Positions 1-64,000 of a DNA stretch of 64,000 nucleotides are shown here, piece by piece. The translations under genes were made by a program, and so were the position numbers. Location of the stretch: the NCBI GenBank assembly GCA_035602195.1, contig DATNMU010000216.1, positions 4,853 through 68,852 on the forward strand, in the 5' to 3' direction. Numbering within the stretch: the first letter of the stretch is position 1; the number at the start of each line of letters is the position of its first letter. The DNA is from Candidatus Acidiferrum sp. Its GTDB lineage: Bacteria; Acidobacteriota; Terriglobia; Terriglobales; Acidobacteriaceae. The notes beneath the pieces are model-generated. The model had not been told where the DNA came from. It saw nothing but the letters and a program-made list of their open reading frames with translations, and made no database searches.

Positions 1-1102
1 AATCGTTCAGAACGCTGTAATCGCTGCCCTTATCCTTGCCGCCAAGAATCAGGTGAATGTCCCCCGGGAACGATTCCAGCGCTTTGATGGTCGCGTCCAC
101 ATTCGTGGCCTTCGAATCGTTGTAGTAATCCACGCCCCGGATCGTGGCCACAAACTCCAACCGGTGTTCGACCGCCTTGAAGTCGCGCACCGCCTGCCGA
201 ATCTTCTCCGGCGCGCATCCCATCAGCGCGCCAGCGCACACCGCCGCCAGCACGTTCTCCAGGTTGTGGGCGCCCTTTAACGGAATTTCGGAAGCCAACA
301 TAATCTCCCGTTGCCGCTCCTCGTCGCGAAACAAAATATTCCCTTCGCGCACCCACGCCCCCAACTTCACTTCTTTTTGCCGGCTGAACCAGAACACCTG
401 CGCCCGCGTGCGCTCCGCCATCGCCACACAGGTAGGATCATCCGCATTTAGCACCGCAAAATCGTTGCCGTGCTGATTCTCAAACATGCGCGCCTTCGCA
501 TCAACATAGGCGTCAAATGTGCGGTGCCGGTCCAGATGATCGGGCGTCACATTCAACACCACGGCAATCTTCGGATGAAATGTCTGAATCGTCTCCAGTT
601 GAAAGCTCGACACTTCCAGCACAATCACCGTTTCCGGCTTCGCCCGCTCCGCAAGCGAGATTGCCGGAGTGCCAATGTTCCCTCCCACCAGCGTCGGCAA
701 CCCTCCCGCCGTCAGAATCTCTCCGGTCAGCGTCGTGGTCGTAGTCTTTCCATTCGATCCAGTGATAGCCACGATCGGCCCCGGCAAAAACTGCGCCGCC
801 AGTTCAATCTCGCCGATCACCATCTCGCCCAAAGACCGCGCCTGTTGCAGCAAAGACGCATCCACCGGAACCCCCGGGCTCACCACAATCAAATCCTGTC
901 CCCGGAACGTGCGCTCGCCATGACCTCCGGTCTCAACCGTGATGCCATGATCGAGCAGCACCGGAATCTCATTACGCAACTCGTCCCCACTCTTGGTATC
1001 GGAAACCGTAACCCGCGCTCCATGCGCCTTCAGAAAGAGCGCCGAAGCCACCCCGGACTTCCCTAGCCCCACCACCAGCACGCGTTTGTCTTTGAGTTCC
1101 AT
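1..1102 (-). CDS. murD: UDP-N-acetylmuramoylalanine--D-glutamate ligase MurD (3' end lies outside the window)
   Basis: Absent from the ORF track because it runs off the window. My reverse translation from the ATG at 1102 gives MELKDKRVLVVGLGKSGVASALFLKAHGARV...ITGSNGKTTTTTLTGEIL...DSKATNVDA. These are Mur-ligase GxGxSG and GSNGKTT motifs. The gene lies directly downstream of mraY, as in dcw clusters. Confidence 0.9.
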   Translation of the reverse strand, partial: MELKDKRVLVVGLGKSGVASALFLKAHGARVTVSDTKSGDELRNEIPVLLDHGITVETGGHGERTFRGQDLIVVSPGVPVDASLLQQARSLGEMVIGEIELAAQFLPGPIVAITGSNGKTTTTTLTGEILTAGGLPTLVGGNIGTPAISLAERAKPETVIVLEVSSFQLETIQTFHPKIAVVLNVTPDHLDRHRTFDAYVDAKARMFENQHGNDFAVLNADDPTCVAMAERTRAQVFWFSRQKEVKLGAWVREGNILFRDEERQREIMLASEIPLKGAHNLENVLAAVCAGALMGCAPEKIRQAVRDFKAVEHRLEFVATIRGVDYYNDSKATNVDATIKALESFPGDIHLILGGKDKGSDYSVLND

Positions 1103-1111
1103 TAAATGCAT

Positions 1112-1250
1112 TTCACCACAGAGTCACAGAGACACAGAGAAAACCAAGGCAAATAAAAAACTCCAAGGACAGACACCAAACTATAATCCAGCGTTGTTGC
1201 AGACAGACATGGTGTTGGTTTTCTCTGTGTCTCTGTGACTCTGTGGTGAA
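1112..1250. repeat. Perfect 36-bp inverted repeat (arms 1112-1147 and 1215-1250) around a 67-bp core; MITE/REP-like hairpin in the mraY-murD spacer
   Basis: Left arm is ttcaccacagagtcacagagacacagagaaaaccaa. The right arm is its exact reverse complement. The arm belongs to the CTCTGTG/CCTTCGTG...GTGGTGAA repeat family. Confidence 0.95.
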
Positions 1251-1272
1251 CTGCCCTTATCCCAATCGCCCT

Positions 1273-2406
1273 CTACCTCAACTTCAGCGTCGTCAACGCA
1301 AACAACGCGAACACCAGCGACGCAATCCAAAACCGCACAATAATCTTCGACTCCGACCATCCCATCAGTTCGAAATGATGATGGATCGGCGCCATCTTGA
1401 ATATCCTTTTCTTGCGCAGCTTGTACGACCCCACCTGCAAGATCACCGACATCGCCTCGATTACAAACACTCCTCCAATAAATGGCAGCAGCAATTCCTG
1501 TTTGATGATTACTGCCACAGTGCCAATCGCTCCGCCCAGCGCGAGCGATCCCACATCGCCCATAAACACCTCTGCGGGATGCGCGTTGTACCATAGAAAC
1601 CCAATCGACGACCCCACCATCGCCCCGCAAAAAATCGTCAACTCGCCCACCTGCGGCATCTTCGGAATTTCCAGATATGTCGCGAACGTCGCGTGCCCAC
1701 TCACATAAGTCAACATGGTCAACGCGCCCGCTGCAATCACCGTGCACCCGATCGCCAGCCCGTCCAATCCGTCCGTAAGGTTCACGGCGTTGCTCGATCC
1801 CACAATCACCAGCGCAACAAACGCAATGAAGGGCAGAAACGCCAGCGGCCACAAGTGCGGATAATGCTCCAGGGTCTGCACCACCAGGTTGGGATGAAAC
1901 TGCTTGATGAAAGGCACGATCAACTTGGTCGAATACAGCCCATGGTTCTGCATCGCAATCAGCATCACCGCGATCACCACGCTGGTCGCGATCTGCAGTC
2001 CCAGCTTCGCCCGTCCCGTCAAACCCAGATTTCGACGGTGCACCACCTTGGTGTAATCGTCAGTAAATCCAATCGCCGCAAATGCGCAAGTGGCAAATAC
2101 CGCCACCCAAACGAAGCGGTTGCTCAAGTCCGCCCACAGCAGCGTCGGAACCACAATCGCAATCGCGATCAGCAAGCCGCCCATGGTCGGCGTTCCCGCT
2201 TTTTTCTGATGCGCCTTCGGACCCTCTTCGCGGATGTACTGTCCAATCTGGAATTCGCGCAGCCGGTTGATCACCAGCGGACCCACGATGAGCGCGGTAA
2301 ACAGTGCGGTAAGGCTGGCGAACGCAGTGCGAAACGTCAAATAGCGAAAGATGCGAAACGGCGGAAAATAATGTTGCAGCTTCACGAACAACAGCCAATA
2401 GAGCAA
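1273..2406 (-). CDS. mraY: Phospho-N-acetylmuramoyl-pentapeptide transferase MraY
   Basis: 377-aa polytopic membrane protein with typical MraY sequence (GPxxHxxKxGTPTMGG, NAVNLTDGLDGLA, HHHFE). dcw context. Confidence 0.95.
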   Translation of the reverse strand: MLYWLLFVKLQHYFPPFRIFRYLTFRTAFASLTALFTALIVGPLVINRLREFQIGQYIREEGPKAHQKKAGTPTMGGLLIAIAIVVPTLLWADLSNRFVWVAVFATCAFAAIGFTDDYTKVVHRRNLGLTGRAKLGLQIATSVVIAVMLIAMQNHGLYSTKLIVPFIKQFHPNLVVQTLEHYPHLWPLAFLPFIAFVALVIVGSSNAVNLTDGLDGLAIGCTVIAAGALTMLTYVSGHATFATYLEIPKMPQVGELTIFCGAMVGSSIGFLWYNAHPAEVFMGDVGSLALGGAIGTVAVIIKQELLLPFIGGVFVIEAMSVILQVGSYKLRKKRIFKMAPIHHHFELMGWSESKIIVRFWIASLVFALFALTTLKLR

Positions 2407-2429
2407 TCAGCCTCCGTCTCGCGATTGTG

Positions 2430-3809
2430 TCAGTTACCACCGTCGCGACGAGTCTTCCAGATTTCTAACGCCTTCTCCAACTTCACCCCGCGCGAAGCTT
2501 TCAAAAGCACTGCGTCGCCATCCCGCGCCTCGCGTGCCAGCCATTCGCCGGCTTTCTCGGAATCGGCTGCAAACTCGGCGCGCATCCCCGCCTGCTTTGC
2601 TGCGCCCACCATCGCCTCAGCGAGGCCGCGCACGCCCAGCAACACATCGATTTTTTTCCCGGCGATATGTTCCCCGGCTTGCCGATGCAGCTCTTCGCCC
2701 GCCGGCCCCAGTTCCAGCATCTCCCCCGCAACCACGATGCGCCGTTTAGCCGCCATCCTCGCCAACGCATCCACCATTGCATCCAGGGCCTTTGGATTCG
2801 AATTGTAGCAATCGTTGATCACCGTGATGTTACCCACTTGAAGAACCTGACCACGCTTATCGGCCGCAGCCAAACTTGCCAGCGCCGCCACCGCCTCTGA
2901 AGGCTTCATCCCGCGCTCTAAGCCGACCGCAACTGCCGCCAGCGCATTCAGCACGTTATGCTCACCCACCAGCGGGAGAACCGCGTGTTCACGCACGCCT
3001 CCTATCACCACATCGAATTCAACCCCCTCGCGCCCCTTCGTCTGTATTTTTTCCGCACGCACGTCCGCTGTCGATCGAGTGCCATACATCACAACTTTCC
3101 CTTTGAACCCGCGCCCGAACTGCGAGACGTAATCGTCATCGGAGTTCAACACCGCTGTGCCATTCGCCGGCAGCGACTCGATTAATTCATATTTCGCCCG
3201 CGCAATCCCCGCCAGCGAATCAAAAAACTCCAAATGCACCGGCGCGACGTTCGTCACCACTCCAACCTCCGGATGCGCAATTGTCGCCAGCGCCCGGATT
3301 TCCCCCGGATGCGACATGCCCATCTCTATCACCGCCACCTCATATCCTGGCTCCAGTTTCAAGAGCATCAACGGCAAGCCGAAATGATTATTAAAATTTC
3401 CTTCGGACTTCAGCACGCGAAAGCGCGCGCTCAACACGTGCGCAATCGCTTCCTTCGTCGTCGTCTTTCCCGCTGACCCGGTCACTCCCACAAGCGTCTT
3501 GCCCCACAACTTCCGGACCGCTTTAGCCAAAGTTTGCAGCGCTACCAAGGTGTCTTCAACCGCCAGAAGCCGGGCCTTGTTCGCGTAGCGTCCCAACTGT
3601 TCTTTACCCACCACCGCCGCGACCGCGCCCTTTTCCAAAGCCTGCTGCACAAAATCGTGGCCATCCAGTCGCTCCCCCTTCACCGCAAAAAACAGCTGCC
3701 CCGCCCCGAGCGTCCTCGAATCAATGGAGTACCCCTCAACCACCTCTTCCGCCGAAAAATCTCCCTTCGCAGAAATGAATTCAGCGATCTTGGAAAGCGT
3801 GAGCTTCAT
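2430..3809 (-). CDS. murF: UDP-N-acetylmuramoyl-tripeptide--D-alanyl-D-alanine ligase MurF
   Basis: 459 aa with a Mur-ligase P-loop (GVTGSAGKTTTKE). Lies between murE and mraY. Confidence 0.93.
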   Translation of the reverse strand: MKLTLSKIAEFISAKGDFSAEEVVEGYSIDSRTLGAGQLFFAVKGERLDGHDFVQQALEKGAVAAVVGKEQLGRYANKARLLAVEDTLVALQTLAKAVRKLWGKTLVGVTGSAGKTTTKEAIAHVLSARFRVLKSEGNFNNHFGLPLMLLKLEPGYEVAVIEMGMSHPGEIRALATIAHPEVGVVTNVAPVHLEFFDSLAGIARAKYELIESLPANGTAVLNSDDDYVSQFGRGFKGKVVMYGTRSTADVRAEKIQTKGREGVEFDVVIGGVREHAVLPLVGEHNVLNALAAVAVGLERGMKPSEAVAALASLAAADKRGQVLQVGNITVINDCYNSNPKALDAMVDALARMAAKRRIVVAGEMLELGPAGEELHRQAGEHIAGKKIDVLLGVRGLAEAMVGAAKQAGMRAEFAADSEKAGEWLAREARDGDAVLLKASRGVKLEKALEIWKTRRDGGN

Positions 3810-3812
3810 CCT

Positions 3813-3875
3813 TTGTCATCCTGAGCGAAGGTTGCGCTTCGCGAACGCGAAGCACAACCGTAGTCGAAGGACCCC
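3813..3875. repeat. Hairpin repeat, family A (TTGTCATCCTGAGCGAAG...GTCGAAGGACC)
   Basis: ttgtcatcctgagcgaaggttgcgcttcgcgaacgcgaagcacaaccgtagtcgaaggacccc in the murE-murF spacer. Related copies lie at 20075-20139, 36237-, 37299- and 37705-, with variants at 11111, 23385, 33915, 35686 and 55059. Confidence 0.9.
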
Positions 3876-3966
3876 ATGTTTGCTGGCATTACCACCTGCT
3901 TCGCAAGGCATTCCTATCACTGCCTCATCTTCACCCCTTTCGCTCGCCAAATGAGTCACGAACTCC

Positions 3967-5478
3967 TCAACTCCCCGCCCCAACCGCCTCCCCCTCAAAC
4001 CCCGCCCCTCGTAGAGCCTCCCGCGCCACTTCCAGATCATCAAACGGAACCGATCCCTCCCGCGTCGCTTGCACCTTCTCGTGCCCTTTGCCCGCAAGCA
4101 GCACAATATCTCCCGGTCGCGCTTCAGCAATTGCCAAGGCAATCGCCTTCCGACGATCCGCTTCCACGCTGTACCTCACTCCAGTTTTCTGCAAACCCAC
4201 CAGCGCATCATTAATAATCTTCAGCGGATCTTCGGTGCGCGGATTGTCCGACGTCAGCACCACAAAATCGCTGCCCCGCCCCGCCGCCTCGCCCATCAAA
4301 GGACGCTTGGCACGATCGCGATCTCCGCCGCAGCCGAAGACCGTTAAAACACGCCCCTTAGTCCCCACGCTCGAAACCAATTCCCGTGCCAATGCTGTCA
4401 GATTTCGCAACGCATCATCGGTATGCGCATAATCCACCACCACCGTAAATGGCTGACCGCAATCGACCCGCTCAAACCTTCCCGGAACGCACGCCAGCTT
4501 GTCGATTCCCGCCGCAATCGCCTCCGCCGAACACCCTCGGGCAAAGCCCACCCCCGCCGCCGCCAGAATGTTGTACACATTCACCCGTCCAATCAGCGAC
4601 GAGAACACTGCAATCTTTCCCGTGGGCGCAACCAAATCAAACCGCGTTCCGCGCGTCGTTATCTCCACTTTCTCCGCGCGCAAATCGCCGCACTTCCATC
4701 CATACTTCAGCACTACGGAACTTCGCTTCCGGCTGAACTCCGCCAGCTTCGCTCCAGCCTCGTCGTCCACATTGGTCACCACTGCGCGCGGCGCATCGGT
4801 TCCGCACCCTTCAAACAGAACCTTCTTCGCCGCGAAATATTCTTCCATGCTCTTGTGATAATCGAGATGATCGCGGGTCAAATTGGTAAACACAGCCACA
4901 TCAAACGGCACCCCGTAAACGCGCTCCTGCGCCAGAGCATGCGAGGAGACCTCCATTACCGCCTCGGTCGCTCCGTTTCCCAGCGCTTCATTCAGAATGC
5001 GATTCAGATCGAGCGCCTCTGGCGTGGTGTGCGGCGCCGGTAAAACTTTTCCCGCCACGTGATATTCAATCGTCCCAATCACCGCGCTCTTTCGCCCCGC
5101 CGCCGTTAGAATCGCTTCCACTAGAAACGCCGTGGTGCTCTTCCCATTCGTGCCGGTAATCCCCGTAATTGCAATCCGCTCAGCCGGCTTCTTATAAAAA
5201 TTCGCGCTCACTCGCGCCAGCGCCCGCCGTCCATGCGAAACCGCGGCCCACGCCACGCCCTCGCGCGGCTTCTCCGCCGCCGAATCCGTGACTATCGCCA
5301 CCGCTCCCGCCTGAATTGCCTGATCGATAAATCGTTTGCCGTCGCTCGATTCCCCGCGCATGGCCACAAACACGCAACCCGGCTTCACCCGTCGCGAGTC
5401 GTATTCCACACCACTTACGATCGGATCCCCGCTCTGCGCGAGAACTTCCGCCCCATCCAGCACCTGTTGGAAGGTCAT
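3967..5478 (-). CDS. murE: UDP-N-acetylmuramoyl-L-alanyl-D-glutamate--2,6-diaminopimelate ligase MurE
   Basis: 503 aa with P-loop GITGTNGKSTT and a DNPR motif (LTSDNPRTEDP), which is typical of meso-DAP-adding MurE. Confidence 0.93.
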   Translation of the reverse strand: MTFQQVLDGAEVLAQSGDPIVSGVEYDSRRVKPGCVFVAMRGESSDGKRFIDQAIQAGAVAIVTDSAAEKPREGVAWAAVSHGRRALARVSANFYKKPAERIAITGITGTNGKSTTAFLVEAILTAAGRKSAVIGTIEYHVAGKVLPAPHTTPEALDLNRILNEALGNGATEAVMEVSSHALAQERVYGVPFDVAVFTNLTRDHLDYHKSMEEYFAAKKVLFEGCGTDAPRAVVTNVDDEAGAKLAEFSRKRSSVVLKYGWKCGDLRAEKVEITTRGTRFDLVAPTGKIAVFSSLIGRVNVYNILAAAGVGFARGCSAEAIAAGIDKLACVPGRFERVDCGQPFTVVVDYAHTDDALRNLTALARELVSSVGTKGRVLTVFGCGGDRDRAKRPLMGEAAGRGSDFVVLTSDNPRTEDPLKIINDALVGLQKTGVRYSVEADRRKAIALAIAEARPGDIVLLAGKGHEKVQATREGSVPFDDLEVAREALRGAGFEGEAVGAGS

Positions 5479-5696
5479 TACCGGGAATTATATGGCACGG
5501 GGACCGCTCGGAAAGAATTGCTGATCGCTGATTCTTGATTGCTGATTAGGAATTAGCAATCGTCCCCTAATGGTTTCCAATCAGAAATCAACAATCAAAA
5601 ATCAACAATTCGTTGCTGGATAAATCCTTTTACGAATGCCGCGAGGTTACCAACGGCACGTTCCCCGCCTGGCCGCCTGGCGCTAACATTTCTTCT

Positions 5697-5879
5697 ATGT
5701 CTACCGGAACCGGCCAGGCTAAATACCGCTGCGCGCAATGTGAAATGCCCGAATCCCAGTGCGAGTGCGACAAATATTGCTGCCTCTGCCAGACCACGCT
5801 CGACGTTCGGATTTGCGAGGACGGCCTGCTGTACTGCGAACCCTGCCGCTCCGCCTGCGATTACAAAACCTCCGAATAG
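5697..5879 (+). CDS. Small Cys-rich (11 Cys in 60 aa) putative zinc-binding protein. The start is uncertain: the ORF is open from a TTG at 5613.
   Basis: MSTGTGQAKYRCAQCEMPESQCECDKYCCLCQTTLDVRICEDGLLYCEPCRSACDYKTSE. GC-rich third positions match the local coding bias. I see no clear SD and recognise no family. Confidence 0.45.
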   Translation: MSTGTGQAKYRCAQCEMPESQCECDKYCCLCQTTLDVRICEDGLLYCEPCRSACDYKTSE

Positions 5880-5902
5880 CCAGCAACATTCTGCCCGCCA
5901 AA

Positions 5903-7537
5903 TCAAACCACAACCGCTTCCTTGTATTCTCCAAACACGCGCCGCATCGCGTCTGAAATCTCGCCTACGGTTGCATAAGCTTCCACAGCCTCCAGAATCC
6001 TCGGCATCACGTTCTCTCCCACGCGAGCCGCATCCTCCACTTTCTTCAAGGCTTCTTTACATGGCCCCGCATCGCGACGCGACCGCAGCGCTCGCACGCG
6101 CTCAATCTGTTTCGGCTCCAGCGCTGGGTCGATTTTCTGAATTGGAATCGCTTTTTCCTCTTGCACTTCGAACCGATTCACTCCTACCACGATCGCTTCC
6201 TCACGGTCCACCGCTTGCTGATACTCATACGCCGCGTTTTGAATTTCCTGCTGCACAAACCCGCGCTCGATCGCTTTCAGCATTCCACCCATTACTTCGA
6301 TCTTTCCCAGGTATTCGGCAGCGCGTTTCTCAATTTCATTCGTCAGCGCTTCGATGTAATACGAACCCGCCAGCGGATCGATCGTCTGCGGCGCGCCCGA
6401 TTCGTAGGCAATCACCTGCTGTGTGCGCAGCGCAATCCGCGCCGCCTGCTCAGTGGGCAGCGCCAGCGCTTCGTCATATGAGTTCGTATGCAACGACTGC
6501 GTCCCGCCCAAAACCGCCGCCAGCGCCTGAATCGCCGTCCGCACAATATTGTTTTCCGGCTGCTGCGCCGTCAGCGTCGATCCAGCGGTCTGCGTGTGAA
6601 AGCGCAGCATCCACGACCGCGGATTCTTCGCCTTGAAATGCTCCCGCATGATCCGCGCCCACATTCTCCGCGCCGCGCGGAACTTCGCCACTTCTTCCAG
6701 AAAATTGCTGTGCGCATTGAAGAAAAAAGACAAGCGCGGCGCAAACTCGTCCACATCCAGCCCGGCATTGATCGCCGCCTCCACATATGCCATGCCGTTG
6801 CCCAGTGTGAACGCCACCTCCTGCACCGCCGTCGATCCCGCCTCGCGCATGTGATAACCCGAAATCGAAATCGTATTCCACTCCGGCACATTCTCTTTTG
6901 CCCACGAAAACATGTCTGTGATCACTCGCATCGCCTGCCGAGGCGGATAAATATAGGTCCCCCGCGCAATGTATTCCTTCAACACATCGTTCTGCACCGT
7001 CCCCGAAAGCTTGCTCATGTCCGCACCCTGCCGCCGCGCCACCGCCACATACAGCGCCAGCAGAATCGAGCCAGTCGCATTGATCGTCATCGATGTAGAA
7101 ATCTTGGTCAGTTCGATCCCGGCGAACAACCTCTCCATATCCTCGATCGAGTCAATCGCCACTCCCACCTTGCCCACTTCACCCGCGGCCAGCGCATGAT
7201 CCGAATCCATCCCGATCTGCGTGGGCAAATCGAACGCCACCGAAAGCCCCGTGGTTCCATTCGCCAACAGATATTTGTAGCGCTTGTTCGATTCCTCGGC
7301 GTCGCCCATGCCCGCATACTGCCGCATCGTCCACAACCGTCCGCGGTACATCGTCGCCTGCACGCCCCGCGTGAACGGATATTCGCCCGGATACCCTACC
7401 TCACCCTCATAGTCCGTCCCCTTCAGATCCGCCGGCGTGTAGAGCGGCTTCACGGCAATGTGGGAAGAAGTTTCCGGATCAAGCGAAACCGCGCTGCTCC
7501 CACCGGACATTCGACCTTTCAGATCTGATCCAGCCAT
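5903..7537 (-). CDS. Methylmalonyl-CoA mutase family protein, catalytic (TIM-barrel) subunit only
   Basis: From the internal ATG at 7537: MAGSDLKGR...YTPADL...[24 protein letters not shown]...[13 protein letters not shown]...[14 protein letters not shown]. This is a classic acyl-CoA mutase large-domain sequence. The first 53 aa of the tracked ORF are translated repeat DNA. No B12-binding domain is present in this ORF. Confidence 0.88.
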
Positions 7538-7547
7538 GACTTTAACT

Positions 7548-7637
7548 TCCTTAGTGAATCTTAGTGCCCTCTGTGGTGAATGGTTTTGACTCTCCTGCGT
7601 GCACCTTAGTTCCCTTCGTGGTGCATGGTTTTGCTCT
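7548..7637. repeat. Repeat family E (CTTAGTG/CCTTCGTG heptamers ending GTGGTG[AC]ATGGTTTTG), two tandem units
   Basis: ccttagtgaatcttagtgccctctgtggtgaatggttttga...caccttagttcccttcgtggtgcatggttttgc. Other copies lie at 1112/1215, 22602-22644, 41011-41042, 42187-42229 and 55001-55039 (inverted). Confidence 0.85.
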
Positions 7638-7962
7638 TCCGCCGAACCCTCCAGAACGAACTCACTCCAAACCAAGCGAACGTCACAGTGAAACAAATTG
7701 CTACCGCAACCCGCCCGAAACCAGCCTTCCCCGCCTGATATTTCGCGTACTCATGCGCCGCTCCAGCCCCGCCGCTCGCGGACATGATCAGGAAGACAAG
7801 TCCCGTAACTTCCAGCCACAACTGGTGTAACACTTTCCCGAAAGCGCGGGCGGTAGTCCACACGGCACCTTTTACCGCACGCGCCGTCCGGCTGCGCTTC
7901 ACCTGCTGTCCGGCGACGCGCGCGACTACCCCTACCTTTTGTGCGGTAGAAACCTTACTCAC
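7606..7962 (-). CDS. Hypothetical small membrane protein
   Basis: 118 aa with two hydrophobic segments ([34 protein letters not shown]). The C-terminal residues are encoded by family-E repeat DNA. No recognisable family. Confidence 0.4.
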
Positions 7963-8044
7963 GACTCGATTTTAACAGTCTCCCGGTCTACAATGACGCA
8001 AACCTGTGCTTCGCGCTAAACCGTTCCGCCGCCGCAGGCATCTA

Positions 8045-8359
8045 ATGGAACAAGAACGGCAATTCGGGGGAGACCACGTGGACGATCGATTGAAAGAACT
8101 CATGAAGGAACTTGGCGAAGCCATCAACGAATCTCTCTCCGATTCCGAACAGATCGCCGAAGTCGTCTCCCGCATTAAGGAAGGCGGCTACGATATTTTT
8201 CTCGTCCTCGAAGCCACCATCGGTGTCAGCAAGCAGGGCGACAAGAACGCCGATAAGACTTCTCTTGTCACCACTCTTTCCACCAACCCTGAATTCAAAG
8301 TCAACGATCAGGATCTCAAATTCCTCAAGTCCCTCCGCATTAAGGTCGAAGAAAAATAG
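8045..8359 (+). CDS. Hypothetical acidic protein
   Basis: ORF 8006-8359. The likely start is MEQERQFGGDHVDDRLKELMKELGEAINESL... The composition looks coding, but I recognise no family. Confidence 0.45.
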   Translation: MEQERQFGGDHVDDRLKELMKELGEAINESLSDSEQIAEVVSRIKEGGYDIFLVLEATIGVSKQGDKNADKTSLVTTLSTNPEFKVNDQDLKFLKSLRIKVEEK

Positions 8360-8648
8360 CTTCCAGAAACCCTCGACAAATTATGTGGCGACAGCCGCCC
8401 TCGGCTGTCCCGGCTTGGGCGAAGCCCAGCCGGCGCCTGCCACAAGCCCCGACTTGGTTCCCATCCGCGAAAAGCGCAAGACGAAGTGCGTTTCGCCGAT
8501 GTTTCAGTGGGCCCGATCCGTCAATTAAGAGTTAGCCCTCCTTCCGTTCCATACCGTACCCGGCAACATTCCGTCCTGTGCTACCATCTACTGTTTTCCG
8601 GCGAGGCCGTTTCCGCGACGCACCTCCGCCGGGGTCAGAGCCAGTCCG

Positions 8649-9899
8649 ATGAAAGACACCCTCGGAGTTCTTCTCGCAGGCGGCGCCGGAGAACGCCTCT
8701 ATCCTCTTACCCGCGACCGCGCCAAGCCTGCTGTCACCTTCGGCGGAATGTACCGCATCATCGACATCACTCTTTCCAACTGCCTCAACTCAGACCTTCG
8801 CTGCGTCTACATCCTCACCCAATACAAAGCTCTCTCGCTGAACCGCCACATCCGCGAAGGCTGGAACATCCTCGGCCGCGAAGTCGGAGAGTTCATCGAA
8901 GTCCTGCCGCCCATGAAGCGCGTCAGCGACCAGTGGTATCAGGGCACTGCCGACGCCGTTTATCAGAACATTTATTCCATCGGCTCCGAGCAGCCCAAAC
9001 ACGTTCTGATTCTCTCCGGCGATCACATCTACAAAATGGATTACGGCAAAATGATGAAGCAGCATCTCGATGCCGCTGCTGACATCACCCTGGCGACCAT
9101 CCAAATCGACCTCGACGAAACCGTCCGCTTCGGAGTGGTCGACGTCGACAATGATGGCCGCATCAACGGCTTTGAGGAAAAGCCCAAAGAAACCAAGCTG
9201 CGCTCTCCGTGGAATCCAAACAAAGTCGCCGGATCGATGGGTGTCTATCTCTTCAATGCCGACGTCCTCATTCCGGTTCTTCTCAAAGACGCCGAAGATC
9301 CCACCTCCAGCCACGATTTCGGCAAAGACATTCTGCCCAAGATGGTCGACGACTACCGCGTCTTCGCCTATGACTTCCTCGACGAAAATAAAAAAGAGGC
9401 GCTCTACTGGCGCGACGTGGGCACGCTGGAGGCCTACTACGAAGCCAACATGGATATCGTCGCCGTCTCGCCCATCTTCAATCTTTACGATCACGAGTGG
9501 CCCATTCGCACTCACCAGCGCCAATATCCGCCCGCGAAATTTGTCTTCGCGGAAAAAGATCGCATGGGCACCGCGCTCGACTCCATCGTCTCCAACGGCT
9601 GCATCGTCTCCGGCGGCACGGTCAGGAATTCCATTCTCTCGCCCGACGTCCGCGTAAACTCTTATTCCGACGTCGATTCCTCCATCCTCTTCTCGCACGT
9701 CGCCATCGGACGCCACTGCCGCGTCCGCCGCTGCATCATCGACCGCAACGTCCATCTCCCCGAAGGCACCACCATCGGCTACGACACCGAAGCCGACCGC
9801 TCCCGCTACTTCGTCACCGATAGCGGCATCACCGTCGTCACCCGCGATTACTCGCTGTTCGAAAATCCGGTGACCGTGGATTACTTCACCAGCGAGTGA
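8649..9899 (+). CDS. glgC: Glucose-1-phosphate adenylyltransferase
   Basis: 416 aa. N-terminus LLAGGAGERLYPLTRDRAKPAVTFGGMYRIIDITLSNCLNS followed by a C-terminal left-handed beta-helix region; typical GlgC. Confidence 0.93.
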   Translation: MKDTLGVLLAGGAGERLYPLTRDRAKPAVTFGGMYRIIDITLSNCLNSDLRCVYILTQYKALSLNRHIREGWNILGREVGEFIEVLPPMKRVSDQWYQGTADAVYQNIYSIGSEQPKHVLILSGDHIYKMDYGKMMKQHLDAAADITLATIQIDLDETVRFGVVDVDNDGRINGFEEKPKETKLRSPWNPNKVAGSMGVYLFNADVLIPVLLKDAEDPTSSHDFGKDILPKMVDDYRVFAYDFLDENKKEALYWRDVGTLEAYYEANMDIVAVSPIFNLYDHEWPIRTHQRQYPPAKFVFAEKDRMGTALDSIVSNGCIVSGGTVRNSILSPDVRVNSYSDVDSSILFSHVAIGRHCRVRRCIIDRNVHLPEGTTIGYDTEADRSRYFVTDSGITVVTRDYSLFENPVTVDYFTSE

Positions 9900-9938
9900 A
9901 ATGCCACTTTCCTGCCTTGCCCAGTATTCGGAGGAACC

Positions 9939-11084
9939 GTGCCAACCGAATTCGTCAGAAAATTTATACTTCTCGTGATTGCGCTCGCAGCGCCCTTCTC
10001 CTTTTCCCAATCATCTGCCCGCACCGACTGGGCCTTCGCGGTTTCCGGAGACTCGCGCAACTGCGGCGATATCGTGATGCCGGCCATCGCAAGCAGCGTC
10101 CTCCATCAGCCCAACGTCGCCTTTTATTGGCACCTTGGCGACTTCCGCCTCATGTCCGATGTCGACGAAGATATGCGGCAGCGATATGGCGATAAACTAT
10201 CTGTCACCGACTACTGGCGCGACGCTTGGGGCGATTTTATTGCCAACCAAGTCGTGCCTTTCGGATCGCTGCCCGTTTACCTTGGAATCGGCAACCACGA
10301 ACTGGCGGGCAACAAGTCGCCCGCCGACTTCCTCACCCAGTTCGCCTACTGGCTCGACACGCCCGAACTGCACACGCAAAGGTTGAACGAATACTCCCAG
10401 GACGGCACACTGAAGCCGTTCTATCACTGGAAACACGGGCAAGTGGATTTTATTTATCTCGATAACTCGGGCGATGATGGTTTTGGCGCTCAGCAGATGC
10501 AGTGGTTCGAGGACGTGCTCACCCGCGACAAGTCCGACCCGGAGGTTAAGGCCTTAGTGCTGGGGATGCATCGAGCCCTTCCCAACAGCAATGCCTGCGG
10601 TCATAGCATGAACGGAGACCTAGACCATCCTAGCGACAAAGGAACCACCAGCGGCCGCAGGGCCTACCTCGACCTGGTGAAATTCAAACACGATACAAAT
10701 AAATTTGTGTACATCCTGGCGAGCCACTCGCATTTCTACATGCAGGATATTTTTTCGACGGACTACTGGAAAGACTCGGCGCACGGCGGCACGGTTCTGC
10801 CGGGCTGGATCGTTGGAACCGCGGGCGCTCAGCGCTATCCGCTCCCCGAGGAGGTGCCAGCCGAGGTTCTGGCCCAACTAAAGGCAGAAACCAAGGTCGC
10901 TGGATATCTTCTCGGAACCGTCCGCCCAGACGGTTCCATCGACTTCGCCTTCAAGAAAGTGTTGAGGAATGACGTCCCCGCAGCTGTGAATAAAATGTAC
11001 GAAGACAAGTTTACAAAGTGGTGCTTTGAGGAAAACTACAACGACCACCAGCACCCCCGCCCACCATCTTGCAACGATAAGTAA
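9939..11084 (+). CDS. Secreted metallophosphoesterase (calcineurin-like)
   Basis: Signal-like N-terminus (FILLVIALAAPFSFSQSSA). Phosphoesterase motifs GDSRN, HLGDF, GNHE, GMHRAL and SHSH. Confidence 0.75.
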   Translation: MPTEFVRKFILLVIALAAPFSFSQSSARTDWAFAVSGDSRNCGDIVMPAIASSVLHQPNVAFYWHLGDFRLMSDVDEDMRQRYGDKLSVTDYWRDAWGDFIANQVVPFGSLPVYLGIGNHELAGNKSPADFLTQFAYWLDTPELHTQRLNEYSQDGTLKPFYHWKHGQVDFIYLDNSGDDGFGAQQMQWFEDVLTRDKSDPEVKALVLGMHRALPNSNACGHSMNGDLDHPSDKGTTSGRRAYLDLVKFKHDTNKFVYILASHSHFYMQDIFSTDYWKDSAHGGTVLPGWIVGTAGAQRYPLPEEVPAEVLAQLKAETKVAGYLLGTVRPDGSIDFAFKKVLRNDVPAAVNKMYEDKFTKWCFEENYNDHQHPRPPSCNDK

Positions 11085-11179
11085 GTGAAGACGGCATGGC
11101 GAGTCGAAATGGATTGTCATCCTGAAGCCCGCGTTCTTTGCGGGCTGAAGAATCTCTGTACTCGCAGACAGCACTCCCT

Positions 11180-11560
11180 TCACGCGAGAACAATATCCAG
11201 GCCCGCGGCATCAACGAATGCCCGAAAATCCCTATCTCGTGTGATCAGCGATGTCCCCGAGTCAATGCAACTCTGCGCAATGAGCGCATCCCCCAGACGC
11301 GCCTTGCGGCGCTTTGACAGAACCTTCGCCCGCAAACCTCCTGCCCGCTGCCAATAGCCTACTTCCACGGCGATCAGAGGAACTTGGACGAGCGTCTCGG
11401 CAACATTGGGAGCAAGCCGCGCGTCGCTTAACAGCTCGGTAAGTACGACCGGCACCATCAGCACCTGCCGGTCTGCGAGCGCCTTGTCGAGCAACAGCGT
11501 ATCTTGGCCAGACTCACCCTCGAGAAAGGCAATCCAAGTGCTCGTGTCAGCTGCGATCAT
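11180..11560 (-). CDS. vapC: PIN-domain toxin VapC
   Basis: 126 aa. MIAADTSTWIAFL...VPVVLTELL...DALIAQSCIDSGTSLITRDRDF shows the PIN acidic residue pattern. Confidence 0.85.
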   Translation of the reverse strand: MIAADTSTWIAFLEGESGQDTLLLDKALADRQVLMVPVVLTELLSDARLAPNVAETLVQVPLIAVEVGYWQRAGGLRAKVLSKRRKARLGDALIAQSCIDSGTSLITRDRDFRAFVDAAGLDIVLA

Positions 11561-11566
11561 TGGTTA

Positions 11567-11700
11567 GGCAATCATTCGTTGGACAATCATGGTAGGACAA
11601 TCATTGTTAGAGTAATCAGGATTAGAGAATCCGGATTCAGCGATCTTCGACTAGACGATCGCCGATTGAACGATGAAGACCCAATCGTCAACGATCGGCT
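11567..11700. repeat. Degenerate tandem array with about 15-bp periodicity (CAATCAT / GATTAG / CGATCG units), family F
   Basis: ggcaatcattcgttg gacaatcatggtag gacaatcattgttag agtaatcaggattag agaatccggattcag... It fills the gap between the antitoxin stop (11688) and the vapC start (11560). Confidence 0.8.
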
Positions 11701-11891
11701 TTCAATTCGGCCGCGGTGCGGGAAAAACGGACCTTGCCATGCAGTAGCCGCAGCCGCTCGTAGGTCTTCGATGCAGCCACCAGTTGCAGGCCGGTACGCA
11801 CGGTTTGAGTAATCCCCGCTCCGCTCGCCTGTTGCGCTCTCTCCAGCAACTCCCCCGGAATCTCCACTGTGATTTTGCGCGCCGCTTCCAT
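11688..11891 (-). CDS. vapB: VapB-type antitoxin
   Basis: From the internal ATG at 11891: MEAARKITVEIPGELLERAQQASGAGITQTVRTGLQLVAASKTYERLRLLHGKVRFS... This is the typical short VapB/DUF2191-like pattern, upstream of vapC. Confidence 0.75.
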   Translation of the reverse strand: MEAARKITVEIPGELLERAQQASGAGITQTVRTGLQLVAASKTYERLRLLHGKVRFSRTAAELKADR

Positions 11892-12196
11892 ATTCCTAAT
11901 ATACCATAGTCGATACCAGCATTGAATATGGTGGACTCGGCGAAAGCACGGACCGGGATGGTCCAAAATTTTCGCCGTTACTCAGTCAACAAACGTGGAC
12001 ATGCAAAACCAGCCTCCGCGCACCATTTCCTCCACTGCTACAATTCCCTGTTTTGACGAAACTCGCCTCGCAAGAACTTTGGGCAGCACATCCACGTACT
12101 GTCTTGTGAGAAACGCGCATTCAAGTTTAAGAGTCTGGTTTCGCTGAAAGCTGACGGCTGATAGCTGACAGCCGCTTTTCCGGGGAGCTTCAACTT

Positions 12197-12793
12197 TTGG
12201 AAGACGTCCAGGTAGTCGCGATGCTGGTCCGCCGCTGTGTAGCCGGCGACGCCGCTGCCTGGGAAGAAATCGTTCAAGCCTACAACCGCCGTATCTATAA
12301 CATCTGCTACCGCTTCGCCGGCTCCGCCAACGACGCCGAAGACCTCACCCAGGAAGTTTTCATCAAGATGTACCGCACGCTTTCCAGTTACGACCACACC
12401 AGAGGCGCTTTCGTCACCTGGGTCACCACCATCACCCGCAACCTGCTGGTCGATCATTTCCGCAAGACCAAGCAGGACCGCGTCACCGACTCGCTCGACG
12501 CCCAATCCCCGCACGAAGACGCCTTACCTCTGAGCGAGCAAATTCAGGACCATTCCGCCGCTCCCGACGCCCGCGTGCGCAGCCGCGAGGTCGGCGAAAC
12601 CGTTCACGCCGCCTTGGCCAAGCTCTCGCCAGAGTTACGCGAAGCAGTGATTCTAAGAGACTTACAGGATTTTGATTACAAAGAAATCGCTACCGTTTTG
12701 AAGGTTCCGGAGGGTACTGTGAAAAGCCGAATAAATCGTGGCCGCGCGGAACTAGCGCGCCTGTTACAACGTACCTATAGGCAGGTGATGTGA
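12197..12793 (+). CDS. ECF (sigma-70 family, RpoE-like) sigma factor
   Basis: 198 aa with region 2 (DAEDLTQEVFIKMYR) and region 4 (LREAVILRDLQDFDYKEIATVLKVPEGTVKSRINRGR). Confidence 0.92.
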   Translation: MEDVQVVAMLVRRCVAGDAAAWEEIVQAYNRRIYNICYRFAGSANDAEDLTQEVFIKMYRTLSSYDHTRGAFVTWVTTITRNLLVDHFRKTKQDRVTDSLDAQSPHEDALPLSEQIQDHSAAPDARVRSREVGETVHAALAKLSPELREAVILRDLQDFDYKEIATVLKVPEGTVKSRINRGRAELARLLQRTYRQVM

Positions 12794-13602
12794 TGCCAGA
12801 CCTAACCAGCAACGGAATGCCGTGTCACGAGTTCGATGGCTTGCTCACGGACGCGCTCGATGGCGTTCTGACCGGCCTGCAACTCGACCGCTTCCAGGCC
12901 CACGCGCGGACTTGCTCCGCCTGCGGGCCGCTGTTCGCCGAAGTCGAGGCGGGCCGCAACTGGCTGAAGGATCTCACGGAGGTGGATCCTCCAGCCAGCC
13001 TGGTCAATAATATCCTGGCATCCACGACGGGCGTTGACTCCCAACGCCTGCGGGTGAACGTGTCCGTGCCGCAGCCGCGCACTTCGCAGCTCGGCGCTTC
13101 GTGGTGGGAACGGGTGCAAGCCTCGATCTCAGGGGCGATGCAGCCCATCTGGGCCACAGTCCGGCAGCCGCGGTTCGCCATGTCGTTTGGCATGGCTTTC
13201 TTTTCGCTGTCGGTCGGCCTGAGCGTACTCGGCGTAAAACCTGCCGACCTGCGCCAGGTCAGCTTGCGGCCAGCCGCAATCCGCCACACTTACTACAACA
13301 CGCAAGCCCGCGTTGTCCGTTATTACGATAATATCCGTCTCGTCTACGAAGTTCAGGCCGCGGTGCGCGGAATCAAGCGTAACCTCGCTCCCGCTGAACC
13401 TCGATCCAATGAAGCCGCGCCGGAGAAGAAAGACCATAAGAACGACACAACACAACAGCCCGAGCAGAAGCAGGAGCGTAACTACAGCCAGCGAGAAAAT
13501 AGTCTCATCCTGGCCAGCGCTCCGCTGGGTCCACCTGTCTTTGATCCGTTAAGTCCGGATCTGCCTGTAGTGTCGGTGACCACGTACAGGAGGTTCGTAT
13601 GA
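12790..13602 (+). CDS. Anti-sigma factor (zf-HC2 type), membrane-anchored
   Basis: N-terminus has CHEFDGLL...HARTCSACGPLF (H-x3-C-x2-C) and one TM segment (FAMSFGMAFFSLSVGLSVLGV). The start overlaps the sigma-factor stop. Confidence 0.85.
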   Translation: MMPDLTSNGMPCHEFDGLLTDALDGVLTGLQLDRFQAHARTCSACGPLFAEVEAGRNWLKDLTEVDPPASLVNNILASTTGVDSQRLRVNVSVPQPRTSQLGASWWERVQASISGAMQPIWATVRQPRFAMSFGMAFFSLSVGLSVLGVKPADLRQVSLRPAAIRHTYYNTQARVVRYYDNIRLVYEVQAAVRGIKRNLAPAEPRSNEAAPEKKDHKNDTTQQPEQKQERNYSQRENSLILASAPLGPPVFDPLSPDLPVVSVTTYRRFV

Positions 13603-14582
13603 ACTGCGCCACTCACAGCGATGCCGCCGCAGTCGCGTTTTGCCGCACTTGCGGCAAGCCGCTCTGCGGCACTTGTACCCGCGACGTCCGCGGAGTCGTC
13701 TACTGCGAGCCCTGTCTCGCCGCCCGTTTGGATGGCACCGTCCCCGCGCCGGGATTCGTGCCCCCACAGTCCACCTATCCGCAGACCGTCTATCCACCCG
13801 CGGGAGCCCCGATTCCACCCCCGCGTCCCAGTTCCGGTCCGAATCCCGCGGTGGCCGGCATTCTGGGTGCCATTCCCTTCGGTGTCGGAGCCGTCTACAA
13901 CGGACAATACGCTAAGGGCTTAGCGCACCTATTTATCTTCGTAATGCTGATTTACGGCGCCAACCACTCTGATCGATGGGATTTTGTGTTCGGCATCGGG
14001 ATCGCTTTTTTCGTCATCTACCAGATCATCGACGCGGTTCGTACCGCGAAAGCGCTTCAGATTGGACAGTCCGCCCCCGATCCCTTGGGCCTCGGCCAAG
14101 CGTTCAGCATGGGTGAGAAGTTTGACAGCGGCAAAATTCCCGTTGGCGCTGTGATCCTCATCGGCCTTGGTGTGCTCTTCCTGCTGCACACCATGGGAAT
14201 CATGGAAAACGGCTTCGAGCGCTTCTGGCCGCTGATTCTGATTTTCCTGGGTGGCTGGATGTTCTATCGCAACTATGAGCGGACCCGCCAGCGATGCGGC
14301 TGTGGTCGATGTAGTACGCGCTGCCTGATGGGTCCGGCAATGGTTCTGACCACCGGCATCCTGTTCATGCTGGAGAGCCTGCACATTGCCGCGCTTGACC
14401 GCACCTGGCCCGCCTGGATTCTGGTTGTTGGCGTCGTGAAGCTGCTGCAAAGCAACGCATCCTCGGAAGGCCACGTCGGTCCTCTGCCCGGCGCACCCCC
14501 CGCCATTGGTCCCACGCCGCCTACTCCACCTGCCGCTACCGATCCTGGGGCAACTTCCTCCGGCGAGGTGCGCAATGTCTAA
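13599..14582 (+). CDS. B-box zinc-finger membrane protein (LiaF/DUF5668-like C-terminal TM region)
   Basis: MNCATHSDAAAVAFCRTCGKPLCGTCTRDVRGVVYCEPCL, then a Pro-rich linker and several TM helices. ATGA overlap with the anti-sigma gene; SD caggagg at 13588. Confidence 0.75.
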   Translation: MNCATHSDAAAVAFCRTCGKPLCGTCTRDVRGVVYCEPCLAARLDGTVPAPGFVPPQSTYPQTVYPPAGAPIPPPRPSSGPNPAVAGILGAIPFGVGAVYNGQYAKGLAHLFIFVMLIYGANHSDRWDFVFGIGIAFFVIYQIIDAVRTAKALQIGQSAPDPLGLGQAFSMGEKFDSGKIPVGAVILIGLGVLFLLHTMGIMENGFERFWPLILIFLGGWMFYRNYERTRQRCGCGRCSTRCLMGPAMVLTTGILFMLESLHIAALDRTWPAWILVVGVVKLLQSNASSEGHVGPLPGAPPAIGPTPPTPPAATDPGATSSGEVRNV

Positions 14583-16086
14583 CCCAGTTCAATACCCGCC
14601 GCAGCCGCCTCAAGCTCCTTTTCCGCGGCGGCCTCGCCGTTCCTTCGCCGGACCGCTCGTCCTGATCATCATTGGCATAGTTTTCCTTCTCGGCAACATG
14701 CACTTGCTCTCCTGGATGCGCCTTGGCACTCTCTTCGCCCGGTACTGGCCCGCCCTCCTAATCCTGTGGGGAGTGCTCAAGTTCATCGAGTCCCAGCAAG
14801 CCCAGCGCGAGGGCCTACCCTCCCGTGGCATTGGCGCCGGCGGAGTCATGCTGATTGTGGCCATCGTCTTTTTTGGCCTGATCGCCACTCAGGCCGAACG
14901 CGCCCGCGAGCACTGGCCCAGCATTCGCGAGCAATTCAACATCGACGACAGCGATTTCGAAAATATCTTCGGCCAAACCTACAACTTCAACGACACTCTT
15001 GAGCAGGACATCCCCGCCTCCGCCACCAGCCTCCGCGTCAATGACGATCACGGCGCAGTTCACGTCACCACCGCGCCCGATAACAAAATCATGGTCGTCA
15101 TCCGCAAGCGCATCGGCGCCGACAACCAGCCTGACGCCGACAAATACAATACCCAGTCAAAGCCCACCCTCACTACAGCCGGAAACGTAATCATCCTCGA
15201 CGCCAACACCCACGCCGCCGGTGACCACCCCATTCAAGCCGATATGGATATCTCCATTCCTCGCAGGATGGAAGTCCACATCACCGGCCGCCATGGAGAT
15301 GTCTCCGTCACCGGACGCGATAGTGACGTCGAAATCGCCGCCCAACACGGCGAGGTTTCCGTCGAAGACGTCAAAGGCAACGTGAAACTGAATCTCGAAA
15401 AAAGCTCAGCCAAGGTCGAGCAAGTTACCGGCGATGTTCACATCAACGGCCGCCTCAACGAAGTTACCGTCGCCGACGTCAAAGGCGCGCTCACGCTCGA
15501 AGGCGAGTTCGGCGAGAGCGTCAAACTTTCCCGCATCTCGAGAAACGTCACCTTCAAGTCTTCCCGCACCGACATGGAATTTTCTCGCATTGACGGCGAT
15601 CTCGATCTCGACTCCGACGATCTTCACGCCGATCGCGTAGCCGGTCCAGTTCGCCTGACCACGCGTTCCAAACAAATCCGGCTGGAAGATGTCTCGGGCG
15701 ATGTCCGCGTGCAAAACGAAAACGGCGGCGTCGAACTTTCCATGCGTTCCGTCGGCAATGTGCAGATCGACAACCGCAACGGCGACATTCACCTCATGCT
15801 GCCGGACAAGGCTGGCTTCCGCCTCGACGCTCACACTCGCGACGGAGAAATCCAGTCAGATTTTTCTGAATTGAAAATCGATAGCAATGATCGCGAAGCC
15901 AAAGCCACCGGCACCGTCGGCAATGCCACCGCTCACATCGTCCTGAACAACGAACACGATGGCATCGAGATCCGCCGCGCCTCCTCCAACGCGGTGTTGG
16001 CTCCTCCCGCCTCGCCAGCCCATCCGGCAAAGCCCGGTCGATCCCTCCCGCCTCCAAAATCAAGAGTGGAACCCACCGAGAATTGA
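14575..16086 (+). CDS. DUF4097-like (putative adhesin, beta-helical repeat) membrane protein
   Basis: Start at the ATG at 14575 (ATGTCTAA overlap with the upstream stop). N-terminal TM helices, then repeated G-D-V/I-x-V/I beta-strand units (HGDVSVTGRDSDVEI, GDVHINGRLNEVTV, NGDIHLMLP). Confidence 0.75.
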   Translation: MSNPVQYPPQPPQAPFPRRPRRSFAGPLVLIIIGIVFLLGNMHLLSWMRLGTLFARYWPALLILWGVLKFIESQQAQREGLPSRGIGAGGVMLIVAIVFFGLIATQAERAREHWPSIREQFNIDDSDFENIFGQTYNFNDTLEQDIPASATSLRVNDDHGAVHVTTAPDNKIMVVIRKRIGADNQPDADKYNTQSKPTLTTAGNVIILDANTHAAGDHPIQADMDISIPRRMEVHITGRHGDVSVTGRDSDVEIAAQHGEVSVEDVKGNVKLNLEKSSAKVEQVTGDVHINGRLNEVTVADVKGALTLEGEFGESVKLSRISRNVTFKSSRTDMEFSRIDGDLDLDSDDLHADRVAGPVRLTTRSKQIRLEDVSGDVRVQNENGGVELSMRSVGNVQIDNRNGDIHLMLPDKAGFRLDAHTRDGEIQSDFSELKIDSNDREAKATGTVGNATAHIVLNNEHDGIEIRRASSNAVLAPPASPAHPAKPGRSLPPPKSRVEPTEN

Positions 16087-16125
16087 CCCCTCACCCTGTG
16101 GTCCTGATCGATGGCCGACGCTGCC

Positions 16126-19100
16126 TTAGAAAATCACCTTCAACCCCAACTGCACCTGCCGCGGCGCAAACGCCGCATTCGGCTTCAAAAAGTTCTGCGT
16201 GGGCTGCTGATAATACGCGGGATAAGGAACTCCATTCACATACGTCGTGTATTGCGTAAACGTGGTCGCCTCAGCCGTAAGTCCGTTGCTGGTAATGGTG
16301 ACGCGCTGGTTGTCGTGATTGAAGAGGTTAAAAGAATCGGCAGTGAACTCCAGCCGGTAGCTCTGGCCAACGTGAATCTTCCGCACCAGCCGCAGATCGG
16401 CCGAAACATAGTCGGGACCTGTGAATCCATTGCGGCTATACCCGGGAAGACGGTCGTTGAGATCGTTGCCATCCTGGTTGGGATCGCCATTCACCGTTGC
16501 GTTGACCGGCCGCCCGCTCCCCGCGGTAACAATGCTGGAAATTTTCCAGTCGTTGAGCACGCGCCCTAGCAACTCGTGTCCCCGATGAAACGGACGCGGC
16601 TCCAGCGAGAACGCCGCCACGAACCGGTTGCGTTGGTCGGTAACGCTGGGCCCGCGCTCGCCGTTGGGATTGTAGGAATTCTGTACCGTCGCGGGAGATC
16701 CGGCCACCAGCGCGTCCTGTCCGTCGTCAATCGCATGTGCGTAGGTATAAGAAAGCCGCAAATAAGTTCCCCGCGCCATACGTCGGTTGATCGATAACGT
16801 CCCACCGTTGTAAACACTTGAGGCCGCGCTCTGAAATTCGTCGATCGCACCCAGTTGCGCGATCGGCCGTCCCAGCGGATTGATGCAAGGTGGAAACGGG
16901 CAGGTCAGCGACCGCGTGAATTGCCAGGTCGCGAAAGAATCCACGGTGTAGGACCCGTTCTGAAATATCGAGCCGGTCGAATCGAAAAGAGGATAAGTCA
17001 ACGCCACCGGTGGCGGAAGGTTCACATCCAGCGCGCGAATCAGATGTTCGCCGTGCACATATAAATACGAAACGGCGACCGTAGTGTGACTCGCAACCTC
17101 CCGTTCCAGCGTAAAGCTAAGCTGTTGCACTCGCGGCGTAACGAAGTTCGAAGCGAAGGCCGAAACATTGTTGGTCACGCCGTCGGTGAATCCCGCCGGC
17201 AAGTTGCACGAAGCCGCCGTCAGAGCGCAAGTCACCAGCGGATTCGGGTACGTAGGAAAAACTCTGTGGTCGTAAAAATTCGTATTATTAAGAAAGACCT
17301 GCGCATCGCTGATTCCGTTCTCTGTTGCAACTGCCGAGTTATAAATCTGCGGGATGCGCACGTAGAACATTCCGTATCCCATTCGCACCACGAGCGGATG
17401 ATTCTTGCCAATAGAATACGCAAGCCCACCGCGCGGTCCGAAATTGTACGGCTTGAACGGCACTTTACCCGACGGCGGAAATAGCGGGTTCGGCACCAGT
17501 CCGGCCGTGGTAAAGGTTTGCAGATCCCACCGCACGCCCAGATTCACCGCTAGATGATTTGTCACCCGAATCGTATCCTGCGCAAAAGCCGCGTAATCGT
17601 TGCTGTTCGGGTTAGACGCCGCCGGCCCGAAATTCTGCAGATAGTAATGCGGGACCGCGTGCGCATAAGCCCGCAGCGGCGTCAACGGAAGTCCGGCCTC
17701 CTGCGGTTCAAAGGTAAAAGGATTGACTTTAATAATGTCAAAAACATATTCGCCGCTCTGCTGGCTGGGGAAAAAATCATAGATCCATGTGATCAGCGAG
17801 TCGCCCCCAAACTTGAATGAGTGCCGGCTAGTATCGAAACTCAGGGTTTCGGCAAGCTGGGCCCGGTGCTCGCGCGTCGAGCGCGGCAATAAGTTCGACC
17901 GCCCAATCCCATCCATGATGTCGGTAACTTTAATCAGCGTGGCGCTGGTGTTGGTGTACGACTGGCGCAGGTCGCGCGAAAATTGTGCCCGAAGGTGGCT
18001 GCTGACCCGCGGGCTGATTCCCGAAGTAAGCGAGATCGACCCGGTGTCGGTTGAAACCGTTTCCTCACCATTATCGGAGATAGAGTCGTAAGTCACCGGG
18101 CTGGCAGGATCGAGAAAAGCATTATTCGATCCCCAGTACCGCGACGCATTGAAGCGCAGCGCCAGTTGGTTGCGCGGAGTTAAATTAATATCGAGCTTGG
18201 CGTAAGTGGCGTTGCCGATCTGCGCCGCCGGATAAGATCCTGCGTACCCGCTCAACCTGGCGGCCGCGGCAAACACCAGCGCCTGATCGCTGGCTTCGTA
18301 GTCGCCCGGACTAAACGGCCCGGTCCCGGCTTGCGGAGTCACCTGCATCGTTCCGTCCAGGAATTCCACCACGTCCGGAACATTGAAGTAATGCTGGTCG
18401 AATCCTGCAAAAAAGAAAATCTTGTTTTTCTTGATCGGACCGCCAATCGTTCCCCCGCCTTGCTGCTGCCGGCTATGCGGCTTAAAAGTCATAAAAGCGT
18501 CAGCCGCGCCAAATCCACTGTCGCGAATGTAGTAAAGACCCGTCCCGTGCCAGTGGTTCGTCCCCGATTTAGTCACGACATTCACCACCGCACCACCCGC
18601 CCGTCCCTGCTCCGCGCCATAGGAATTCGAAGACACGCGAAACTCCTGCACAACTTCGTTCGAAAACTGATACGGCGTCCGGTAAAGCCCGCGCGCCTGC
18701 GCAAAGAAGGCGTTGTTGAAGTCGCCTCCATCCACCAGAAAACTGTTCTGAAATCCCCGCAGCCCGCCAAATGAAAGATCGCCATTGGTCGCCGAAGTCA
18801 GGCTCCGTGGATCCTGCGTCACTCCGGGCGAGAGCAGCATCAGATCCGAAAAGCGCCGCCCGTTGATCGGAAGATCGGCGATAGCGCGTTCGTCGAGCAA
18901 AGTGGTGACTGCGGTCGCTTTGGTTTCCACCAGTTGCGGCTCGCCAGAGACCGTAATTTTTTCCTGTGCCCCCGCAATCGTGAGGTGAAATTCAATTTCC
19001 GCCGCCGCCCCAATTTCCACGTGCAGCACCGGCGTCACCTGCGCAGACATGCCCTGCGCCACTGCCCGCGCCGAGTACTCACCGACAGGCAGCAAATCAA

Positions 19101-19311
19101 GCGCGAATCGCCCTTCGGCATCGGAAGTGGTGGAGTAGCGAATGCCCGTGCCCGCATTCACCGCCACGATCGATGCCTGAGCGATGCGCCCGCCGCTCGG
19201 GTCGAGCACCGTCCCCCGAATCGCGCCGGTCGCCGCGTCTTGCGCGGAATTTAGTGTGGAGAAACAAACGCAGACAAGACTGCAGATAATAATGAGGAAA
19301 GCGCGCGGCAT
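16126..19311 (-). CDS. TonB-dependent receptor-like outer-membrane protein with N-terminal carboxypeptidase-regulatory-like domain
   Basis: 1061 aa. Signal peptide, then GAIRGTVLDPSGGRIAQASIVAVNAGTGIRYSTTSDAEGRFAL (CarboxypepD_reg). Plug-like region, long beta-barrel and a terminal aromatic residue (VIF). Confidence 0.88.
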   Translation of the reverse strand: MPRAFLIIICSLVCVCFSTLNSAQDAATGAIRGTVLDPSGGRIAQASIVAVNAGTGIRYSTTSDAEGRFALDLLPVGEYSARAVAQGMSAQVTPVLHVEIGAAAEIEFHLTIAGAQEKITVSGEPQLVETKATAVTTLLDERAIADLPINGRRFSDLMLLSPGVTQDPRSLTSATNGDLSFGGLRGFQNSFLVDGGDFNNAFFAQARGLYRTPYQFSNEVVQEFRVSSNSYGAEQGRAGGAVVNVVTKSGTNHWHGTGLYYIRDSGFGAADAFMTFKPHSRQQQGGGTIGGPIKKNKIFFFAGFDQHYFNVPDVVEFLDGTMQVTPQAGTGPFSPGDYEASDQALVFAAAARLSGYAGSYPAAQIGNATYAKLDINLTPRNQLALRFNASRYWGSNNAFLDPASPVTYDSISDNGEETVSTDTGSISLTSGISPRVSSHLRAQFSRDLRQSYTNTSATLIKVTDIMDGIGRSNLLPRSTREHRAQLAETLSFDTSRHSFKFGGDSLITWIYDFFPSQQSGEYVFDIIKVNPFTFEPQEAGLPLTPLRAYAHAVPHYYLQNFGPAASNPNSNDYAAFAQDTIRVTNHLAVNLGVRWDLQTFTTAGLVPNPLFPPSGKVPFKPYNFGPRGGLAYSIGKNHPLVVRMGYGMFYVRIPQIYNSAVATENGISDAQVFLNNTNFYDHRVFPTYPNPLVTCALTAASCNLPAGFTDGVTNNVSAFASNFVTPRVQQLSFTLEREVASHTTVAVSYLYVHGEHLIRALDVNLPPPVALTYPLFDSTGSIFQNGSYTVDSFATWQFTRSLTCPFPPCINPLGRPIAQLGAIDEFQSAASSVYNGGTLSINRRMARGTYLRLSYTYAHAIDDGQDALVAGSPATVQNSYNPNGERGPSVTDQRNRFVAAFSLEPRPFHRGHELLGRVLNDWKISSIVTAGSGRPVNATVNGDPNQDGNDLNDRLPGYSRNGFTGPDYVSADLRLVRKIHVGQSYRLEFTADSFNLFNHDNQRVTITSNGLTAEATTFTQYTTYVNGVPYPAYYQQPTQNFLKPNAAFAPRQVQLGLKVIF

Positions 19312-19537
19312 AGGTCTCCCGCCTCTCGATAGATCAGCTCGGAAACGTCATCTCTCGCGCACAGCACCGGAAGCGCGCGGTTCGGGAAACCAGAATCTTT
19401 GTAACACGGGGACCATCTATTCCACGGTGACGGCCCACATCTTTTTGAATGCGAGTGCCGGAGTGGGAATTCCGCTTTACCAGCCACCGTAGCGGCGTGC
19501 TATGTTCATTGTTCGCCTCTGCGATTGTTACTGCGAA

Positions 19538-20050
19538 ATGATTCGATCATTTAAAGGTATGAAGCCGGTCATCCCGGCAACCTGTTACGTCGACGACTCC
19601 GCCCAGATCATCGGCGACGTCGTCCTCGGCGAGCACGCCTCGGTCTGGATGAACGCCGTTCTTCGCGGCGATGTCTACGCGATTCGCATCGGCGCCCACT
19701 CCAACGTGCAGGATTGCAGCGTGCTCCACGGCATGAAAAATCAATACGGCGTAACTCTGGGCGAATACGTCACCGTCGGTCATTCTGCCACGCTCCACGG
19801 CTGCACGATTGAGGACCGCTGCCTGATCGGCATGGGTTCGATCGTCTTAAACGGCGCAAAAATCGGCGCAGGATCAATCATCGCTGCCGGCACCCTGATC
19901 CCCGAGCGCACCGTCGTGGAACCAGGCTCGCTCTGGATGGGCTCTCCCGGAAAATTCCGCCGCAAGTTGGATGAAAAAGATCACGAATCCATCATGCGCT
20001 ACGCCCAGAATTATTTAGGCTACACCGAGGAATATTTGCGGGAGCGATGA
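19538..20050 (+). CDS. Gamma-class carbonic anhydrase / hexapeptide-repeat family protein
   Basis: MIRSFKGMKPVIPATCYVDDSAQIIGDVVLGEHASVWMNAVLRGD...HGCTIEDRCLIGMGSIVLNGAKIG; YrdA/PaaY-like left-handed beta-helix. Confidence 0.85.
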   Translation: MIRSFKGMKPVIPATCYVDDSAQIIGDVVLGEHASVWMNAVLRGDVYAIRIGAHSNVQDCSVLHGMKNQYGVTLGEYVTVGHSATLHGCTIEDRCLIGMGSIVLNGAKIGAGSIIAAGTLIPERTVVEPGSLWMGSPGKFRRKLDEKDHESIMRYAQNYLGYTEEYLRER

Positions 20051-20230
20051 GGAGAGAGCATCGAGCCACTCAGTATTGTCATTCTGAGCGAAGCAAGCGT
20101 TTCGTCGAATGCGAAACGCTTGCGAAGTCGAAGGACCCCTTTCCTGCCATGAATCTAGTTGGGCAAGTCAGGGAGTTCTTCCGATGCTGTCGCTGGTGGG
20201 AACTGCAGTGAAGTTAGGGAAGAAACCAAC

Positions 20231-21505
20231 ATGATCAAAGCAGTCCGAGGCACTCGCGACCTTCTCCCGCCGGATACGGCGCTGTGGAACTTCGTCGAAT
20301 CCGCGGTGCGCGACGTCTTCCGCGCCTACAACTTCCAGGAAATTCGCACCCCCATCTTCGAATCCACGGAACTCTTCGCCCGCGGCGTCGGCGAAGACAC
20401 CGACATCGTTTCAAAGGAAATGTACACCTGGGAAGATCGCAGCCGAGCCGAAAGCGATCGGGGACAATCCCTCACCCTCCGCCCCGAAAATACCGCCGGC
20501 GTCGTTCGCGCCTACATCGAACACAAACTCTCCGATCGCGGCCTGCAGAAGCTCTACTACATCGGCCCGCAATTCCGCCGCGAGCGTCCGCAGAAAGGCC
20601 GCTACCGCCAGTTCTATCAAATCGGCGCCGAGGTCATTGGGCCGCCCTCAGCCGGCAGCGAATCTCCCGCGCGCGACGCCGAAATCCTGGAGATGCTCGC
20701 CACCTTGCTCGACCGCCTGGGAATCACCGGCTGGAATCTGGAATTAAACTCAGTTGGCTGCCCGGAAGACCGCGCAAGGTTCAACGAGGCTCTGCGCAAA
20801 GCTCTTGAGCCGGTCGTCGGAAAAATGTGCGTCGACTGCCAGCGCCGCGCCGCCACCAATCCCCTGCGCGTGTTCGATTGCAAAGTCCCCGAAGACCAGC
20901 CCATCATCGAAACCCTCCCCCGCATCAGCCAGTTTCTCGATGAAGGCTGCCGAAAACACTTTGACGCCGTTCAAGAAATTCTCGCCAAAGTAGGCGTTCG
21001 ATTCTCCTTAAACGACCGCCTCGTCCGCGGCCTCGACTACTACACCCGCACCGCCTTCGAATTCACCCACGGAGCCCTCGGGGCACAAAATGCAATCCTC
21101 GGCGGCGGCCGCTACGACGGACTCTCCGAGGCGCTGGGCGGTCCGCCAGCTCCGGGCATCGGATTCGCCATCGGTGAAGATCGCCTGGTGATGTCGCTGC
21201 AGGAATCAGCCGATCGCGTTTTGAAAAAGCCCGACGTCTATGTCGCCCCTCTAGGCACGGGCATGGACGCCGAAGCCGCCCGTCTGGCGCGCGAACTGCG
21301 CCGTCACGACCTGGTAATCGATCTGGGAGACGAAACCTTCCGCCTGAAGAAATCCTTTGAAGCCGCCACCAAAGCCGGAGCAAAATACATCTTGATCGTT
21401 GGCGAGAATGAAGTAAAAACTGACACCTTCGCGCTGAAGAATCTGGCGACAGGCGTGCAAATTTCAGTGCCGCGCGCGGAATTGGCAAAGAAAATTCAGG
21501 AGTAG
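20231..21505 (+). CDS. hisS: Histidine--tRNA ligase
   Basis: From the ATG at 20231: MIKAVRGTRDLLP...LRPENTAGVVRAY...YYIGPQFRRERPQKGRYRQFYQIG...GGGRYDGL. Class II HisRS motifs. Confidence 0.93.
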   Translation: MIKAVRGTRDLLPPDTALWNFVESAVRDVFRAYNFQEIRTPIFESTELFARGVGEDTDIVSKEMYTWEDRSRAESDRGQSLTLRPENTAGVVRAYIEHKLSDRGLQKLYYIGPQFRRERPQKGRYRQFYQIGAEVIGPPSAGSESPARDAEILEMLATLLDRLGITGWNLELNSVGCPEDRARFNEALRKALEPVVGKMCVDCQRRAATNPLRVFDCKVPEDQPIIETLPRISQFLDEGCRKHFDAVQEILAKVGVRFSLNDRLVRGLDYYTRTAFEFTHGALGAQNAILGGGRYDGLSEALGGPPAPGIGFAIGEDRLVMSLQESADRVLKKPDVYVAPLGTGMDAEAARLARELRRHDLVIDLGDETFRLKKSFEAATKAGAKYILIVGENEVKTDTFALKNLATGVQISVPRAELAKKIQE

Positions 21506-21523
21506 CCGTAGGCAGGATCAATC

Positions 21524-22069
21524 ATGGGAAGGATTCGTTCAGAAATTGACGATGTCGCCCGACGCTTCATCGAAGCGCAGAAAGTCTTTTTTGTCGCCTC
21601 TGCCCCGCTCGACCCCGCAGCCCACGTCAACCTCTCGCCCAAGGGTCACGACACCTTTCGCATTCTTGGCCCTACCACCGTCGCCTATCTCGATTTCAAC
21701 GGCAGCGGCATCGAGACCATCGCCCATCTAAAAGAAAACGGCAGAATCGTCCTGATGTTCTGCGCCTTCCAGGGCCCTCCCGATATTTTTCGTCTTTACG
21801 GTCATGGCCGCGTCATCGAGCTCGACCATCCAGAGTTTGCCGACCTTGCCGCTCACTTCCCCGCTTTCGAGAGCCTGCGTTCCATCATTGTGGTCACGGT
21901 CACGCGCGTGCAGGATTCCTGCGGGTACGGCGTTCCTCTTTTCAAGTTTGAAGGCGAGCGCACACAACTCCAAGCCTGGGCCCGCAAGCGTGGCGCCGAC
22001 GGTCTCAAGGCCTATCGCCAGGAGAAGAACCGAAAGAGTATCGATGGCCTTCCCGGCCTCTCGGAGTAG
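21524..22069 (+). CDS. Pyridoxamine 5'-phosphate oxidase family protein
   Basis: 181 aa. FFVASAP...HVNLSPKG...ENGRIVLMFCAF is typical of PNPOx-like split-barrel proteins. Confidence 0.7.
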   Translation: MGRIRSEIDDVARRFIEAQKVFFVASAPLDPAAHVNLSPKGHDTFRILGPTTVAYLDFNGSGIETIAHLKENGRIVLMFCAFQGPPDIFRLYGHGRVIELDHPEFADLAAHFPAFESLRSIIVVTVTRVQDSCGYGVPLFKFEGERTQLQAWARKRGADGLKAYRQEKNRKSIDGLPGLSE

Positions 22070-22106
22070 GATTTGTCAGCAGCAATTTTTCTCGTGAGGG
22101 ATCTCC

Positions 22107-22583
22107 ATGAAGATTTGCCGGCTGAATTGCGCAGTCCTCGTTGTGTTCGCCACTCTTCTTCCGGCGCTCGCGCAAGCTCCCGCTCCCACGAAACCGCTGA
22201 CTCCCTTGCAGCAATCTTTGATGGCCCGCGAGAAGAGCCTGATCGAGGCCAAGAAAAAAGATGATGCCGCCTTTTTCCGCCAGACCGTCAGCGACGATTT
22301 CTCACTCGTCGGCGTCGACGGAAAACTGCTGCAAGGCTCCGAAGCCGTCGGTGACCTGGGCGATTCCGGGTTAGTCGAGTTGACGCCTTATGACATGAAA
22401 GTGGTTCCCGCCGGCGACGCCGCGGCCATCGTCACCTATGACGCCATCGTTCGTAAAGCTCCCGAACAGGATCAGGGCCCTCCCCCCCGCTATCAGCATT
22501 TCAGTTCTTTCTGGGTAAAGCAGGGCGATGCCTGGAAGCTGAACTTCCACCAAGCCACCCCCACCCACTGGGGAGACTGGTAA
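22107..22583 (+). CDS. Secreted SnoaL/DUF4440-like (NTF2 fold) protein
   Basis: Signal peptide MKICRLNCAVLVVFATLLPALAQA. The C-terminus ends in the WKL...HQATP pattern common in DUF4440 proteins. Confidence 0.55.
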   Translation: MKICRLNCAVLVVFATLLPALAQAPAPTKPLTPLQQSLMAREKSLIEAKKKDDAAFFRQTVSDDFSLVGVDGKLLQGSEAVGDLGDSGLVELTPYDMKVVPAGDAAAIVTYDAIVRKAPEQDQGPPPRYQHFSSFWVKQGDAWKLNFHQATPTHWGDW

Positions 22584-22761
22584 GAAGCTCTCCTCATCCA
22601 AGGCTTTCCTTCGTGTACCTTCGTGTCCTTCGTGGTAAGAAGCCTTTTACTCGCCCAAACCACGAGCCGCTACCAGAAAAGCCTCTCCGCCGTCTCTCTT
22701 TCAGTGGTACCCCAAATCTGATACCGTCATTGGCAGCAAAATCCATGGCGAGGAGGCTTTC

Positions 22762-23295
22762 ATGAAAACAACGGGGTTGATTTTAGCGGCGGCTTTGTTG
22801 CTGACGGTTGCGGCCACGGCCACGGCGCAGACGGCCCCTCCCAAGCCCGGCCCCGAACTCAAGAAACTGAATGTCTTTGTCGGTGGCTGGTCCCTCGAAG
22901 GAAACATGAAGCCCGGAAGCATGGGACCCGGCGGATCCATCAGCGAGAACGAGAAGTGCGAGTGGATGGAGGGCGGCTTTTACCTGGTGTGCAACTCCGA
23001 ATACAAGAGCTCAATGGGCAACGGCGTGGGACTGGCGGTCATGGGCTACTCCGCCGACGACAAAGCCTACACCTATCGCGAGTTCAACAGCTTCGGCGAA
23101 TTCGAGGATTCGCGAGGAACCGTCGATGGCGACACCTGGAGCTGGACCTCCGACGAAAAAATGGGCGCTACCACCATGAAGGCACGATTCACCATGAAAT
23201 TCGTTTCCCCAACTTCCTACACCTTCAGCTTCGAAATGTCCCCCGACGGAACCAAGTGGTCGGAAGTCATGGACGGCAAAGCCACCAAAAAATAG
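22762..23295 (+). CDS. Secreted DUF1579-like protein
   Basis: Signal peptide MKTTGLILAAALLLTVAATATAQ, then PELKKLNVFVGGWSLEG...MGYSADDKAYTYREFNSFGE. This resembles the DUF1579 family; called from memory. Confidence 0.5.
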   Translation: MKTTGLILAAALLLTVAATATAQTAPPKPGPELKKLNVFVGGWSLEGNMKPGSMGPGGSISENEKCEWMEGGFYLVCNSEYKSSMGNGVGLAVMGYSADDKAYTYREFNSFGEFEDSRGTVDGDTWSWTSDEKMGATTMKARFTMKFVSPTSYTFSFEMSPDGTKWSEVMDGKATKK

Positions 23296-23543
23296 ATCAC
23301 CGGCGGCTTTGAAAGACTGCGGGCTGCAGCCGGGCCCGCTCCCCTTGGAGCCGGTAGTGCGTAGATTCGACGCCCATTTCACAGGCGTCATCCCGAGCGC
23401 AGCCGCTTTACAGGCGGAGCGAGGGATCTCGCACTCCTACTTTTTCATAGGATCACCACTAGCAGCGCTTTAGCCCCTGTCAACGCACCCACCGTTTATA
23501 ATCTCCAGTTCCACATTCTTCCGCACTCACATAAGGACAAAAC

Positions 23544-25421
<1,878 letters not shown>

Positions 25422-25461
25422 TCGCTCATCAAAGAAATGTTCTTTGGGGGAATAAGAGAAC

Positions 25462-25689
25462 TTGTCTTCCTGAGCGAGGAATTTGTTTTGCGGTAGCAAA
25501 GCAAATCCGCAGTCCAAAGCCTGCCCTGAGCGAAGCCGAAGGGGATCCCTTGCGCCCCAAAAGCACTCGAACCCAGCAGAGGAATTCGCTCCCCAGTTTC
25601 AGCGCCGTCGGCTCGGCGCTTTTGGGTGGCGCAGCGCTTTAGCGCTGCGATTAAGATTCCCAAAACCCACCGGCTTTAGCCGCTGAGGT
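25462..25689. repeat. Composite of a family A-variant element (25462-25552) and a family C element (25620-25689) in the aspS/cmk convergent spacer
   Basis: 25462-25552 is about 90% identical to the reverse complement of 46813-46903. 25620-25689 (ttttgggtggcgcagcgctttagcgctgcg...ggctttagccgctgaggt) recurs at 32747-32819, 37598-37670 and 46636-46708 (inverted). Confidence 0.9.
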
Positions 25690-25745
25690 ACCCCAGGGGC
25701 TGGAACCTGGCTTGGTAACAATTTTTTTCAGCGCTGCAAAGCGAC

Positions 25746-26441
25746 CTATCCCCCCAGCTTCTCCCTGGCCAACTCCTCCGCTCTCTCCAGCACCTCATCC
25801 TCCCCCATCTTCGTCGAATCAATCACCACCGCATCACTCGCCGCCTGCAGCGGAGACGCTGCCCGCGTCCGGTCTCTTCGGTCCCGCTCCCGCAGATCCG
25901 CCGCCACCTTCTCCGCCACTTCCCCTTTAATCTTCTGCTGCTCCATCCTTCGCTGCTCGCGCACCACCGGATCGGCATCCAGAAAAATCTTCAAATCCGC
26001 ATCGGGAAAAACTTTCGTCCCAATGTCGCGTCCTTCCATCACCACCCCGCCGCCCGCGCCCATCTCGCGCTGCCGCGCTACCATCCACGCCCGCACCTCC
26101 GGATGCACCGATACCCGCGACGCCGCCTCCGTAACATCGCGCTCGCGAATGCGCGCCGAAACGTCCTGCCCATCCAGGAAAGTCCGGTTCCCTCCCATCG
26201 TCGGCTCAAGCTTTATGCGCGATTCCTGCGCCAGCTTCAGCAGCGCCGCTTCGTCGTCGAACGACGCGTCATTGTCAATCGCCTTCAGCGCCAGTGCCCG
26301 GTACATGGCGCCGCTTTCCAGGTTGACGTAGCCAAATTTTCGCGCCAGCCGCGACGCAATGGTGCTCTTGCCCGCGCCCGCCGGGCCGTCGATGGCGATG
26401 ATGAGTTTGCGCTCAGAGTGGGGAATGGGGATATCGGTCAT
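25746..26441 (-). CDS. cmk: Cytidylate kinase
   Basis: From the ATG at 26441: MTDIPIPHSERKLIIAIDGPAGAGKSTIASRLA...MEGRDIGTKVFPDADLKIFL. The upstream 40 codons of the tracked ORF look non-coding. Confidence 0.9.
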   Translation of the reverse strand: MTDIPIPHSERKLIIAIDGPAGAGKSTIASRLARKFGYVNLESGAMYRALALKAIDNDASFDDEAALLKLAQESRIKLEPTMGGNRTFLDGQDVSARIRERDVTEAASRVSVHPEVRAWMVARQREMGAGGGVVMEGRDIGTKVFPDADLKIFLDADPVVREQRRMEQQKIKGEVAEKVAADLRERDRRDRTRAASPLQAASDAVVIDSTKMGEDEVLERAEELAREKLGG

Positions 26442-26580
26442 TGAACAAGTAGATGATTGTACACGCACTCCGTTCCCCGCAGCCCGTGTGCCCCGCAGAC
26501 AAAAATTTAACAAACAAGTGACCGCCGCCACGCATCTTCCTTCGTGATTCCAACGTCTCATAGCACATACGTTGAAAGCG

Positions 26581-26640
26581 ATTCATGGTTCATAGATTCA
26601 TGGTTCATAGATTCATGGTTCACAGATTTATCGTTCATAG
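26581..26640. repeat. Tandem repeat, 4 x 15 bp (attcatggttcatag)
   Basis: attcatggttcatag attcatggttcatag attcatggttcacag atttatcgttcatag. Confidence 0.95.
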
Positions 26641-26742
26641 ATGTTGCCGCTTTGTAACGCTGTTGGCGCAGAGCACAGTGGGCGAACCTGCCCCTGTAAT
26701 GCGGCAGTCCGGTTGCAAGCCCGGACAGTGAAGGAGGGTCGC

Positions 26743-26937
26743 ATGTTGAAAATCGCATGGCGCAATCCGCATCCGCCGGCAAGAAGAACCCTGATGATCG
26801 AGGAGGTCTTTTCCGACGAATTAACCTCCGCCCCCATGTGGGTGATTTTCTATCACACCATCGTGGCCTCGGGCGCTCCGGAAAACGAATACCAACTACT
26901 GGTGAATCGGAAATTCGGACGGCCGATCGCCGTCTGA
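26743..26937 (+). CDS. Hypothetical 64-aa protein with a strong SD
   Basis: gaaggagggtcgcATG precedes MLKIAWRNPHPPARRTLMIEEVFSDELTSAPMWVIFYHTIVASGAPENEYQLLVNRKFGRPIAV. A second small ORF (26968-27141, 57 aa, MSAIAQLDYVSDEVIY...) follows. No recognised family. Confidence 0.35.
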   Translation: MLKIAWRNPHPPARRTLMIEEVFSDELTSAPMWVIFYHTIVASGAPENEYQLLVNRKFGRPIAV

Positions 26938-27169
26938 TCGGAAACAGGAAGGATAAAAGGTGTAGGGATGTCTGCAATCGCACAACTCGATTATGTGTCT
27001 GACGAAGTTATCTACACATTAGCTCGGCGGGTCATTGTCTACAGCATGTGGGAGTTCGACCGCGTTTGGGAATCGGCGAATAGAATTTGCGATCGTCACC
27101 AGGTAAATTGCGATTCTCGCCCGCTCCAGAAGGTCAGTTGACGCTCCACGATTCCGCGCAGCCGGCAAT

Positions 27170-28051
27170 CTATCTCACCGCCCGTTGCGGCCTTGGGGTC
27201 GGAACCGCCGGTTCCTTCTCCGGCGTGATCTGCAGCATCGACCTCCCGCTCACATGCACAAAGCTCAGCTCGCGCGCCGCCAGCAGCGCGTTTACCGCTT
27301 CCTTCACTCGCGACCGCGCCACAAAATTTCCAAAAAAACTTTCCAGCTCACTCTGATCCGCCGCGACCACGCAGTCCAGATATTTCGACAGCAGCGCCGA
27401 GAGCGCCTGCTGCACCGAAAGCCCCACTCCCTCCCGCACCGCATCCGGCGACCAGCGGTACAGCACATCCCAGAACGACCCTTCGTCCGCTTTGTAGTCC
27501 ACGCGCGTGATGCGCAGCTTCGCCAGCAACTCGCCCAAAGCCTTATCCAGCGCGGGCAGTGAGACGCTCCCACCCAGCGCCTCCTGCAACTTCTGTTTCG
27601 CAATGGGCCCGTTGCGTTCGATCAAAGCAAACGCGTCGCAAGCCAGCGGCGAATACGCCGAGCGCGGCCCCTGCTTCGGAGCCAGCTTCGGATTGCGCTC
27701 CCCCACCAGCGCATAAAAAAAGGGAAAGGCCGAGGCCGCCACCAGGAACGCGTTGTTCTCTTCAAAAACATTCGCTTCGTACGCCGAGCGCTCGCGCAAC
27801 AGCCGCACCATCAGCTCCGTCGCCGCCACCGCCCGCGGATCGGAATAAGCGTGCTGCCACGTCGGCAGGCGGTTGTCCGACCCCACAAACGCGCCAATAA
27901 ACGTCGGTACGGGCACGCTCGGCCGCACCGGATACATCAGGCAAAACCCCACCGCCTCCACGAACGCGCGCGCCTCCTCAATGGTCCGGATGGGCTTTCC
28001 ATCCAGCCGCCACTTCTCGCGCCGCAGTTGCTGTAGTTCCTGTTCGGTCAT
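27170..28051 (-). CDS. Conserved hypothetical protein (possibly winged-helix containing)
   Basis: 293 aa. MTEQELQQLRREKWRLDGKPIRTIEEARAFVEAVGFCLMYP... Clean coding composition, but I cannot assign a family. Confidence 0.55.
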   Translation of the reverse strand: MTEQELQQLRREKWRLDGKPIRTIEEARAFVEAVGFCLMYPVRPSVPVPTFIGAFVGSDNRLPTWQHAYSDPRAVAATELMVRLLRERSAYEANVFEENNAFLVAASAFPFFYALVGERNPKLAPKQGPRSAYSPLACDAFALIERNGPIAKQKLQEALGGSVSLPALDKALGELLAKLRITRVDYKADEGSFWDVLYRWSPDAVREGVGLSVQQALSALLSKYLDCVVAADQSELESFFGNFVARSRVKEAVNALLAARELSFVHVSGRSMLQITPEKEPAVPTPRPQRAVR

Positions 28052-28143
28052 AAACAGTCTGTGAACGTAGCTGTCAGCTCTGCACTTGCGCAGTCGCCTT
28101 ACGGAAGGCTAAGAGCTAAGAGCTAGCAGCTAACAGCTGACAG

Positions 28144-30189
28144 CTAGATCCTCTTAAACGCCCTCTGAATCTCCCTTACAGAATACCGCAGAACCACCGG
28201 CCTCCCGTGCGGACAAGCCATGGGATGATCCGTCTTCGCCAGTTCCGCCAGCAACCACTCCATTTTATTTTGCTCCAGCGGCATGTTCACTTTGATGGCT
28301 GCATGGCAGGCGATCGACGCGGCAATCCGTCCCCGAATTTTTTCCAGATTCAGCGACTGCTCCTCCCGCGAAATTTCATCCAGCAACTCATGTAGCATGC
28401 GCTCGACCGCCGCTGCATCCACTCCAGCGGGCGCAACTTTTACCGCCACGCTGCGCGCCCCAAACGGTTCCGCTTCAAATCCGTTATGTTCCAGCTCTCC
28501 GGCAATCTCGGAAAATATCGCCTGCTGCGCCGGAGACAGTTCCAGCACAATCGGCATCAGCAGACGCTGGCTTTCCACTTTCTTCACCGCGCGTTGCTTC
28601 AGAATCCTCTCGAACAAAACTCGCTCGTGCGCCACATGCTGGTCCACAATCCACAATCCATCTTCATTGACCGCGAGAATAAAGGAATTTCGAATCTGCC
28701 CCAGCGGACGCAGCGTCGCCAGTGCGTCCAGCGTCGGCTCTCCCCGAACATTTTCCGCGACATCAAGTTCCCCACCGCACCCGTTATCCGGAACCGTTTC
28801 GGCAAAGTGCGATTCCAACCCGCGCGCCACCGGAATCGCGGCATTCGCCTCGACCGCAATTCCCCCTTCAAACTGAAAGCGCGCCGAAACCGGCGGCGGC
28901 ACCGCCGCCTGCAACGCGAATCCGCTGCCCGCGTTTTCGTAACCTGAGTTTTCGCAACCCGGATTTCCATAGGAAGCTCGCGACGCGCCCGCATCTTCGT
29001 GTGAAGCCCGCTCCGTACCCGCGTCCCAATCCCGCGCTCCCGGCGTGAGCCCCGAACTCGCTGTAGCGCGCGCATGAATCTCCGTCGTGAACTGCGGCGC
29101 CGGACGTGCCTTCATCAGCGCCGCCCTCACCGTGTCCCGCACAAAATCGTGCATCACCGTCGATTGCCGGAAGCGCACCTCCGTCTTCGAGGGATGCACA
29201 TTCACATCCACCTCGCCCGCTGGCATTTCCAGAAACAGCAGCACCACCGGATAAACCGAAGGCGGAATAATATTGCGATAAGCCTCCGTCAGCCCGTGCT
29301 GAATCAGCCGGTCGCGAATCAAACGCCCGTTCACAAACACATAAATCGAATTGCGATTCAGCTTCTGAATCTCCGGCTTCGAAACAAACCCGTGCAGCCG
29401 CATTTCCCCCGGCGTAGGGCGGGCACCCACACCCTCGTCATCCTGATTTTCTTCTTCCTGCCTCCTCCACGGCGGAGGCTGCGGCAACCCCACGCGCTCC
29501 AGTGCCTGCACCGCCGCCACGGCAATCAGTTGATCCAAAGTCTCTTTGCCGAATACCTGATAAACCCGCTCGCTGTATCCCGCCACCGGCGGTGCCACCA
29601 GCATGGCATTGCTCGTCGTATGCAACTCAAAATGCTTTTCCGGATGCGCCAGCGCATAGTGCGTAACCAGCGAGGCAATGTGTGAAAGTTCGGTCGACTC
29701 CGCTTTCAAAAACTTTTTCCGCGCCGGAGTATTAAAAAAAAGGTCGCGCACCGTAATCGAAGTACCCTCCGGCAATCCCGCCTCTTCCACCCGCGCCATC
29801 TTCCCGCCATTGATCTCGATCACGGTCCCGGAAGCCGATCCCGCATCCCGTGTCTCCAATCGCAGTCGCGCGACCGACGCAATCGAAGGCAGCGCCTCCC
29901 CTCGAAATCCCAGAGTGGACACGCTCAACAGATCTTCCGCATCTTTAAGCTTCGACGTCGCGTGCCGCTCAAAAGCCAGCATGGCATCGTCGCGCACCAT
30001 GCCGCACCCGTTATCCGTAATCTGAATGAGCTTTTTTCCCCCCGCCTCCACCGTAATCTTGATGCGGCTCGCGCCCGCGTCCAGCGCGTTCTCCAGCAAC
30101 TCCTTCACCACCGAAGCAGGCCGCTCCACCACCTCGCCCGCCGCGATCTTATTGGCAACCTGCTCGGAAAGTACGTGAATGCGCCCCAT
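28144..30189 (-). CDS. mutL: DNA mismatch repair protein MutL
   Basis: 681 aa. IAAGEVVERPASVVKELLENALDAG, DNGCGM, GFRGEAL. Long low-complexity linker. C-terminal dimerisation/endonuclease domain (DQHVAHERVLFE...CPHGRP). Confidence 0.93.
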   Translation of the reverse strand: MGRIHVLSEQVANKIAAGEVVERPASVVKELLENALDAGASRIKITVEAGGKKLIQITDNGCGMVRDDAMLAFERHATSKLKDAEDLLSVSTLGFRGEALPSIASVARLRLETRDAGSASGTVIEINGGKMARVEEAGLPEGTSITVRDLFFNTPARKKFLKAESTELSHIASLVTHYALAHPEKHFELHTTSNAMLVAPPVAGYSERVYQVFGKETLDQLIAVAAVQALERVGLPQPPPWRRQEEENQDDEGVGARPTPGEMRLHGFVSKPEIQKLNRNSIYVFVNGRLIRDRLIQHGLTEAYRNIIPPSVYPVVLLFLEMPAGEVDVNVHPSKTEVRFRQSTVMHDFVRDTVRAALMKARPAPQFTTEIHARATASSGLTPGARDWDAGTERASHEDAGASRASYGNPGCENSGYENAGSGFALQAAVPPPVSARFQFEGGIAVEANAAIPVARGLESHFAETVPDNGCGGELDVAENVRGEPTLDALATLRPLGQIRNSFILAVNEDGLWIVDQHVAHERVLFERILKQRAVKKVESQRLLMPIVLELSPAQQAIFSEIAGELEHNGFEAEPFGARSVAVKVAPAGVDAAAVERMLHELLDEISREEQSLNLEKIRGRIAASIACHAAIKVNMPLEQNKMEWLLAELAKTDHPMACPHGRPVVLRYSVREIQRAFKRI

Positions 30190-30394
30190 GGGAGGTTCTC
30201 AATTCCACTGTAAGGAATAGCGCCCAGTTTCGCAGATGCCAACCCGGAAGGCAAAATCATCCGTGCACGGAAGGCGGGTGCAAGAATCCCTTTACAGAAA
30301 AGCCGTACCCGAGAAACGGCCGGGGGGCCCAACAGCCCTGCCTCGTTTGCCAAGCGTGGGAATCCATATTCCTGCGTACCTCGCAGAAATCGCT

Positions 30395-30416
30395 TTGTGA
30401 TGCTACAATGTATCAC
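30395..30416 (+). promoter_or_regulatory. Candidate promoter/operator: extended -10 (TGcTACAAT, 30401-30409) embedded in the palindrome TGTGAT-N10-ATCACA
   Basis: tgtgatgctacaatgtatcaca lies immediately before ATG 30417 of the antitoxin gene. The geometry implies a leaderless or near-leaderless transcript. Confidence 0.3.
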
Positions 30417-30659
30417 ATGAAAAAAGCTTCAGTCCGCGACCTCCGCTACGCCTTCACGAAGATCGAGCGCCTTTTACGTCAGGGCGAAGAGGTCCAAATC
30501 ACCAAGCGCCGCCGCGTCATTGCCCGCCTGGTCCCCGAAACTGCGGAAGGCCCGAAAGAAATACCGGATTTCCTGGCGCGCCTGCACTCAATCTACGGCG
30601 ACAAGGTTCTGGCCGTGACTGCAGCCGACCTGCTGGCCTCCGATCGGAACCGATATTGA
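30417..30659 (+). CDS. Phd/YefM-like antitoxin of a VapBC-type pair
   Basis: MKKASVRDLRYAFTKIERLLRQGEEVQITKRRRVIARLVPE...; the stop overlaps the start of the PIN gene. The tracked ORF starts at 30408, inside the putative -10 box. Confidence 0.75.
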   Translation: MKKASVRDLRYAFTKIERLLRQGEEVQITKRRRVIARLVPETAEGPKEIPDFLARLHSIYGDKVLAVTAADLLASDRNRY

Positions 30660-31084
30660 AGGTTTACGCGGATCCCAGCTTCGTCGTGTCGCTCTATAGC
30701 CCGGATGCGAACTCCATCTCCGCCGCCCGCACCATGCAAGCATCCTCTGGCGATCGCCTTCTTACTACGTTCGGAGAACTCGAAATCATCAATGCGATGG
30801 GTCTACGGGTTTTTCGCAATGAGATTTCTCTGGCCCAGTCCCGGTCCTCATTAGGCGCCTTCGAGATAGACTTGTGCGACGGGGTTTTCCTCGTCCGGAA
30901 TCTCGCCGATTCGATTCTCGAACGAGCCCGCCAATTATCGTTGCAAACCACCGCCAAGTTAGGCACCCGCTCTGCCGATTTGTTGCACGTGGCAGCGGCA
31001 ATCGAGCTGGGCGCAGATTGCATCTTCACCTTCGATCAGCATCATCGAAAGCTCGCCCAAACTCTCCGCCTAAAGCTCAACTAA
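30656..31084 (+). CDS. vapC: PIN-domain toxin VapC
   Basis: 142 aa. VYADPSFVVSLY...GELEIINAM...RSADLLHVAAAIELGADCIFTFDQ shows the PIN acidic residue pattern. 4-nt overlap with the antitoxin gene. Confidence 0.8.
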   Translation: MKVYADPSFVVSLYSPDANSISAARTMQASSGDRLLTTFGELEIINAMGLRVFRNEISLAQSRSSLGAFEIDLCDGVFLVRNLADSILERARQLSLQTTAKLGTRSADLLHVAAAIELGADCIFTFDQHHRKLAQTLRLKLN

Positions 31085-31259
31085 CTCCCAGTTGGAGTTT
31101 CCTTCACAATCTTCCGCGTTCATTGGCACGGCGACGAATCCGCGCGATTCCACGCCATCGCAGGATCCCCGCAACTTTTTCCCCACTTCCCCTTGACTTC
31201 CCGTAAAATCCTTGTAATAACTATTCGGTCCTTCCGGACGGGTTTGGGGGTGTGTCTAT

Positions 31260-31457
31260 TTGGCGGAAATTCGACTGCAAGAGGGTGAATCCCTCGAAAA
31301 CGCTCTGCGCCGTTTTAAGCGCAAAGTGCAGCAGGAAGACATTATTAAGGAAGTGAAACGCCACTCCTTTTACCTCAAGCCAGGTGAGAAAAAACGCGTC
31401 AAGGCCGCATTAGCTCGCAAGCGCGCTCGTAAAAAAGTTCGCAAAGAGCAGGATTGA
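31260..31457 (+). CDS. rpsU: 30S ribosomal protein S21
   Basis: TTG start. MAEIRLQEGESLENALRRFKRKVQQEDIIKEVKRHSFYLKPGEKKR... Confidence 0.9.
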   Translation: MAEIRLQEGESLENALRRFKRKVQQEDIIKEVKRHSFYLKPGEKKRVKAALARKRARKKVRKEQD

Positions 31458-31759
31458 TAGCAGTCGCACTTCAAGGAGTTGGACTATAGCAGTAAAGGGT
31501 CGCTCCCTTCCCGGGGCGGCCCTGCTCTGCCGGCCCCCATCGCGCAGAGTTGCAGCAGGGGATTATTTTCAACACTCGTCTTTCATTATTCATTCGGCGT
31601 TCTAAGTAGCATCGCTGTATCCACGCCCCATTCTGGGCGCGTGGCGGGCCGAGTCCAGGGTTAGTTTTGAGGGGGATGTACACTGCCTGTGTTTGCTCTG
31701 CGTGCACCGCTTTCCCCGCGGGTTCCAGCGCTCCATGGGTATTAAGGGAGCCATCCTCA

Positions 31760-32080
31760 ATGGAATTTCGGGATAAAGTACTCACCTGCATCGACTGCGG
31801 CGCTGAATTCGTGTTCACTGCCGGCGAACAACTCTTTTTCCACGACAAACAATTCAAGAACGAGCCCAAGCGCTGCAAAACCTGCAAGTCCAAGCGCGTC
31901 GCCGTCCTCAACTCCGCTCCCTCGGCGCGCGGCGAAGGCCACCACTACTCCCGCGTCGAAACCCGCGCCACCTGTTCACAGTGCGGCAAAGACACTACCG
32001 TCCCATTTCGACCGACTCAGGGACGGCCGATTTTGTGCCGGGAATGCTTTCAGCAGAAAAAGACCGTCGCGACGGCCTGA
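31760..32080 (+). CDS. Zinc-ribbon protein (two CxxC...CxxC modules)
   Basis: SD aagggag, then MEFRDKVLTCIDCGAEFVFTAGEQLFFHDKQFKNEPKRCKTCKSKR...ATCSQCGKDTTVPFRPTQGRPILCRECFQ. Confidence 0.75.
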   Translation: MEFRDKVLTCIDCGAEFVFTAGEQLFFHDKQFKNEPKRCKTCKSKRVAVLNSAPSARGEGHHYSRVETRATCSQCGKDTTVPFRPTQGRPILCRECFQQKKTVATA

Positions 32081-32268
32081 CTGGCTCCCGACCAAAGTCA
32101 CTAAGCGAGGGTCGCGAAGCGACGATACTCGTTAATCCACCACGTAAGTGCTGGGTCCGGGCCGCTGCCGACAATTGAGTTTCCTGCAGGGGGAAGACAC
32201 CGCGGTTCTGCCTGGCATATTCGCGCGCGGATCAGGCGCTGATTCCCTCGTTGCGCTAACATAATTCC

Positions 32269-33927
32269 GTGCCCACCTTCCACGTCGAAAACTTCGGCTG
32301 CCGCGCCACGCAGGCCGACGGCGCCGCCCTCGAGCGCCAGTTCGAATCCCGCGGCCTCTCCCGCGCTCCATCGAACAGCGCCGACCTGGTCATATTGAAT
32401 ACTTGTACGGTCACGGGTTCCGCGGATCAAGACGCCCGCGCTGCCATCCGGCGGGTGCAGCGGCAAAATCCGTTGGCCAAAATCATCGTCACCGGATGTT
32501 ATGCACAGCGTGCGCCCGAAGAAATTGCCGCGCTGCCCGGTGTCACCGCAGTCATCGGCAACTCGCACAAACACCAACTCGCGGAAATCGCTTTAGAGAA
32601 TCTCGCGGACTGCACTCGCCCCGATCCCCTGCCGCCTGTCAATTCTGGGTCGCACCATTCCGGGTCGGGCAATTCTGGATCGAGCGATTCCGCGTCGGGT
32701 GATTCCGGGTCGGGTGATTCCGCGTCGGCCGATTTTGGGTCGGCCGATTTTGGGTGGCGCAGCGCTTCCAGCGCTGCGATTCCTCTTGCCCATTTTCAGC
32801 CGGCTTTAGCCGCTGAGGTCAACGGATTCATTCCAGTCGCGAATCTTACCGCCCAAGCCCGAAGCCCACAGCCCCAAGCCCGCCTCTTCGTCTCCGACAT
32901 CTTCGCCCACACCGAACTGCTGGCCGCGCCCGTCTTCGAATCCGCCAACCATCTTCAAGACCGCACTCGTCCCAACCTCAAAGTGCAGGATGGATGCGAC
33001 AACCGCTGTTCCTTCTGCGTAATCCCCAGCGTCCGTGGCCACAGCCGGTCGTTACCGGTGCGCGAAATTATTCGCGAGGTGAACACATTGGTGGGCGCGG
33101 GCTATCGCGAGGTTGTCATCAGCGGTATCAACCTCGGCCGCTGGGGGCGCGATTTAGCTCTCAGCCATACGCTTTCACCCATCCGCAACAGCCGCGCCAT
33201 GGACGGCCAACGACCAGCGACTAACGACCAACGACTCGAGTCCCTCATTCGCACCATTCTCGCCGAAACTCGACTGGAAAAGCTTCGCATCTCTTCCGTC
33301 GAACCGATGGATTGGACCGACGATCTCATCGCCCTCGTCGCCTCCTCGCCGCGCATCGCCAAGCACGCGCACGTCCCGCTGCAATCCGGCAGTGACGCCG
33401 TGCTTCGCCGCATGCACCGCAAATATCGTCCCTGGCACTATCGCGAGAAGATCGAAAAAATTCACGCCGCCATGCCCATCGCCGCCATCGGCGCCGACGT
33501 CATGACCGGATTCCCCTGTGAGACCGACGCCGAATTCGAAGCCACCCGCCGCCTCATCGAAGACCTGCCCTTCACTTATCTGCACGTCTTCACCTTCTCC
33601 GCCCGCCCCGGTACGCCGGCAGCGGCCATGCCCAATCAGGTTCCCGTCCACATCGCCCGCGAGCGCAACAAAATCCTGCGCGATCTCGCCACCGAAAAAA
33701 AACAAGCCTTTATGCGATCCTTTGTAGGGAAACAATTGGAGGCCATTACGCTCGCTCAGCATTCGCCCGACGGAGAATTTACCGAAGCCCTCACCGACAA
33801 CTATCAGAAATTCTTCCTAAAAGGCCGCCATGCCCCGAACCGTTGGATCAACGCACATGTAGAGCATTTGTCGGATGGTGTGCTGGTGGGAAGCACGTCC
33901 TCGTCCTCCCACGGCTTGTCATCCTAA
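32269..33927 (+). CDS. mtaB: MiaB-like tRNA methylthiotransferase (MtaB type) carrying an internal repeat-derived insertion
   Basis: FHVENFGCRATQADG...LNTCTVTGSADQDAR (MTTase N-domain). Radical-SAM CDNRCSFC, then a TRAM-like C-terminus. 552 aa. Confidence 0.85.
   Translation: MPTFHVENFGCRATQADGAALERQFESRGLSRAPSNSADLVILNTCTVTGSADQDARAAIRRVQRQNPLAKIIVTGCYAQRAPEEIAALPGVTAVIGNSHKHQLAEIALENLADCTRPDPLPPVNSGSHHSGSGNSGSSDSASGDSGSGDSASADFGSADFGWRSASSAAIPLAHFQPALAAEVNGFIPVANLTAQARSPQPQARLFVSDIFAHTELLAAPVFESANHLQDRTRPNLKVQDGCDNRCSFCVIPSVRGHSRSLPVREIIREVNTLVGAGYREVVISGINLGRWGRDLALSHTLSPIRNSRAMDGQRPATNDQRLESLIRTILAETRLEKLRISSVEPMDWTDDLIALVASSPRIAKHAHVPLQSGSDAVLRRMHRKYRPWHYREKIEKIHAAMPIAAIGADVMTGFPCETDAEFEATRRLIEDLPFTYLHVFTFSARPGTPAAAMPNQVPVHIARERNKILRDLATEKKQAFMRSFVGKQLEAITLAQHSPDGEFTEALTDNYQKFFLKGRHAPNRWINAHVEHLSDGVLVGSTSSSSHGLSS
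32640..32759 (+). repeat. Eight tandem 15-bp units inside the mtaB CDS, in frame (pentapeptide units NSGSH/HSGSG/DSASG/DFGSA)
   Basis: caattctgggtcgca ccattccgggtcggg caattctggatcgag cgattccgcgtcggg tgattccgggtcggg tgattccgcgtcggc cgattttgggtcggc cgattttgggtggcg. It is directly followed by a family C element (32747-32819). Confidence 0.9.
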
Positions 33928-34086
33928 GGCCTGTCACCCTGTGGCCTGTCATCCTGAGGACCGCGTTCTGTGCGGGCCGAAGGATCTCTGCACTCACTTG
34001 CTGCAGTGCCGCCGCCTGCGAGTTACCTAGGTCCTTTCCTCGGCAGTCCGGCGAAGCCCGGAACTCCACTTCGTCAGGATGACAAG
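33915..34086. repeat. MITE-like element with terminal inverted repeats (cttgtcatccta ... caggatgacaag); overlaps the mtaB stop
   Basis: The 12-nt termini match in 11 of 12 positions as reverse complements. The interior holds family A-variant hairpins (gtcatcctgaggaccgcgttctgtgcgggccgaaggatctc). Confidence 0.7.
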
Positions 34087-34166
34087 GGGTTTGAGTTGGC
34101 GAATGGATAGCGGGAAGTTCCCGACAAGACAAAACTCGCTGCTTTTTGCAACAAATTATGTGTGAT

Positions 34167-34565
34167 TCACTCCAACGGCAGCAGATACAAATCCAACTCG
34201 CTCATAGGAAAGTCTTTTCGGTTATCGGTGGCGAGCGAGCAGCGTTGCTTCAGCGCCACCGCCGCAACCATCGTGTCGGCCAACGTCAGCGTTCGGCCCT
34301 TTCGAGCCCACTCGTTCTTGAGCCTGCCCGCCATCTCGCCAACATCGGCGGTAATTTCGTGGCAATCAAGAACGTTTAGAAAATCTCTCGTCGCCGTTCC
34401 TTCTTCAGGCCGCATGCCGGCATAGACTTCAGCCAGGTTGAGTGCCGACGTTGCCAGCATATGCCCCGAACGCACAAGCCCAGCCAGCCACTGCCGCCGC
34501 CCGCGACGCAACCGCAAAGCATCGATCAGTACCGAGGTGTCGAGTAGAATCTGCATCGATTTCAC
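34167..34565 (-). CDS. vapC: PIN-domain toxin VapC
   Basis: MQILLDTSVLIDAL...LNLAEVYAGM...TLADTMVAAVALKQRCSLATDNRKDF. Confidence 0.85.
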   Translation of the reverse strand: MKSMQILLDTSVLIDALRLRRGRRQWLAGLVRSGHMLATSALNLAEVYAGMRPEEGTATRDFLNVLDCHEITADVGEMAGRLKNEWARKGRTLTLADTMVAAVALKQRCSLATDNRKDFPMSELDLYLLPLE

Positions 34566-34573
34566 TTGCGCCT

Positions 34574-34852
34574 TTAGTTCCGCTTTCGCGCATTTCCATC
34601 TTTGCTCCCGCGTTCGCTCTGCTTACGCAGATCCCGCACCCACTTCGCTGCTCCACCTTTAAGTTCAGGATGGTCTTCCGACTTCCACGCCGGCTCGCCG
34701 TTCTCCAGGAAGCGAAGTAGTTTCCGGCGTTGCACTTCCTGCCGGGCAGTCTCCAGCAAGAATGCACTTCGCCCGCGGGGCCCTACCAGTGCATCGATTT
34801 CCCGCAGGAGATCACTAGGAATCAGAATGTGTGCCCTCTGTGTGTCTTCCAT
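34574..34852 (-). CDS. Antitoxin (ribbon-helix-helix/CopG-like) of the VapBC pair
   Basis: From the ATG at 34852: MEDTQRAHILIPSDLLREIDALVGPRGRSAFLLETARQEVQRRKLLRFLE... It lies 8 nt upstream of vapC. Confidence 0.7.
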   Translation of the reverse strand: MEDTQRAHILIPSDLLREIDALVGPRGRSAFLLETARQEVQRRKLLRFLENGEPAWKSEDHPELKGGAAKWVRDLRKQSERGSKDGNARKRN

Positions 34853-35109
34853 ATGTGTACTAATAGTGTGCCATAAATGAATTCCCGAATCAAGCGGTGC
34901 TGGGTCTGTTGATGTCCAACCGGCGAAACCACGGACTGCGCAAACACGAAGCACCATCAGGCGGAAGGCTATTCAGCGATGCGCCGCCAGCTCACTTCGA
35001 CGCAAACCCCTGTACCCTAAGGTGCATCCGACTTGAGGACGTTTTTCGCGGAAGTCCGCACCACTCCTGTGATCTGGGTTCGCGGCCGCCGGTGGACTAT
35101 AAAAATCTT

Positions 35110-35673
35110 ATGCGTCTTCGGCCCATTTGCGCCTGGTTAGTCCTTTTGTTGAGCCTGGCGGCTCTCCCAGCCGCGCCAGCGCAAGAGAATTGGACTCAGC
35201 ACACACACTCTGCACGAGCAACTCTCCGAACGGTGCGTGACCGGAGGCCGAGCGACACGGAAGCCCAGGCACTAACGCCCGATGAGCGACTGGCCATTCT
35301 AGGCGCCGCGCTCGATCTTCGCCACATTACAACTCGCGGCTCCGATTGTTCGCACTTCGTGCACGCGCTTTATGAGCACGCCGGTTTCCCTTATGCCTAC
35401 GCCAGCTCCACCGATCTTTACGTAGGGATCGACGAATTTCGCCGGGTGACGACTCCGCAAGCTGGAGACCTGGTCGTCTGGGTCGGACATGCAGGCATCG
35501 TGACCAATCCCAAGCGGCATTCTTTTTTCAGCGTGCTGAGTTCGGGCCCCGGCGTCGATTCCTACGAGTCCAGATATTGGAAGCGCCGCGGCCACCCTCG
35601 CTTCTTCCGCTACGTTAAAGCCGACAACCGAGGCGTGCGCTCCAGCTCGCTGAACCGGCCAGACGACTTCTAA
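35110..35673 (+). CDS. Secreted NlpC/P60- or CHAP-like cysteine peptidase
   Basis: Signal peptide MRLRPICAWLVLLLSLAALPAAPAQE. Catalytic-type context GSDCSHFVHALYEHAG ... GDLVVWVGHAGIV. Confidence 0.6.
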   Translation: MRLRPICAWLVLLLSLAALPAAPAQENWTQHTHSARATLRTVRDRRPSDTEAQALTPDERLAILGAALDLRHITTRGSDCSHFVHALYEHAGFPYAYASSTDLYVGIDEFRRVTTPQAGDLVVWVGHAGIVTNPKRHSFFSVLSSGPGVDSYESRYWKRRGHPRFFRYVKADNRGVRSSSLNRPDDF

Positions 35674-36236
35674 CCCTTTCATGCAGTCATCCTGAGACCC
35701 ACACCCTTTGCGGCCCAAATGACCGGGCTAAACGACCTATTCATTTCGTCCTACCCACGCTCACATCTGCGCAGGTTCATCCGGGTCCGGCTCGCGCACC
35801 GGCGCATCCGGATTCTCCGGAGCATCAGGGGGTTCCTTAATCGGGGGCGGCGAAGGCTCCGGCGGTTTCCGCACGCGAAGAAAATCAGGCGGGAAGGTTT
35901 CAACTTCCAGAGAAACGGTCATCCCCCTCAGATGCCCAAACTGCAGAAATGGAAGCCGCGCCCCCAATCGCACCGCCTGCGCGCATCACCGGCAAACACC
36001 CGCGCCCCAACTCGCATCTCATTCCTGAACACGGTCGCGCCCGACGCGTCCAGCAGTTCGGACTCGCGAAGACGAACAGCGTCAGCGAATCGGCGGAGGA
36101 TATGAGGCGGTGAGGTTCAGATTTTTGCTGTTTCTCTGAACGGAGCCAACGAGCTATCTACGCCGATTCAGAGTCCCTCGCAAGCGCGCCCCTTCAGCAA
36201 CCTGCCCTGAGCCAAGCCGCACCCAGCCTTGCCACG

Positions 36237-36520
36237 GATTGTCATCCCGAGCGCAGCAAGATCACTCGCGAAGCGAATGATCCTGCGAAGTCGAGGGACC
36301 TGCTGTCTGCCTACATCGCCACCGATGAGCGGCCCTCGCTTTTCCGCTCACACAGGCACGCCCCATGTGGAGACAGCCGCCTCGGCTGTCCAAGCCTGGG
36401 CGCAGCCCGGCGCCCCCTACCACACTGCCGCCCCCCCGCTGACAAATCCGAATAAACACGCATGTTTGAAATACCGTGGAAGAGCGGCGCTTCCAGCGCC
36501 GCGTAAAGGCGCTTCTGCCT
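36237..36520 (+). repeat. Composite repeat, about 285 bp, copy 1 (family A + B + C modules)
   Basis: About 85-90% identical by eye to 37299-37600 in the same orientation, apart from a roughly 30-bp indel. A third partial copy lies at 37705-37790. Confidence 0.9.
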
Positions 36521-36531
36521 GGCGCAGCCCT

Positions 36532-37068
36532 TCAGCGCCCCGATAACGCATTCGCGCCACCGCCCCTTACCCCCCGCGCATCCAACCCCTGCCCCTCACC
36601 CGCGCCCCGCCCCTTCTCTTCCTTCTTCGCGTACGACCCTCCTCGCCACCGCCGCAACAAATGCCACGCCTCCAAATATCTTTCATACTTATTCTGCCGT
36701 CTCCACGGAGCCAGCCAGATGCTTCCCTTCCGCAGCGCCACCACTCCCGCCGGAATCACATACCACAGGTCCAGCGGAATCAGATACGCCGCCACATAAT
36801 CAATCTCCTCTAGTATGTGCCGCAATCTTTTTCCCGACGGCATGTGGCACGGATACGCCCCTCCCTTCGGCTTCCTCATCGTCGACTTCACCTGCACCCG
36901 GTTCACCAGCCCATCCCGCTCCACAATCAAGTCATAAGGAGCCGAATCTCCCCACAGCTTCCCCACCCGAAACCCCTGCTCCACTCCCCGCGCCAAAAAT
37001 CGCGCCTCCGCCCACTCCCCCCGTTCTTTCGCATTCTTGAATTGCATCCCCCGTTGTCCCATCGCCAT
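36532..37068 (-). CDS. PD-(D/E)XK endonuclease-like protein (group-I-intron-endonuclease-like family, PDDEXK_5 type)
   Basis: KERGEWAEARFLARGVEQGFRVGKLWGDSAPYDLIVERDGLVNRVQVKST has the E...D...(Q/E)VK nuclease-core pattern. The Gly/Arg-rich C-terminal tail is probably repeat-derived. Confidence 0.6.
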   Translation of the reverse strand: MAMGQRGMQFKNAKERGEWAEARFLARGVEQGFRVGKLWGDSAPYDLIVERDGLVNRVQVKSTMRKPKGGAYPCHMPSGKRLRHILEEIDYVAAYLIPLDLWYVIPAGVVALRKGSIWLAPWRRQNKYERYLEAWHLLRRWRGGSYAKKEEKGRGAGEGQGLDARGVRGGGANALSGR

Positions 37069-37298
37069 CCTCGCCTTCCCAAAAGAAAAGCGCGGCCCCT
37101 GTGGAATACAAAAGGCCGCGCTCCAGATTTTTTTCTAGTTTTTACTCTATATTTCCATTATATCAATCAGCAAACCCCTAAAGCGCCACCTTAGCCAGCA
37201 ATATTTCTCCTTTCCCTGCCACCACATACCCTCAATCGCGTAATTTCTGCCTATTGACAACATTCCCCGCAAATTGAAAAAAGAGTTCGCTAACCACC

Positions 37299-37600
37299 GA
37301 TTGTCATCCCGAGCGCAGCAAGATCATTCGCGAAGCGAAGGATCTTGCGAAGTCGAGGGACCTGCTGTCTGCCTACGTCGCCACCAATGAGCGGCCCTAG
37401 CTTTTTCGCTCATACAAGCTCGGACCATGTGGAGACAGCCGCCTCGGCTGTCCAAGCCTGAGCCTGCCCTGAGCGATAGCCGAAGGGGCGAAGCCCGGCG
37501 CCCCCGACCACACTGCCCGCCCCCCGCTGACAAATCCAAATAAATACGGATGCCTGAAATACTTGGAAGAGCGGCGCTTCCAGCGCCGCGTAAGCCGCCT
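37299..37600 (+). repeat. Composite repeat, about 300 bp, copy 2
   Basis: Direct repeat of 36237-36520 on the other side of the endonuclease gene. Confidence 0.9.
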
Positions 37601-38001
37601 TTGGGTGGCGCAGCGCTTCAGCGCTGCGATAAAACATGGACTAGAGGAACCGGGCTTCAGCCCGGTCGCCTAAGACCTGTCCTCCTCCAACACCCTTGCA
37701 ACGAATTGTCATCCCGAGCGAAGCAAGATCATTCGCGAAGCGAAGGATCCGGCAAAGTCGAAGGACCTGCTGTTTGCCTACGTCGCCACTAATGACCGAC
37801 AGCACGCTGTCTTCCTGAGCGCAGCCGAAGGGATCTCCGCCGCACCCTCTCGCCGGCTGGCAGCAGCAGAAAGTGACGAAATAACTCCGCCCGCTGTGCT
37901 GAAAACGCGTCAGTCCCTATTGCATGAGGACAATCTAGTTTGTCCGCCGGACTAAGTTTGTGAAGTGTGAACGTCCCCCCTCACGGCAAAACCGGGCTTG
38001 A

Positions 38002-38769
38002 GTGTGTAACTCGCCCGTCCAATTTCCTCCTTCTGATCCTATAGCAACAAAGCAGTTGACTCTTAAGTCCCTCGGGCCTCTAATGGCAGGCGTCGGGGGC
38101 TTTATGGACTTTCAGGCAGGAAATGCAGGGGAAGACGACAATGTCTACCGCTTTGAAGGTGTTACTAATTTTCAAGGACATCTAGAAATACGGCAAGGCC
38201 AGCTGGTCTATCTCGTTGTTCAAACCAGTGGCGACTCTAGACCTCCCGAGATAAGAGTGGTTCCTTCAGGCGGAGAGGCATTCAACGCTTTCGCATCAGC
38301 GGAGGTTTACGCAGAAGGACGCAATATCTTTGTTCGCGCTTATCGCGCGGTGAGGACTGGCTTACATAGAGTCTATGTCACAGCGGAGGATGCGGTGGTT
38401 ACCGTTGTCCAGTTTAGTGGGGACCTCATTGACAAGCTTAGGCATATGCGGCCCTCCAAGACAACCTGCATGTTCTGCACCGCTCTCCTTATGATTGCGA
38501 TCGTATTTGCGCTTCACGCCTATGCAATACCTGCGGGGGCACATGCATTAGAAGTGCTAGCGGCCAGTTATGCTACAGTGGGGGCCATCGTCGAGGCAGT
38601 CAAACAGCACATTCCCGCCAGGACGCTCGACTTTCTCGAGGATGCACTAAGGATACTGCTTGAACAGCTACACGTTGCGCCTGGATTCGCGCTCCACCCA
38701 GTTGATGCAGCTACGGAGTGGGTCTGCGGTCAGATGCGCCTTTGCCCACCACGTGCAGCCGAGGCCTAA
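38002..38769 (+). CDS. Hypothetical single-pass membrane protein (N-terminal beta-rich domain, TM helix, C-terminal helical domain); start uncertain (GTG 38002 or ATG 38083)
   Basis: 255 aa. YRFEGVTNFQGHLEIRQGQLVYLVVQTSGDSRPPEIRVV...HRVYVTAEDAVVTVVQF, then the TM helix CMFCTALLMIAIVFALHAYAI. Lower GC and rarer codons (cta, ata, aga, tta) than the flanking genes. No recognised family. Confidence 0.55.
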   Translation: MCNSPVQFPPSDPIATKQLTLKSLGPLMAGVGGFMDFQAGNAGEDDNVYRFEGVTNFQGHLEIRQGQLVYLVVQTSGDSRPPEIRVVPSGGEAFNAFASAEVYAEGRNIFVRAYRAVRTGLHRVYVTAEDAVVTVVQFSGDLIDKLRHMRPSKTTCMFCTALLMIAIVFALHAYAIPAGAHALEVLAASYATVGAIVEAVKQHIPARTLDFLEDALRILLEQLHVAPGFALHPVDAATEWVCGQMRLCPPRAAEA

Positions 38770-38898
38770 AGCTGAGAATAGCCCTTTAGGATCCAACCTC
38801 CCAAACCCTGTAAGCAGTTTGCGTGTGACTGCCCCACTCTAGCCAATACCGGGATTGAGTCGGCCACGCGCCTCGATGACAACAAAGTTAGTAAGTCG

Positions 38899-40365
38899 TT
38901 GATGCAGTTCCGGGCATCATCCTTTTTTGCTGTTAGAATTTGCGTCATGCACGCAGCGGTCGAACTTCTTGAGAAGTACGGACTAGTCCGGGACACCGAT
39001 TCACTGCGTGTAACCGAGATTGTCAAACGCAAGATCGTTCGCCTCCAGGAGGAACTGTTCTCGACGGTTGTCACCCAACAACAGGAAGACTATGGCACCG
39101 ATCTCGCCGTCAGTCGAGAAATGGACCCCTTCACTTTCTTGGCAAGCAAATCCCTGCGAGGCGAAACGGCCTGCGGCGAATATGGATGCAGGGTTGAAAA
39201 GCTTGACGCGCTTGGGCGTTACGCTGCTCTGTACGCGAACCAGATTATCCTTCCTCTTCCTCTCACCGATCCCTCGACGATGGATGGCCCTGAGGAGGCC
39301 GCTCAGGAAGTTTCCATGGCTGCGCTGGCGCTCCTCCGTCTGCGACCGCTCTTCGATGCTGGCATCCTCTACCCGGTAATTAGGCGATCTTTCCACTGCC
39401 GTCACACTCTCAGGTGGTGCCAGGAGATGCAAGCGATCGTGGACCGGGCGTCATTGAATATGATGAAGGCCTTGAAAGATGATTTCTTAGTAAGGTTTCA
39501 ACTTCCAGACAAGGCTCCGACGCGAATCCCCAGTATGTACATCGAGGGTCCAGAAGACTTCCTGGAGCATGGCCAGATCGTGATGCTGTTCAACGAACCG
39601 GAGGAATGGAGAGCGAAGAGATGGAAATTCGATGACGAAGGAATGGTCGAGGTCCGCGGCGACAGGAAGCTTGCCGCCCTTTACAGAATCTTCATCGGCA
39701 TAGCAGAAGACACCTCCTTCTATCTAGCATATGGGCGCAACCGGAACGCCCGGCTGCTCACGAATCTTCCAGGGGAGACCTTCCTGCTGGATGCGCTGAC
39801 CGGAGACGACGAAGTCTCGGCAAGCAGCGCAGCCCTCCACGACTGCATGACCCACTCGTTGCCCTTGCTGGCGGGCCTCCCAATTTCCAGGCTCTTGGCG
39901 ATTCGACACGAGGAGCGTGATTCTTTCGAACGATATCGTCTAGCGGTTAGGCAAATCCTGCTGCAAGTCTCCCAGGCGGGTAAGCGGATTCGCAAGAAGG
40001 AAATGCGCGAGCTCTTTCAAGAACGGATCGAACCCGAGCTTGCAAGGATGAAATCGGAGCTTTACCAGGAACGGCGCAGGCAGCGGAGACGAGTTGGAGT
40101 GGGCCTGGCGGGCCTGGCTGCCATGGTGGGAATGGGCGCATTTGGCGGAATTGTCCCCGGAGTTGCGACCGCCGCGGCTGCTGGCGGAGTTTCTTCTGGA
40201 ATAGTGCCCGCGATCGCTAAAGCAGCCATGGCCGTCGCGCCGGGAATCGCCGGAACCAGCCTCTTAGGCAAAGCAGCGCAGTCCTACTGTGAGCACGGAG
40301 CCACCATAAAGGAGAGAAACGATTTCTACTTCTTGCTTCGGCTGACCCAGGAAGCTGAAAGTTGA
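38899..40365 (+). CDS. Hypothetical 472-488-aa protein with a C-terminal Gly/Ala-zipper hydrophobic tail (alternative start at ATG 38947)
   Basis: Long uninterrupted ORF in the lower-GC region. The C-terminus reads RRRQRRRVGVGLAGLAAMVGMGAFGGIVPGVATAAAAGGVSSGIVPAIAKAAMAVAPGIAGTSLLG. No motif I can assign. Confidence 0.65.
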   Translation: MMQFRASSFFAVRICVMHAAVELLEKYGLVRDTDSLRVTEIVKRKIVRLQEELFSTVVTQQQEDYGTDLAVSREMDPFTFLASKSLRGETACGEYGCRVEKLDALGRYAALYANQIILPLPLTDPSTMDGPEEAAQEVSMAALALLRLRPLFDAGILYPVIRRSFHCRHTLRWCQEMQAIVDRASLNMMKALKDDFLVRFQLPDKAPTRIPSMYIEGPEDFLEHGQIVMLFNEPEEWRAKRWKFDDEGMVEVRGDRKLAALYRIFIGIAEDTSFYLAYGRNRNARLLTNLPGETFLLDALTGDDEVSASSAALHDCMTHSLPLLAGLPISRLLAIRHEERDSFERYRLAVRQILLQVSQAGKRIRKKEMRELFQERIEPELARMKSELYQERRRQRRRVGVGLAGLAAMVGMGAFGGIVPGVATAAAAGGVSSGIVPAIAKAAMAVAPGIAGTSLLGKAAQSYCEHGATIKERNDFYFLLRLTQEAES

Positions 40366-40405
40366 AAAGCGCTAGCGGAAATCGGACCCAGACGGAACGT
40401 TCCCA

Positions 40406-40705
40406 CTACCTAGTTCGAATCACACCCAGAGAGAAGCGCAGAGCAACACACACTTCATTCATTCGTGCCGAACTAAGCTGGGCCACACGTTTCCCCAGGC
40501 GCTGTCGCGACACCGTAACGGCATTGTGCAGGTTCACCGCGCACGGGGACTTCATGCCATCCTCGATGAACAAATGGAACGCTTCCAAAAAAGCCAAAGC
40601 CCCGAGCATCGCTCGAGGCTTCGAGATACTAGACGACGTTCGCCAAACACTTATCATGATAAACGGGGCACTTGAATTGTCAAGAAACTTTGGTATCGAG
40701 TGACC
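40406..40705 (-). pseudogene. MazF/PemK-like toxin remnant. The N-terminus is fused to or overlaps the tRNA-like gene, and no antitoxin partner is present.
   Basis: The C-terminal half GMKSPCAVNLHNAVTVSRQRLGKRVAQLSSARMNEVCVALRFSLG matches the MazF pattern GL..D..A....IR.I...RL...IG.LS...L..L..AL...L. The N-terminal half is poorly conserved, and the first 16 codons of the tracked ORF are tRNA sequence. Confidence 0.4.
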
Positions 40706-40706
40706 G

Positions 40707-40792
40707 AGGAGGGCAAGGGAGTCGAACCCTAGTGGCTGCAAACCACTCGACATTTGGCGAACGTCGTCCAGTACCCACTGGCAGTACCCTCC
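40707..40792 (-). tRNA. Non-canonical tRNA-like gene with SelC/allo-tRNA-type architecture. The anticodon is uncertain (GCC if the loop is 7 nt) and is not UCA.
   Basis: Reverse complement: GGAGGGTA-CTG-CCAGT-GGGT-ACTGG-A-CGACGT-TCGCCAA-ATGTCG-AGTGG-TTTGCAG-CCACT-AGGG-TTCGACT-CCCT-TGCCCTCC-T. Elements: 8-bp acceptor (9 with the flanking A:T), 5-bp D stem with 4-nt loop, 6-bp anticodon stem, 5-bp variable-arm stem, 4-bp T stem, canonical TTCGACT T-loop. CCA is not encoded. Confidence 0.65.
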
Positions 40793-41116
40793 TAAACGAA
40801 TCGTCCACCGTGTAACATCGTATGGGCACTTACTTGCGAAACGAACTGTGTGGTCATAAATATTTGGGGAACTGTACCAATTCGGGAGAACAAAAAGGGC
40901 GTGGCCTACTCAAGCCCGCTTTTGGCTTGAACGGTGCGGTTCGTGTGATCCACATCTCATCGCTCGGCAGAAGAGGGTCGATGGCTAGAGAAGCTTTTAT
41001 TTCTTTTGCTTTTCTCTGCGCCTCTGTGTCTCTGTGGTGAAAGGGCGGGCATTCTCAAAGGTAGTTCGCCAGAGATTTTGAATTAAAACTCCCGACCCAA
41101 TCCGCGCCACCCCCCA

Positions 41117-41125
41117 TGCTATAAT
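41117..41125 (+). promoter_or_regulatory. Candidate extended -10 promoter element (TGcTATAAT) upstream of infC
   Basis: catgctataat lies about 38 nt upstream of the proposed infC start. I saw no good -35 box. Confidence 0.3.
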
Positions 41126-41162
41126 TTCCTTATTCACAGTCGCTTAGAGCGCGGAGGACCGT

Positions 41163-41834
41163 ATCGATAAACGCTTTATCAGAACCAATGACCGCATCCG
41201 GGCACGCGAAATTCGCGTGATCGGCGACGAGGGCGAACAGATCGGCGTGATGCCCCCGTTTGAAGCGCTGAAATTGGCCCGCAGCAAGAACCTGGACCTG
41301 GTTGAGATTTCTCCCACCGCGCAGCCTCCCGTGTGCCGCATCATGGACTACGGGAAATATCTCTACCAGCAGGAAAAGAAAGAGCGCGAAGCCAAGAAGC
41401 ACCAGAAAACGATTACCGTAAAAGAGGTCAAGTTCCGCATCAATGTGGACGACCACGATTACGAGACCAAAAAAAATCACGTGCTGCGTTTTCTGGATGG
41501 CGGAGACAAAGTCAAAGCAACGATTTTTTTCCGTGGCCGCGAAATGACCCGTACCGGGTTGGGCCGCCAAATTTTAGAGCGCCTGATTAAAGACGTGGAA
41601 CCGCACAGCATCGTGGAGTTCCGTCCGCGGCAGGAAGGCAACACGCTGCACGCGATCCTGGCGCCGAAAAAGACGGCGGCGGAACGCGAGAAGGAACGAG
41701 AAAAAGAAGCCAAGGCAAAAGCGAAACTGGAAAAGAAGCTGGCCCAGGAAAAAGATAAAGCAGCGGAACCGAAGCAGCCGGCTGCAGCGGCGGCGGAGGA
41801 GATTGAAGCTCCGACCACAGTTTCGCACGGTTAA
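41163..41834 (+). CDS. infC: Translation initiation factor IF-3, proposed non-AUG (AUC) start
   Basis: The tracked ORF starts at GTG 41217 (IGDEGEQIGV...). The frame is open back to TAG 41145-41147 and encodes IDKRFIRTNDRIRAREIRV, the conserved IF-3 N-terminal motif. GGAGG (41153-41157) sits 5 nt before ATC 41163. Confidence 0.85.
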   Translation: MDKRFIRTNDRIRAREIRVIGDEGEQIGVMPPFEALKLARSKNLDLVEISPTAQPPVCRIMDYGKYLYQQEKKEREAKKHQKTITVKEVKFRINVDDHDYETKKNHVLRFLDGGDKVKATIFFRGREMTRTGLGRQILERLIKDVEPHSIVEFRPRQEGNTLHAILAPKKTAAEREKEREKEAKAKAKLEKKLAQEKDKAAEPKQPAAAAAEEIEAPTTVSHG

Positions 41835-41986
41835 AGCTTCGCCCGATTTATCTGCATTGAAGACGCCGCAACTCACGTCGACGATTCCAGAGCAATTTAG
41901 AAGTTGAAATAGAAATAAGAAATAAGAGATAGGAAATGAATGTTCAGCGCTGAAAGCTGCCAGCTGACAGCCGACCTTGAGGAACT

Positions 41987-42184
41987 ATGCCGAAATTGAA
42001 AACGCACAAAGGCGCGTCGAAGCGCTTCAAGAAAACCGCGACAGGAAAGGTGAAGCGCGGACATTCGCACCTGCGCCACATCCTTACATCGAAAAACAAA
42101 AAACGGAAAAAGAAGCTGGGCAAAAGCACGCTCGTAAGCCCCGGCGATCTCCGCAAAGTAAAGCGGATGATTCCGTACCAGTAA
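41987..42184 (+). CDS. rpmI: 50S ribosomal protein L35
   Basis: [44 protein letters not shown]... Confidence 0.93.
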
Positions 42185-42389
42185 AGTTTTCCTTAGTGAA
42201 CCTTAGTGTCCTTTGTGGTTAAAGGTTTTAGTTTTCCTCGAAGACGCAAACTCAAACTAAGGAACCGCGGACGCAAGTCCGCAGCGGGAAACATTTAATC
42301 CCGCAAGCGCGTGAAGAGGTCAGAGACGCCGCAAGCGATCATCCTTACCTCCAGCCGCTCAGTAACTAGAAAATAAAAAGGAGAACACC

Positions 42390-42746
42390 ATGCCTCGTGT
42401 AAAACGCGGAACCAAACGCCGCGCCAAACGCAAAAAAATATTAGACCGCGCCAGTGGATACTTCCTCACCAAATCAAAACTCTACCGCTCCGCCAAAGAG
42501 GCCGTAGACCGCGCCCTGAAGTTCGCTTACTCCGGGAGGAAGCAGCGGAAGCGGCAATATCGCTCGTTGTGGATTGTGCGCATCGGAGCGGCTGCGAAGC
42601 TAAATGGATTGAGCTACAACCAGTTCATCCACGGTTTGAAAGTGGCTGGAGTGGAGTTGGACCGCAAAATTCTCGCGGACCTGGCGGTGAAGGATGCGGC
42701 GGCGTTTAAGACGCTGGTCGAGCAGGCTAAGGGCGCGCTGGCGTAG
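42390..42746 (+). CDS. rplT: 50S ribosomal protein L20
   Basis: [43 protein letters not shown]... SD aaaggag upstream. Confidence 0.95.
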
Positions 42747-42851
42747 AAGAAGCTTTCAGCTTTTAGCATTTAGCTTTTCAGATTGGGGCGGCGGGCGTCT
42801 TTGGGGCGCGGCTGCCCTGCTCTATTTGTCTATCTTCTTTTTTTCTCGATC

Positions 42852-44060
42852 ATGTATAGCGTTCCCAGGTTGACGGATTACTCGGCGGCGGCGCTGGAAC
42901 GCGCCTCCGCTGAACTTTTTTCTGCGCTCGGCGAGGAAGCGTCGGCGGTGAAGAGCGAAGCGGATTGGAAGATTTTTCGCGACCGATGGATGGCGCGGAA
43001 GAACGGCGTGCTGACGCAGATTAATGATCTCTGGCTCAAGGGCGCCCCTAAAGAGGCGAAGCGTGAGGTCGGGATTCGCGTCAATGAGTTGAAGGCGCAC
43101 ATTACGGACCTTGTCGAACGGGACAAAGAAGAAATAGCTTCCCGACAATTTGCGGGCACACATTCAGGCGATTACGATTACAGCCCAGTTGCGCGGCAGA
43201 TGCAGAACTATAGCGGCTATCCGACTGGAATCACTTTCGAAAATCCCATAGTTCCTCCCCAGATTGATATCACGCTGCCCGGGATTCGGCGTCCTATCGG
43301 CGCGGAACATCCGGTTATCAAGACGACGAACGAGATGGTGCGGGTGTTTCAGAAGCTGGGGTACTCGGTGGCGGAGGGGCCAGTCGTTGAAACTGATTAT
43401 TACAACTTCGAGTCGCTGAATTTTCCGGTGAACCATCCGGCGCGGGATACGCAGGATACTTTGTTCATCGCGGGGCAGCAGGGGAAGGCGCAGCGGGAGC
43501 GGTTGTTGCTGCGCACGCATACTTCGCCGGTGCAGATTCGGACGATGGAGAAGATGCGGCCGCCGCTGCGCATTGTGATTCCGGGGACGGTGCATCGGAA
43601 TGATCCTCCGGACGCGAGCCACTCGCCCATGTTTCATCAGATTGAAGGTCTGGCGGTCGATACCAATATTACGTTTGGAGATTTGAAGGGCACGCTCGAT
43701 CATGCGATGAAGGAATTTTTTGGGTCGAGCGTGAAGACGAGTTTTCGTCCGTCATTTTTTCCGTTCACCGAGCCGAGCGCGGAGATGTTTGTGTCGTGCT
43801 TTATTTGCGGCGGGAGTGGCAGACGAGGGAGTGACCCGTGCCGTCCGTGCAAGCAGACGGGATGGATTGAAATTCTTGGGTGCGGGATGGTCGATCCGAA
43901 TGTGTTTGAGTTTGTGAAGGACAATGGGTATGACCCGAGGAAGGTTTCGGGATTTGCCTTTGGCATGGGTGCGGACCGGATCGCGTTGCTGAAGTATGGA
44001 GTGGACGATATTCAGTTGTTCTTCCAGGGGGACGTGAGGTTTTTGCGGCAGTGGGTGTAG
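42852..44060 (+). CDS. pheS: Phenylalanine--tRNA ligase alpha subunit
   Basis: From the ATG at 42852. [74 protein letters not shown]. Confidence 0.92.
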
Positions 44061-44090
44061 GGAGCTCTTAGCCATTAGCTCTTAGCCATT

Positions 44091-44128
44091 AGCTCTTGGC
44101 TCTTAGCTAAGGCTAAGAGCCAAGAGCT
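44091..44128. repeat. Perfect 17-bp stem / 4-nt loop hairpin (family D, AGCT-rich), ending 13 nt before the pheT ATG
   Basis: agctcttggctcttagc-taag-gctaagagccaagagct. It is part of the AGCT-rich block 44061-44135. Other family D sites are 28106-28147, 42749-42781, 58060-58094, 58505-58539, 63530-63560 and 63648-63676. Confidence 0.9.
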
Positions 44129-44140
44129 AAAAGCTGATTC

Positions 44141-46618
44141 ATGAAAATTTCTCCACAGTGGGTGCGGGAGTTTGTTGATCTATCCGTCGACGACCAGCGG
44201 CTGGCGGAGGATTTGACGGCGGCGGGAATTGCGGTCGAAGGAATTTCCGGCTCCGGCGCGGACACTGTGTTCGAGATGGAGATTGGGACGAACCGTCCGG
44301 ACGCGATGAATCATTATGGAATCGCGCGGGAGGCGGCGGCGATTTATGACTTGCGGCTGAAAGAGCTGTCAGCTGTCAGCTCTCAGCTTTCAGCGAACCC
44401 ATCGAAGGCGAGTGTTAAGGCGTCTGACATGGCGCTGAAGCGGCGCTCTTCCACGGGGCGGGGTGGCGCTAAGAAGAAAGCCTCAGCGGCTAAAGCCGCT
44501 TCTTCTGCTGCTTCTCACGGCGCGGCTGGAAGCCGCGCCCTTTCAAGGCAAACATCAGGGGCTGAAGCCCTTTCCTCTTCTGCCTCTTACGGGACGACTC
44601 GAGTCGTGCCCTTCCCCATCACTGTCGAGGAGCCGGAGTTGTGTCCGCGGTTTTCGGCGCGGGTGATTCGCGGGACCAGGATTAAGGCTTCGCCTGAGAA
44701 GATTGCACATCGGTTGCGGTTGCTGGACCAGCGGCCTATTTCGAATGCGGTTGACGCGACCAATTATGTTTTGTGGGAAATGGGCAAGCCGACGCATGTA
44801 TTCGACATGGGTTTGCTGGAGGGTGGGCGGCTCATTATCCGGCGCGCGAAGGATGGGGAGAAGCTGAAGACGCTGGATGGAGTGGAGCGCACGCTGTCTT
44901 CGGAAGATCTGGTCGTGGCTGATGCGAAAAAACCTGTTGGGCTTGCGGGTGTAATGGGCGGGTTCGACACCATGATTACCGACAGGACAAAAAATATTTT
45001 GATTGAGTCCGCGTGGTGGGATCCGGTGACGGTGCGCAAAACTTCGCGGCGGCACGGGATTCATACCGACGCTTCGCATCGGTTTGAGCGGGGAGCGGAC
45101 TTTGAGTCGACGGTTTTGTCGTGCGATCTGGTGGCGAAGCTGATTTTGGAATCGGGCGGCGGAGAGTTGGTGGGCGGCGCGATTGATGTGGTGTCACGGC
45201 AGATGGATCAGGCACCGATTGTTTTGCGGCTTTCGGAGGTACATCGGATACTCGGTGGGAATCTGAGTGCGGGAGAAATCTTCCGCATTCTGAAAAAGCT
45301 TGGGTTTGGTGTGATTCCAGAAGGGCAGGCGGACGCGAAATTTCGCGTGCAGATTCCTAGCTGGCGGCTGGACGTGGAGCGCGAGATCGATTTGCTTGAA
45401 GAGATCGCGCGGGTGCACGGGTACGACAAGTTTGAAAATACTTTGCCGGCGTATAGCGGCGCGGTTGTGGATTTGCCGAATGCGGCGATGGATGTGGCTT
45501 TTCGCGAGCGGGCGTTGGCTCTGGGTTACAACGAGGCGGTGTCGCTGACGTTTATTTCGCATGCGGCGGCGGAGACGTTTGGATTCCTGACGGAGGCCTC
45601 AGCGGCTATTGCCGTAGATCATTTGTCGGCGAGTACGGCTCGGCTGGGAGCCGCGCCCTTTCAAAGCGCGAGCGGGCGAGTGTTAGATGCGGCGACCCTT
45701 CCAATCCGGAACGAACCTGGGCTGGACGCCGCATCCCTTGCGAGCGGCACTGGGCGGGTACTCGAGTTGGAGAATCCGTTGAGCGAAGAAGCGAGTGTGA
45801 TGCGGACTTCGCTGGCGCCGGGGATGCTCGACATGCTGGCGTGGAACTTGAACCGCGATGCGGAAGAAGTGCGGCTGTTTGAGATGGGGCGCGTGTATGA
45901 GATGCGCAGCGGAGAGCGGGTTGAGCCGCAGCGTGCGTGCCTGGGAGCAACGATGGCGTCGGTCGTAGGATCGCTGCCGGCGGCTGGCAGGCTGGACATC
46001 AGCGGGCCGTTGAATTCCCCATTCAAGCCAAAAGAAGGCTTGAATGGGGCACCCCTTCAAGTGGAAGCTTTTCGCGGGTTCAAAGGCGACGTGGAGAATT
46101 TGCTGGCGGCATTTTCATATCGCGAGTTGAGCTTCGATCGGAAGACCGCGGGGCATTTTCATCGGTGGCGCTCGGCGCGCGCTTTGATGGATGGGGCGGT
46201 GGTGGCGCAGTTTGGGCAGATTGCGGAAGAGGTGAAGGCGGAGCGGAAGTTACGGCAGGATATTTTTCTGGCGGAGTTCGATTTGGACGAACTGCACGCG
46301 CGCGGGCTGCGGGCAGTTCGATTTGCGGCCTTGGGAAAATATCCGGCGGTGGAGCGGGATTTTTCGTTTGTATTTTCGGATGAGGTGGAGTTTGAGGCGA
46401 TGCGGCGGGCGGTGATGGCGCTGGGGATTCGCGAGTTGCGTGAATTCAGGCCGGTGGAGATTTTTCGGGGTGGGTCGATTGGCGCGAGCAAGTATTCAAT
46501 TTTGCTGCGGGCGAAGTTGCAATCGGATGAGGGGACGTTGCGGGATGAGCAGATTGCGCAGTGGGCGGAGAAGATGGTTGGGGCGCTGAAGGGTATTGGT
46601 GGGGTGCAGCGGGCTTAG
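44141..46618 (+). CDS. pheT: Phenylalanine--tRNA ligase beta subunit (no B2 tRNA-binding domain; three repeat-derived insertions)
   Basis: 825 aa. MKISPQWVREFV, IGTNRPDAMNHYGIAREAAAIY, LCPRFSARVIRG, NAVDATNYVLWEMGKPTHVFD, GLAGVMGG, and the FDX-ACB-like C-terminus (KYPAVERDFSFVF). Confidence 0.92.
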   Translation: MKISPQWVREFVDLSVDDQRLAEDLTAAGIAVEGISGSGADTVFEMEIGTNRPDAMNHYGIAREAAAIYDLRLKELSAVSSQLSANPSKASVKASDMALKRRSSTGRGGAKKKASAAKAASSAASHGAAGSRALSRQTSGAEALSSSASYGTTRVVPFPITVEEPELCPRFSARVIRGTRIKASPEKIAHRLRLLDQRPISNAVDATNYVLWEMGKPTHVFDMGLLEGGRLIIRRAKDGEKLKTLDGVERTLSSEDLVVADAKKPVGLAGVMGGFDTMITDRTKNILIESAWWDPVTVRKTSRRHGIHTDASHRFERGADFESTVLSCDLVAKLILESGGGELVGGAIDVVSRQMDQAPIVLRLSEVHRILGGNLSAGEIFRILKKLGFGVIPEGQADAKFRVQIPSWRLDVEREIDLLEEIARVHGYDKFENTLPAYSGAVVDLPNAAMDVAFRERALALGYNEAVSLTFISHAAAETFGFLTEASAAIAVDHLSASTARLGAAPFQSASGRVLDAATLPIRNEPGLDAASLASGTGRVLELENPLSEEASVMRTSLAPGMLDMLAWNLNRDAEEVRLFEMGRVYEMRSGERVEPQRACLGATMASVVGSLPAAGRLDISGPLNSPFKPKEGLNGAPLQVEAFRGFKGDVENLLAAFSYRELSFDRKTAGHFHRWRSARALMDGAVVAQFGQIAEEVKAERKLRQDIFLAEFDLDELHARGLRAVRFAALGKYPAVERDFSFVFSDEVEFEAMRRAVMALGIRELREFRPVEIFRGGSIGASKYSILLRAKLQSDEGTLRDEQIAQWAEKMVGALKGIGGVQRA

Positions 46619-46937
46619 GGCGTGGGGGGCGCGTACCTCGGGGGCTAAAGCCACGACTCCAAGGTGAATCCTTAATCGCAGCGCTGGAAGCGCTGCGCCA
46701 CCCAAAATCTACATTGGGGCGCGGAAGTGTAACGGGCGCGGTGCAGTCGGATGGCGCCGTCGAATGAGCAGAAGCAGAAATTCCTTTCGAGGCTGGCGGT
46801 CTCGTACACAGGTAAGGGATCCCCTTCGGCTTCGCTCAGGGCAGGCTTTCGACTGCGGAATTGCTTTGCTAGCGCAAAGCAAATTCCTCGCTCAGGATGA
46901 CAAATCCTAATTGAATTGTTGTGCTAATCTGCCAGCT

Positions 46938-48152
46938 ATGGCGGATGTTATTTCTTCTCTCTCTACCCACCAAAAACAATTTTTTAGCGACAAGGTTTCG
47001 CGGTTTACCGAGTCGGTGATTCGGGAGATGACGCGGCAGGCGGCGCTGCATGGGGCGGTGAATCTGGCGCAGGGGTTTCCGGATTTTGCGGCACCGGCGG
47101 AAATCAAGGCAGCGGCGCGGGCGGCGATTGATGGCGACGTGAATCAGTATGCGATCACCTGGGGCGCGAAGAATTTGCGCAATGCGATTGCGCGCCAGAT
47201 GGGCGTGTGGCAAGGGATTGCGGTCGATCCGGAAAAAGAAGTTACGGTTTGTTGCGGGTCGACTGAGGCGATGATTTCTACTTTGCTCGCGGTGTGCAAC
47301 GCAGGCGATGAGGTGGTGATCTTCGAGCCGTTTTATGAGAATTACGGGCCGGACGCAGTGTTGAGCGGGGCGCGGCCGCGGTTTGTGAAGTTACGGCCGC
47401 CAGCGAATGCGGGCAGCGAGTGGACGTTTGATGAGAAAGAATTGCGGGCGGCGTTTGATAAGAATACGAAGGCCGTCATACTTAATACACCCAATAACCC
47501 TACTGGGAAAGTTTTCACGCGAGCCGAGTTGGAATTAATTCGCGATCTTTGCGTTGAGTGCGACGTGCTCGCGATCACCGACGAAATTTACGAGCATATT
47601 TTGTATGACGGGACCGAGCATATTTCGATGGCGTCGCTGGAGGGAATGCGGGAGCGGACGGTGACGATCAATGGAATGTCGAAGACGTACAGCGTGACGG
47701 GATGGCGCGTGGGATGGGCGGTTGCACCGGAGGAGATTACGAATGCGATCCGAAAAGTGCATGATTTTTTGACGGTGGGCGCGCCGGCGCCGCTGCAGGA
47801 GGCGGGCGTGGTGGCGTTGAGTTTGCCGGCGGAATATTACGCGAAGCTGGCGGAGGGTTATCGGGTACGGCGCGATCATTTGATTCCGGCGCTGGAGGCG
47901 GCGGGGTTCAAGTGTTTTCGTCCGCGAGGAGCGTATTACGTAATGACGGATATTTCAGGGTTTGGATTTGAGGATGATGTTGCGTTTACGAAATATCTGG
48001 TGAAAGAGATTGGAGTGGCGGCGGTGCCGGGGTCGAGTTTTTATCGGGATGCGCGGGATGGAGCGCGGCAGGTGCGGTTTGCGTTCTGCAAGAAGGTGGA
48101 GACGCTGGATAGGGCGGCGGAGAGGTTGGGGAAGTTGCGTGGGCGAAAGTAG
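46938..48152 (+). CDS. Pyridoxal-phosphate-dependent aminotransferase, class I/II
   Basis: MADVISSL...AVNLAQGFPDF...YENYGP...LNTPNNPTGKVF...NGMSKTYSVTGWRVGW (PLP lysine context SKT). Confidence 0.88.
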   Translation: MADVISSLSTHQKQFFSDKVSRFTESVIREMTRQAALHGAVNLAQGFPDFAAPAEIKAAARAAIDGDVNQYAITWGAKNLRNAIARQMGVWQGIAVDPEKEVTVCCGSTEAMISTLLAVCNAGDEVVIFEPFYENYGPDAVLSGARPRFVKLRPPANAGSEWTFDEKELRAAFDKNTKAVILNTPNNPTGKVFTRAELELIRDLCVECDVLAITDEIYEHILYDGTEHISMASLEGMRERTVTINGMSKTYSVTGWRVGWAVAPEEITNAIRKVHDFLTVGAPAPLQEAGVVALSLPAEYYAKLAEGYRVRRDHLIPALEAAGFKCFRPRGAYYVMTDISGFGFEDDVAFTKYLVKEIGVAAVPGSSFYRDARDGARQVRFAFCKKVETLDRAAERLGKLRGRK

Positions 48153-48171
48153 ATTCCTCGCTACGCTCGGA

Positions 48172-48192
48172 GGACAGCCGGGGCGGCTGTCC
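48172..48192. terminator. GC-rich hairpin (family B core GGACAGCCG-GGG-CGGCTGTCC) between convergent genes; possible bidirectional terminator
   Basis: 9-bp perfect stem with a 3-nt loop, between the aminotransferase stop (48152) and the sodC stop (48217). There is no clear U-tract, so function is inferred from position only. Confidence 0.35.
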
Positions 48193-48216
48193 CCACATGA
48201 TTTGTGCCGGTAGAAA

Positions 48217-48732
48217 CTACTTCGTGACTACGCCGCAGGCGATTCGATCGCCGGAAGCGCCGGCAGGATCGGTCTTGTAATCGTCGGCTTTAGCGTGGAT
48301 TACGATGGCGGTGCCGCCGTTGCTAAAGAGCGAGTGGGCATCACTGCCGAGGGTTACATCTGTGTCCTCGAGTTTGGCGTTGGCTTTGCCTTTTGCGTCA
48401 ACGGTAAAGTTTTTCATGTCGCCGGCGTGGTGGCCTTCGGGATTATCGAATCCGTGCTTCTTGCTGTCAGGATTGAAATGGGAGCCAGCGGATTTGAAAT
48501 CCGGGGGATCGCACTTGGGATTCTGATGGAAGTGAATGGCGTGCTCGCCGGGGGGAAGATTGTGAAGGTGAAGCTGGAGGCCGACCCCGGATTTTTCTTC
48601 CCATAAAGTGATTGAGCCGACGGGTTTGCCCTGGGCGTCTTTGAGTTCGACTGAGGTTTTGGCGGCGCTGGGGAGCGCGGCGAAAGCCAGAATCACACTG
48701 AGGGCGATGAGGGAGTGCGCTGGATGTTTCAT
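48217..48732 (-). CDS. sodC: Periplasmic Cu/Zn superoxide dismutase
   Basis: Signal peptide MKHPAHSLIALSVILAFAALPSAAK. HAIHFHQNPKCD, GSHFNP, HHAGDMKNF, AIVIHAKADDYKTDPAGASGDRIACGVV. Confidence 0.92.
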   Translation of the reverse strand: MKHPAHSLIALSVILAFAALPSAAKTSVELKDAQGKPVGSITLWEEKSGVGLQLHLHNLPPGEHAIHFHQNPKCDPPDFKSAGSHFNPDSKKHGFDNPEGHHAGDMKNFTVDAKGKANAKLEDTDVTLGSDAHSLFSNGGTAIVIHAKADDYKTDPAGASGDRIACGVVTK

Positions 48733-48847
48733 GCGGGGAATTATAGTCACTTCCTGCGCGGCATGCACCTATGGGCCATGCTAAATTCACAGGGTGGTGG
48801 AGTATACTGCGGGAAAGTTTGGAATTCTTTTCGGGAAAAGTGCAATC

Positions 48848-49141
48848 ATGGCTTTGAATGCGGTGGAGCAGGTGACGGATAAGGTTCCGGCAGACGATTT
48901 TGAGGCGCTGGAAGACAAAGTTTATCGCACTATCGAGAGGTACAAGGCGGCGCGGCAGGCGCAGGCGGCGGCGGAGCGCGATGCGCAGCGGGCGCGGCAG
49001 CAACTGGAAGAGCGCGACGAGCAGTTGGTGGTGTTGCGGCGCGAAGCGGTGCAGTTGAGGAAAGAGCGGGAAGAGATTCGCGGGCGCGTGGAAAAGATGC
49101 TGGAGCAGATTGAAGCGATTGCGGAGGAGCGGGCGAGTTAG
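48848..49141 (+). CDS. ZapB-like coiled-coil cell-division protein
   Basis: MALNAVEQVTDKVPADDFEALEDKVYRTIERYKAARQAQAAAERD...; an all-helical heptad-rich sequence directly upstream of zapA. Confidence 0.55.
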   Translation: MALNAVEQVTDKVPADDFEALEDKVYRTIERYKAARQAQAAAERDAQRARQQLEERDEQLVVLRREAVQLRKEREEIRGRVEKMLEQIEAIAEERAS

Positions 49142-49252
49142 TAAATTTGGCGATTGGGCGATTGGGTAATCTGGCGATTGAAACCGGGATCTGTGGCTGG
49201 CTTTCAATTACTAAATCACCCGATCTCCAAATTACTCAAGGGTTGGTGAAAT

Positions 49253-49594
49253 ATGGCTACGGCTGCTAAGGATTCGACGGTGAAGGATGCGCAGAACGGC
49301 AGCGTGCGGGTGGAGATTTTCGATCAGGCGTATAACCTGCGGGGATCCGATCCGGATTATATTTCGAAGCTGGCGGAGTATGTGGACGCGAAGATGCGGG
49401 CGGTGGCCGAGGCGACGAATACGATCGATACGGTGCGGCTGGCGGTGCTGGCGGCGCTCAATATTGCGGATGAGTATCATCTTTTGAAGCGGACGAAGGA
49501 TACTGGGGCAACCGATTACCAGAAGCGCGCGCATCTATTAGCAGATGCGCTGGATGAAGTGCTGGGCGAGAACGAAAACCGCAAGGCGAGCTAG
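49253..49594 (+). CDS. zapA: Cell division protein ZapA
   Basis: VRVEIFDQAYNLRGSDPDYISKLAEYVDAKMRAVAEATNTIDTVRLAVLAALNIADEY is the typical ZapA pattern. Confidence 0.85.
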   Translation: MATAAKDSTVKDAQNGSVRVEIFDQAYNLRGSDPDYISKLAEYVDAKMRAVAEATNTIDTVRLAVLAALNIADEYHLLKRTKDTGATDYQKRAHLLADALDEVLGENENRKAS

Positions 49595-50570
49595 CCTGAG
49601 GCGGGGCGGAGTTCATCTTCTCTTGTTGTTGGCGCTGCTGACGGGCAGCGCACTTTCTCAAGAAACAACTCTTCATAGTCAATCGAATGTGGTGGTGATT
49701 CCCGCGCTGGTGAAGAGCGCGCAGGGCGAAATTGTGTATGGGCTTGAGGCAAAAGACTTCGTCGTGGAGGATGACGGGGTGGAGCAGGCGGTGCATCTGG
49801 ATGAGGTGACCGAAGGGCAACCGGTGGCGATGGTGGTTGCGATTCAGCGGGGGAGGCGTGCGGATTACGAGTTTCCGCGAATGCGCGGGCTGAGTGCGAT
49901 GCTCGATCCGCTGATGGCCGAGGGGCGTGGGTCGGTGGCGATTGTGGAGTTCGACAGCGCGGTCAAGACGGAGCAGGATTTTACGGCGAGTCCAGAAAAA
50001 ATTGCTTGGACGCTGCGGGATTTGCAGCCGGGCGATGGCGGCGCGGCGATTCTGGATGCGGTGGATTATTCGGTGAAGCTGCTGGAGCAGGTTCCGAAAG
50101 AGCGGCAGCGGGTGCTGTTGCTGATCAGCGAGACGCGCGACCACGGGAGCCAGGCCAAGGTGGAGGATGTGGTGGCAAATATTGGGCAGAGCAGCACGGC
50201 GGTTTATGCGCTGGTGTTTTCTCCGTCGCGGTCGAATATTCTGGATACGATGCGGGGAAATAATAAGAACGAGATGAATCCGTCGCCGGATCTGTTGGCG
50301 CCGCTGATCATGGCGGCGCAGGCGATGAAGAAAAATATGCCGAAGACGGTGGCATCGATGACGGGTGGCGAGTATGAGATGTTTGCCACGGGAAAGAATT
50401 TCGATTTGCGGATGATCGATTTCAGCAATCATTTGCGCAGCCGGTATTTGTTGAGCATACAGCCGAAGTCGCCGCACGCGGGATTGCATGAGTTGCGGGT
50501 GAGGCTGCGGGATGCAGGCAGCCGGACGGTGCTGGCGCGAAGCAGTTACTGGGCGGCGGGGGCCAAGTGA
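49554..50570 (+). CDS. Secreted VWFA-domain protein (acidobacterial VWFA-related family)
   Basis: Signal peptide ...RRGGVHLLLLLALLTGSALSQE. NVVVIPALVKSAQGEIVYGLEAKDFVVEDDGVEQ..., ISETRDHGS, YALVFSPS. The start (49545 or 49554) overlaps the zapA 3' end. Confidence 0.8.
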   Translation: MKCWARTKTARRASLRRGGVHLLLLLALLTGSALSQETTLHSQSNVVVIPALVKSAQGEIVYGLEAKDFVVEDDGVEQAVHLDEVTEGQPVAMVVAIQRGRRADYEFPRMRGLSAMLDPLMAEGRGSVAIVEFDSAVKTEQDFTASPEKIAWTLRDLQPGDGGAAILDAVDYSVKLLEQVPKERQRVLLLISETRDHGSQAKVEDVVANIGQSSTAVYALVFSPSRSNILDTMRGNNKNEMNPSPDLLAPLIMAAQAMKKNMPKTVASMTGGEYEMFATGKNFDLRMIDFSNHLRSRYLLSIQPKSPHAGLHELRVRLRDAGSRTVLARSSYWAAGAK

Positions 50571-50603
50571 CCGCCGCTGTGTAGGAATGAATCGAGTGTG
50601 AAA

Positions 50604-50858
50604 TTAATGCGTTGCGGAGTTCATTTTACTTTTGGTCTTGCCGTTCATTGAAGCAGTCACGCAGTGCTCGGCTTTATCCAAAAGAATTTCCAACTCCAGG
50701 GCGAAGTTGCGGCGGGATTGCGCCTGCAATCTCCATTGATCTTGAACTGGTGCACAGACGCGCGGGACTAACGACTCGAAGCGCTCTACCGCGCGCGTGA
50801 AGTAGTCAATATCGGTTTTGAGCAGTCGAAGGAATTCAGCGTCGCCAATTGCGGACAT
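50604..50858 (-). CDS. Hypothetical 84-aa protein
   Basis: MSAIGDAEFLRLLKTDIDYFTRAVERFESLVPRV...; lies in the lower-GC accessory stretch. No recognised family. Confidence 0.35.
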   Translation of the reverse strand: MSAIGDAEFLRLLKTDIDYFTRAVERFESLVPRVCAPVQDQWRLQAQSRRNFALELEILLDKAEHCVTASMNGKTKSKMNSATH

Positions 50859-51125
50859 GAAACACCTCCAAGTGCGGCAGCAATGTTAGAGGTAGCAATT
50901 CCCTTGCCAAGACGAAGGCATTTTGGCAGGAGGAAAGAAGTGCCGTCTTTTCAGGCTGCTAGAACCGTCTCGCTGGTGATGTGAAGAAAGTTGCGACCGG
51001 CGATAGCGTGGTGGGGGATGTAAGAATTTCGGCGACGGGCGGCGAGCATCGCGTGTGAAATATATGGCCCATTTTATCTTCGGAGGATTGTCTCTCAGGG
51101 ACGAGTGGAGGGTTTGTTGGGCAGG

Positions 51126-51257
51126 GTGCGGCCCTCCTTAAAGTAACTTGATTTACTGCTACGGCGGTACGACAATAACACTGTTACCTTGGCAGGGTAT
51201 TGATTTATAGCTTCTCGCGACGGCCTCGGAAATTCCGGGGCCCTTTGCATTTTTAGG
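51126..51257 (+). repeat. Direct repeat copy 1 (about 120-130 bp), partner at 51879-51996
   Basis: Both copies start gtgcggccctccttaaagtaac and end ttctcgcgacggcctcgga[ag]attccggggcc[cg]tttgcatttt. The middle is more diverged. Stops in all three forward frames near the 5' end; the other strand was not checked. Confidence 0.85.
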
Positions 51258-51281
51258 CCTGCTTGCGTGTGAGAAGCAATT

Positions 51282-51584
51282 CTAGAGACGCTGTCTCCAA
51301 TACCCCGGTCTTCTTCTGCTGTGAGCCACGGCTACGATGTTCACGAGTTCTGCGGTGTCGAGATAGACAATGTAGAACGGGAAACGGCCGAGGACAAAGC
51401 GCCTGGTGCCGTGAAGGTATTTGGGCCAGCGATGTGGAGCGTCGCAGATGCTTTCAATCGCATTGAAAACGGCGACGACGAAATCTGTGCTGGCTTGGGC
51501 GCTCCGTTGCGCGTACCACTCGTCTCCGCCTTCGATTTCCAGCCATGACAGCGGATGGAGACGATAAGGCTTACTTCTTGCCAT
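51282..51584 (-). CDS. RelE/ParE-family toxin
   Basis: 100 aa. YRLHPLSWLEIEGGDEWYAQRSAQASTDFVVAVFNAIESICDAPHRWPKY..RRFVLGRFPFYIVYLDTAELVNIVAVAHSRRRPGYW. Confidence 0.8.
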   Translation of the reverse strand: MARSKPYRLHPLSWLEIEGGDEWYAQRSAQASTDFVVAVFNAIESICDAPHRWPKYLHGTRRFVLGRFPFYIVYLDTAELVNIVAVAHSRRRPGYWRQRL

Positions 51585-51831
51585 TGGACAGCCGCGCCAA
51601 CAGGCGTCGATGAACTTCCTCGCCGGGGATCATTTCGACGCGACCGGACTCGATATCTTCGACGCGGCGCTTGATTTCTTCTGACCACGCCTCCTCAACA
51701 CCTTCCTCGGCTGGGTCATTGTCAAGGCTTTCGATGAGGCGGTCGATGATGAGGCCGCGGTCCTGGGTGGAGAGCGCCAGCGCTTTTTCGAGCACTTCGG
51801 AAACCTGCGGCGTTAGTTGCGGCATGGGCAC
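51571..51831 (-). CDS. Addiction-module antitoxin (TIGR02574-like)
   Basis: LALSTQDRGLIIDRLIESLD...VEEAWSEEIKRRVEDIESGRVEMIPGEEV is a characteristic pattern. 14-nt overlap with the toxin gene. Confidence 0.8.
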   Translation of the reverse strand: MPMPQLTPQVSEVLEKALALSTQDRGLIIDRLIESLDNDPAEEGVEEAWSEEIKRRVEDIESGRVEMIPGEEVHRRLLARLSNGKK

Positions 51832-51878
51832 CTCGCTGAGGCTATTTTACAGCGGATGGCAAGTGATTCGCGGGCGGA

Positions 51879-51996
51879 GTGCGGCCCTCCTTAAAGTAAC
51901 TGGATTTGTGGCGGTATTGTCTGGATAATGATAGTGACCTTGAAGGGGTGCCGATTTATTGGTTCTCGCGACGGCCTCGGAGATTCCGGGGCCGTT
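51879..51996 (+). repeat. Direct repeat copy 2 (partner of 51126-51257)
   Basis: See 51126-51257. Together the two copies bracket the ParE-type TA pair. Confidence 0.85.
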
Positions 51997-52051
51997 TGCA
52001 TTTTCAGAAAGCGGGAAAATCGCGATCGTCGTTTGAAAAAGCGAGAAGCGG

Positions 52052-52212
52052 GGCACCCGGCATCGAATCTCGGCAAAGCATCTTCCGGCCTACCTTGACG
52101 AAATGACGTGGCGATTTAACAACCGCAAGAACCCGTTCCTATTTCGCGATACGATGCTGAAACTCATTTTTCTGACAACCTCGGATACAAGGAACTCACT
52201 AAGGCTGCTTAG
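52052..52212 (+). mobile_element. IS1595-family transposase C-terminal remnant (frameshifted pseudogene fragment)
   Basis: One frame reads GTRHRISAKHLPAYLDEMTWRFNNRKNPFLFRDTMLKLIF, matching the conserved KHL..YLDE..FR.NNR tail of ISXO2-like transposases. After a 1-nt slip in a T-run the reading continues SDNLGYKELTKAA*. No upstream DDE domain is present. Confidence 0.55.
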
Positions 52213-53378
52213 GTTAGTGGCAGCCAACTACACTCTTTGAGAATCGAATCAATTTCGGGCATCCTCGAATTTTCGTTGTCGATAACAGAGTCAGCTAGGG
52301 TGAGACGTTCGTACAGGTAGTATCTGTAAGGATGAACCGCGTCGGCGTGCGCCCCAGTGTAAGGTTTATCTACGGAGGCCCGCAATGTAAGCACGGCCAG
52401 TTTGTCCGCAAAGTCTTTCCCGAAACGTTCGCGCATCTGCCAAAAGTAGTACGACATCCCATTCCCACGGTCAGGGCAAACAGGCTTCTCGTTCTCAGCA
52501 AGAGGTCTATTCCAGTAGCTATGGTTTAGGTACTGAACTATCACCACGCTCGTCATCCATCGGTATGACCGATCCATTGCCGCCGGCGTGTGGCCGGATT
52601 CCAAGAACTGTTGTGGGGTCATCTGCTCGAGATTGGGCGGCATGGGCGGCGGCGGTTCGTAAGTGAAACGTCCAACCACGAATGACAGGAATGCCTCAGT
52701 AATCTTGGTTTGTTTATCCAAAGCCCCTTGTTGCAGCGTGAATTGGTTGTAGTAGTACTTATTGTCACCTTGGCTGTTGAATGACCATCCCTCCCCTTTG
52801 GAATTTTTCGTATCTACGCCTATAGGCGGAAGGTCATCGGGAATGGGAAGTCCCAGAGGTCCGAAACTCCTTAAATAACGAGCCACCCCGTTTATATCGT
52901 TTGTGATCCTTTTCTTCCGTTCAGGAGTCAATAGGGCGGCGTCTTTGAACATGAGATGGACAACAGGGGGAACTGTGGGAGTTCTGACACTTTCCTCTTT
53001 GCTGGCAAGTCCGGATTGAGGGCGAGAGGTAACCGTCTGAGATGTGGTGGGCGAGGCGCCCACACCCGGCCTCGCCTCCGACTCGGTATGCTGTTCCGTC
53101 TTCTTTTCTTCGGAAGGAGTTATCCAGATCGCTATCCCGCTATAAGTTAGGCCAACCACACAAAACATCAATAGCCCTCTCCACACCTTCCACTTTGTAG
53201 GCGCGTCCATTACCCAGTCATTACCTACGGCTATAAACAGAGTCATCAGACCGGCCACAAACAATAAGCCGTACAGCCATCCGCCTTTCAACTTGCCCGC
53301 CTTGTCGAGCACGACGAGCAGGATGGCAAGGACGATACCCGCCACTCCAATGCAATCCGATGACGACACCTTATCCAT
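52209..53378 (-). CDS. Hypothetical membrane-anchored protein (3 N-terminal TM helices, S/T/P-rich linker, about 250-aa unknown domain)
   Basis: 389-aa uninterrupted ORF in clearly lower-GC DNA. IGVAGIVLAILLVVL, WLYGLLFVAGLMTLFIAV and LLMFCVVGLTYSGIAIWI, then a Trp/Tyr-rich globular part. No recognised family. Confidence 0.6.
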   Translation of the reverse strand: MDKVSSSDCIGVAGIVLAILLVVLDKAGKLKGGWLYGLLFVAGLMTLFIAVGNDWVMDAPTKWKVWRGLLMFCVVGLTYSGIAIWITPSEEKKTEQHTESEARPGVGASPTTSQTVTSRPQSGLASKEESVRTPTVPPVVHLMFKDAALLTPERKKRITNDINGVARYLRSFGPLGLPIPDDLPPIGVDTKNSKGEGWSFNSQGDNKYYYNQFTLQQGALDKQTKITEAFLSFVVGRFTYEPPPPMPPNLEQMTPQQFLESGHTPAAMDRSYRWMTSVVIVQYLNHSYWNRPLAENEKPVCPDRGNGMSYYFWQMRERFGKDFADKLAVLTLRASVDKPYTGAHADAVHPYRYYLYERLTLADSVIDNENSRMPEIDSILKECSWLPLT

Positions 53379-53648
53379 CGCGCAGTCCTCCCAAAGGCGG
53401 ATGGTACGCCGCGTGCAATCCCTGCGTCAAACGCACATCCCGCTTATATTCATTTTGTTTTCTGATACTTATAGGCAACGAGGTCGGAACAATAGCGGCG
53501 AACACGCGGCGAATAAAGGACTGGATTTGGCGGCGTCTCCCGCCTCAGCGGCTGAGGCCGGATTCTTTTTGTGCTCGGCTTTCGGCACGATTGAAATCGT
53601 GCCCTTCCCGGTTGCGAAAAATATGGACCCGAGCGGGGCGAGGCGGAT

Positions 53649-53690
53649 TCAAAATCAAAATCAAAATCAAAGTCAAAGGCAACGGCAACG
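53649..53690. repeat. Hexanucleotide microsatellite (tcaaaa x3, tcaaag x2, gcaacg x2)
   Basis: tcaaaatcaaaatcaaaatcaaagtcaaaggcaacggcaacg. It is followed by family B hairpins (53719-53840). Confidence 0.9.
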
Positions 53691-53874
53691 GACAGGAGTG
53701 TCCGTTCCACACGAGCGGGGCGTCGCTGCGCGACGCGGACAGCCGGGGGCGGCTGTCCCCACACTTGCCGTGCCGAGGGCGGCTGTCCCTACATGTGCTG
53801 TGGTGAGGGATGCACGGGCGGGTCGCCCGTGCCCACACGGTTTGCGGCGCTAGCTAGGCGATCAGTTAGCGGTG

Positions 53875-54921
53875 TTAGTTCAGGAAGTATTGGCGGTAGA
53901 GGGTGTCGCGCTGGGCGGGGCGGAAGCCGGCGTCGCGGATGATGCGGCGGAGTTCTTCTTCGGTGGTGCAGTTGGTGACGCCGGCGGCGCGGACTACGTT
54001 TTCTTCGACCATGACCGACCCGACATCGTTGCCGCCGAAGCGGAGGCCCATCTGGCAGACTTTGAGGCCTTGCGTCACCCAGCTCGATTGCACGTTCAGG
54101 AAGTTCGAGAGATAGAGGCGCGAGATGGCGAGGACTTTTAGATATTCGACGGCGGTGGCTTCGTCCCAGTGACGGCCGCCGAGGGCGGTGTGTTGCGGCT
54201 GGAAGCTCCAGGGGATGAAGGCAGTGAAGCCGCCGGTTTCTTCCTGAAGATCGTAGAGCGCCTGCAGATGGTTGATGCGGTGCTCGTAATTTTCGCCGAC
54301 GCCGAACATCATGGTGGCGGTGGTGCGCATGCCGAGCTGGTGGGCGGTGCGGTGGACGTTGATCCAATCGGCGGTGAGGCATTTGAGGCGGGCAATCTTG
54401 TAGCGGACTTCGTCGTCGAGAATTTCAGCGCCGCCGCCGGGGATGGAATCGAGTCCGGCATCGCGCAGGCGGAGGATGGTGTCGCGGATGCTGAGAGAGC
54501 TGTATTCGGCGATGGCGATGATTTCGGATGCGGAGTAGCAATGCAGATGGATTTGCGGGAAGCGATCTTTGATTCCGCGCAGCATTTTTTCGTGCCAGTC
54601 GATTTTGAGGTCGGGATGAAGGCCGCCTTGCATGAGGACGCCGGTGCCTCCGAGTTCGACGGTCTCGCGGATTTTTTCGTAGATGGTGTCGAACTCGAGG
54701 ATGTAGCCCTCTTTGGCGGCGGGGCCTTTCAGGGGGCGGTAGAAGGCGCAGAAGGTGCAGTACTCGGTGCAGAAGTTGGTGTAGTTGATGTTGCGGTCGA
54801 TGATGTAGGTGACGGTGCCCTCGGGGTGAAGGGAGCGACGGAGCGAGTCGGCTTCCATGCCGATGCCGATCAGGTCGTCGGAGTGGAAGAGGTCGAGGGC
54901 TTGGGATTTGGTAAGGGACAT
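53875..54921 (-). CDS. mqnC: Radical-SAM cyclic dehypoxanthinyl futalosine synthase (MqnC; MqnC/MqnE family)
   Basis: 348 aa. VTYIIDRNINYTNFCTEYCTFCAFYRP (CxxxCxxC), GGTGVLMQGGLHP, SIPGGGAEIL, TATMMFG. Confidence 0.8.
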   Translation of the reverse strand: MSLTKSQALDLFHSDDLIGIGMEADSLRRSLHPEGTVTYIIDRNINYTNFCTEYCTFCAFYRPLKGPAAKEGYILEFDTIYEKIRETVELGGTGVLMQGGLHPDLKIDWHEKMLRGIKDRFPQIHLHCYSASEIIAIAEYSSLSIRDTILRLRDAGLDSIPGGGAEILDDEVRYKIARLKCLTADWINVHRTAHQLGMRTTATMMFGVGENYEHRINHLQALYDLQEETGGFTAFIPWSFQPQHTALGGRHWDEATAVEYLKVLAISRLYLSNFLNVQSSWVTQGLKVCQMGLRFGGNDVGSVMVEENVVRAAGVTNCTTEEELRRIIRDAGFRPAQRDTLYRQYFLN

Positions 54922-55172
54922 GAGGGTACAGATTCATTCTAGCGGAGCGCGGGGGATGGGGCCAAGGGCTGAGGGATTCAACACGTCACGGACAAAATCT
55001 TTTTACCACTAAGGGCGCGAAGGTTCACGAAGGAAAGCCGCTGGTGAATATCCGCTGGAGATCCCCTTCGACTTCGCTCAGGGCAGGCTCTCGCTTCGCC
55101 TGAAGAACGGCTGCGCTCGGGATGACGCAGCCGTTTTTTAGCTCACACCATTTCCTGTAAATCATTCCCCCG

Positions 55173-55778
55173 CTATTTTTTCTTCATGCGAAGGTATTGG
55201 ATCAGGGAGAGGATTGCGCCGATGACTGCTAGGCCGATCAGGATTGCCAGCGCGGGTTTGTAGTATCGGTCGAAGAAACGGAGGATGTGGGTGCCGTAGT
55301 GAAAGCCGAGGAAGGCTGCGATGGTGTAGCGAACGCCTCGTCCCAGGGTGAGGGATTCCAAGAATTTCGCGCGCGGATATTGGCCGGCGCCGGCTGCGAT
55401 CAGAAATGGGACGAAGGGGAATGGGGGCGGCATGATGGCGGGGATGGCGACGGCGAAGAATCCCCAGCGCTCGAAGGCCTTGGAGACCTGTTTCGCTCTT
55501 TTCCGGGAGAGTTTGCGCTCCATGGTTTCTTTTCCGCCTTTGTGGGCGAGCGCATAAGTAATGTAGCCGCCGATGACTGCGCCGAGCGTGGCCATGAATG
55601 CGTAGTAGGGCCAGGGTTCGCGATGGCGGGCGGCGAGCCAGATGGTGAGGACGTCCATGCTACCGGTGAGGGGGATGACGGAATTGTCGGCGACGCCGAG
55701 CAGGACGAGGCCGGGCCCACCGAGGCGGCGAAGCTTGTGCCAGATGGGCACGGCGAGCAGTGGATCGAAGTGAAGCAT
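55173..55778 (-). CDS. YqaA/DedA-type (VTT domain) membrane protein
   Basis: 201 aa, polytopic. LLGVADNSVIPLTGSMDVL..., ERWGFFAVAIPAIMPPPFPFVPFLIAAG. Confidence 0.65.
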   Translation of the reverse strand: MLHFDPLLAVPIWHKLRRLGGPGLVLLGVADNSVIPLTGSMDVLTIWLAARHREPWPYYAFMATLGAVIGGYITYALAHKGGKETMERKLSRKRAKQVSKAFERWGFFAVAIPAIMPPPFPFVPFLIAAGAGQYPRAKFLESLTLGRGVRYTIAAFLGFHYGTHILRFFDRYYKPALAILIGLAVIGAILSLIQYLRMKKK

Positions 55779-55824
55779 TCAGGTTTGAAGGAGTGTACAG
55801 GGGATGCGCTAGATCGCGCTATAT

Positions 55825-56778
55825 CTAGATCGCGCTACACAAGCTTTCGTTCACGTTGAGAAAGCGCATTTCGGGAGCGGGGGGCAAGGCTCCGATCTCG
55901 GCGGCGTAGCGATAGAAGAGTTGGAGACCTTCGAGGCAAGCGGGATCGAGGTGGTAGTAGATGTTTTCGGTGAGGTAAGAACGGACGTTCGCTTCGGTGA
56001 GGGCCAGGCGTGGGGCCCATTCGCGGCAGATTTGGTCGAGGCTTGCGGGTTCGAGGCCGTGGTCGCGGGATTGCTGGAAGATTGCGGCCAGGTCTTGGGC
56101 GGGGAGAACAGCGTCGCTGCGCGACGCGGACAGCCGGGGGCGGCTGTCCCCACATGAGGCCTCCTCACATCGGGCCTGCTCATATACGTCATCTCCACGC
56201 AAGGCATCTTCCTGCAGGGCTTGACGGCGGACCGCCCAGAAGGCGAAGACGAAGGGCTTGCCGGTGTGGCGAATCCACTCTTCGGCGAGATCGAGGGTGA
56301 AGTAACGCGAGCGGTCGATCTGCAGGGCGGGATCGCCGATGAGCAATCCGGCATCGTGAGAGGCGAGCATTTTGTCGATGTCGGGGGGCAAAGAAGTGAA
56401 GGTTCGGCCGCCGCCGAGCCATTTTTCGAACAATATTTTCGTCAGAGCGACCGAGGTCATGGAAGAAGTGTCCAGGGCGATGGTGCGAATTTTTTCGAGC
56501 GGTTGATTGCTGACCAGCAAGATGGAGCGAACCGGACGGCGGGAGGCGATGGCTACGCCGGGCAGCACTGAGAGGCCGGGGACTTGAGCGTAAGCGGCGG
56601 CGGGGATGATGCCGATGTCGGCGGTTCCGGCCGCGAGTTCGCGGGCGCAGGATGAGGGCAGAGTGTAGGAAATGTCGAAGTCGCGGGCCAGGTCGTGTTC
56701 GGGGTTGCGGTGTTCGAAATCCCACATCAGGGGAGCGGTGTTGAGGTAGGAGATCGCAGAGATGCGTAGACGTCTCAT
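55825..56778 (-). CDS. mqnA: Chorismate dehydratase MqnA (futalosine pathway) with an in-frame family B repeat insertion
   Basis: MRRLRISAISYLNTAPLMWDFEH..., GTADIGIIPAAAY, LLIGDPAL, KPFVFAFWAVR. The central CGDSRPRLSASRSDA is encoded by the repeat element. Confidence 0.82.
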   Translation of the reverse strand: MRRLRISAISYLNTAPLMWDFEHRNPEHDLARDFDISYTLPSSCARELAAGTADIGIIPAAAYAQVPGLSVLPGVAIASRRPVRSILLVSNQPLEKIRTIALDTSSMTSVALTKILFEKWLGGGRTFTSLPPDIDKMLASHDAGLLIGDPALQIDRSRYFTLDLAEEWIRHTGKPFVFAFWAVRRQALQEDALRGDDVYEQARCEEASCGDSRPRLSASRSDAVLPAQDLAAIFQQSRDHGLEPASLDQICREWAPRLALTEANVRSYLTENIYYHLDPACLEGLQLFYRYAAEIGALPPAPEMRFLNVNESLCSAI

Positions 56779-56817
56779 TCCTGTTTTGATTTTAGCAGAG
56801 GGATTTCGACGGGGGTT

Positions 56818-58071
56818 GTGACCGCTTCCCTTGACAGGCGTTTCGTGGAGTCACTAGAGTCCGCGCAGTCCGTATCTGATTCGCGCTGTGAAGATTGGAG
56901 AATCGACGTGGCATACGCCCTGGTTGCACCTGCCCCTTCCACTCATATTCTTGAGTGGCTCGCTATTTCGCTGACGCAAGGACTGGGACCGACCAAGGCG
57001 CGGAAGCTGGTGGAACACTTTGGCGGCGTGCAGGCAGTATTTCAGGCGTCGCTGACTGAGCTGGAGAGCACGGGGATTCAGGCGGTTTCGGCGCAGGCGA
57101 TTGCGACGGGAAAATCGGCGGCGATGGCGCGTGAGGAAATTGCACGGGCGGCGGGGTCGGGAGCGACGGTACTGTCGGGGGAAGATGCGTGCTATCCGGT
57201 GAGGCTGAAGGAGATTTATGATCCGCCGCTGGTGCTGTATGTGCGGGGGAATGCTGAGGTGCTGAAGATGCCGGGGATAGCGATGGTGGGGACGCGGCAT
57301 CCGACGGCGTATGGGTCGGGGATGGCGGAGCGACTGGGGTGCGATCTGGCGGGGCAGGGGCTGGTCATTATTAGTGGGATGGCGCGGGGAGTGGATACGG
57401 CGAGCCATCGCGGGGCGATTGCGGCGAAGGGCAAGACGGTGGCGGTGTTGGGGACGGGAGTGGACGTGATGTATCCGAAAGAGAATTCGCGATTGGCGGA
57501 GCAGATTCTGGCGCTGGGCGGAGCGATCGTTTCGGAATTTGCGATGGGAACGTTTGCGGCGCCGCAGAATTTTCCGATTCGGAATCGGATTTTGAGTGGA
57601 ATGTCGGTGGGAGTGCTGGTGGTGGAGGCCGCGGAATATTCGGGAACGCGGATTACGGCGCGGTGTGCGCTGGAGCAAAATCGCGATGTTTTTGCGGTGC
57701 CGGGGAACGTGACGAATAAAAATTCGTGGGGGCCTAACACGCTGATTAAGCAGGGCGCGAAGCTGGTTGCGACCTGGGAAGATGTGTGGGAAGATTTGCC
57801 GCCGGAGGTAAAAATGGCGCTGACGCCGCCAGCGGCGCCTGAATCCGGCGAGGCGAGTTCGGCATCTCTATTCCCGGACGATGGGCTGCCTCCGCATGAA
57901 AAGCGGATTCTGAGATTGCTGAAGGCAGACGAGGCTACGCATATCGATGAGTTGGTAGAACTTCTGGAGAATGAGTTGTCTTCGTCGGAGATATTCGCGG
58001 CGCTGTTTGAGCTGGAACTGGCGGGGAAAGTGAGGCAGATGGCGGGGAAGAATTTTGTAAAAAGCTTTTAG
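56818..58071 (+). CDS. dprA: DNA-processing protein DprA (start uncertain)
   Basis: GIAMVGTRHPTAYG, LVIISGMARGVDTASHRGA, TVAVLGTGVDVMYPKEN, FPIRNRILSG, GTRITARCALEQNRDVFAVPG, and a C-terminal winged helix. Confidence 0.9.
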   Translation: MTASLDRRFVESLESAQSVSDSRCEDWRIDVAYALVAPAPSTHILEWLAISLTQGLGPTKARKLVEHFGGVQAVFQASLTELESTGIQAVSAQAIATGKSAAMAREEIARAAGSGATVLSGEDACYPVRLKEIYDPPLVLYVRGNAEVLKMPGIAMVGTRHPTAYGSGMAERLGCDLAGQGLVIISGMARGVDTASHRGAIAAKGKTVAVLGTGVDVMYPKENSRLAEQILALGGAIVSEFAMGTFAAPQNFPIRNRILSGMSVGVLVVEAAEYSGTRITARCALEQNRDVFAVPGNVTNKNSWGPNTLIKQGAKLVATWEDVWEDLPPEVKMALTPPAAPESGEASSASLFPDDGLPPHEKRILRLLKADEATHIDELVELLENELSSSEIFAALFELELAGKVRQMAGKNFVKSF

Positions 58072-58133
58072 CTGTTAGCTCTTAGCTTTTAGCTCAACCC
58101 TTCAATCCTTTACGGAATACGCCGGAGGACGCT

Positions 58134-58496
58134 GTGCGAAATTATAGGGATCTGATGGTCTGGGAGAAGGCGCACAAGCTGACACTGGCGGTGTATAAGA
58201 TCACACTTGCGCTTCCCAAGGAAGAGCGGTTCGGGCTAACGAGTCAGATTCGGCGTGAGGCCGCGTCGATTGCCGCGAACTTGGCGGAGGGTTGCGGAAG
58301 GCGCTCCGATGGAGAGATGGCGCGCTACGTCCAGATCTCTATGGGGTCGGGGGCTGAACTGTCTTACCATTTCCTCTTAGCAAAAGACTTGGGATTCATG
58401 CAGGCTGCGGAATACGAGGTTTTGAGTGCGGACGTAAGCGAGATTATGAGGATGTTGCCAGCATTGTCGTGCAAGCTGAGGAAGTCCGCAGCATAG
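58134..58496 (+). CDS. Four-helix-bundle protein (23S rRNA intervening-sequence protein family, TIGR02436-like)
   Basis: YRDLMVWEKAHKLTLAVYKITLALPKEERFGLTSQIRREAASIAANLAEGCGRRSDGEMARYVQISMGSGAEL. Confidence 0.85.
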   Translation: MRNYRDLMVWEKAHKLTLAVYKITLALPKEERFGLTSQIRREAASIAANLAEGCGRRSDGEMARYVQISMGSGAELSYHFLLAKDLGFMQAAEYEVLSADVSEIMRMLPALSCKLRKSAA

Positions 58497-58605
58497 GCAT
58501 TTCAAGCTAAAAGCTAACGGCTAAAAGCTAAAAGCTTTTCACGGTAACTTGTTGCGGCTGTCCCATTCGTGCTAGTTTCGAGACAAATCTTAGAGAGATG
58601 AGGGA

Positions 58606-61101
58606 GTGTTGATAAAAAGTTTAGTCATTGTCGAATCGCCAGCGAAGGCGAAGACCATCCAGAAATATCTGGGGAAGGGTTTCTCTGTCGAGGCCTCGCT
58701 GGGGCATGTGAAGGACTTGCCCAAGAGCACGCTGGGCGTGGATACGAACGACGATTTCGCGACGGATTATGTCGTCATCCCCGGCAAAGAAAAAGTGTTG
58801 GCCAAGCTGAAGAAGATGGCGGCAGGGATGGATGCCATCTTTCTGGCGCCCGACCCGGACCGCGAAGGCGAGGCGATTGCGGCGCATCTGGCTGGCGAAC
58901 TCGAAGAGAACGGCACGAAGAAGGCGAAAAAGAAAAAGAAGAAGGATGAAGAAGAAGGGCCGCCGCGGATTCAGCGGGTGACGTTCAACGAAATTACTAA
59001 GAGGGCGGTGCAGGCGGCGTTCGAGCATCCCAGGGCGATCGATCAGAATCTGGTGGATGCGCAACAGGCGCGGCGCGTGCTTGACCGGCTGGTGGGTTAT
59101 CAAGTTTCTCCGCTGTTGTGGGATAAGGTTCGCCGCGGGATTTCGGCCGGGCGGGTGCAGACGGTTGCGCTGCGGCTAATTGTGGAACGCGAACGCGAGA
59201 TTAAGGCGTTCGAGAAAAAAGAATATTGGACGATTGATGCGCATCTGGCGGCGAACAAGCCTCCGGCATTCGACGCACGGTTTCTGGGCAAGGGCGAGGA
59301 GAAGATTGAAGTCACGAACGGCGAGGATGCGGAAAAGATTCGCGCCGCGCTGGAGCAGGCCGATTGGTTGGTGCGGTCGGTCGATAAAAAAGAGCGGCGG
59401 CGGAATGCAGCGCCTCCTTTCACGACCAGCAAGTTACAGCAAGATTCTTCGCGCAAGTTGCGGTTCAGCGTGAAGCGCACGATGATGATTGCGCAGCGGC
59501 TGTATGAAGGTGTGGAGCTGGGCGAAGAGGGACTCGTCGGTCTGATCACTTACATGCGTACCGATTCGACCCGGGTTGCGCCTGAGGCGATTCAGGAAGT
59601 GCGCGAATACGTGGGCAAGGAATACGGGCCGACGTATCTGCCGGAGACTCCCAATACATATAAAGAGAAGAAGGAAGCGCAGGCGGCACACGAGGCGATT
59701 CGACCGACCTCGGCGATGCGGCATCCCGACCAGATTAAGCAGTATTTAAAAGAAGATGAGTTCAAGGTTTACAAACTGATCTGGCAGAGGTTTGTGGCGT
59801 CGCAGATTATGCCGGCGGTGTTTGACCAAACTACGGTCGATATCGACGCGAAGGGCAAGGCTGAGACATTCTGGTTCCGCGTGACGGGATCGGTGCTGAA
59901 GTTTGATGGATTCCTGAGAGTTTATGAAGAGTCGAAGGAAGGCAAGGACGAGGAAGACGAGGAACTGAAGCACAAGCTGCCGGCACTGGAAGCGGGACAG
60001 AAGCTGACGCTGAAGGAGTTGAAGCCGGAGCAGCACTTCACCGAGCCTCCGCCGCGTTACAACGAAGCGTCGCTGGTGAAAGAACTGGAAGAGCGCGGGA
60101 TTGGGCGTCCTTCAACGTACTCGGCGATCCTGTCGACGATTCAAGAGCGACAGTACGTGCAGAAGTTGGGCGGGAAGTTTACTCCGACTGAGATCGGGTT
60201 AGTGGTCACCGATCTGCTGGTGGAAAACTTCCGCGATATTTTTGACGTGGCCTACACTGCCGGGCTGGAAGAAAAGCTCGACGAGATTGAAGAAGGGAAG
60301 GAAAAGTGGACCGATACGCTCGCCGAGTTCTACAAGAAATTTACGAAGGATCTCAAATATGCCGAAAAGCATATGGAGAACATCAAGCGGATGGAGAAGC
60401 CCACAGACGAGAAGTGCGAGAAGTGTGGCGCACCGCTGGTGATCAAGTGGGGCAGGCACGGGTCGTTCTACGCTTGCAGCACTTACGATAAGGAAGATCC
60501 GAACACTTGCACGTTCACCAAAGAAAATCCCATCAACCTGCCGGATCTGGATTCGGCCGACGTGCAGGAGACCACGCAGGAAGAATATTGCGAGAACTGC
60601 GGGCGGGTGATGGTGCTGAAGCGCGGGCGCTTCGGGCAGTTCATGGCTTGCACGGGTTATCCCGATTGCAAGACGACGCGGCGCCTGGACCAGGGCAAGA
60701 AAGTTCCGGACATTCCGCTGGATGAACTTTGCCCGAAGTGCGGGCGGAATATGATGATCCGGCATGGCCGGTTTGGGGAGTTCACGGCGTGCAGCGGATA
60801 TCCCGAATGCAAGTATGTGAAGCAGAATTTTATCGGGGTGAAGTGTCCGGACTGCAAGGATGGCGAACTGGTGGAGAAACGCGCGCGCAAGGGAAATACG
60901 TTTTACGGGTGCGGAAATTATCCCAAGTGCAAATTTACTTCGGCGCATAAGCCGATCCCGGAGAAGTGCCCGAGCTGCGGCAGCGAGTATCTGGTAGAGA
61001 AATTTTTGAAAGCCGGGCCGGTGATCGCTTGTCCGAATAAAGAGTGCGATTACGAGCGACCGGCTCCGGCAGCGGAAGCGGCGGCGACTACCAGCGCCTG
61101 A
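58606..61101 (+). CDS. topA: DNA topoisomerase I with four C-terminal C4 zinc ribbons
   Basis: LVIVESPAKAKTIQKYLG (Toprim), LAPDPDREGEAIA, GLITYMRTDS (active-site Tyr), and repeated CxxC...CxxC modules (CEKCGAP.., CENCGRV.., CPKCGRN.., CPDCKDG.., CPSCGSE..). Confidence 0.95.
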   Translation: MLIKSLVIVESPAKAKTIQKYLGKGFSVEASLGHVKDLPKSTLGVDTNDDFATDYVVIPGKEKVLAKLKKMAAGMDAIFLAPDPDREGEAIAAHLAGELEENGTKKAKKKKKKDEEEGPPRIQRVTFNEITKRAVQAAFEHPRAIDQNLVDAQQARRVLDRLVGYQVSPLLWDKVRRGISAGRVQTVALRLIVEREREIKAFEKKEYWTIDAHLAANKPPAFDARFLGKGEEKIEVTNGEDAEKIRAALEQADWLVRSVDKKERRRNAAPPFTTSKLQQDSSRKLRFSVKRTMMIAQRLYEGVELGEEGLVGLITYMRTDSTRVAPEAIQEVREYVGKEYGPTYLPETPNTYKEKKEAQAAHEAIRPTSAMRHPDQIKQYLKEDEFKVYKLIWQRFVASQIMPAVFDQTTVDIDAKGKAETFWFRVTGSVLKFDGFLRVYEESKEGKDEEDEELKHKLPALEAGQKLTLKELKPEQHFTEPPPRYNEASLVKELEERGIGRPSTYSAILSTIQERQYVQKLGGKFTPTEIGLVVTDLLVENFRDIFDVAYTAGLEEKLDEIEEGKEKWTDTLAEFYKKFTKDLKYAEKHMENIKRMEKPTDEKCEKCGAPLVIKWGRHGSFYACSTYDKEDPNTCTFTKENPINLPDLDSADVQETTQEEYCENCGRVMVLKRGRFGQFMACTGYPDCKTTRRLDQGKKVPDIPLDELCPKCGRNMMIRHGRFGEFTACSGYPECKYVKQNFIGVKCPDCKDGELVEKRARKGNTFYGCGNYPKCKFTSAHKPIPEKCPSCGSEYLVEKFLKAGPVIACPNKECDYERPAPAAEAAATTSA

Positions 61102-61253
61102 ACATTGAGTGATTGGGCGATTGAGTCATTGGGTAATTACGTAATTTGCCTTGGCTTGGGTTTCATTTGCTTCGCGGGTTTTTCGATTGCTTAATCGCAC
61201 AATTACACAATCGCTCAATTTCCCAATTACCACATTTCCTGTGAGGTGAATTT

Positions 61254-61715
61254 ATGGCGAAGAAGGCTACGGCTGCGGATGCCCAACTGATTATGCAACT
61301 TTACGATTTGCGCCGTGAGGCGGAGATGCGCAAGGCGCGCAATTGGTGGGTCGGCGGATTCTGGCCACGCAGCGCCGACGATTTCTCGAAAGTCGCGTTT
61401 ACTCCAGGAACACAGGAGAACAACTGGCTGCGCCAGGTCACCGGGTACTGGAGTATGGCGGCGGCGTTCGTATTGCAGGGAGCGTTGAACGCGGATTTAT
61501 TTCTGCAACCGGCGGTGAGTGGAGAAATGTTTATTGTCTTCGCCAAGGTTCAGCCGTTTCTGAAAGAGTTGCGAGAAAAGGCCGGCGACCCGAACATGTT
61601 TGGAACCATTGAGAAAGTGATCATGAGTTCGAAGTGGGGGCGCGAGCGATTGAAGTTCATCGTGAAGCGCGTGGAGATGATGCGGGAGAAGATGACGGCT
61701 GCGAAAGCGAGCTAA
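61254..61715 (+). CDS. Conserved hypothetical protein
   Basis: 153 aa. MAKKATAADAQLIMQLYDLRREAEMRKARNWW... Good coding composition, SD-like gaggtga upstream. No family recognised. Confidence 0.55.
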   Translation: MAKKATAADAQLIMQLYDLRREAEMRKARNWWVGGFWPRSADDFSKVAFTPGTQENNWLRQVTGYWSMAAAFVLQGALNADLFLQPAVSGEMFIVFAKVQPFLKELREKAGDPNMFGTIEKVIMSSKWGRERLKFIVKRVEMMREKMTAAKAS

Positions 61716-62025
61716 GGAACCGAGCATCGAGCTTCGCTCGAATGGACAGCCCCATCAGATTCGCGCAGGGGCAGGCTTGGGCAGCTGCGCTCACATTGGC
61801 TGCTCTCTGTTATCCTACTCGGTTGTGCGGATGATCTGGTGGTTCCTGATCCTGGGTGTGAGCACGCTGGTGGTAGTGTGCGTGGCGATCGCCTTGTACA
61901 TGCGATTGCGGCGGCATTTGCTGGCTGCGCATGCGGCGCACGGACTTGCGAGCGAAGCAGAGGGCGAGCATCGATCAGAAAGCGTGGAACCCTGATGTCC
62001 CGCGTTGAGAGTTAGGAGATTTTCC

Positions 62026-62610
62026 ATGGACAAAGTGGCCAGTAGTCAAACATTGAGTGCGCAGCACGCGCGCGCTTCCGAGACCGCGCGGCAAGTTGCC
62101 GTTGTGGTGGGAGCGAGTTTGTTTGTTGCATTGTGCGCGCGGATTACGATTCCGCTGCCGTTCACTCCGGTGCCGCTGACGGTGCAGAATTTTGGCGTGC
62201 TGCTGGTTGGCTTGCTGCTGGGCAGCAAGCGCGGATTCGCGGCGCTCGCTTTGTATCTGGCCGAGGGCGCGATCGGCATGCCGGTATTCAATCCCACCGG
62301 TGCGGGTGGGGTGGCACAGTTGTTCGGCGCCACAGGCGGGTTTTTGCTGGCTTATCCGCTGGTGGCATGGGCGGCGGGATTTGTGATGGAACGCGGAAGG
62401 AAAACTTTCGCACGCGCCGCGCTGGGCGGGCTTTTGGGCGAGGTTATACTTTTTACTGGCGGTTTGGCCTGGTTGAGCGTTCTTGCACACTCGATCGCGC
62501 AGGCGTTCCGCTGGGGGCTTTACTGGTTTCTGTTTGCGGAAGTGATCAAGGTGATGGCAGCGGCGGGAATTGCGGCGAAGTGGCAGAGCCGGCAAGAGAG
62601 CCGCCCCTGA
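62026..62610 (+). CDS. bioY: Biotin transporter BioY
   Basis: [31 protein letters not shown]...[12 protein letters not shown] is typical of the BioY S-component. Confidence 0.85.
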
Positions 62611-62644
62611 AGAACGCAGAGAATCGACGGCGGAGTTCAATTTC

Positions 62645-63526
62645 ATGACGGTTATTTCTGAACAAGAAGCAAGGATTTCAGGCAATGCGGGCCGGGACGT
62701 GCGTGAGATCAGCATTGCTCATAGTCCGGATTCCGATGATGCGTTCATGTTTTATGGTCTTGCTACCAATAAGGTTCGGGTGGCGGGGCTGCGCTTCACG
62801 CACACGTTGTGCGATATCGAGACTTTGAATCAGAAGGCGCGCGAAGGAATTTATGACGTCACGGCGATTTCGTTTCACGCCTATCCTTATATTCAGGATT
62901 TGTATGCGCTGATGTCGTGCGGCGGAAGCGTGGGCGAAGGTTATGGTCCGATGATTGTTTCGCCGCGGGCGTTTACGGAGAGCGAGATCAAAGTGAAGCG
63001 CATCGCGGTTCCCGGAAAGCTTACGACTGCTTACCTGGCTCTGCAGTTGTTTGCGCCGGGAGTGCAGACGGAGGTTGTGCCGTTCGACCAGATAATTCCT
63101 CAGGTGCTTGCGGGGAATTACGAAGCTGGACTGATCATCCACGAAGGGCAGCTGACTTACGACAAGGTTGGATTGCATCGCGTGATCGACCTTGGAAGAT
63201 GGTGGCAAAAGATGACTGGGCTGCCGCTGCCACTGGGAGGAAATGCGATCCGGCGGGCGCTGGGGCCAGAGTTGATGTCGGCTGTTAGCGGCGCATTGCG
63301 TGACAGCATTCAGTATGCGCTCGACCATCGTGAAGAAGCATTGTCTTACGCGATGCAGTTTGCCCGCGATCTCGACGCGCAGACCGCAGACCGCTTTGTA
63401 GGCATGTATGTGAATGAACGGACGCTCGACTACGGTCCGGAAGGGCGCGAGGGCGTGGAGCGGTTGCTGGATATGGGGCACAAGGCGGGAATTATTGGGC
63501 CGCGGGCACGCGTGGAATGGGTGTAA
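62645..63526 (+). CDS. mqnD: MqnA/MqnD-family menaquinone biosynthesis protein (probably 1,4-dihydroxy-6-naphthoate synthase MqnD)
   Basis: [18 protein letters not shown]..., [44 protein letters not shown]. Confidence 0.7.
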
Positions 63527-63674
63527 GGAGAGCTTTTAGCCATTAGCTTTTTAGCTCTGGGCTTCGGCAGCTTGCATTCGGCACTTCATTGTCGCAAATA
63601 TTTGTTCGAAAGGATGTGGTCGGCGCCAGCCAGACTGCATCTTGAGATTTGAGCTAAGGCAAAGAGTTAAGAGC

Positions 63675-64000
63675 TTGCTTCCCCAGACACTTCTCATCGA
63701 CGCGGACGATACATTGTGGGAGAACAATGTCTATTTTGAGCGGGCGATCGCACGCTTTATTTCATTCCTGAATCATCACGAGTTTTCTGCGGAGCAGGTG
63801 CGCGAAGTGCTGAACGATGTGGAGCGGGAATGCATCGTGAAGCATGGTTATGGTTTGCACAGCTTTGCGCATGCGCTGGTGGATACGTTTGAGCGGCTGA
63901 GCGTGAATCCGGTAACGCCGGAGTTACATGGGCAGATCAGGAGCTTTGCCCACAGCATCGAAGATCACCCCATAGAGCCCTTGCCGGAGGTTTTTCAGAC
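63675..64000 (+). CDS. HAD-superfamily hydrolase, 5' part (runs off the window)
   Basis: Not in the ORF track. My translation from TTG 63675 gives LLPQTLLIDADDTLWENNVYFERAIARFISFLNH...; the DxDxT motif I is present. Confidence 0.5.
   Translation, partial: MLPQTLLIDADDTLWENNVYFERAIARFISFLNHHEFSAEQVREVLNDVERECIVKHGYGLHSFAHALVDTFERLSVNPVTPELHGQIRSFAHSIEDHPIEPLPEVFQ

Follow-up and report, generated by a model that had tools for sequence, protein, structure and literature searches.

The window, by which we mean the whole 64,000-nt stretch of DNA analysed here from Candidatus Acidiferrum sp., an uncultured acidobacterium from soil, contains an mtaB gene with several repeats lying in frame inside it (Table 1). 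The product of this gene scored 393.9 bits against TIGR01579 (MtaB; trusted cut-off 357.05), exceeding that cut-off despite its inserts, and fell under the cut-offs of the MiaB and RimO equivalog profiles. Pfam placed PF00919 at aa 4-97 and PF04055 at aa 238-430, and Foldseek ranked the B. subtilis MtaB model 9a6d_A first and MiaB 7mjz second. Pfam gave no separate TRAM match in the C-terminal region; there, TIGR00089 aligned to profile position 428 of 429, an AF2 model had confident beta strands at aa 489-543, and the Foldseek alignments to MtaB and MiaB covered the whole chain. Cys11, Cys46 and Cys77 are invariant in 56 MtaB orthologues. The six cluster cysteines and the TIGR01579 score, and apparently the three-domain architecture, are those of the MtaB/MiaB/RimO family; judged from its sequence, the gene encodes a bona fide MtaB with all six cluster cysteines kept, in line with the initial annotation. 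With a dN/dS of 0.14-0.21 against two relatives, mtaB is under purifying selection, and we predict that the protein remains a working tRNA-modifying enzyme. An independent JGI contig (L083) carries the same nucleotide sequence, and the protein is near-identical in three further assemblies; since the insert architecture is the same in independent assemblies, the insert is not an assembly artefact.

Table 1 Features of the mtaB gene and copies of the dispersed element in the window
Feature	Position	Strand	Evidence and remarks
mtaB CDS, host gene (552 aa, GTG start)	32269..33927	+	TIGR01579, PF00919, PF04055, Foldseek
N-terminal MTTase (UPF0004) domain	32278..32559	+	aa 4-97, Cys11/Cys46/Cys77; PF00919 E = 2e-22
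30-nt leader (CTRPDPLPPV) between conserved ENLAD and array	32611..32640	+	
Seven 15-nt units (NSGSH HSGSG NSGSS DSASG DSGSG DSASA DFGSA)	32641..32745	+	from the element's 5' end; TRF
77-nt dispersed element in mtaB, in frame (DFGWRSASSAAIPLAHFQPALAAEVN)	32746..32822	+	covariance model (CM) 88 bits, E = 1e-20
Hairpin 1, 9-bp stem (CGCAGCGCT-TCC-AGCGCTGCG)	32758..32778	+	RNAalifold, MFE folds
Hairpin 2 (TCAGC(C)GGCT-TT-AGCCGCTGA)	32796..32816	+	folds; contains TAG and TGA
Heptamer array (GCCCGAA-like, ~4.7 copies; peptide ARSPQPQAR), in frame	32851..32882	+	TRF; second variable stretch of the linker
Radical-SAM CxxxCxxC codons	32995..33018	+	C243, C247, C250 in CDNRCSFC; columns invariant
Second hypervariable loop, aa 296-325, in radical-SAM domain	33154..33243	+	ACGACCA heptamer array 33203-33235 (TRF)
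15-nt tandem repeat (GGCCTGTCATCCTGA, 3.1 copies) across mtaB stop codon	33913..33959	+	TRF
Intergenic element copy, between aspS and convergent gene	25618..25692	+	CM 89.6 bits; ORF map, Pfam
Intergenic element copy	37597..37673	+	CM 85.3 bits; ORF map
Intergenic element copy, between pheT and aminotransferase gene	46632..46709	-	CM, ORF map, Pfam
Family member inside pheT, in frame, reverse orientation (peptide ASAAKAASSAASHGAAGSRALSRQ)	44477..44549	-	CM 26.8 bits; pheT translation, Pfam
Second, weaker family member inside pheT, in frame (EASAAIAVDHLSASTARLGAAPFQ)	45593..45669	-	CM 18.7 bits; translation
Divergent family member, other hairpin-1 stem (GCACGAT..ATCGTGC), peptide EGHDFNRA	53539..53615	-	CM 29.7 bits

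Measured against the MiaB structure 7mjz (query 5-101 aligned with chain 21-121, query 238 with chain 166), the window MtaB has ~92 extra residues between its N-terminal domain and the radical-SAM motif, close to the ~90 first estimated, and its second loop, within the radical-SAM domain, is ~20 residues longer than that of MiaB. From anchor GNSHK to anchor FVSDIF the linker spans 116 aa, compared with 42-50 aa in the shortest Terriglobia orthologues. The insert in this linker, consisting of the seven 15-nt units and the 77-nt two-hairpin element, is in frame with mtaB throughout and contains no stop codons; as originally described, it comprises an in-frame 15-nt array with a dispersed-repeat copy immediately after it. 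The leader that precedes the array occurs only in the window lineage and a relative of 95% nucleotide identity (L081), is missing from a second relative of 86% identity (L082), and, at 12-13 mismatches, does not resemble the 15-nt unit. In the AF2 model all three domains are confident, the first of them up to aa 113, and pLDDT falls below 50 at aa 118-260 and 287-320; as the model was built from a shallow alignment of 56 close homologues and performs poorly at the Fe-S motif too (aa 236-260), a low pLDDT by itself only weakly indicates disorder here. The insert lies in the loop that joins the N-terminal domain to the radical-SAM domain, the position suspected initially, and is predicted to be disordered.

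Tandem Repeats Finder (TRF) delimits the 15-nt array at 32642-32749 (7.2 copies, score 104, 78% matches). Its units each differ by only 3-6 mismatches from GATTTTGGGTGGCGC, the first 15 nt of the element, compared with a mean of 11.2 mismatches for random 15-mers in the window, 0.6% of which have six or fewer. The initial 15 nt of the element have therefore been duplicated in tandem to give the seven units of the array. The initial annotation had counted eight units and treated array and element as two parts. Seven of the eight stand, the last (32746-32760, DFGWR) being the element's first 15 nt itself, and the two parts do adjoin one another, but their independent origin falls away with the derivation of the units from the element's 5' end. 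The array would have arisen by slipped-strand mispairing, which the self-complementarity of neighbouring units (GGCCGA/TCGGCC) may help. L081 carries five units, leaving a 30-nt gap relative to the window's seven, a difference of exactly two whole units at a dS of 0.13. The expectation of frame-keeping changes in copy number was thus borne out between relatives but not within the population, as four near-identical assemblies share one unit number (eight, counting the element's first 15 nt).

Searches with nhmmer and blastn matched the mtaB element to three intergenic copies in the window. The stretch 46674-46709 on the other strand matches the first 36 nt of this element at 100%, and the window has two occurrences of a 23-nt core where none is expected; the identity of about 80% first reported between a 73-bp segment and the copy at 25620-25689 was measured at 59/73 (81%). 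Altogether the 64 kb hold four close and three divergent copies, three of the seven inside genes, and further copies are present in other genomes. The hairpin-1 variant of the divergent copy at 53539 also occurs in frame in other MtaB orthologues (REGHDFSRA...PALAAE). At two loci with unrelated spacers a 95-nt module adjoins the element, forming an intergenic mosaic. We conclude that the element is an unnamed, REP/BIME-like dispersed repeat of Terriglobia (Acidobacteriota), ~77 nt long with two hairpins. Rfam contains no family for it, either in a gathering-threshold scan of the whole window or in a relaxed E-value scan of 32560-32900, which returned chance-level matches of at most 14 bits. 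The fold energy of the whole initially flagged region is not unusual (z = -1.2), and only the individual hairpins are meaningful.

Comparison of the two ends in four copies revealed no terminal inverted repeats (best local match scoring only 5-8, and inconsistent between copies), and no consistent target-site duplication flanks the element copies; at the empty site of L082 the junction is ambiguous by 1-2 nt at most. An 8-nt GC-rich match at one copy is displaced from the ends of the element and is likely due to chance. We know of no parent IS for the element. As a candidate intrinsic terminator, hairpin 1 was weakly flagged by a consensus scan, but counts were no higher than in shuffles, no T-tail follows the intergenic copies, and we rejected this assignment. 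Six-frame translation showed that the TAG and TGA of hairpin 2 close two of the three forward frames. With a single open forward frame, tolerated forward copies must read ...GWRSASSAA...ALAAE.... A profile of this 26-aa peptide retrieved only 20 matches at E <= 1e-3 from 1.84 billion representative proteins; nearly all were short ORFs over intergenic copies, along with one MtaB fragment, and the search is therefore uninformative about other host genes.

We examined the distribution of the element among mtaB orthologues. The peptide D[LF]GWRSASSAA...ALAAE occurs at the same place and in the same frame in dozens of Terriglobia MtaB orthologues, with a fixed length of 26 aa at the shared site. 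In 162 mtaB-centred loci the CM gave 26 matches, 21 inside mtaB, one an antisense echo of one of these, and four outside mtaB and all intergenic; 21 of the 25 element copies in these loci thus lie inside coding sequence. The copy in the linker loop is old: it is common to orthologues of ~80-88% core identity, among which its spacer has diverged almost to saturation. In the close relative L082, which lacks the whole insert, the element has been deleted. Other lineages carry reverse-oriented copies, or copies in two other loops of mtaB. Reverse-oriented copies are found in L094, where the copy occupies the same linker loop and encodes the unrelated peptide IAALQALRHPK, and in L114, and a further one occupies the second mtaB loop of L106. 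From these reverse-oriented and other-loop copies, it follows that mtaB loops have been colonised repeatedly. MtaB cores of 82-88% identity gave an NJ tree of poor resolution, leaving uncertain both the number of gains and losses and whether GHDFSRA-type copies reflect replacement or separate insertion.

Besides the linker, mtaB has other loops filled with repeats. At the position of the linker's heptamer array, orthologues have other heptamer-derived peptides (TENRELRTEN, QRPTTNDQRP, EARSPKPEA), and L081 differs from the window by a 6-nt indel in this stretch. The second loop ranges from 9 to 59 aa across 233 orthologues and contains a different heptamer peptide in L082. The repeat across the stop codon supplies a C-terminal tail (...SSHGLSS*) that is missing in L082. 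At least 15 tandem arrays of heptamers lie in the window as a whole, most of them between genes, and those in frame in mtaB and pheT encode 7-aa periodic peptides. Indeed, pheT shows the same in-frame repeat phenomenon as mtaB. Relative to structure 4p71, PheT has ~69 extra residues at the 44477..44549 copy, which adjoins an in-frame heptamer array (44364-44394), and ~54 extra residues at the 45593..45669 copy, which splits the catalytic-like (CLM) domain.

We also considered what constraint acts on the shared mtaB copy. Identity at 4-fold sites was 0.84 for stem positions, against 0.52 for the gene core and 0.36 for the loop codon (resampling P ~5e-5). Mean pairwise identity was 87% in hairpin 1 and 41% in the spacer; spacer identity correlated with gene distance in a Mantel test driven by close pairs (r = 0.52, P = 0.003), but only weakly and not significantly by Spearman (0.15). 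A rare GCT alanine codon is kept in the stem, though T makes up 13% of 4-fold sites, and the stem serine codon is always AGC. Across 31 copies of hairpin 1, 96.8% of cells were paired, with compensatory changes in six of nine pairs; for the hairpins overall, 95% of cells were paired, seven of 13 pairs were compensated, and the covariation score was 0.341 compared with 0.128 for shuffles. The closing pair of hairpin 2 has switched from C-G to G-C among copies. Conservation of the stems at synonymous sites places the constraint on the nucleic acid and not on the peptide. The initial annotation had regarded a segment shared by orthologues with conserved protein sequence as evidence against its reading; the element is indeed shared, but what is fixed is the synonymous sites of the stems, not the protein. 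A passively decaying selfish insert would not predict this conservation, and an additional force is needed. The constraint in mtaB would be the same one that keeps the family hairpin constant in intergenic copies across genera, and it could stem from a conserved factor that recognises the hairpin or from gene conversion over short tracts.

Taken together, our results favour the reading, to which we assign a probability of about 0.8, that the mtaB insert is an in-frame copy of the dispersed repeat with an array grown from its end, similar in behaviour to the Rickettsia palindromic elements (RPEs). The element would have arrived by the copying mechanism that spreads the family through intergenic DNA, and may survive in mtaB because the inter-domain loop is structurally permissive. 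Given the same origin, the hairpin might further have been co-opted, such that purifying selection keeps the mtaB copy for a signalling function in DNA or RNA; it could, for example, bind the factor that recognises the family, act as a hairpin in mRNA stability or attenuation, or make translation pause between the two Fe-S domains. Stems that are conserved at 4-fold sites while loop codon and spacer drift, pairing kept through compensatory changes among subfamilies, and persistence at a single site among orthologues with nearly saturated synonymous sites all speak for such a role, as does the weakly terminator-like character of hairpin 1, which is offset by the shuffle counts and the missing T-tails. 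However, many orthologues lack the element, including the close relative L082, and its occurrence in both orientations and in different loops misfits a single fixed cis-function for mtaB, while short-tract gene conversion from other copies gives the same pattern. We therefore regard co-option as a tentative, on balance improbable addition to the common origin.

A broader and somewhat more doubtful proposition is that Terriglobia maintain sequence-specific hairpins as functional nucleic-acid signals, even in coding sequence, and that the disordered loops of MtaB and PheT are recurrent landing pads. If so, hairpins, heptamer arrays and 15-mers would be continually inserted, duplicated and exchanged in these loops, and selection on the stems would have held the mtaB copy for longer than synonymous saturation takes. 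The insert would then not be junk but part of a genome-wide system, either as a cis signal read by a putative hairpin-binding factor or as a means of repeat-driven loop diversification.

The other readings fare far worse. The segment could be a clade-specific linker motif selected as a peptide, its likeness to intergenic DNA being secondary, and the recurrence of D[LF]GWRSASSAA..A[LS]AAE at one position and fixed length in dozens of orthologues speaks for this. Yet conservation resides in the nucleotides, down to the GCT and AGC codons; identical DNA is found outside coding sequence and, within pheT, on the opposite strand; the reverse copy of L094 encodes an unrelated peptide in the same loop; the motif is missing in many orthologues; and the region is predicted to be disordered. 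This peptide-level account is highly improbable and already largely refuted. Equally hard to credit is the idea that the array of 15-nt units acts as a hypermutable contingency locus, its fast changes in linker length serving to tune or switch the enzyme. A unit of exactly five codons, the two-unit difference from L081 and the self-complementary neighbouring units are compatible with it; against it, the same eight units recur in four near-identical assemblies drawn from separate data sets, slippage is slowed by the imperfection of the units (78% matches), the sole change seen accompanies a dS of 0.13, and an in-frame change in the length of a disordered linker has no obvious switch effect. Finally, a decaying pseudogene or an assembly chimera, brought to mind by three repeat-filled stretches in one gene and by the capacity of repeats to mislead assemblers, is scarcely credible in view of the intact frame, the retained cluster cysteines and family-invariant residues, the MtaB HMM score, the low dN/dS and the same architecture in independent JGI, ENA and NCBI assemblies.

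These observations are of use in several respects. The ranges of the linker (42 to 116 aa across MtaB orthologues) and of the second loop provide a natural map of insertion-tolerant MtaB loops, and such a map of permissive sites is useful for methylthiotransferase engineering and for interpreting structures. A hairpin conserved at synonymous sites next to a drifting loop and spacer also makes selection on structure versus gene conversion testable with complete genomes. For annotation, the repeats serve as a warning, as they inflate protein lengths and create many spurious short ORFs in metagenomes.

Several known classes of repeat invite comparison. Searching the literature, we found no prior description for Acidobacteria of heptanucleotide repeats, of in-frame REP or MITE insertions, or of insertions in the MtaB linker. 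STRR sequences are short tandemly repeated heptanucleotide sequences of heterocystous cyanobacteria. To our knowledge, in-frame use within housekeeping genes is not a described feature of STRRs. The window likewise holds heptamer tandem arrays, but in a different phylum and with different unit sequences. An excess of heptamers has been reported in bacteria (PMC4692102).

The MITEs ERIC, BOX and Correia/NEMIS, as presented through the citation of Delihas 2007 in PMC10969869, resemble the element in being short, non-autonomous, structured repeats that can form translational fusions. At 77 nt the element falls within the size and copy range of this class (50-500 bp, non-coding, multi-copy); unlike MITEs, it has neither terminal inverted repeats nor a consistent target-site duplication. 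The REP/BIME sequences of Enterobacteria and Pseudomonas (PMC2817692, PMC3733652) are closer in form: the element, too, has a GC-rich imperfect palindrome of ~21-23 nt, is present in many copies, forms intergenic mosaics with other modules (here the 95-nt module), and keeps its stem through compensatory changes. REPs are, however, extragenic by definition, whereas the element also occurs in coding sequence, and the REP tag GTAG/CGTC beside the stem is not present in the element alignment, in which the flank is GGGTGG.

In its behaviour the element most resembles the RPEs, which, as the review PMC10969869 relays from Ogata et al. 2000 Science, are in-frame palindromic repeats inside Rickettsia genes; nearly half of RPEs are intragenic, and the same review covers in-frame insertions of MITEs and RPEs. 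Like RPEs, the element is a small dispersed palindromic repeat found both in intergenic DNA and in frame in unrelated housekeeping genes, here the intact mtaB and pheT, and its intragenic fraction is similarly large (3/7 window copies). The mtaB insert also appears to share with RPEs a repeat-encoded peptide at a fold-compatible site in a host gene that stays functional. RPEs are ~100-150 bp long and confined to Rickettsia, whereas the element is a 77-nt pair of short hairpins in Terriglobia; the likeness is one of behaviour, and we neither claim the element as an RPE nor expect relatedness in sequence. Unlike RPEs, moreover, the element has entered the same mtaB loops more than once and in either orientation, its end has given rise to an in-frame tandem array, and its hairpin stems are conserved at synonymous sites. 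By analogy, the mtaB insert would constitute a new example of selfish DNA inside protein genes, of the kind known from Rickettsia.

The mtaB product passed the MtaB equivalog TIGR01579 (393.9 bits against a cut-off of 357) and carries PF00919 and PF04055, bearing out its initial annotation as an MtaB-like methylthiotransferase with a CxxxCxxC motif near residue 243. All six cysteines of the N-domain and radical-SAM motif (Table) were invariant across 56 orthologues. In an alignment with the crystal structure of MiaB (7mjz), the N-domain (query 5-101) corresponded to chain residues 21-121 and the radical-SAM domain started at query 238, equivalent to chain 166; these offsets leave ~92 extra residues in MtaB, in agreement with the roughly 90 originally noted ahead of the radical-SAM motif. 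An AlphaFold model built from a 56-sequence alignment (mean pLDDT 66) was confident for the N-domain, the C-terminal beta domain and most of the radical-SAM barrel, and its best PDB matches in Foldseek were the B. subtilis MtaB model 9a6d_A and MiaB 7mjz. Values of pLDDT below 50, obtained with this shallow alignment, coincided with the two repeat-filled loops (aa 118-260 and 287-320), and the surroundings of the Fe-S motif were also modelled poorly. Within the limits set by the shallow alignment, the model fits a permissive and probably disordered linker between the domains. Small PIN-domain (VapC-like) genes lie on both sides of mtaB (30408-31084 (+) and 34167-34957 (-)), with antitoxin-sized ORFs upstream of them; the upstream pair is also kept in the relatives L081 and L083.

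Table. Coordinates of mtaB, pheT and the repeats within and around them
Feature	Position	Strand	Remarks
mtaB ORF	32269..33927	+	552 aa
PF00919	aa 4-97 of MtaB		Pfam match
PF04055	aa 238-430 of MtaB		Pfam match
N-domain cysteines	C11, C46, C77 of MtaB		
Radical-SAM motif cysteines	C243/C247/C250 of MtaB		
77-nt element, mtaB copy	32746-32822	+	nhmmer, blastn, covariance model
Close element copy	25618-25692	+	intergenic
Close element copy	37597-37673	+	intergenic
Close element copy	46632-46709	-	intergenic
Divergent element copy	53539-53615	-	
Divergent element copy	44477-44549	-	reverse-oriented in frame in pheT; ASAAKAASSAASHGAAGSRALSRQ
Divergent, weaker element copy	45593-45669	-	in frame in pheT, aa ~483-515
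Second hypervariable MtaB loop	33154-33243	+	aa 296-325, 30 aa in window
ACGACCA heptamer array	33203-33235		in second MtaB loop of window
pheT ORF	44141..46618	+	Pfam B3_4, B5, tRNA_synthFbeta, FDX-ACB
Heptamer array in pheT	44364-44394		in frame; ELSAVSSQLSAN
Repeat hairpin in pheT	46019-46055		in frame, aa ~625-640; FKPKEGLNGAP

The element was delimited by nhmmer, blastn and a covariance model derived from four of the window copies, and three of the seven copies of its family in the window are intragenic. A conserved 5' GATTTTGGGTGG is followed by a first hairpin with a 9-bp stem (CGCAGCGCT-TCC-AGCGCTGCG), which a spacer of ~22 nt, itself variable, separates from hairpin 2, a short one within CGGCTTTAGCCGCTGAGG; a 23-nt core occurs twice in the window against zero expected. 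The mtaB copy had been described as about 80% identical to the intergenic sequence at 25620-25689, and we obtained 81% over those limits. No Rfam family matched the element in scans of the window, and we found no prior description of it in the searchable literature. Many short 'proteins' in public sets (P0121-P0140, including P0125, a 179-aa metagenome ORF) are translated intergenic copies, and one short public 'protein' holds three tandem full-length copies with a 36-aa period; such entries are probably annotation artefacts due to the repeat.

Tandem Repeats Finder recovered the 15-nt array adjoining the element (32642-32749, 7.2 copies, score 104). It is thus real, but of the eight units initially counted the last is the element's first 15 nt, which leaves seven (32641-32745). 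Array and element do adjoin directly, as described, but are not two independent things: every unit lies 3-6 mismatches from the element's opening 15-mer, against a mean of 11.2 for random window 15-mers, and the closest, with 3, is the adjoining one. The array is therefore no independent repeat but the element's own end, duplicated in tandem. Variation in copy number, which had been suggested as a check, was found in L081, whose array is shorter by exactly 30 nt (two units), but not among four near-identical assemblies, all with the same eight units; copy number shifts on an evolutionary, not a population, time scale.

The closest database proteins and the 162 fetched mtaB-centred loci all came from uncultured Terriglobia; their labels are Candidatus Sulfotelmatobacter, Ca. 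Acidoferrum or Acidobacteriaceae MAGs, and their sources soil and peat. The independent JGI contig L083 has an identical gene, and three further assemblies have a near-identical one. L081 (95% nucleotide identity to the window, dS 0.13) keeps the architecture unchanged, with a 6-nt indel in the heptamer stretch downstream. L082 (86%, dS 0.50) lacks leader, array and element, leaving the junction ...GCGG/ACGGATTC...; a few codons downstream it has in-frame tandem duplications of its own (FVSDIFASDIFVSDIF, ESTNRESAS). Since dN/dS was 0.21 between the window and L081 and 0.14 between the window and L082, purifying selection acts on mtaB in each of the three lineages.

Across MtaB orthologues, the distance between the linker anchors GNSHK and FVSDIF ranged from 42 to 116 aa. 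A GWRSASSAA-type peptide occupied the linker in 59 of 274 MtaB sequences, and this module was constant at 26 aa (33 distinct peptides); a further type, GHDFSRA, with the hairpin-1 stem of the window copy at 53539, occurred in 19/274, and 191/274 had none of the scored linker motifs. Over the mtaB-centred loci, 950 kb in all, the covariance model yielded 26 matches: 21 inside mtaB, one the antisense echo of one of these, and four outside, all intergenic. In-gene copies were mostly forward and at one common place; reverse copies were found in the linker stretch of L094 (peptide IAALQALRHPK), 3' of the conserved FVxL motif in L114, and, in L106, in the second loop, inside the radical-SAM domain. 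This second loop spans 9-59 aa (n = 233 orthologues) and is filled with heptamer-derived peptides, a different one occurring in L082 (93% core-identical). The distribution thus implies at least one ancient, vertically inherited insertion of the element in mtaB, its deletion in L082 and several independent insertions elsewhere in the gene. The feature is confirmed as real and its outline as correct, but its age, its spread and the part that repeats play in it all exceed what was first assumed.

We then considered what keeps the element constant. In six-frame translation, hairpin 2 closes two forward frames, one by TAG and the other by TGA; the sole open forward frame reads ALAAE, and two reverse frames are open. 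With just one forward frame open, the constant frame results from filtering and is not by itself a sign of peptide function. Among eleven orthologues with a forward copy, 4-fold-site identity differed between the parts of the gene (resampling P ~5e-5): it averaged 0.52 in the mtaB core (138 columns; random expectation 0.36), 0.84 in the hairpin-1 stems (five 4-fold codons) and just 0.36 at TCN, the loop codon. The GCT alanine codons were fixed, yet T makes up just 13% of 4-fold sites, and the stem serine codon was AGC without exception. Mean pairwise identity was 87% in hairpin 1 and 41% in the spacer, whose identity followed the relatedness of the genes, the pattern that vertical descent predicts (Mantel r = 0.52, P = 0.003). 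With synonymous stem sites conserved while loop codon and spacer drift, we therefore rejected peptide-level selection on the element. In an alignment of 31 copies from all subfamilies, itself fitted to the model, 95% of stem cells were paired, 7 of 13 stem pairs showed compensatory double changes, and the covariation score was 0.341 against 0.128 when shuffled, slid partners scoring much lower still. Two processes could keep the stems intact: selection acting on the hairpin as DNA or RNA, or short-tract gene conversion from other copies. In the fuller reading, selection would maintain the hairpin as a signal in the nucleic acid, and these loops would belong to a repeat-driven system that extends across the genome; to this reading we give roughly one chance in five.

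In-frame repeat insertion is not limited to mtaB: pheT holds at least three such inserts. The pheT heptamer array and a reverse-oriented element together occupy aa ~77-158 of PheT, and a weaker copy splits its catalytic-like domain; comparison with structure 4p71 gave ~69 and ~54 extra residues at the repeat sites, plus a third gap.

Heptamer tandem arrays are unusually abundant in the window (at least 15 in 64 kb, mainly intergenic, inverted pairs frequent), with units such as GCTGACA, AGCTCTT, AGCTAAG and AGCTTTT at sites including 5517-5609, 12143-12172, 28108-28147, 41906-41975, 42751-42778, 44063-44135, 58063-58094 and 58504-58536. Related heptamers lie in frame in mtaB and pheT, and in orthologues heptamers give 7-aa periodic peptides (TENRELR, SSQLSAL, QRPTTND, EARSPKP). 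At 33913-33984 (+), the mtaB stop codon falls within a 15-nt tandem repeat (GGCCTGTCATCCTGA, 3.1 copies) that encodes the C-terminal tail …SSSSHGLSS, absent from L082; 3' of this repeat stands a 'GTCATCCTGAGG...' hairpin module, also present at 11116 and 35686. A full-length type-P5 twister ribozyme (26667-26724 (+); Rfam RF02684, 49.7 bits where the gathering score is 37.6) lies directly 3' of another 15-nt array (26580-26642, GATTCATGGTTCATA, 4.2 copies). A ~170-nt repeat occurs three times (36232-36401, 37294-37463 and 37699-37868; the later copies 92% and 61% identical to the first) and a neighbouring 77-nt repeat twice (36398-36474 and 37486-37562, 88%), forming a duplicated non-coding block that holds hairpin modules of the element family. 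A 95-nt module (25457-25551 and 46814-46908, 93% identical, mutually inverted) accompanies the 77-nt element at both intergenic loci, 65-100 nt away from it; the spacers between them are unrelated, and the arrangement is a BIME-like mosaic.

Such mosaics with other modules liken the element to REP/BIME sequences, but it is not a classical REP, since it has neither a GTAG nor a CGTC tag and is not confined to extragenic DNA. Nor is it a MITE by definition, because neither terminal inverted repeats nor a target-site duplication was found for the window copies. Functionally, Rickettsia palindromic elements (RPEs) and ERIC- or BOX-type MITEs located within genes come nearest to it; both are palindromic, dispersed repeats that persist in frame where a housekeeping protein is permissive (PMC10969869). 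Its intragenic share in the window resembles the RPE proportion reported there. Unlike RPEs, the element has colonised identical loops repeatedly and in both orientations, its end has given rise to an in-frame array, it is co-resident with in-frame heptamer arrays, and its stems are conserved at synonymous sites.

Follow-up and report, generated by a model that had tools for sequence, protein, structure and literature searches.

The 2.8-kb segment examined here, part of a 64-kb stretch of DNA from Candidatus Acidiferrum sp. that was analysed as a whole (the window), is best read as a patchwork of four units: an orphan gene (ORF-A), a lone ORF-B gene, a dead mazF gene and an allo-tRNA unit with a probable antisense element. 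We assign this reading a probability of about 60%. The four units would be unrelated and separately acquired, not parts of one island, and would have accumulated at a variable site flanked by a spacer rich in repeats and by the infC-rpmI-rplT-pheST operon.

The allo-tRNA gene and the mazF remnant

The first-pass annotation had placed the 3' end of a tRNA-like gene at the edge of the segment, and such a gene is present at 40706-40792/40793 on the minus strand. The features at this end of the segment are as follows.

40706-40793, minus strand: allo-tRNA gene with 8/4 acceptor/T-stem, anticodon GCC and U73
40656-40683, minus strand: sigma-70-type promoter-like site TTGACA-16-TATCAT, 11/12 match
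40627-40647, minus strand: 21-nt anti-tRNA segment UUUGGCGAACGUCGUCUAGUA, 20/21 positions complementary to the allo-tRNA
40586-40624, minus strand: strong intrinsic terminator of the allo-tRNA/sRNA unit (U-run and 14-bp stem that includes 8 GC pairs)
40406-40582, minus strand: mazF/pemK remnant, C-terminal half; ORF residues 58-108 match model positions 54-108 of 109

ARAGORN called the tRNA-like gene as an 87-nt 'tRNA-Gly gcc', and its cloverleaf is the MFE structure. It is not taken for tRNA-Sec: the Rfam tRNA-Sec model falls short of its cutoff (46.7 versus 47 bits), and UCA is not the anticodon. By its sequence features the gene is an 8/4 allo-tRNA(GCC); the defining features agree with the accessible text of Mukai et al. 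(2017, NAR 45:2776, PMC5389517), in which the class is known near toxin-antitoxin genes. Like the acidobacterial loci in that text, it has a 12-bp acceptor branch split 8/4, a long Sec-like D-stem (5-6 bp here) with a tetraloop, a 6-bp anticodon stem, a long variable arm, a U73 discriminator, a non-Ser anticodon, a soil acidobacterium as host and adjoining toxin-antitoxin material, here the mazF remnant. The anticodon differs: UAU, GCG and GUC predominate in the accessible part of the paper, which does not mention GCC. Two VapC genes lie within 10 kb of the allo-tRNA in the window. U73, C35 and C36 are also identity elements for GlyRS, and the allo-tRNA could therefore be charged with glycine and harmless.

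A minus-strand ORF at 40406-40753 matches PemK/MazF (PF02452) with 27.9 bits (cutoff, 23.1 bits; E = 2.8e-6). Since the match is confined to the end of the model, it represents the C-terminal half. About 50 C-terminal residues resemble the type II toxins above the Pfam cutoff, whereas the N-terminal half and the mazE-like gene of such systems are missing: no antitoxin ORF is present beside the remnant, and residues 1-57 of the ORF show no PemK similarity and overlie RNA signals, namely the promoter-like site, the 21-nt anti-tRNA segment and the strong terminator. This bears out the earlier description of a MazF/PemK-like C-terminal half lacking an antitoxin. The frame was also said to run into the tRNA sequence, from which truncation by recombination at the tRNA 3' end was suggested; the frame does continue open into the tRNA, but recombination at that end is not supported. 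The PHROG MazF-like match to the remnant is weak, and gene callers give only 67 aa. On this evidence the remnant is a pseudogene, a dead toxin gene and not a system. Since mazF homology begins directly after the allo-tRNA unit (40586-40793), that unit, and not an integrase at the tRNA 3' end, would have taken the place of the antitoxin gene and of the 5' part of mazF, leaving 40406-40582 as the dead 3' half.

A candidate antisense RNA downstream of the allo-tRNA

The segment UUUGGCGAACGUCGUCUAGUA is directed at the 3' strand of the D-stem, the 5' strand of the anticodon stem and the anticodon loop of the allo-tRNA, and the pairing reaches about 25 bp when G-U pairs are included. The number of such 21-nt matches expected by chance in the window is 0. 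The duplex with the allo-tRNA has an energy of -43.8 kcal/mol, compared with -17.8 +/- 2.9 for shuffled seeds, and it dominates the MFE structure of the allo-tRNA precursor (z = -5.6). The promoter-like site is the only sigma-70 match in the window, both strands included, that reaches 11/12; transcription is predicted to start near 40649 and to yield an RNA of about 60 nt that consists of the seed and the terminator. Because the best sigma-70 match precedes 21 nt complementary to the anticodon arm, which are followed by a terminator, an anti-tRNA sRNA of about 60 nt is likely encoded downstream of the allo-tRNA. The region 40586-40793 is read as one unit in which the allo-tRNA(GCC) has a terminator to itself, and the antisense RNA, with 21-25 nt complementary to the anticodon arm, could sequester the allo-tRNA.

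The antitoxins of type I toxin-antitoxin systems, which are antisense RNAs, and the sponges derived from tRNA precursors, such as 3'ETS-leuZ, are likewise short RNAs with a 5' single-stranded seed and a Rho-independent terminator, encoded beside a target to which they are complementary (20/21 here). The target here is a tRNA-like RNA, whereas theirs is an mRNA or sRNA, and we know of no described pair of an antisense RNA and a tRNA-like RNA of such a kind. The downstream promoter, the 21-nt anti-tRNA seed and the terminator are not described in the accessible portions of PMC5389517 or of a 2020 review, and the word 'antisense' is absent from that review.

The similarity ends sharply on both sides of the 21-mer, which sits exactly between the strong terminator and the best sigma-70 match, the latter at the right distance for a transcript that begins with the seed. 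This promoter-seed-terminator arrangement, classic for antisense RNAs that act in trans, argues against taking the complement for a scar without function, left by a partial inverted duplication, or for a signal in the 3' trailer that acts only in cis on precursor folding or processing, with no separate sRNA. Even so, a scar or cis signal is a serious minority possibility. The complement shares its strand with the tRNA and follows it after only 58 nt, before the only terminator, so that read-through from the tRNA promoter would include it; the long duplex forms within the MFE structure of the precursor; and the element was found in one organism only, L001 and L002 being the same strain.

Gene structure and distribution of ORF-B

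38900-38929, plus strand: terminator-like hairpin with T-run between ORF-A and ORF-B
38934-38939, plus strand: -10-like box TAGAAT, 7 nt upstream of the ORF-B ATG
38947-40365, plus strand: ORF-B coding sequence, 472 aa
39309-39349, no strand assigned: 41-bp deletion in L001, which splits ORF-B into 130 + 312 aa

The open frame reported at 38899-40365 on the plus strand exists. Its product had been given as 472-488 aa; the length of 472 aa was confirmed and the longer form was not borne out, as all homologues and the nucleotide homology begin at the ATG at 38947. The TAGAAT box is conserved in L003, L150, L151 and L004, within a conserved leader of 30-66 nt that travels with the gene, and TAnAAT boxes lie 6-14 nt 5' of the start in most other loci of the family. 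Given the position of the -10 box, the ORF-B mRNA is probably leaderless or near-leaderless.

In the same four loci, nucleotide homology is confined to 38881/38915-40365/40384. Copies with 83-89% nucleotide identity lie in wholly different contexts, and homology stops at the stop codon. Close relatives number 86, the large uncharacterised family as a whole forms 1,498 clusters at 50% identity, and all of the genome hits (12/12) are Acidobacteriota MAGs. The relatives occupy about 15 different neighbourhoods with neither a conserved partner nor a nearby tRNA; about half of these neighbourhoods consist of plain housekeeping genes, so that no defence-island signal is evident. No copies were found on known plasmids or phages. 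The dN/dS ratio of 0.09-0.12 indicates strong purifying selection, and by these comparisons ORF-B is a real, functional and accessory gene. Module B (38915-40370) would be a self-contained single gene with its own -10 box that works alone, being solitary in every other genome and at a different site each time.

Metagenome contig L001, otherwise identical, carries the 41-bp frameshift allele, which would make ORF-B dispensable in a sister population. The deletion is known from one metagenome assembly and may be an assembly artefact.

Predicted architecture and role of the ORF-B protein

The first-pass annotation had described an Arg-rich stop-transfer and, after it, a hydrophobic Gly/Ala-zipper sequence of about 60 aa, and both are present: the motif ...QERRRQRRR precedes a Gly/Ala-rich hydrophobic hairpin (about aa 383-441), which is followed by a conserved tail (...CEHG...NDFYFLLRL). 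The N-domain is alpha/beta and contains a conserved Cys cluster (C76, C81, C151 and H153). The cysteines and the tail motif are conserved in both close and distant alignments. In the AF2 model, the pLDDT is about 90 for the N-domain and below 50 for the Gly/Ala-rich stretch. The Cys cluster probably binds Zn, and we infer that the Gly/Ala-rich stretch inserts in the membrane.

Pfam DUF6236 (PF19749) aligns with aa 308-425 (model positions 184-296 of 324), covering the helical module, the hydrophobic stretch and the C-terminal tail and leaving out the N-terminal 300-aa Cys-cluster alpha/beta domain. The ORF-B of the window scores 19.5 bits, below the cutoff of 26.2, and the model is matched at E <= 0.01 by 7 of the 34 close and 1 of the 43 distant relatives. 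Since DUF6236 has no known function, the match explains nothing about ORF-B. The best Foldseek PDB matches to the N-domain were HARP/minimal protein-only RNase P and PIN-like folds (7e8j and 8ssf; probability 0.7-0.8, target-normalised TM-score 0.4-0.5, E = 0.1-0.2). This assignment was rejected: the E-values lack significance, the family has cysteines as its invariant residues and does not conserve the acidic residues with which PIN nucleases catalyse, and the adjacency of ORF-B to a tRNA-like gene is not conserved. Searches for a function in PADLOC, NCBIfam, PHROGs, PDB (sequence and fold) and BFVD were all negative or insignificant. The first-pass annotation had recognised no known defence family, which the PADLOC run confirmed, and had suggested defence cargo, for which PADLOC, PHROGs and NCBIfam gave no matches and the neighbourhoods no recurrent defence genes.

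From the domain layout we tentatively propose that ORF-B is a membrane-anchored sensor/effector with toxin-like or abortive-infection-like membrane action. In the protein, a cytoplasmic alpha/beta domain with the Cys cluster would be followed by a helical module that resembles DUF6236, then by the Arg-rich stop-transfer, the Gly/Ala-rich hairpin in the membrane and the conserved cytoplasmic tail, and this single protein could act by letting its cytoplasmic domain and tail control the self-association of the glycine-zipper hairpin. The analogy is with single-protein membrane Abi/toxin proteins, which are likewise solitary, patchy and relocating. With glycine-zipper and holin-like toxins ORF-B shares an Arg-rich stop-transfer followed by GxxxG-rich hydrophobic helices, and Phage_holin_3_2 matched weakly in 2 of 34 relatives (E = 0.0035). 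The likeness is architectural only, as ORF-B has no PADLOC homology and no phage or plasmid copies.

It is possible, if doubtful, that ORF-B is an ordinary accessory membrane protein of the cytoplasmic face, for example a hairpin-tethered Zn-dependent enzyme or regulator, which is unrelated to conflict systems and owes its scattered positions to the ordinary flux of genes among Terriglobia. The strong purifying selection, the large family with well conserved length, the many purely housekeeping neighbourhoods, the absence from known plasmids and phages, and the position of the Cys/His cluster at the C-terminal edge of the alpha/beta sheet, the usual ligand site of this fold class, would all suit such a protein, whereas no family-wide conserved residue apart from the cysteines looks catalytic, no known enzyme family or fold is matched, the copies with 83-89% nucleotide identity in different contexts point to unusually frequent single-gene relocation, and a null allele occurs in the sister population.

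ORF-A and module A

37877-38872, plus strand: module A: ORF-A gene, flanked by about 200 nt on its 5' side and about 100 nt on its 3' side; block common to unrelated contigs
38083-38769, plus strand: ORF-A coding sequence, 228 aa from the ATG at 38083 or 221 aa from the conserved start at 38104

The ORF at 38002-38769 on the plus strand exists as annotated, but the length of 255 aa ascribed to its product was corrected to 221-228 aa; the Met codon at 38104 is where the homologues begin, and 38083 is the start picked by gene callers. Module A shares 83% nucleotide identity with L016/L017 over exactly 37877-38872 and none beyond. The neighbour of the ORF-A relative in L016 is a TraI-like helicase, and ORF-B is absent there; the only relatives of ORF-A adjoin this helicase of conjugative type.

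ORF-A is predicted to fold into an 8-strand beta-sandwich (aa 21-111) that is followed by a helical hairpin of hydrophobic character and by helices at the C-terminus (AF2 pLDDT, 59), and the predicted secondary structure agrees with the beta-rich N-domain, hydrophobic helix and helical C-part described previously. Foldseek returned only generic beta-sandwich domains (PPC/collagen-binding, PliG; E >= 6.5e-3), and no family was matched in Pfam, PADLOC, NCBIfam or PHROGs. The homologues form only 3 clusters among 5.8 billion proteins, and the dN/dS ratio is 0.48 against L016. ORF-A is, as these values indicate, an orphan under weak constraint.

A palindromic motif and a 35-nt inverted repeat

37969-38003, plus strand: palindromic motif copy 1, core GCAAAACCGGGCTTGAGT; left arm of the 35-nt inverted repeat
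38838-38860, plus strand: copy 2, TCTAGCCAATACCGGGATTGAGT; located at the module A 3' end, with the ORF-B ATG following after about 90 nt; L016 has a better palindromic copy at the same place (2904-2923)
40908-40942, minus strand: copy 3, inverted, TCAAGCCAAAAGCGGGCTTGA; right arm, which precedes the 5' end of the allo-tRNA by about 115 nt

The two arms are complementary at 27/35 positions, which 0/60 shuffles match. Since this non-random repeat brackets the region from ORF-A to the tRNA, the four units could once have moved together. It is nevertheless very unlikely that 37969-40942 is a present or former non-autonomous mobile element with 35-nt terminal inverted repeats whose cargo comprises the allo-tRNA, the mazF remnant and both ORF-A and ORF-B, even though the repeat is non-random and GTGT, as read from the sequence, lies directly outside both arms. 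The arms are copies of a short palindromic motif that also occurs as copy 2, in pheT (46023-46043) and at unrelated places in other genomes (L005, L016 and L026). Moreover, the homology of module A to L016 begins 92 nt outside the left arm, there is no transposase, and ORF-B moves without these repeats.

Integration at the tRNA and composition of the segment

That ORF-A and ORF-B form a novel membrane-acting or anti-phage cassette on an island that used the 3' end of the tRNA-like gene as its integration site is scarcely credible: the two genes are adjacent on the same strand (177 nt apart), share hydrophobic segments in their products and atypical codon usage, and have toxin-antitoxin debris and a tRNA-like gene alongside, but ORF-A is missing from every other locus with an ORF-B relative, nucleotide homology breaks between the genes at 38872/38881-38915, a hairpin resembling a terminator lies between them together with a -10 box of ORF-B's own, integrase, att repeat and PADLOC matches are lacking, and ORF-B relatives never adjoin a tRNA. 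A co-occurrence check was run, and ORF-A and ORF-B were never found together outside this genome, an outcome that the first-pass annotation had itself named as refuting the two-gene cassette. Integration at the tRNA 3' end is not upheld either, as no integrase or att-like repeat is present, an allo-tRNA is not a canonical integration target, and elsewhere no ORF-B relative adjoins any tRNA. A direct repeat of the tRNA 3' end, which had already been sought in vain as the far border, is absent throughout the 64 kb.

The GC content of the segment is 54.9% (ORF-A, 54.0%; ORF-B, 56.8%), compared with 57.3% for the whole window, and that of the neighbouring core genes is the same or lower (infC, 55.2%; rpmI, 51.0%; pheS, 55.8%). 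The drop to about 50-53% reported earlier was therefore overstated, whereas the rare codons stood and GC3 is atypical. Compared with the seven housekeeping genes of the window that served as the codon-usage reference, ORF-A is enriched in CTA, ATA, AGA and AGG (13-17.5 versus 2-5 per 1000 codons), and GC3 is 0.515 in ORF-A and 0.638 in ORF-B versus 0.693. The segment also holds toxin-antitoxin debris in the form of the mazF remnant. Its atypical codon usage, together with the relatives of both genes in unrelated contexts, supports the view that the 2.8-kb segment is accessory DNA.

The segment is a patchwork of accessory DNA

The 2.8-kb segment is accessory DNA and a patchwork, made up of an orphan gene (ORF-A), a lone representative (ORF-B) of a large family yet to be characterised, a dead mazF and an allo-tRNA unit. 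At its edge lies its most novel element, a probable antisense RNA against the allo-tRNA. The observations of the first-pass annotation mostly stood. Its interpretation, in which ORF-A and ORF-B form a novel defence cassette beside the 3' end of a tRNA, is not supported. The two open frames and the MazF-like frame are taken from the ORF list.

Features of the segment and the toxin genes upstream of it
30656-31084, plus strand: VapC-type PIN-domain toxin gene
34167-34565, minus strand: VapC-type PIN-domain toxin gene
38002..38769, plus strand: ORF-A open frame
38899..40365, plus strand: ORF-B open frame
38900-38929, plus strand: terminator-like hairpin and T-run between ORF-A and ORF-B
40406..40753, minus strand: MazF-like ORF, overlapping the tRNA-like gene
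40624-40586, minus strand: strong terminator (14-bp stem and U-run) 3' of the seed
40647-40627, minus strand: 21-nt seed, 20/21 complementary to the 3' strand of the allo-tRNA D-stem, the 5' strand of its anticodon stem and its anticodon loop
40683-40656, minus strand: promoter-like site TTGACA-16-TATCAT, the sole 11/12 sigma-70 match on both strands of the 64-kb window
40706..40792, minus strand: tRNA-like gene of 87 nt, called 'tRNA-Gly gcc' by ARAGORN

Homologues and gene calls place the start of ORF-A at the ATG at 38104 or 38083 (221-228 aa) and that of ORF-B at the ATG at 38947 (472 aa). Housekeeping genes, among them aspS, cmk and mutL, surround the segment, with toxin-antitoxin genes interspersed, and infC-rpmI-rplT-pheS-pheT is listed right after it. 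Both VapC genes lie among the housekeeping genes less than 10 kb upstream; a MiaB-like radical-SAM gene stands between them and an NlpC/P60 gene follows the second. Toxin-antitoxin material is abundant between 30 and 41 kb.

The GC content of 50-53% claimed for the segment proved too low. The segment has 54.9%, ORF-A 54.0% and ORF-B 56.8%, against 57.3% for the window, and adjacent core genes are similar (infC 55.2%, rpmI 51.0%, pheS 55.8%). The rare-codon signal was confirmed: CTA, ATA, AGA and AGG occur at 13-17.5 per 1000 codons in ORF-A and 6.3-19 in ORF-B, compared with 2-5 in seven housekeeping genes, for which GC3 was 0.693 (ORF-A, 0.515; ORF-B, 0.638). These codon-level signals support a foreign origin of the segment.

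The tRNA-like gene is an allo-tRNA

The passages of Mukai et al. 2017 (PMC5389517) that define allo-tRNAs describe an acceptor branch of 12 bp that is divided 8/4 or 9/3, not 7/5, and a Sec-like body with a long D-stem and tetraloop, a 6-bp anticodon stem and a long variable arm; the discriminator is G73 or U73 and the anticodon is mostly non-serine. All of these defining features were matched by the tRNA-like gene, which is an allo-tRNA, hereafter allo-tRNA(GCC). Its acceptor stem (GGAGGGUA/UGCCCUCC) has 8 bp and its T-stem (AGGG/CCCU) 4 bp; an extra A-U pair could give a 9/4 split, as in the Rfam tRNA-Sec alignment. The D-stem has 5-6 bp and the loop GGGU, the anticodon stem (CGACGU/AUGUCG) has 6 bp and closes a loop of seven nucleotides, UCGCCAA, and the variable arm carries a 7-bp stem. 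Position 73 is U, the anticodon is GCC, and position 33 is C where U is usual. The MFE fold is the cloverleaf. Membership of the class further entails charging with Ser or Ala identity and use in translation; U73, C35 and C36 would suit GlyRS as well. Identity as tRNA-Sec was rejected: the score under the Rfam model RF01852, 46.7 bits, falls short of the cutoff of 47, and a GCC anticodon stands in place of UCA.

A metagenome scan with the pattern GGTTCGANTCCCNNNCCCTCC gave no second allo-tRNA(GCC) among the matches listed; the pattern was too unspecific, the matches listed being ordinary type-II tRNAs (Ser, Leu, Tyr). The body of allo-tRNA(GCC) can be written, for example, as GCCAGTGGGTACTGG-N7-TCGCCAA. 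Two exact-pattern scans of viral contigs yielded 0 matches. An allo-tRNA covariance model run over 569 kb of fetched loci found canonical type-II tRNAs only.

The allo-tRNA unit stands in place of half of mazF

The C-terminal half of a MazF had been recognised, and a PemK/MazF Pfam match above cutoff in the minus-strand ORF bears this out. The match extends over no more than positions 54-108 of the 109 in the model, so the ORF is a C-terminal mazF remnant. An intact MazF/PemK toxin-antitoxin system was dismissed, given that the toxin domain is not full-length and an antitoxin gene is not adjacent; the lack of an antitoxin-like ORF beside the remnant had been noticed from the start. Upstream of the remnant, on the minus strand, the antitoxin position is filled by the terminator, the seed, the promoter-like site and the allo-tRNA. 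Residues 1-57 of the MazF ORF are without PemK similarity and overlie the promoter-like site, seed and terminator. Because PemK homology begins directly after the terminator, at about 40582, the allo-tRNA unit would have replaced the 5' half of mazF plus any mazE. Adjacency of allo-tRNAs to toxin-antitoxin genes is a known pattern in the sections of Mukai et al. 2017 (PMC5389517) drawn on here, and in the present case the neighbour is a mazF remnant.

The proposal of an island targeted to the tRNA did not hold, as integrase and att-like repeat are both absent. No integrase-sized ORF was found between 35.7 and 41.1 kb, and the tRNA 3' end is unrepeated in all 64 kb, in keeping with the border repeat already reported as missing.

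A candidate antisense RNA against the allo-tRNA

The order of promoter-like site, 5' seed and terminator is the layout of a trans-acting antisense RNA of ~60 nt, which we predict as a candidate from sequence. Chance matches to the 21-mer were 0 in 100 shuffles, and the seed-tRNA duplex was calculated at -43.8 kcal/mol, compared with -17.8 +/- 2.9 for shuffled seeds. The predicted ~60-nt RNA would be encoded 58 nt downstream of allo-tRNA(GCC) in the same orientation, and the two may form a putative RNA-only toxin/antitoxin-like pair, a reading to which we give a probability of roughly 0.3. In such a pair, a potentially mis-decoding allo-tRNA would be restrained by a dedicated antisense RNA. The small RNA would run from the promoter-like site through a 21-25-nt 5' seed against the D/anticodon arm, including the anticodon, to the terminator, taken here as 40624-40594, and it would unfold or sequester the allo-tRNA or mark it for RNase III.

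Two other explanations of the seed are possible, namely that it is a cis-acting trailer of the allo-tRNA or a duplication scar. In the MFE fold of a read-through precursor, a long-range duplex of ~25 bp displaces the cloverleaf (z = -5.6). The anti-tRNA element is known from one organism; contigs L001 and L002 are of the same strain. The sections of Mukai et al. 2017 (PMC5389517) and of a 2020 review drawn on here contain no antisense partner of allo-tRNAs. If the RNA pair is real, the association between allo-tRNAs and toxin-antitoxin loci, known but so far unexplained, would have a mechanistic basis, and if such a partner is general, the role of allo-tRNAs and their proximity to toxin-antitoxin genes would become directly testable.

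ARAGORN over all loci returned irregular tRNAs in three contigs (L053, L060 and L093), and no clear downstream complement was found beside them. The tRNA of L053 (about 11440-11538, plus strand) has an extra stem-loop between acceptor stem and D-arm, and that of L093 (about 1860-1960, plus strand) is Sec-like with a second tRNA directly after it. The tRNA of L060 (12173-12258, minus strand) belongs to type II and has the anticodon UAU; it is followed by a promoter-like site (TTGACT...TATAAA) and a terminator hairpin. This terminator resembles the anticodon arm of its own tRNA, a likeness that is ambiguous because that arm is palindromic.

ORF-A and ORF-B are not a conserved pair

The two genes had been proposed to form an operon or cassette, and this was not sustained: co-occurrence and conserved adjacency of ORF-A and ORF-B were absent in the other genomes inspected, so that the genes were never found together outside this genome. 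A search of 5.8 billion proteins turned up no more than three homologue clusters for ORF-A. Its relative on contig L016 (79% aa identity) adjoins a TraI-like helicase; nucleotide homology to this contig (83%) covers exactly the ORF-A block, 37877-38872, and ORF-B is not present beside that relative. ORF-A is under weak constraint (dN/dS = 0.48). In its AF2 model, of low confidence (pLDDT 59), a beta-sandwich of eight strands (aa 21-111) is accompanied by a hydrophobic helical hairpin and by helices at the C-terminus, and Foldseek returned generic sandwich domains only (PPC/collagen-binding, PliG; E of at least 6.5e-3). ORF-A is an orphan, elsewhere tied to conjugative-element DNA.

ORF-B has 86 close homologues, and a profile search extended these to 1,498 clusters at 50% identity. 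Its relatives were solitary in each of about 15 neighbourhoods inspected, in which neither an ORF-A nor a tRNA adjoining any ORF-B relative was found. Four contigs (L003, L150, L151 and L004) share 71-89% nucleotide identity with the window in ORF-B; the homology runs from 30-66 nt 5' of the ATG to the stop codon, with unrelated sequence on either side. An integron cassette as the cause of such tight single-gene boundaries was rejected, since the sequence of the junctions lacks the GTTRRRY core site. A conserved TAGAAT box lies 7 nt 5' of the ORF-B ATG, and the recurrence of TAnAAT boxes just 5' of the start in most loci of the family suggests that ORF-B is leaderless and transcribed independently.

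When ORFs lying up to 4 kb from 19 family genes were compared all against all by BLAST, no conserved neighbour emerged, only sporadic pairs: PDDEXK_5 (window and L150) and a hypothetical protein of 150-164 aa (L024 and L028). Genes of the PD-(D/E)XK_5 endonuclease type lie 0.3-2.3 kb from ORF-B family genes in three otherwise unrelated loci (window, 36532-37068; L150, 3858-4442; L023, 9691-10416; all minus strand). The window and L150 proteins share 40% identity; for L023 the match is weak (E = 0.003). The hypothetical protein (L024, 9542-10036, minus strand; L028, 39-494, plus strand) directly adjoins distant family genes; the two copies share 47% identity and differ in orientation, their contigs are unrelated, and a Pfam family is recorded for neither. 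Contig L008 carries two Acido-Lenti-1 RNA motifs (Rfam RF01687; 11755-11793, minus strand, and 11913-11958, plus strand; 37.2 and 54.9 bits) 400-600 nt downstream of its ORF-B relative. On L023 (3257-4801, plus strand), two genes lie 3-5 kb from the relative, one for a stand-alone Cas1 and one for an HTH_17 excisionase-like protein.

ORF-B represents a large family of putatively membrane-anchored proteins

ORF-B is a real gene, with a dN/dS of 0.09-0.12 that indicates strong purifying selection. Contig L001, from a soil metagenome, agrees with the window over 11.6 kb (99.9-100% identity) except for a 41-bp deletion at window positions 39309-39349 (L001 2125-2127), which frameshifts and splits the gene. 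The deletion reflects either a null allele in nature or an artefact of assembly; unless it is the latter, ORF-B looks dispensable.

The AF2 model of ORF-B begins with an alpha/beta N-domain (residues 1-280, pLDDT about 90), continues through a helical region and a single long helix, and ends in a C-terminus at confidence <50. A cysteine cluster (C76, C81, C151 and, at position 153, His or Cys) is kept in both the close and the distant family alignments and is probably a structural Zn site; the motifs GPxxFxEHG and RxxERDxFxxYR and a C-terminal NDFYFLLRL helix are kept in both as well. The sequence RRRQRRR precedes GxxxG-rich hydrophobic stretches. As basic residues flank the Gly/Ala-rich hydrophobic stretch on both sides, it is predicted to form a membrane hairpin that would leave N-domain and tail cytoplasmic. 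Holin and SseC Pfam matches were weak and occurred in 3/34 relatives.

The sole Pfam match of ORF-B itself is to the C-terminal half of DUF6236 (PF19749) and is sub-threshold (19.5 bits against a cutoff of 26.2; model positions 184-296 of 324 only); the distant relative P0090 is barely at the cutoff (26.3 bits). No family was found in NCBIfam or PHROGs, profile searches of PDB sequences with the close and distant alignments (A1, A2) gave none below E = 0.1, and Foldseek against PDB and BFVD gave no match at E <= 0.001. ORF-A, ORF-B and two distant relatives had no tblastn match in PLSDB plasmids or INPHARED phages. The suggested defence role gained nothing from PADLOC-DB v2, in which ORF-A, ORF-B and the MazF remnant had no match at E <= 1. 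The best Foldseek matches of ORF-B were PIN-like HARP RNase P proteins (E = 0.1-0.2). Assignment as a PIN-like/HARP nuclease was rejected because the PIN catalytic acids are not conserved: the residues invariant across the family comprise Cys, Pro, Arg and Tyr, with no Asp/Glu constellation. The Foldseek E values were at least 0.12, and tRNA adjacency is not conserved either.

On the basis of this architecture and of the behaviour of a solitary, relocating and dispensable gene, we tentatively predict that ORF-B may be a single-protein, membrane-anchored sensor/effector that would act through its glycine-zipper hairpin. That it is an ordinary membrane-tethered accessory enzyme or regulator is roughly as probable. 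ORF-B defines a large family (~1,500 clusters at 50% identity) with a conserved domain layout, whose solitary, probably leaderless genes relocate as single units with homology stopping at the stop codon. The family is explained by no database and offers a clean target for toxicity, membrane or phage-challenge screening.

Repeats at and around the segment

A 35-nt inverted repeat encloses ORF-A through the tRNA and is non-random (matched by 0/60 shuffles). Its core is a palindromic motif, TCAAGCC-AAAAGNN-GGCTTGA, which was found at the following sites.

Copies of the palindromic motif
Window 37969-38003: one arm of the inverted repeat
Window 38838-38860: ORF-A/ORF-B junction
Window 40908-40942: other arm of the inverted repeat
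Window 46023-46043: inside pheT
L016 2904-2923: 3' of the ORF-A relative
L026 7938-7958: 63 nt upstream of a distant ORF-B relative
L005 11605-11625: downstream of an ORF-B relative

We prefer a dispersed palindromic repeat to transposon ends, as the motif also occurs elsewhere. It may be a recombination hot spot; its role could be that of a REP-like hot spot, of an operator or of a hairpin RNA.

The PD-(D/E)XK_5 gene of the window, which lies outside the finding, matches PADLOC 'HEase' (homing endonuclease; E = 1.4e-11). It is flanked by direct repeats of ~170-315 nt (36232-36546, 37294-37600 and 37699-37868), the first two of which share 92% identity. Pieces of these repeats, of 36-51 nt and with 88-97% identity, are found in two other Acidobacteriaceae MAGs (L005 and L009) and at further sites of the window, at about 25.6, 33.9, 46.6 and 56.1 kb. 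A Type-P5 twister ribozyme (Rfam RF02684; 26667-26724, plus strand) lies between cmk and an AlkZ-like gene; its score of 49.7 bits (E = 2.5e-7) exceeds the cutoff of 37.6, and it is the sole Rfam match in the window at the gathering threshold.

What the first reader, a model, noticed from the sequence alone, without database searches (positions are those of the whole stretch)
40707..40793. tRNA-like gene with an 8/4 (or 9/4) SelC/allo-tRNA-type cloverleaf and a non-UCA anticodon loop
The minus strand folds by hand into a cloverleaf that is not the canonical 7/5 form.
- Acceptor stem: GGAGGGTA/TGCCCTCC, 8 bp including one G-U, or 9 bp if the flanking A:T is counted.
- T stem: only 4 bp (AGGG/CCCT), stacked directly on the acceptor, with a textbook TTCGACT T-loop.
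- D arm: a 5-bp stem (CCAGT/ACTGG) closing a 4-nt loop, instead of the usual 3-4 bp stem with a large GG loop.
- Variable arm: long, AGTGG-TTTGCAG-CCACT.
- Anticodon arm: a 6-bp stem (CGACGT/ATGTCG) leaves the loop UCGCCAA, meaning C33 with anticodon GCC; the alternative is a 9-nt loop UUCGCCAAA.

Forcing a canonical 7/5 fold leaves 5 unpaired nucleotides after the D arm. This geometry is known for tRNA-Sec (8/5, 9/4). It is also known for the allo-tRNAs (8/4, 9/3) reported from Clostridia, Proteobacteria and Acidobacteria (Mukai et al. 2017, cited from memory). Those tRNAs carry Ser identity through the long variable arm together with unrelated anticodons. If this gene is functional, it could insert a non-cognate amino acid at Gly or other codons. 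Standard annotation is likely to miss or mislabel it.
Basis: partly seen in the sequence, partly recalled or inferred. Interest (0 to 1): 0.85.

Follow-up and report, generated by a model that had tools for sequence, protein, structure and literature searches.

The report
Odd-shaped tRNA with antisense RNA partner
The flagged sequence is a real member of the already-described "allo-tRNA" family of soil Acidobacteria, and it sits in a conserved ~325-base cassette next to a small RNA gene that is complementary to the tRNA's anticodon arm, as if the cell carries an off-switch for a potentially mistranslating tRNA.

Summary
Window 40707-40792 (-) folds as described: 8-bp acceptor stem, 4-bp T stem, tRNA-Sec-like D arm, long variable arm, loop UCGCCAA. 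ARAGORN calls it tRNA-Gly(GCC). Rfam tRNA-Sec scores 46.7 bits against a cut-off of 47.

A metagenome scan returned 66 loci (60 distinct) with the same D arm and various anticodons. Compensatory changes support the 8/4 geometry. It is therefore a new member of the (8/4) allo-tRNA family (Mukai 2017).

The new result concerns what follows the tRNA. About 60 nt downstream lie a near-consensus promoter (TTGACA-16-TATCAT), a 21-nt stretch complementary to the D-stem 3' strand, anticodon-stem 5' strand and whole anticodon loop, and an intrinsic terminator.
- Across 55 modules this pairing holds in 96.5% of cells, against 27-39% in slid controls.
- 13 of 16 anticodon-arm pairs, including anticodon positions, show compensatory changes.
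- G-U outnumbers A-C 89 to 14, so the pairing acts in RNA.
- 117 phage 8/4 tRNA-Ser genes lack such a partner.

I infer an antisense sRNA that masks a potentially toxic missense tRNA, in a toxin-antitoxin-like arrangement. This is untested. I found no prior report of the partner.

The parts
40707..40792 (-). (8/4) allo-tRNA gene, G1 to discriminator U73 (86 nt, no encoded CCA). Acceptor 40785-40792 / 40708-40715; D arm 40768-40781; anticodon arm 40748-40766; variable arm 40731-40747; T arm 40716-40730.
   Evidence: covariation in 55 homologues.
40754..40760 (-). Anticodon loop UCGCCAA; anticodon GCC at 40756-40758; C33 instead of U33.
   Evidence: C33 occurs in 22 of 57 family members. In the alignment of 55 modules the position-33 pair reads CG 22, UA 32, UG 1, so C33 is matched by G in the partner.
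40793..40793 (-). A(-1), able to pair with U73 (possible ninth acceptor pair in the precursor, or a 9/4 reading).
   Evidence: The -1/73 combinations across the family are U/G 46, A/U 12, C/U 2. The Rfam tRNA-Sec alignment uses this pair.
40817..40822 (-). -10-like box TACGAT, the putative promoter of the tRNA. No conserved -35.
   Evidence: A TAnnnT box (TAGAAT or TACAAT most often) lies 24-39 nt (56 of 58 at 24-31 nt) upstream of G1 in 58 of 58 family loci.
40802..40809 (-). 5' leader segment GGUGGACG with weak complementarity (with G-U) to CGUUCGCC of the anticodon arm.
   Evidence: Leader against own arm scores a mean of 8.6, against 7.0 for swapped arms. This is a modest effect.
40696..40703 (-). 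3' trailer element UCACUCGA, complementary to UCGAGUGG (3' end of the anticodon stem plus the 5' strand of the variable arm).
   Evidence: 95.7% of cells paired; 4 of 8 pairs with changes on both sides; G-U 55 against A-C 6.
40656..40683 (-). Sigma-70-type promoter of the antisense sRNA: TTGACA-16 nt-TATCAT (11 of 12 matches).
   Evidence: Among 57 family loci the -35 is exactly TTGACA in 27, and a candidate promoter was found in 49. In those 49 the spacer is 16-18 nt (16 or 17 in 46), and the -10 ends 3-8 nt before the duplex in 46.
40627..40647 (-). Antisense element UUUGGCGAACGUCGUCUAGUA. It pairs 21 of 21 (one G-U) with tRNA nt 20-40: D-stem 3' strand, anticodon-stem 5' strand and the whole anticodon loop.
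   Evidence: Inverted repeat I1. Covariation. Cofold ddG -17 kcal/mol.
40587..40624 (-). Intrinsic terminator (14-bp GC-rich hairpin plus U run) ending the sRNA and any read-through from the tRNA.
   Evidence: A terminator-like hairpin is present in at least 42 of 57 family loci.
40588..40649 (-). Predicted sRNA of about 60 nt ('anti-allo-tRNA'): a free 5' antisense segment followed by the terminator hairpin. The ends are inferred, not mapped.
   Evidence: No Rfam family matches it.
40577..40901 (-). Whole conserved cassette of about 325 bp: upstream hairpin, tRNA promoter, tRNA, trailer, sRNA gene.
   Evidence: This is the only stretch shared (88-90% identity) with the closest relatives L422, L450, L390, L356 and L406. 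The flanks are unrelated.
40429..40582 (-). C-terminal half of a MazF/PemK toxin gene, truncated where the window-specific segment that holds the cassette begins. This is context, not part of the cassette.
   Evidence: Pfam PemK 2.8e-6, profile positions 54-108 only. Intact mazE-mazF lies at the same place in L015 and L019.

Best explanation
SHOWN. The locus is a compact RNA-only cassette of about 325 bp that recurs in acidobacterial soil contigs.
- Gene 1 is an (8/4) allo-tRNA with anticodon GCC.
- Gene 2 starts about 60 nt after the tRNA on the same strand. It has its own near-consensus promoter and an intrinsic terminator.
- The first ~21 nt of the predicted gene-2 RNA are complementary to the tRNA's D-stem 3' strand, anticodon-stem 5' strand and entire anticodon loop.
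- This complementarity co-varies with the anticodon arm across the family.

INFERRED. The sRNA binds the tRNA starting at the exposed anticodon loop. It opens the D and anticodon arms and so keeps the tRNA off the ribosome, or marks the duplex for RNase III.

The long variable arm is the element that makes other allo-tRNAs Ser acceptors. The free tRNA would therefore put Ser at GGC/GGU Gly codons.

The cassette would then behave like an all-RNA toxin-antitoxin pair or a gated mistranslation switch. The stable tRNA would be the toxic partner. The strongly promoted sRNA, presumably short-lived, would be the antidote.

A short 3' trailer element, and more weakly the 5' leader, also pair with the tRNA body. 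The primary transcript is therefore probably already masked in cis.
For: The tRNA is real and of the 8/4 type.

Partner in the window:
- 21-nt inverted repeat at 40627-40647 against 40753-40773.
- Promoter matching 11 of 12 positions, plus a terminator.
- The sRNA alone folds with a largely open 5' end (only a weak 5-bp hairpin) followed by a terminator hairpin.

Conservation across the family:
- A complementary run of 10-21 nt lies about 57-66 nt after the tRNA in most of the 67 loci examined. Upstream control flanks give 5-11 nt.
- Own partner against swapped partner: exact run of 10.4 against 5.0, out of 13.
- On 55 aligned modules 96.5% of cells are paired, against 27-39% when slid. No shuffle out of 500 reaches the observed values.
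- 13 of 16 pairs over the anticodon stem and loop have changes on both sides. These include nt 33 (UA 32, CG 22), nt 35 (CG 36, UA 15) and nt 36 (GC 22, CG 13).
- G-U outnumbers A-C by 89 to 14, so selection acts on RNA made from the tRNA-sense strand.

Specificity:
- Cognate tRNA-sRNA dimers gain -14 to -21 kcal/mol net (six of the seven -17 to -21; window pair -17.0). Most non-cognate pairs gain 0 to -7. Related or partly matching pairs reach -8 to -13.

Negative control:
- 117 phage 8/4 tRNA-Ser genes with Ser anticodons have no partner (median best run 6; one of 117 reaches 11).
- Other soil 8/4-like families with non-Ser loops do have one at +56 to +65.

Promoter asymmetry:
- The sRNA has a consensus -35 and -10. 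The tRNA has only a -10 box.

Published experiments:
- Acidobacterial allo-tRNAs insert Ser at Leu codons and kill E. coli when induced. Allo-tRNA genes lie near toxin-antitoxin loci (PMC5389517).

Context here:
- The ~536-nt window-specific segment that holds the cassette replaces mazE and half of mazF.
Against: - No expression data. The transcription start, the RNA ends and the stability of either RNA are unknown.
- The trailer element lies upstream of the sRNA promoter, so it can only act in cis. In a read-through transcript the antisense region would also act in cis; that fold is -96 kcal/mol. A purely cis mechanism is therefore not excluded.
- This copy has C33 and a C at the U8-equivalent position, where the family has T in at least 90% of members. 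C33 occurs in 22 of 57 members. Efficient decoding may therefore not be what selection maintains.
- U73 with C35 and C36 are glycine identity elements (from memory), so this tRNA might be charged with Gly and be harmless.
- My sample is biased. The sequences are also related by descent.
- No conserved protein partner was found, and no defence-system hit (the only PADLOC hit among the neighbours is a homing-endonuclease model).
Confidence: 0.55

Rival explanations
1. Self-masked precursor acting only in cis. The tRNA, trailer and antisense region are one transcript ending at the shared terminator. The 3' extension, and the leader, hold the tRNA in an inactive long-range duplex. Processing by RNase P, RNase E, RNase Z or RNase III releases it under some condition. 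The internal promoter would be incidental or only boost the 3' part.
For: - The trailer element directly after N73 pairs with the variable-arm/anticodon-stem junction and co-varies. It lies upstream of the sRNA promoter, so it must act in cis.
- The read-through transcript folds into the long duplex rather than the cloverleaf (-96.1 kcal/mol, z -6.1).
- No terminator was found between the tRNA and the sRNA.
- The leader shows weak complementarity too.
Against: - The -35 and -10 boxes in front of the antisense segment are among the best-conserved features of the spacer. The -10 ends 3-8 nt before the pairing starts (alignment).
- Orphan sRNA genes with promoter and terminator but no tRNA exist: L418 650-735 and L352 121-250.
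- The cis and trans mechanisms are not mutually exclusive.
Confidence: 0.2
2. Reversed roles. The sRNA is the effector, for example titrating the host's own tRNA-Gly(GCC) through loop pairing or targeting mRNAs. The allo-tRNA-like RNA is its decoy or antidote.
For: - The 5' end of the sRNA, UUUGGCGAA, could also pair with a canonical UUGCCAA anticodon loop (inference from the sequence).
- RNA toxins that sequester tRNAs are known, such as CreT (PMC8501985, listed).
- C33 and other departures from tRNA rules suggest that decoding may not be the selected function.
Against: - Complementarity extends 21 nt into the allo-tRNA-specific D and anticodon stems, well beyond any host-tRNA loop.
- Allo-tRNAs themselves are toxic and translationally active in E. 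coli (PMC5389517).
- The promoter asymmetry and the expected stabilities fit the sRNA as antidote.
- Orphan sRNA genes persist without a tRNA. That would be lethal if the sRNA were the toxin.
Confidence: 0.08
3. An ordinary though oddly shaped spare tRNA (Gly or Ser isoacceptor), or a decaying copy of one. The downstream inverted repeat would be kept by DNA-level processes such as quasi-palindrome correction, with no RNA function.
For: - ARAGORN types it as tRNA-Gly.
- U73, C35 and C36 match Gly identity elements (from memory).
- C33 and C at the U8-equivalent position look like decay.
- The gene is absent from the syntenic site in 80 related genomes.
Against: - The strong excess of G-U over A-C in both long-range helices (89:14 and 55:6) is not expected from DNA-level repeat correction.
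- The promoter and terminator around the repeat arm are conserved.
- All stems of this copy are intact, and its partner matches 21 of 21.
- True 8/4 tRNA-Ser genes have no such repeat.
Confidence: 0.07
4. A 9/4 selenocysteine tRNA that recodes a Gly codon to Sec.
For: - Best Rfam match is tRNA-Sec, in a 9/4 register.
- The -1:73 positions can pair in 58 of 60 family members.
Against: - The score is just under the gathering threshold.
- The family carries many different anticodons on one backbone, unlike tRNA-Sec.
- Discriminator G/U at position 73 fits the 8/4 reading. The base after it varies.
- The family was already separated from tRNA-Sec by its discoverers.
Confidence: 0.02

Closest known systems
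(8/4) allo-tRNAs of Acidobacteria (Mukai et al. 2017, NAR 45:2776; PMC5389517)
   Same: - 12-bp acceptor/T branch split 8/4.
- tRNA-Sec-like D arm with a 4-nt loop, 6-bp anticodon stem, long variable arm, G73/U73.
- Found through the tRNA-Sec covariance model.
- Soil acidobacterial origin.
- Diverse non-Ser anticodons on one backbone. GCG and GUC are common, as in the paper.
- Location next to toxin-antitoxin genes.
   Different: - The paper and later papers I could search do not mention a complementary or antisense partner, a trailer pairing or a cassette structure.
- This copy has C33 and a C at the U8-equivalent position.
- Global identity to the published engineered chassis sequences is only 52-61 of 86.
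Type I and type VIII toxin-antitoxin systems (antisense-RNA antitoxins; RNA toxins such as SdsR/RyeA and CreT/CreA)
   Same: - A small RNA with its own promoter and terminator, encoded beside its target, and extensively complementary to it.
- Cognate pairs are specific.
- Both partners are RNAs, as in type VIII.
- CreT also acts through the tRNA pool.
   Different: - Here the presumed toxin is itself a tRNA that would act by mistranslation.
- The two genes are in tandem on the same strand, not overlapping antisense genes.
- Toxicity, neutralisation and differential stability are all untested for this cassette.
Bacterial tRNA-Sec (selC)
   Same: - Extended acceptor stem, long D stem with a tetraloop, 6-bp anticodon stem, long variable arm.
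- 46.7 bits to RF01852.
   Different: - Anticodon GCC, not UCA.
- 8/4 (12 bp) rather than 8/5 (13 bp).
- Member of a family with many anticodons.
- Just below the Rfam gathering score.
Phage and bacterial (8/4) tRNA-Ser
   Same: The same GGAGGG acceptor, 8/4 branch and long variable arm. More than 120 examples occur in IMG/VR contigs.
   Different: - They carry Ser anticodons (UGA, CGA, GGA, GCU).
- Most have a different D arm.
- They lack the downstream antisense partner.

Membership tests
(8/4) allo-tRNA (Mukai 2017) | 12-bp acceptor/T branch composed of an 8-bp acceptor stem and a 4-bp T stem | tested here: met
   MFE fold. The eighth acceptor pair co-varies (GC 31, AU 19, GU 5), and 3 of 4 T-stem pairs have compensatory changes in 55 homologues.
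(8/4) allo-tRNA (Mukai 2017) | tRNA-Sec-like D arm (long stem, 4-nt loop with G18 G19 Y20) | tested here: met
   CCAGU/ACUGG plus a G-A closing mismatch, loop GGGU. The stem is nearly invariant in the family, so it gives no covariation evidence.
(8/4) allo-tRNA (Mukai 2017) | Long variable arm and 6-bp anticodon stem | tested here: met
   - Variable arm: 7-bp stem with a 3-nt loop.
- Anticodon stem CGACGU/AUGUCG.
- Variable-arm and anticodon-stem pairs co-vary, although a 1-nt indel in many homologues blurs the anticodon-stem counts.
(8/4) allo-tRNA (Mukai 2017) | Discriminator G73 or U73, and an anticodon unrelated to Ser | tested here: met
   U73 at 40707; anticodon GCC. The family has G73 in 46 members and U73 in 14.
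(8/4) allo-tRNA (Mukai 2017) | High similarity to the Rfam tRNA-Sec covariance model without being tRNA-Sec; acidobacterial or soil origin | tested here: met
   46.7 bits against RF01852. Neighbouring IF3 is up to 97% identical to Terriglobia MAGs. Homologues come from soil metagenome contigs.
(8/4) allo-tRNA (Mukai 2017) | Sequence relatedness to published allo-tRNA sequences | tested here: inconclusive
   52-61 of 86 identical in global alignments to the chassis sequences in the supplement of PMC7590224. It has the same D-arm geometry as '1642S'. The 2017 sequence set is not held as text.
(8/4) allo-tRNA (Mukai 2017) | Charged by SerRS (or AlaRS) and active on the ribosome | not testable with these tools
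   Shown for other members in E. coli (PMC5389517). This copy has A3:U70 (no Ala element), U73 and C33.
Bacterial tRNA-Sec | UCA anticodon, 13-bp acceptor/T branch (8/5), score above the Rfam gathering threshold | tested here: not met
   Anticodon GCC; 8/4 (9/4 only if -1:73 is counted); 46.7 bits, below 47.
Bacterial tRNA-Sec | selA/selB/selD and SECIS-bearing selenoprotein genes in the genome | not tested
   Only a 64-kb window is available.
Canonical tRNA-Gly(GCC) | Class I 7/5 cloverleaf recognised by the general tRNA model | tested here: not met
   No Rfam tRNA hit at gathering threshold. Long variable arm and 8/4 branch. ARAGORN's label rests on the anticodon alone.
Canonical tRNA-Gly(GCC) | Gly identity set (U73, C35, C36, G1:C72, C2:G71, G3:C70; from memory of E. 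coli studies) | tested here: inconclusive
   U73, C35, C36 and G1:C72 are present. Positions 2:71 and 3:70 are G:C and A:U. Charging cannot be tested here.
RNA-antitoxin toxin-antitoxin systems (type I / type VIII) | Adjacent small RNA gene with its own promoter and terminator, complementary to the toxin RNA | tested here: met
   Sequence-level only: promoter 11 of 12, terminator, 21-nt complementarity. Conserved and co-varying in 55 modules.
RNA-antitoxin toxin-antitoxin systems (type I / type VIII) | Toxin arrests growth; antitoxin neutralises it; antitoxin is less stable than the toxin | not testable with these tools
   Only indirect evidence: other allo-tRNAs kill E. coli on induction (PMC5389517).

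The most novel reading that the evidence does not exclude
Allo-tRNA cassettes are a new class of all-RNA toxin-antitoxin (or abortive-infection/addiction) modules. The toxin is a mistranslating tRNA. The antitoxin is a small antisense RNA that masks the anticodon arm. Different cassettes stay mutually orthogonal because anticodon arm and antisense RNA co-evolve. This would also explain the puzzling diversity of allo-tRNA anticodons and how cells tolerate missense-suppressor tRNA genes.
Probability: 0.35. Interest if true: 0.9.

Novelty: new variant of a known kind. Interest (0 to 1): 0.78.

Why it matters
Allo-tRNAs have been a curiosity since 2017. They are translationally competent missense and nonsense suppressors, carried by soil bacteria, with no known way of being tolerated or used.

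A conserved, co-varying antisense RNA next to each gene gives a concrete and testable answer: the anticodon arm is masked by a dedicated RNA. If confirmed, three things follow.
- It would be the first natural case of a tRNA regulated, or detoxified, by a cognate antisense RNA, and possibly a tRNA acting as the toxin of a toxin-antitoxin-like module.
- It would supply ready-made orthogonal tRNA/anti-tRNA pairs as off-switches for genetic-code engineering, where allo-tRNAs are already used as chassis.
- For annotation, these cassettes are currently mislabelled as tRNA-Gly and the like, or covered by spurious ORFs.

Tried and rejected
- Synteny. 80 Terriglobia genome loci fetched through IF3 carry no homologue of the tRNA upstream of infC (ARAGORN; single-sequence covariance model R1). 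The gene is not a conserved chromosomal tRNA at this site.
- BLAST of the tRNA against plasmid and phage collections. Nothing in plasmids; only T-arm matches to phage tRNA-Ser.
- First degenerate DNA pattern on viral contigs. Mostly chance hits.
- Second pattern on viral contigs. Saturated by phage 8/4 tRNA-Ser. These later served as the negative control. I then added a fixed D-loop-to-anticodon spacing and C/G at position 36.
- Search for a conserved neighbouring protein by clustering ORFs within about 2.5 kb of 60+ modules. No family is shared beyond small syntenic subgroups.
- PADLOC on the window's neighbours. Only a homing-endonuclease-like hit for the PD-(D/E)XK protein.
- Rfam for the sRNA. 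Only sub-threshold, terminator-driven matches.
- Extra copies of the tRNA or sRNA elsewhere in the window. None.
- Literature searches for an antisense partner of allo-tRNAs or for tRNA toxins with RNA antitoxins. Nothing found in the held library. That library is incomplete, and figures and the 2017 supplement are not held.
- A degraded class II tRNA pseudogene. Rejected for this copy because all five helices are intact and the partner matches perfectly.
Full report
1. THE OBSERVATION

- An unconstrained fold returns the same cloverleaf (-39.5 kcal/mol, z -2.5).
- ARAGORN calls a single tRNA in the 64-kb window, 'tRNA-Gly (gcc)', 87 nt.
- At Rfam gathering thresholds no tRNA-clan model (the general tRNA model, RF00005, or tRNA-Sec) reports it.
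- In a local scan tRNA-Sec (RF01852) aligns it end to end at 46.7 bits, 0.3 bits under its cut-off.
- Public gene calls on identical metagenome contigs place a spurious ORF across it.

2. WHERE IT SITS

The gene lies about 430 bp upstream of infC-rpmI-rplT-pheST, on the opposite strand. Seven metagenome contigs of the same species carry an identical copy.
- I fetched 80 genome loci from related Terriglobia (Ca. Sulfotelmatobacter and others; IF3 76-98% identical). None has the tRNA at this site.
- Homology to these relatives resumes only about 100 bp before infC, near window 41101-41115.
- Two relatives (L015, L019) have an intact mazE-mazF pair directly upstream of infC.
- The window keeps only the C-terminal half of mazF (40429-40582; Pfam PemK 2.8e-6).
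- The antitoxin gene and the first half of the toxin gene are replaced by a 536-bp segment that contains the tRNA.

3. THE FAMILY

Published allo-tRNA chassis sequences (supplement of PMC7590224) showed which positions to fix in a search pattern. A first pattern on viral contigs was saturated by phage (8/4) tRNA-Ser. I therefore added a fixed distance from the D loop to the anticodon and required C or G at anticodon position 36.

The single metagenome scan returned 119 loci.
- 66 of them (60 distinct once the window copy is added) carry the same D arm, CCAGUGGGUACUGG.
- Their anticodon loops include UCGCCAA, CUGCCAA, CUGCGAA, CCGCGAA, CUGUCAA and CCUUCAA, among others.
- The closest relatives (L356, L390, L450, L406, L422) are 88-90% identical to the window, but only over 40577-40901. 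The flanks are unrelated.

On a MAFFT alignment of 55 modules the cloverleaf keeps 94.4% of cells paired, against 36-50% when slid. The eighth acceptor pair (GC 31, AU 19, GU 5) and three of four T-stem pairs show compensatory changes.

This supports the 8/4 geometry and places the gene in the (8/4) allo-tRNA family of Mukai et al. 2017 (PMC5389517). That family is defined by the 8/4 or 9/3 branch, a tRNA-Sec-like D arm, a long variable arm, G73/U73 and diverse non-Ser anticodons in Acidobacteria.

The base before G1 and base 73 can pair in 58 of 60 members (U/G 46, A/U 12). A ninth pair in the precursor, or a 9/4 reading, therefore cannot be excluded. I prefer 8/4 because base 73 is G or U throughout, while the next base varies.

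4. THE NEW FEATURE

In the window an inverted repeat links 40753-40773 with 40627-40647 (21 nt, 20 Watson-Crick pairs plus one G-U). The first arm covers the tRNA's D-stem 3' strand, the anticodon-stem 5' strand and the whole anticodon loop.

Between the tRNA and the downstream arm lies a sigma-70-type promoter on the tRNA strand: TTGACA-16-TATCAT, 11 of 12 matches. Directly after the arm lies an intrinsic terminator. The implied RNA of about 60 nt folds with a largely open 5' segment (only a weak 5-bp hairpin) and a terminator hairpin. No Rfam family matches it.

The same layout recurs through the family: N73, about 4 nt, UCACUCGAC, about 15 nt, CTTGACA, 16-17 nt, TAnnnT, 3-8 nt, the antisense segment ending in CCAGUA, then a GC-rich hairpin with a U run. 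Among 57 loci:
- the -35 is exactly TTGACA in 27;
- a candidate promoter was found in 49, with a spacer of 16-18 nt (16 or 17 in 46);
- at least 42 have a terminator-like hairpin.

5. IS THE COMPLEMENTARITY SELECTED?

- In most of the 67 loci examined the best exact complementary run to the anticodon arm lies 57-66 nt after the tRNA and is 10-21 nt long. Upstream control flanks give 5-11 nt.
- Using only the variable 13 nt (anticodon-stem 5' strand plus loop), a tRNA's own partner gives a mean run of 10.4. Partners from other loci give 5.0.
- On the alignment the long-range pairs are 96.5% paired, against 27-39% when slid. No shuffle out of 500 reaches the observed values.
- In the helix over the anticodon stem and loop, 13 of 16 pairs have changes on both sides. 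These include nt 33 (UA 32, CG 22), nt 35 (CG 36, UA 15) and nt 36 (GC 22, CG 13).
- The trailer element UCACUCGA pairs with UCGAGUGG, the junction of anticodon stem and variable arm. It is 95.7% paired, with 4 of 8 pairs changed on both sides.
- G-U outnumbers A-C by 89 to 14 in the antisense helix and 55 to 6 in the trailer helix. This asymmetry is expected only if selection acts on RNA transcribed from the tRNA-sense strand. It argues against a purely DNA-level explanation.
- Predicted dimers of cognate tRNA and sRNA gain -14 to -21 kcal/mol after paying for unfolding the cloverleaf (six of the seven -17 to -21; the window pair -17.0). Most non-cognate pairs gain 0 to -7. Related or partly matching pairs reach -8 to -13, including the two close GCC relatives at -11 to -13.

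6. CONTROLS AND BREADTH

- 117 phage (8/4) tRNA-Ser genes with genuine Ser anticodons have no partner (median best run 6; one of 117 reaches 11).
- Soil 8/4 tRNAs with Ser anticodons also lack it.
- Other soil 8/4-like families with non-Ser loops have one at +56 to +65. Of the 47 soil hits outside the D-arm family, 19 reach 11 nt.
- Orphan sRNA genes without a tRNA also occur. One is an anti-GCC copy at L418 650-735. Another is a trailer plus anti-GCG sRNA immediately after an intact mazF in L352.
- No protein family is consistently adjacent to the cassette.
- PADLOC finds no defence system among the window's neighbours; its only hit is a homing-endonuclease model on the PD-(D/E)XK protein.

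7. MECHANISM

Shown: a two-gene RNA cassette in which a small RNA gene co-varies with the anticodon arm of an allo-tRNA.

Inferred: the sRNA binds the exposed anticodon loop with its 5' end and zips into the anticodon and D stems. This removes the tRNA from translation or exposes the duplex to RNase III.

Several lines make a toxin-antitoxin-like or gated-mistranslation role the best-supported reading:
- acidobacterial allo-tRNAs insert Ser at Leu codons in E. coli and kill the cell when induced;
- allo-tRNA genes lie near toxin-antitoxin loci (PMC5389517);
- the sRNA has a consensus promoter, whereas the tRNA has only a -10 box (58 of 58 loci);
- tRNAs are generally long-lived (inference from general knowledge).

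A cis component is likely as well. The trailer element can only act in the precursor. A read-through transcript folds into the long duplex instead of the cloverleaf (-96.1 kcal/mol, z -6.1). The 5' leader has weak complementarity of its own (8.6 against 7.0).

8. CAVEATS

- There are no expression data.
- This particular copy has C33 and a C at the U8-equivalent position, where the family has T in at least 90% of members. C33 occurs in 22 of 57 members spread over several anticodon classes. In the aligned modules it is matched by G in the partner: CG 22, UA 32, UG 1. Pairing therefore seems to be under tighter constraint than the U-turn.
- U73 with C35 and C36 could allow charging with Gly (from memory of E. 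coli identity studies), in which case this member would be harmless.
- The sequences are related by descent, so shuffle-based numbers overstate independence. The slid controls and the G-U/A-C asymmetry do not suffer from this problem.

9. NOVELTY

The tRNA itself is a new member of a known family.

I found no mention of an antisense or complementary partner, a trailer pairing or a cassette structure in the founding paper. The words 'antisense' and 'complementary' do not occur in it. I also found none in later allo-tRNA papers or in targeted searches. The 2017 figures and supplement are not held, so a depiction there cannot be excluded.

I rate the finding as a new variant of a known kind. There is a substantial chance (about 0.35) that it represents a new class of all-RNA toxin-antitoxin module.

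Noticed in passing
window 26667-26724 (+): Rfam Twister-P5 ribozyme (RF02684) hit above the gathering score: 49.7 bits against 37.6, E 2.5e-7. It is the only Rfam family reported at gathering threshold in the window.
   Followed up: no
window 40429-40582 (-); L015 3130-3710; L019 3107-3720: Truncated mazF/PemK toxin gene in the window. Related genomes carry an intact RHH-antitoxin plus MazF pair at the same position upstream of infC. The ~536-nt window-specific segment that holds the allo-tRNA cassette replaced the antitoxin gene and the 5' half of the toxin gene.
   Followed up: partly
window ~36177-41100: A variable island of about 5 kb between a conserved segment (36056-36176) and the infC leader. 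In several relatives those two lie only about 500-700 bp apart. The island holds three ORFs.
- A PD-(D/E)XK_5 / homing-endonuclease-like ORF at 36532-37068.
- A 255-aa ORF with no family at 38002-38769.
- A 488-aa ORF with a weak DUF6236 match at 38899-40365.

   Followed up: partly
window 36238-36546 and 37300-37686: Short dispersed repeats (REP or MITE-like) that also occur at unrelated positions and on either strand in many of the related genome loci. ORF translations share the peptide SRGGCLHM.
   Followed up: no
L418 650-735; L352 121-250: Orphan antisense sRNA genes with promoter and terminator but no adjacent tRNA.
- L418 carries an anti-GCC copy beside a GUC cassette.
- L352 carries a tRNA-less trailer plus anti-GCG sRNA directly after an intact mazF. 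The same contig also has a complete GCG cassette.

   Followed up: partly
L347, L355, L350, L392, L419, L361, L364, L433 and others: At least two further soil families of 8/4-like tRNAs with non-Ser loops.
- One has acceptor GGAGGG, D arm GGAGG..CCUCC, loop UUGACAC and T arm CCGGUUCGAGUCCGG.
- The other has T arm GGGGUUCGAGUCCCC.
Many members of these families have a 12-17-nt complement to the anticodon arm within about 120 nt downstream; in the first family it lies about 56-65 nt after the tRNA.
   Followed up: partly
L211-L330 (IMG/VR contigs): More than 120 viral contigs encode (8/4) tRNA-Ser with a GGAGGG acceptor stem and Ser anticodons. None of the 117 testable ones has an antisense partner, apart from one borderline 11-nt match.
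   Followed up: yes
alignment A2, column 34 (tRNA nt 33); window 40759: U33 is replaced by C in 22 of 57 family members, across several anticodon classes. In the alignment of 55 modules the position-33 pair reads CG 22, UA 32, UG 1, so each C33 there is matched by G in the partner. A tRNA family that tolerates loss of the universal U33 is unexplained. It may attenuate decoding.
   Followed up: partly
window 40856-40882 (-) and the equivalent position in family loci: A conserved small hairpin followed by an A/T-rich run lies about 65-90 nt upstream of the tRNA and marks the upstream edge of the cassette. It may insulate the cassette from upstream transcription, or it may be part of the tRNA promoter region.
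   Followed up: no
L069 3114-3187: A canonical tRNA-Cys(GCA) in a related genome encodes its 3' CCA. The allo-tRNA and its relatives do not.
   Followed up: no
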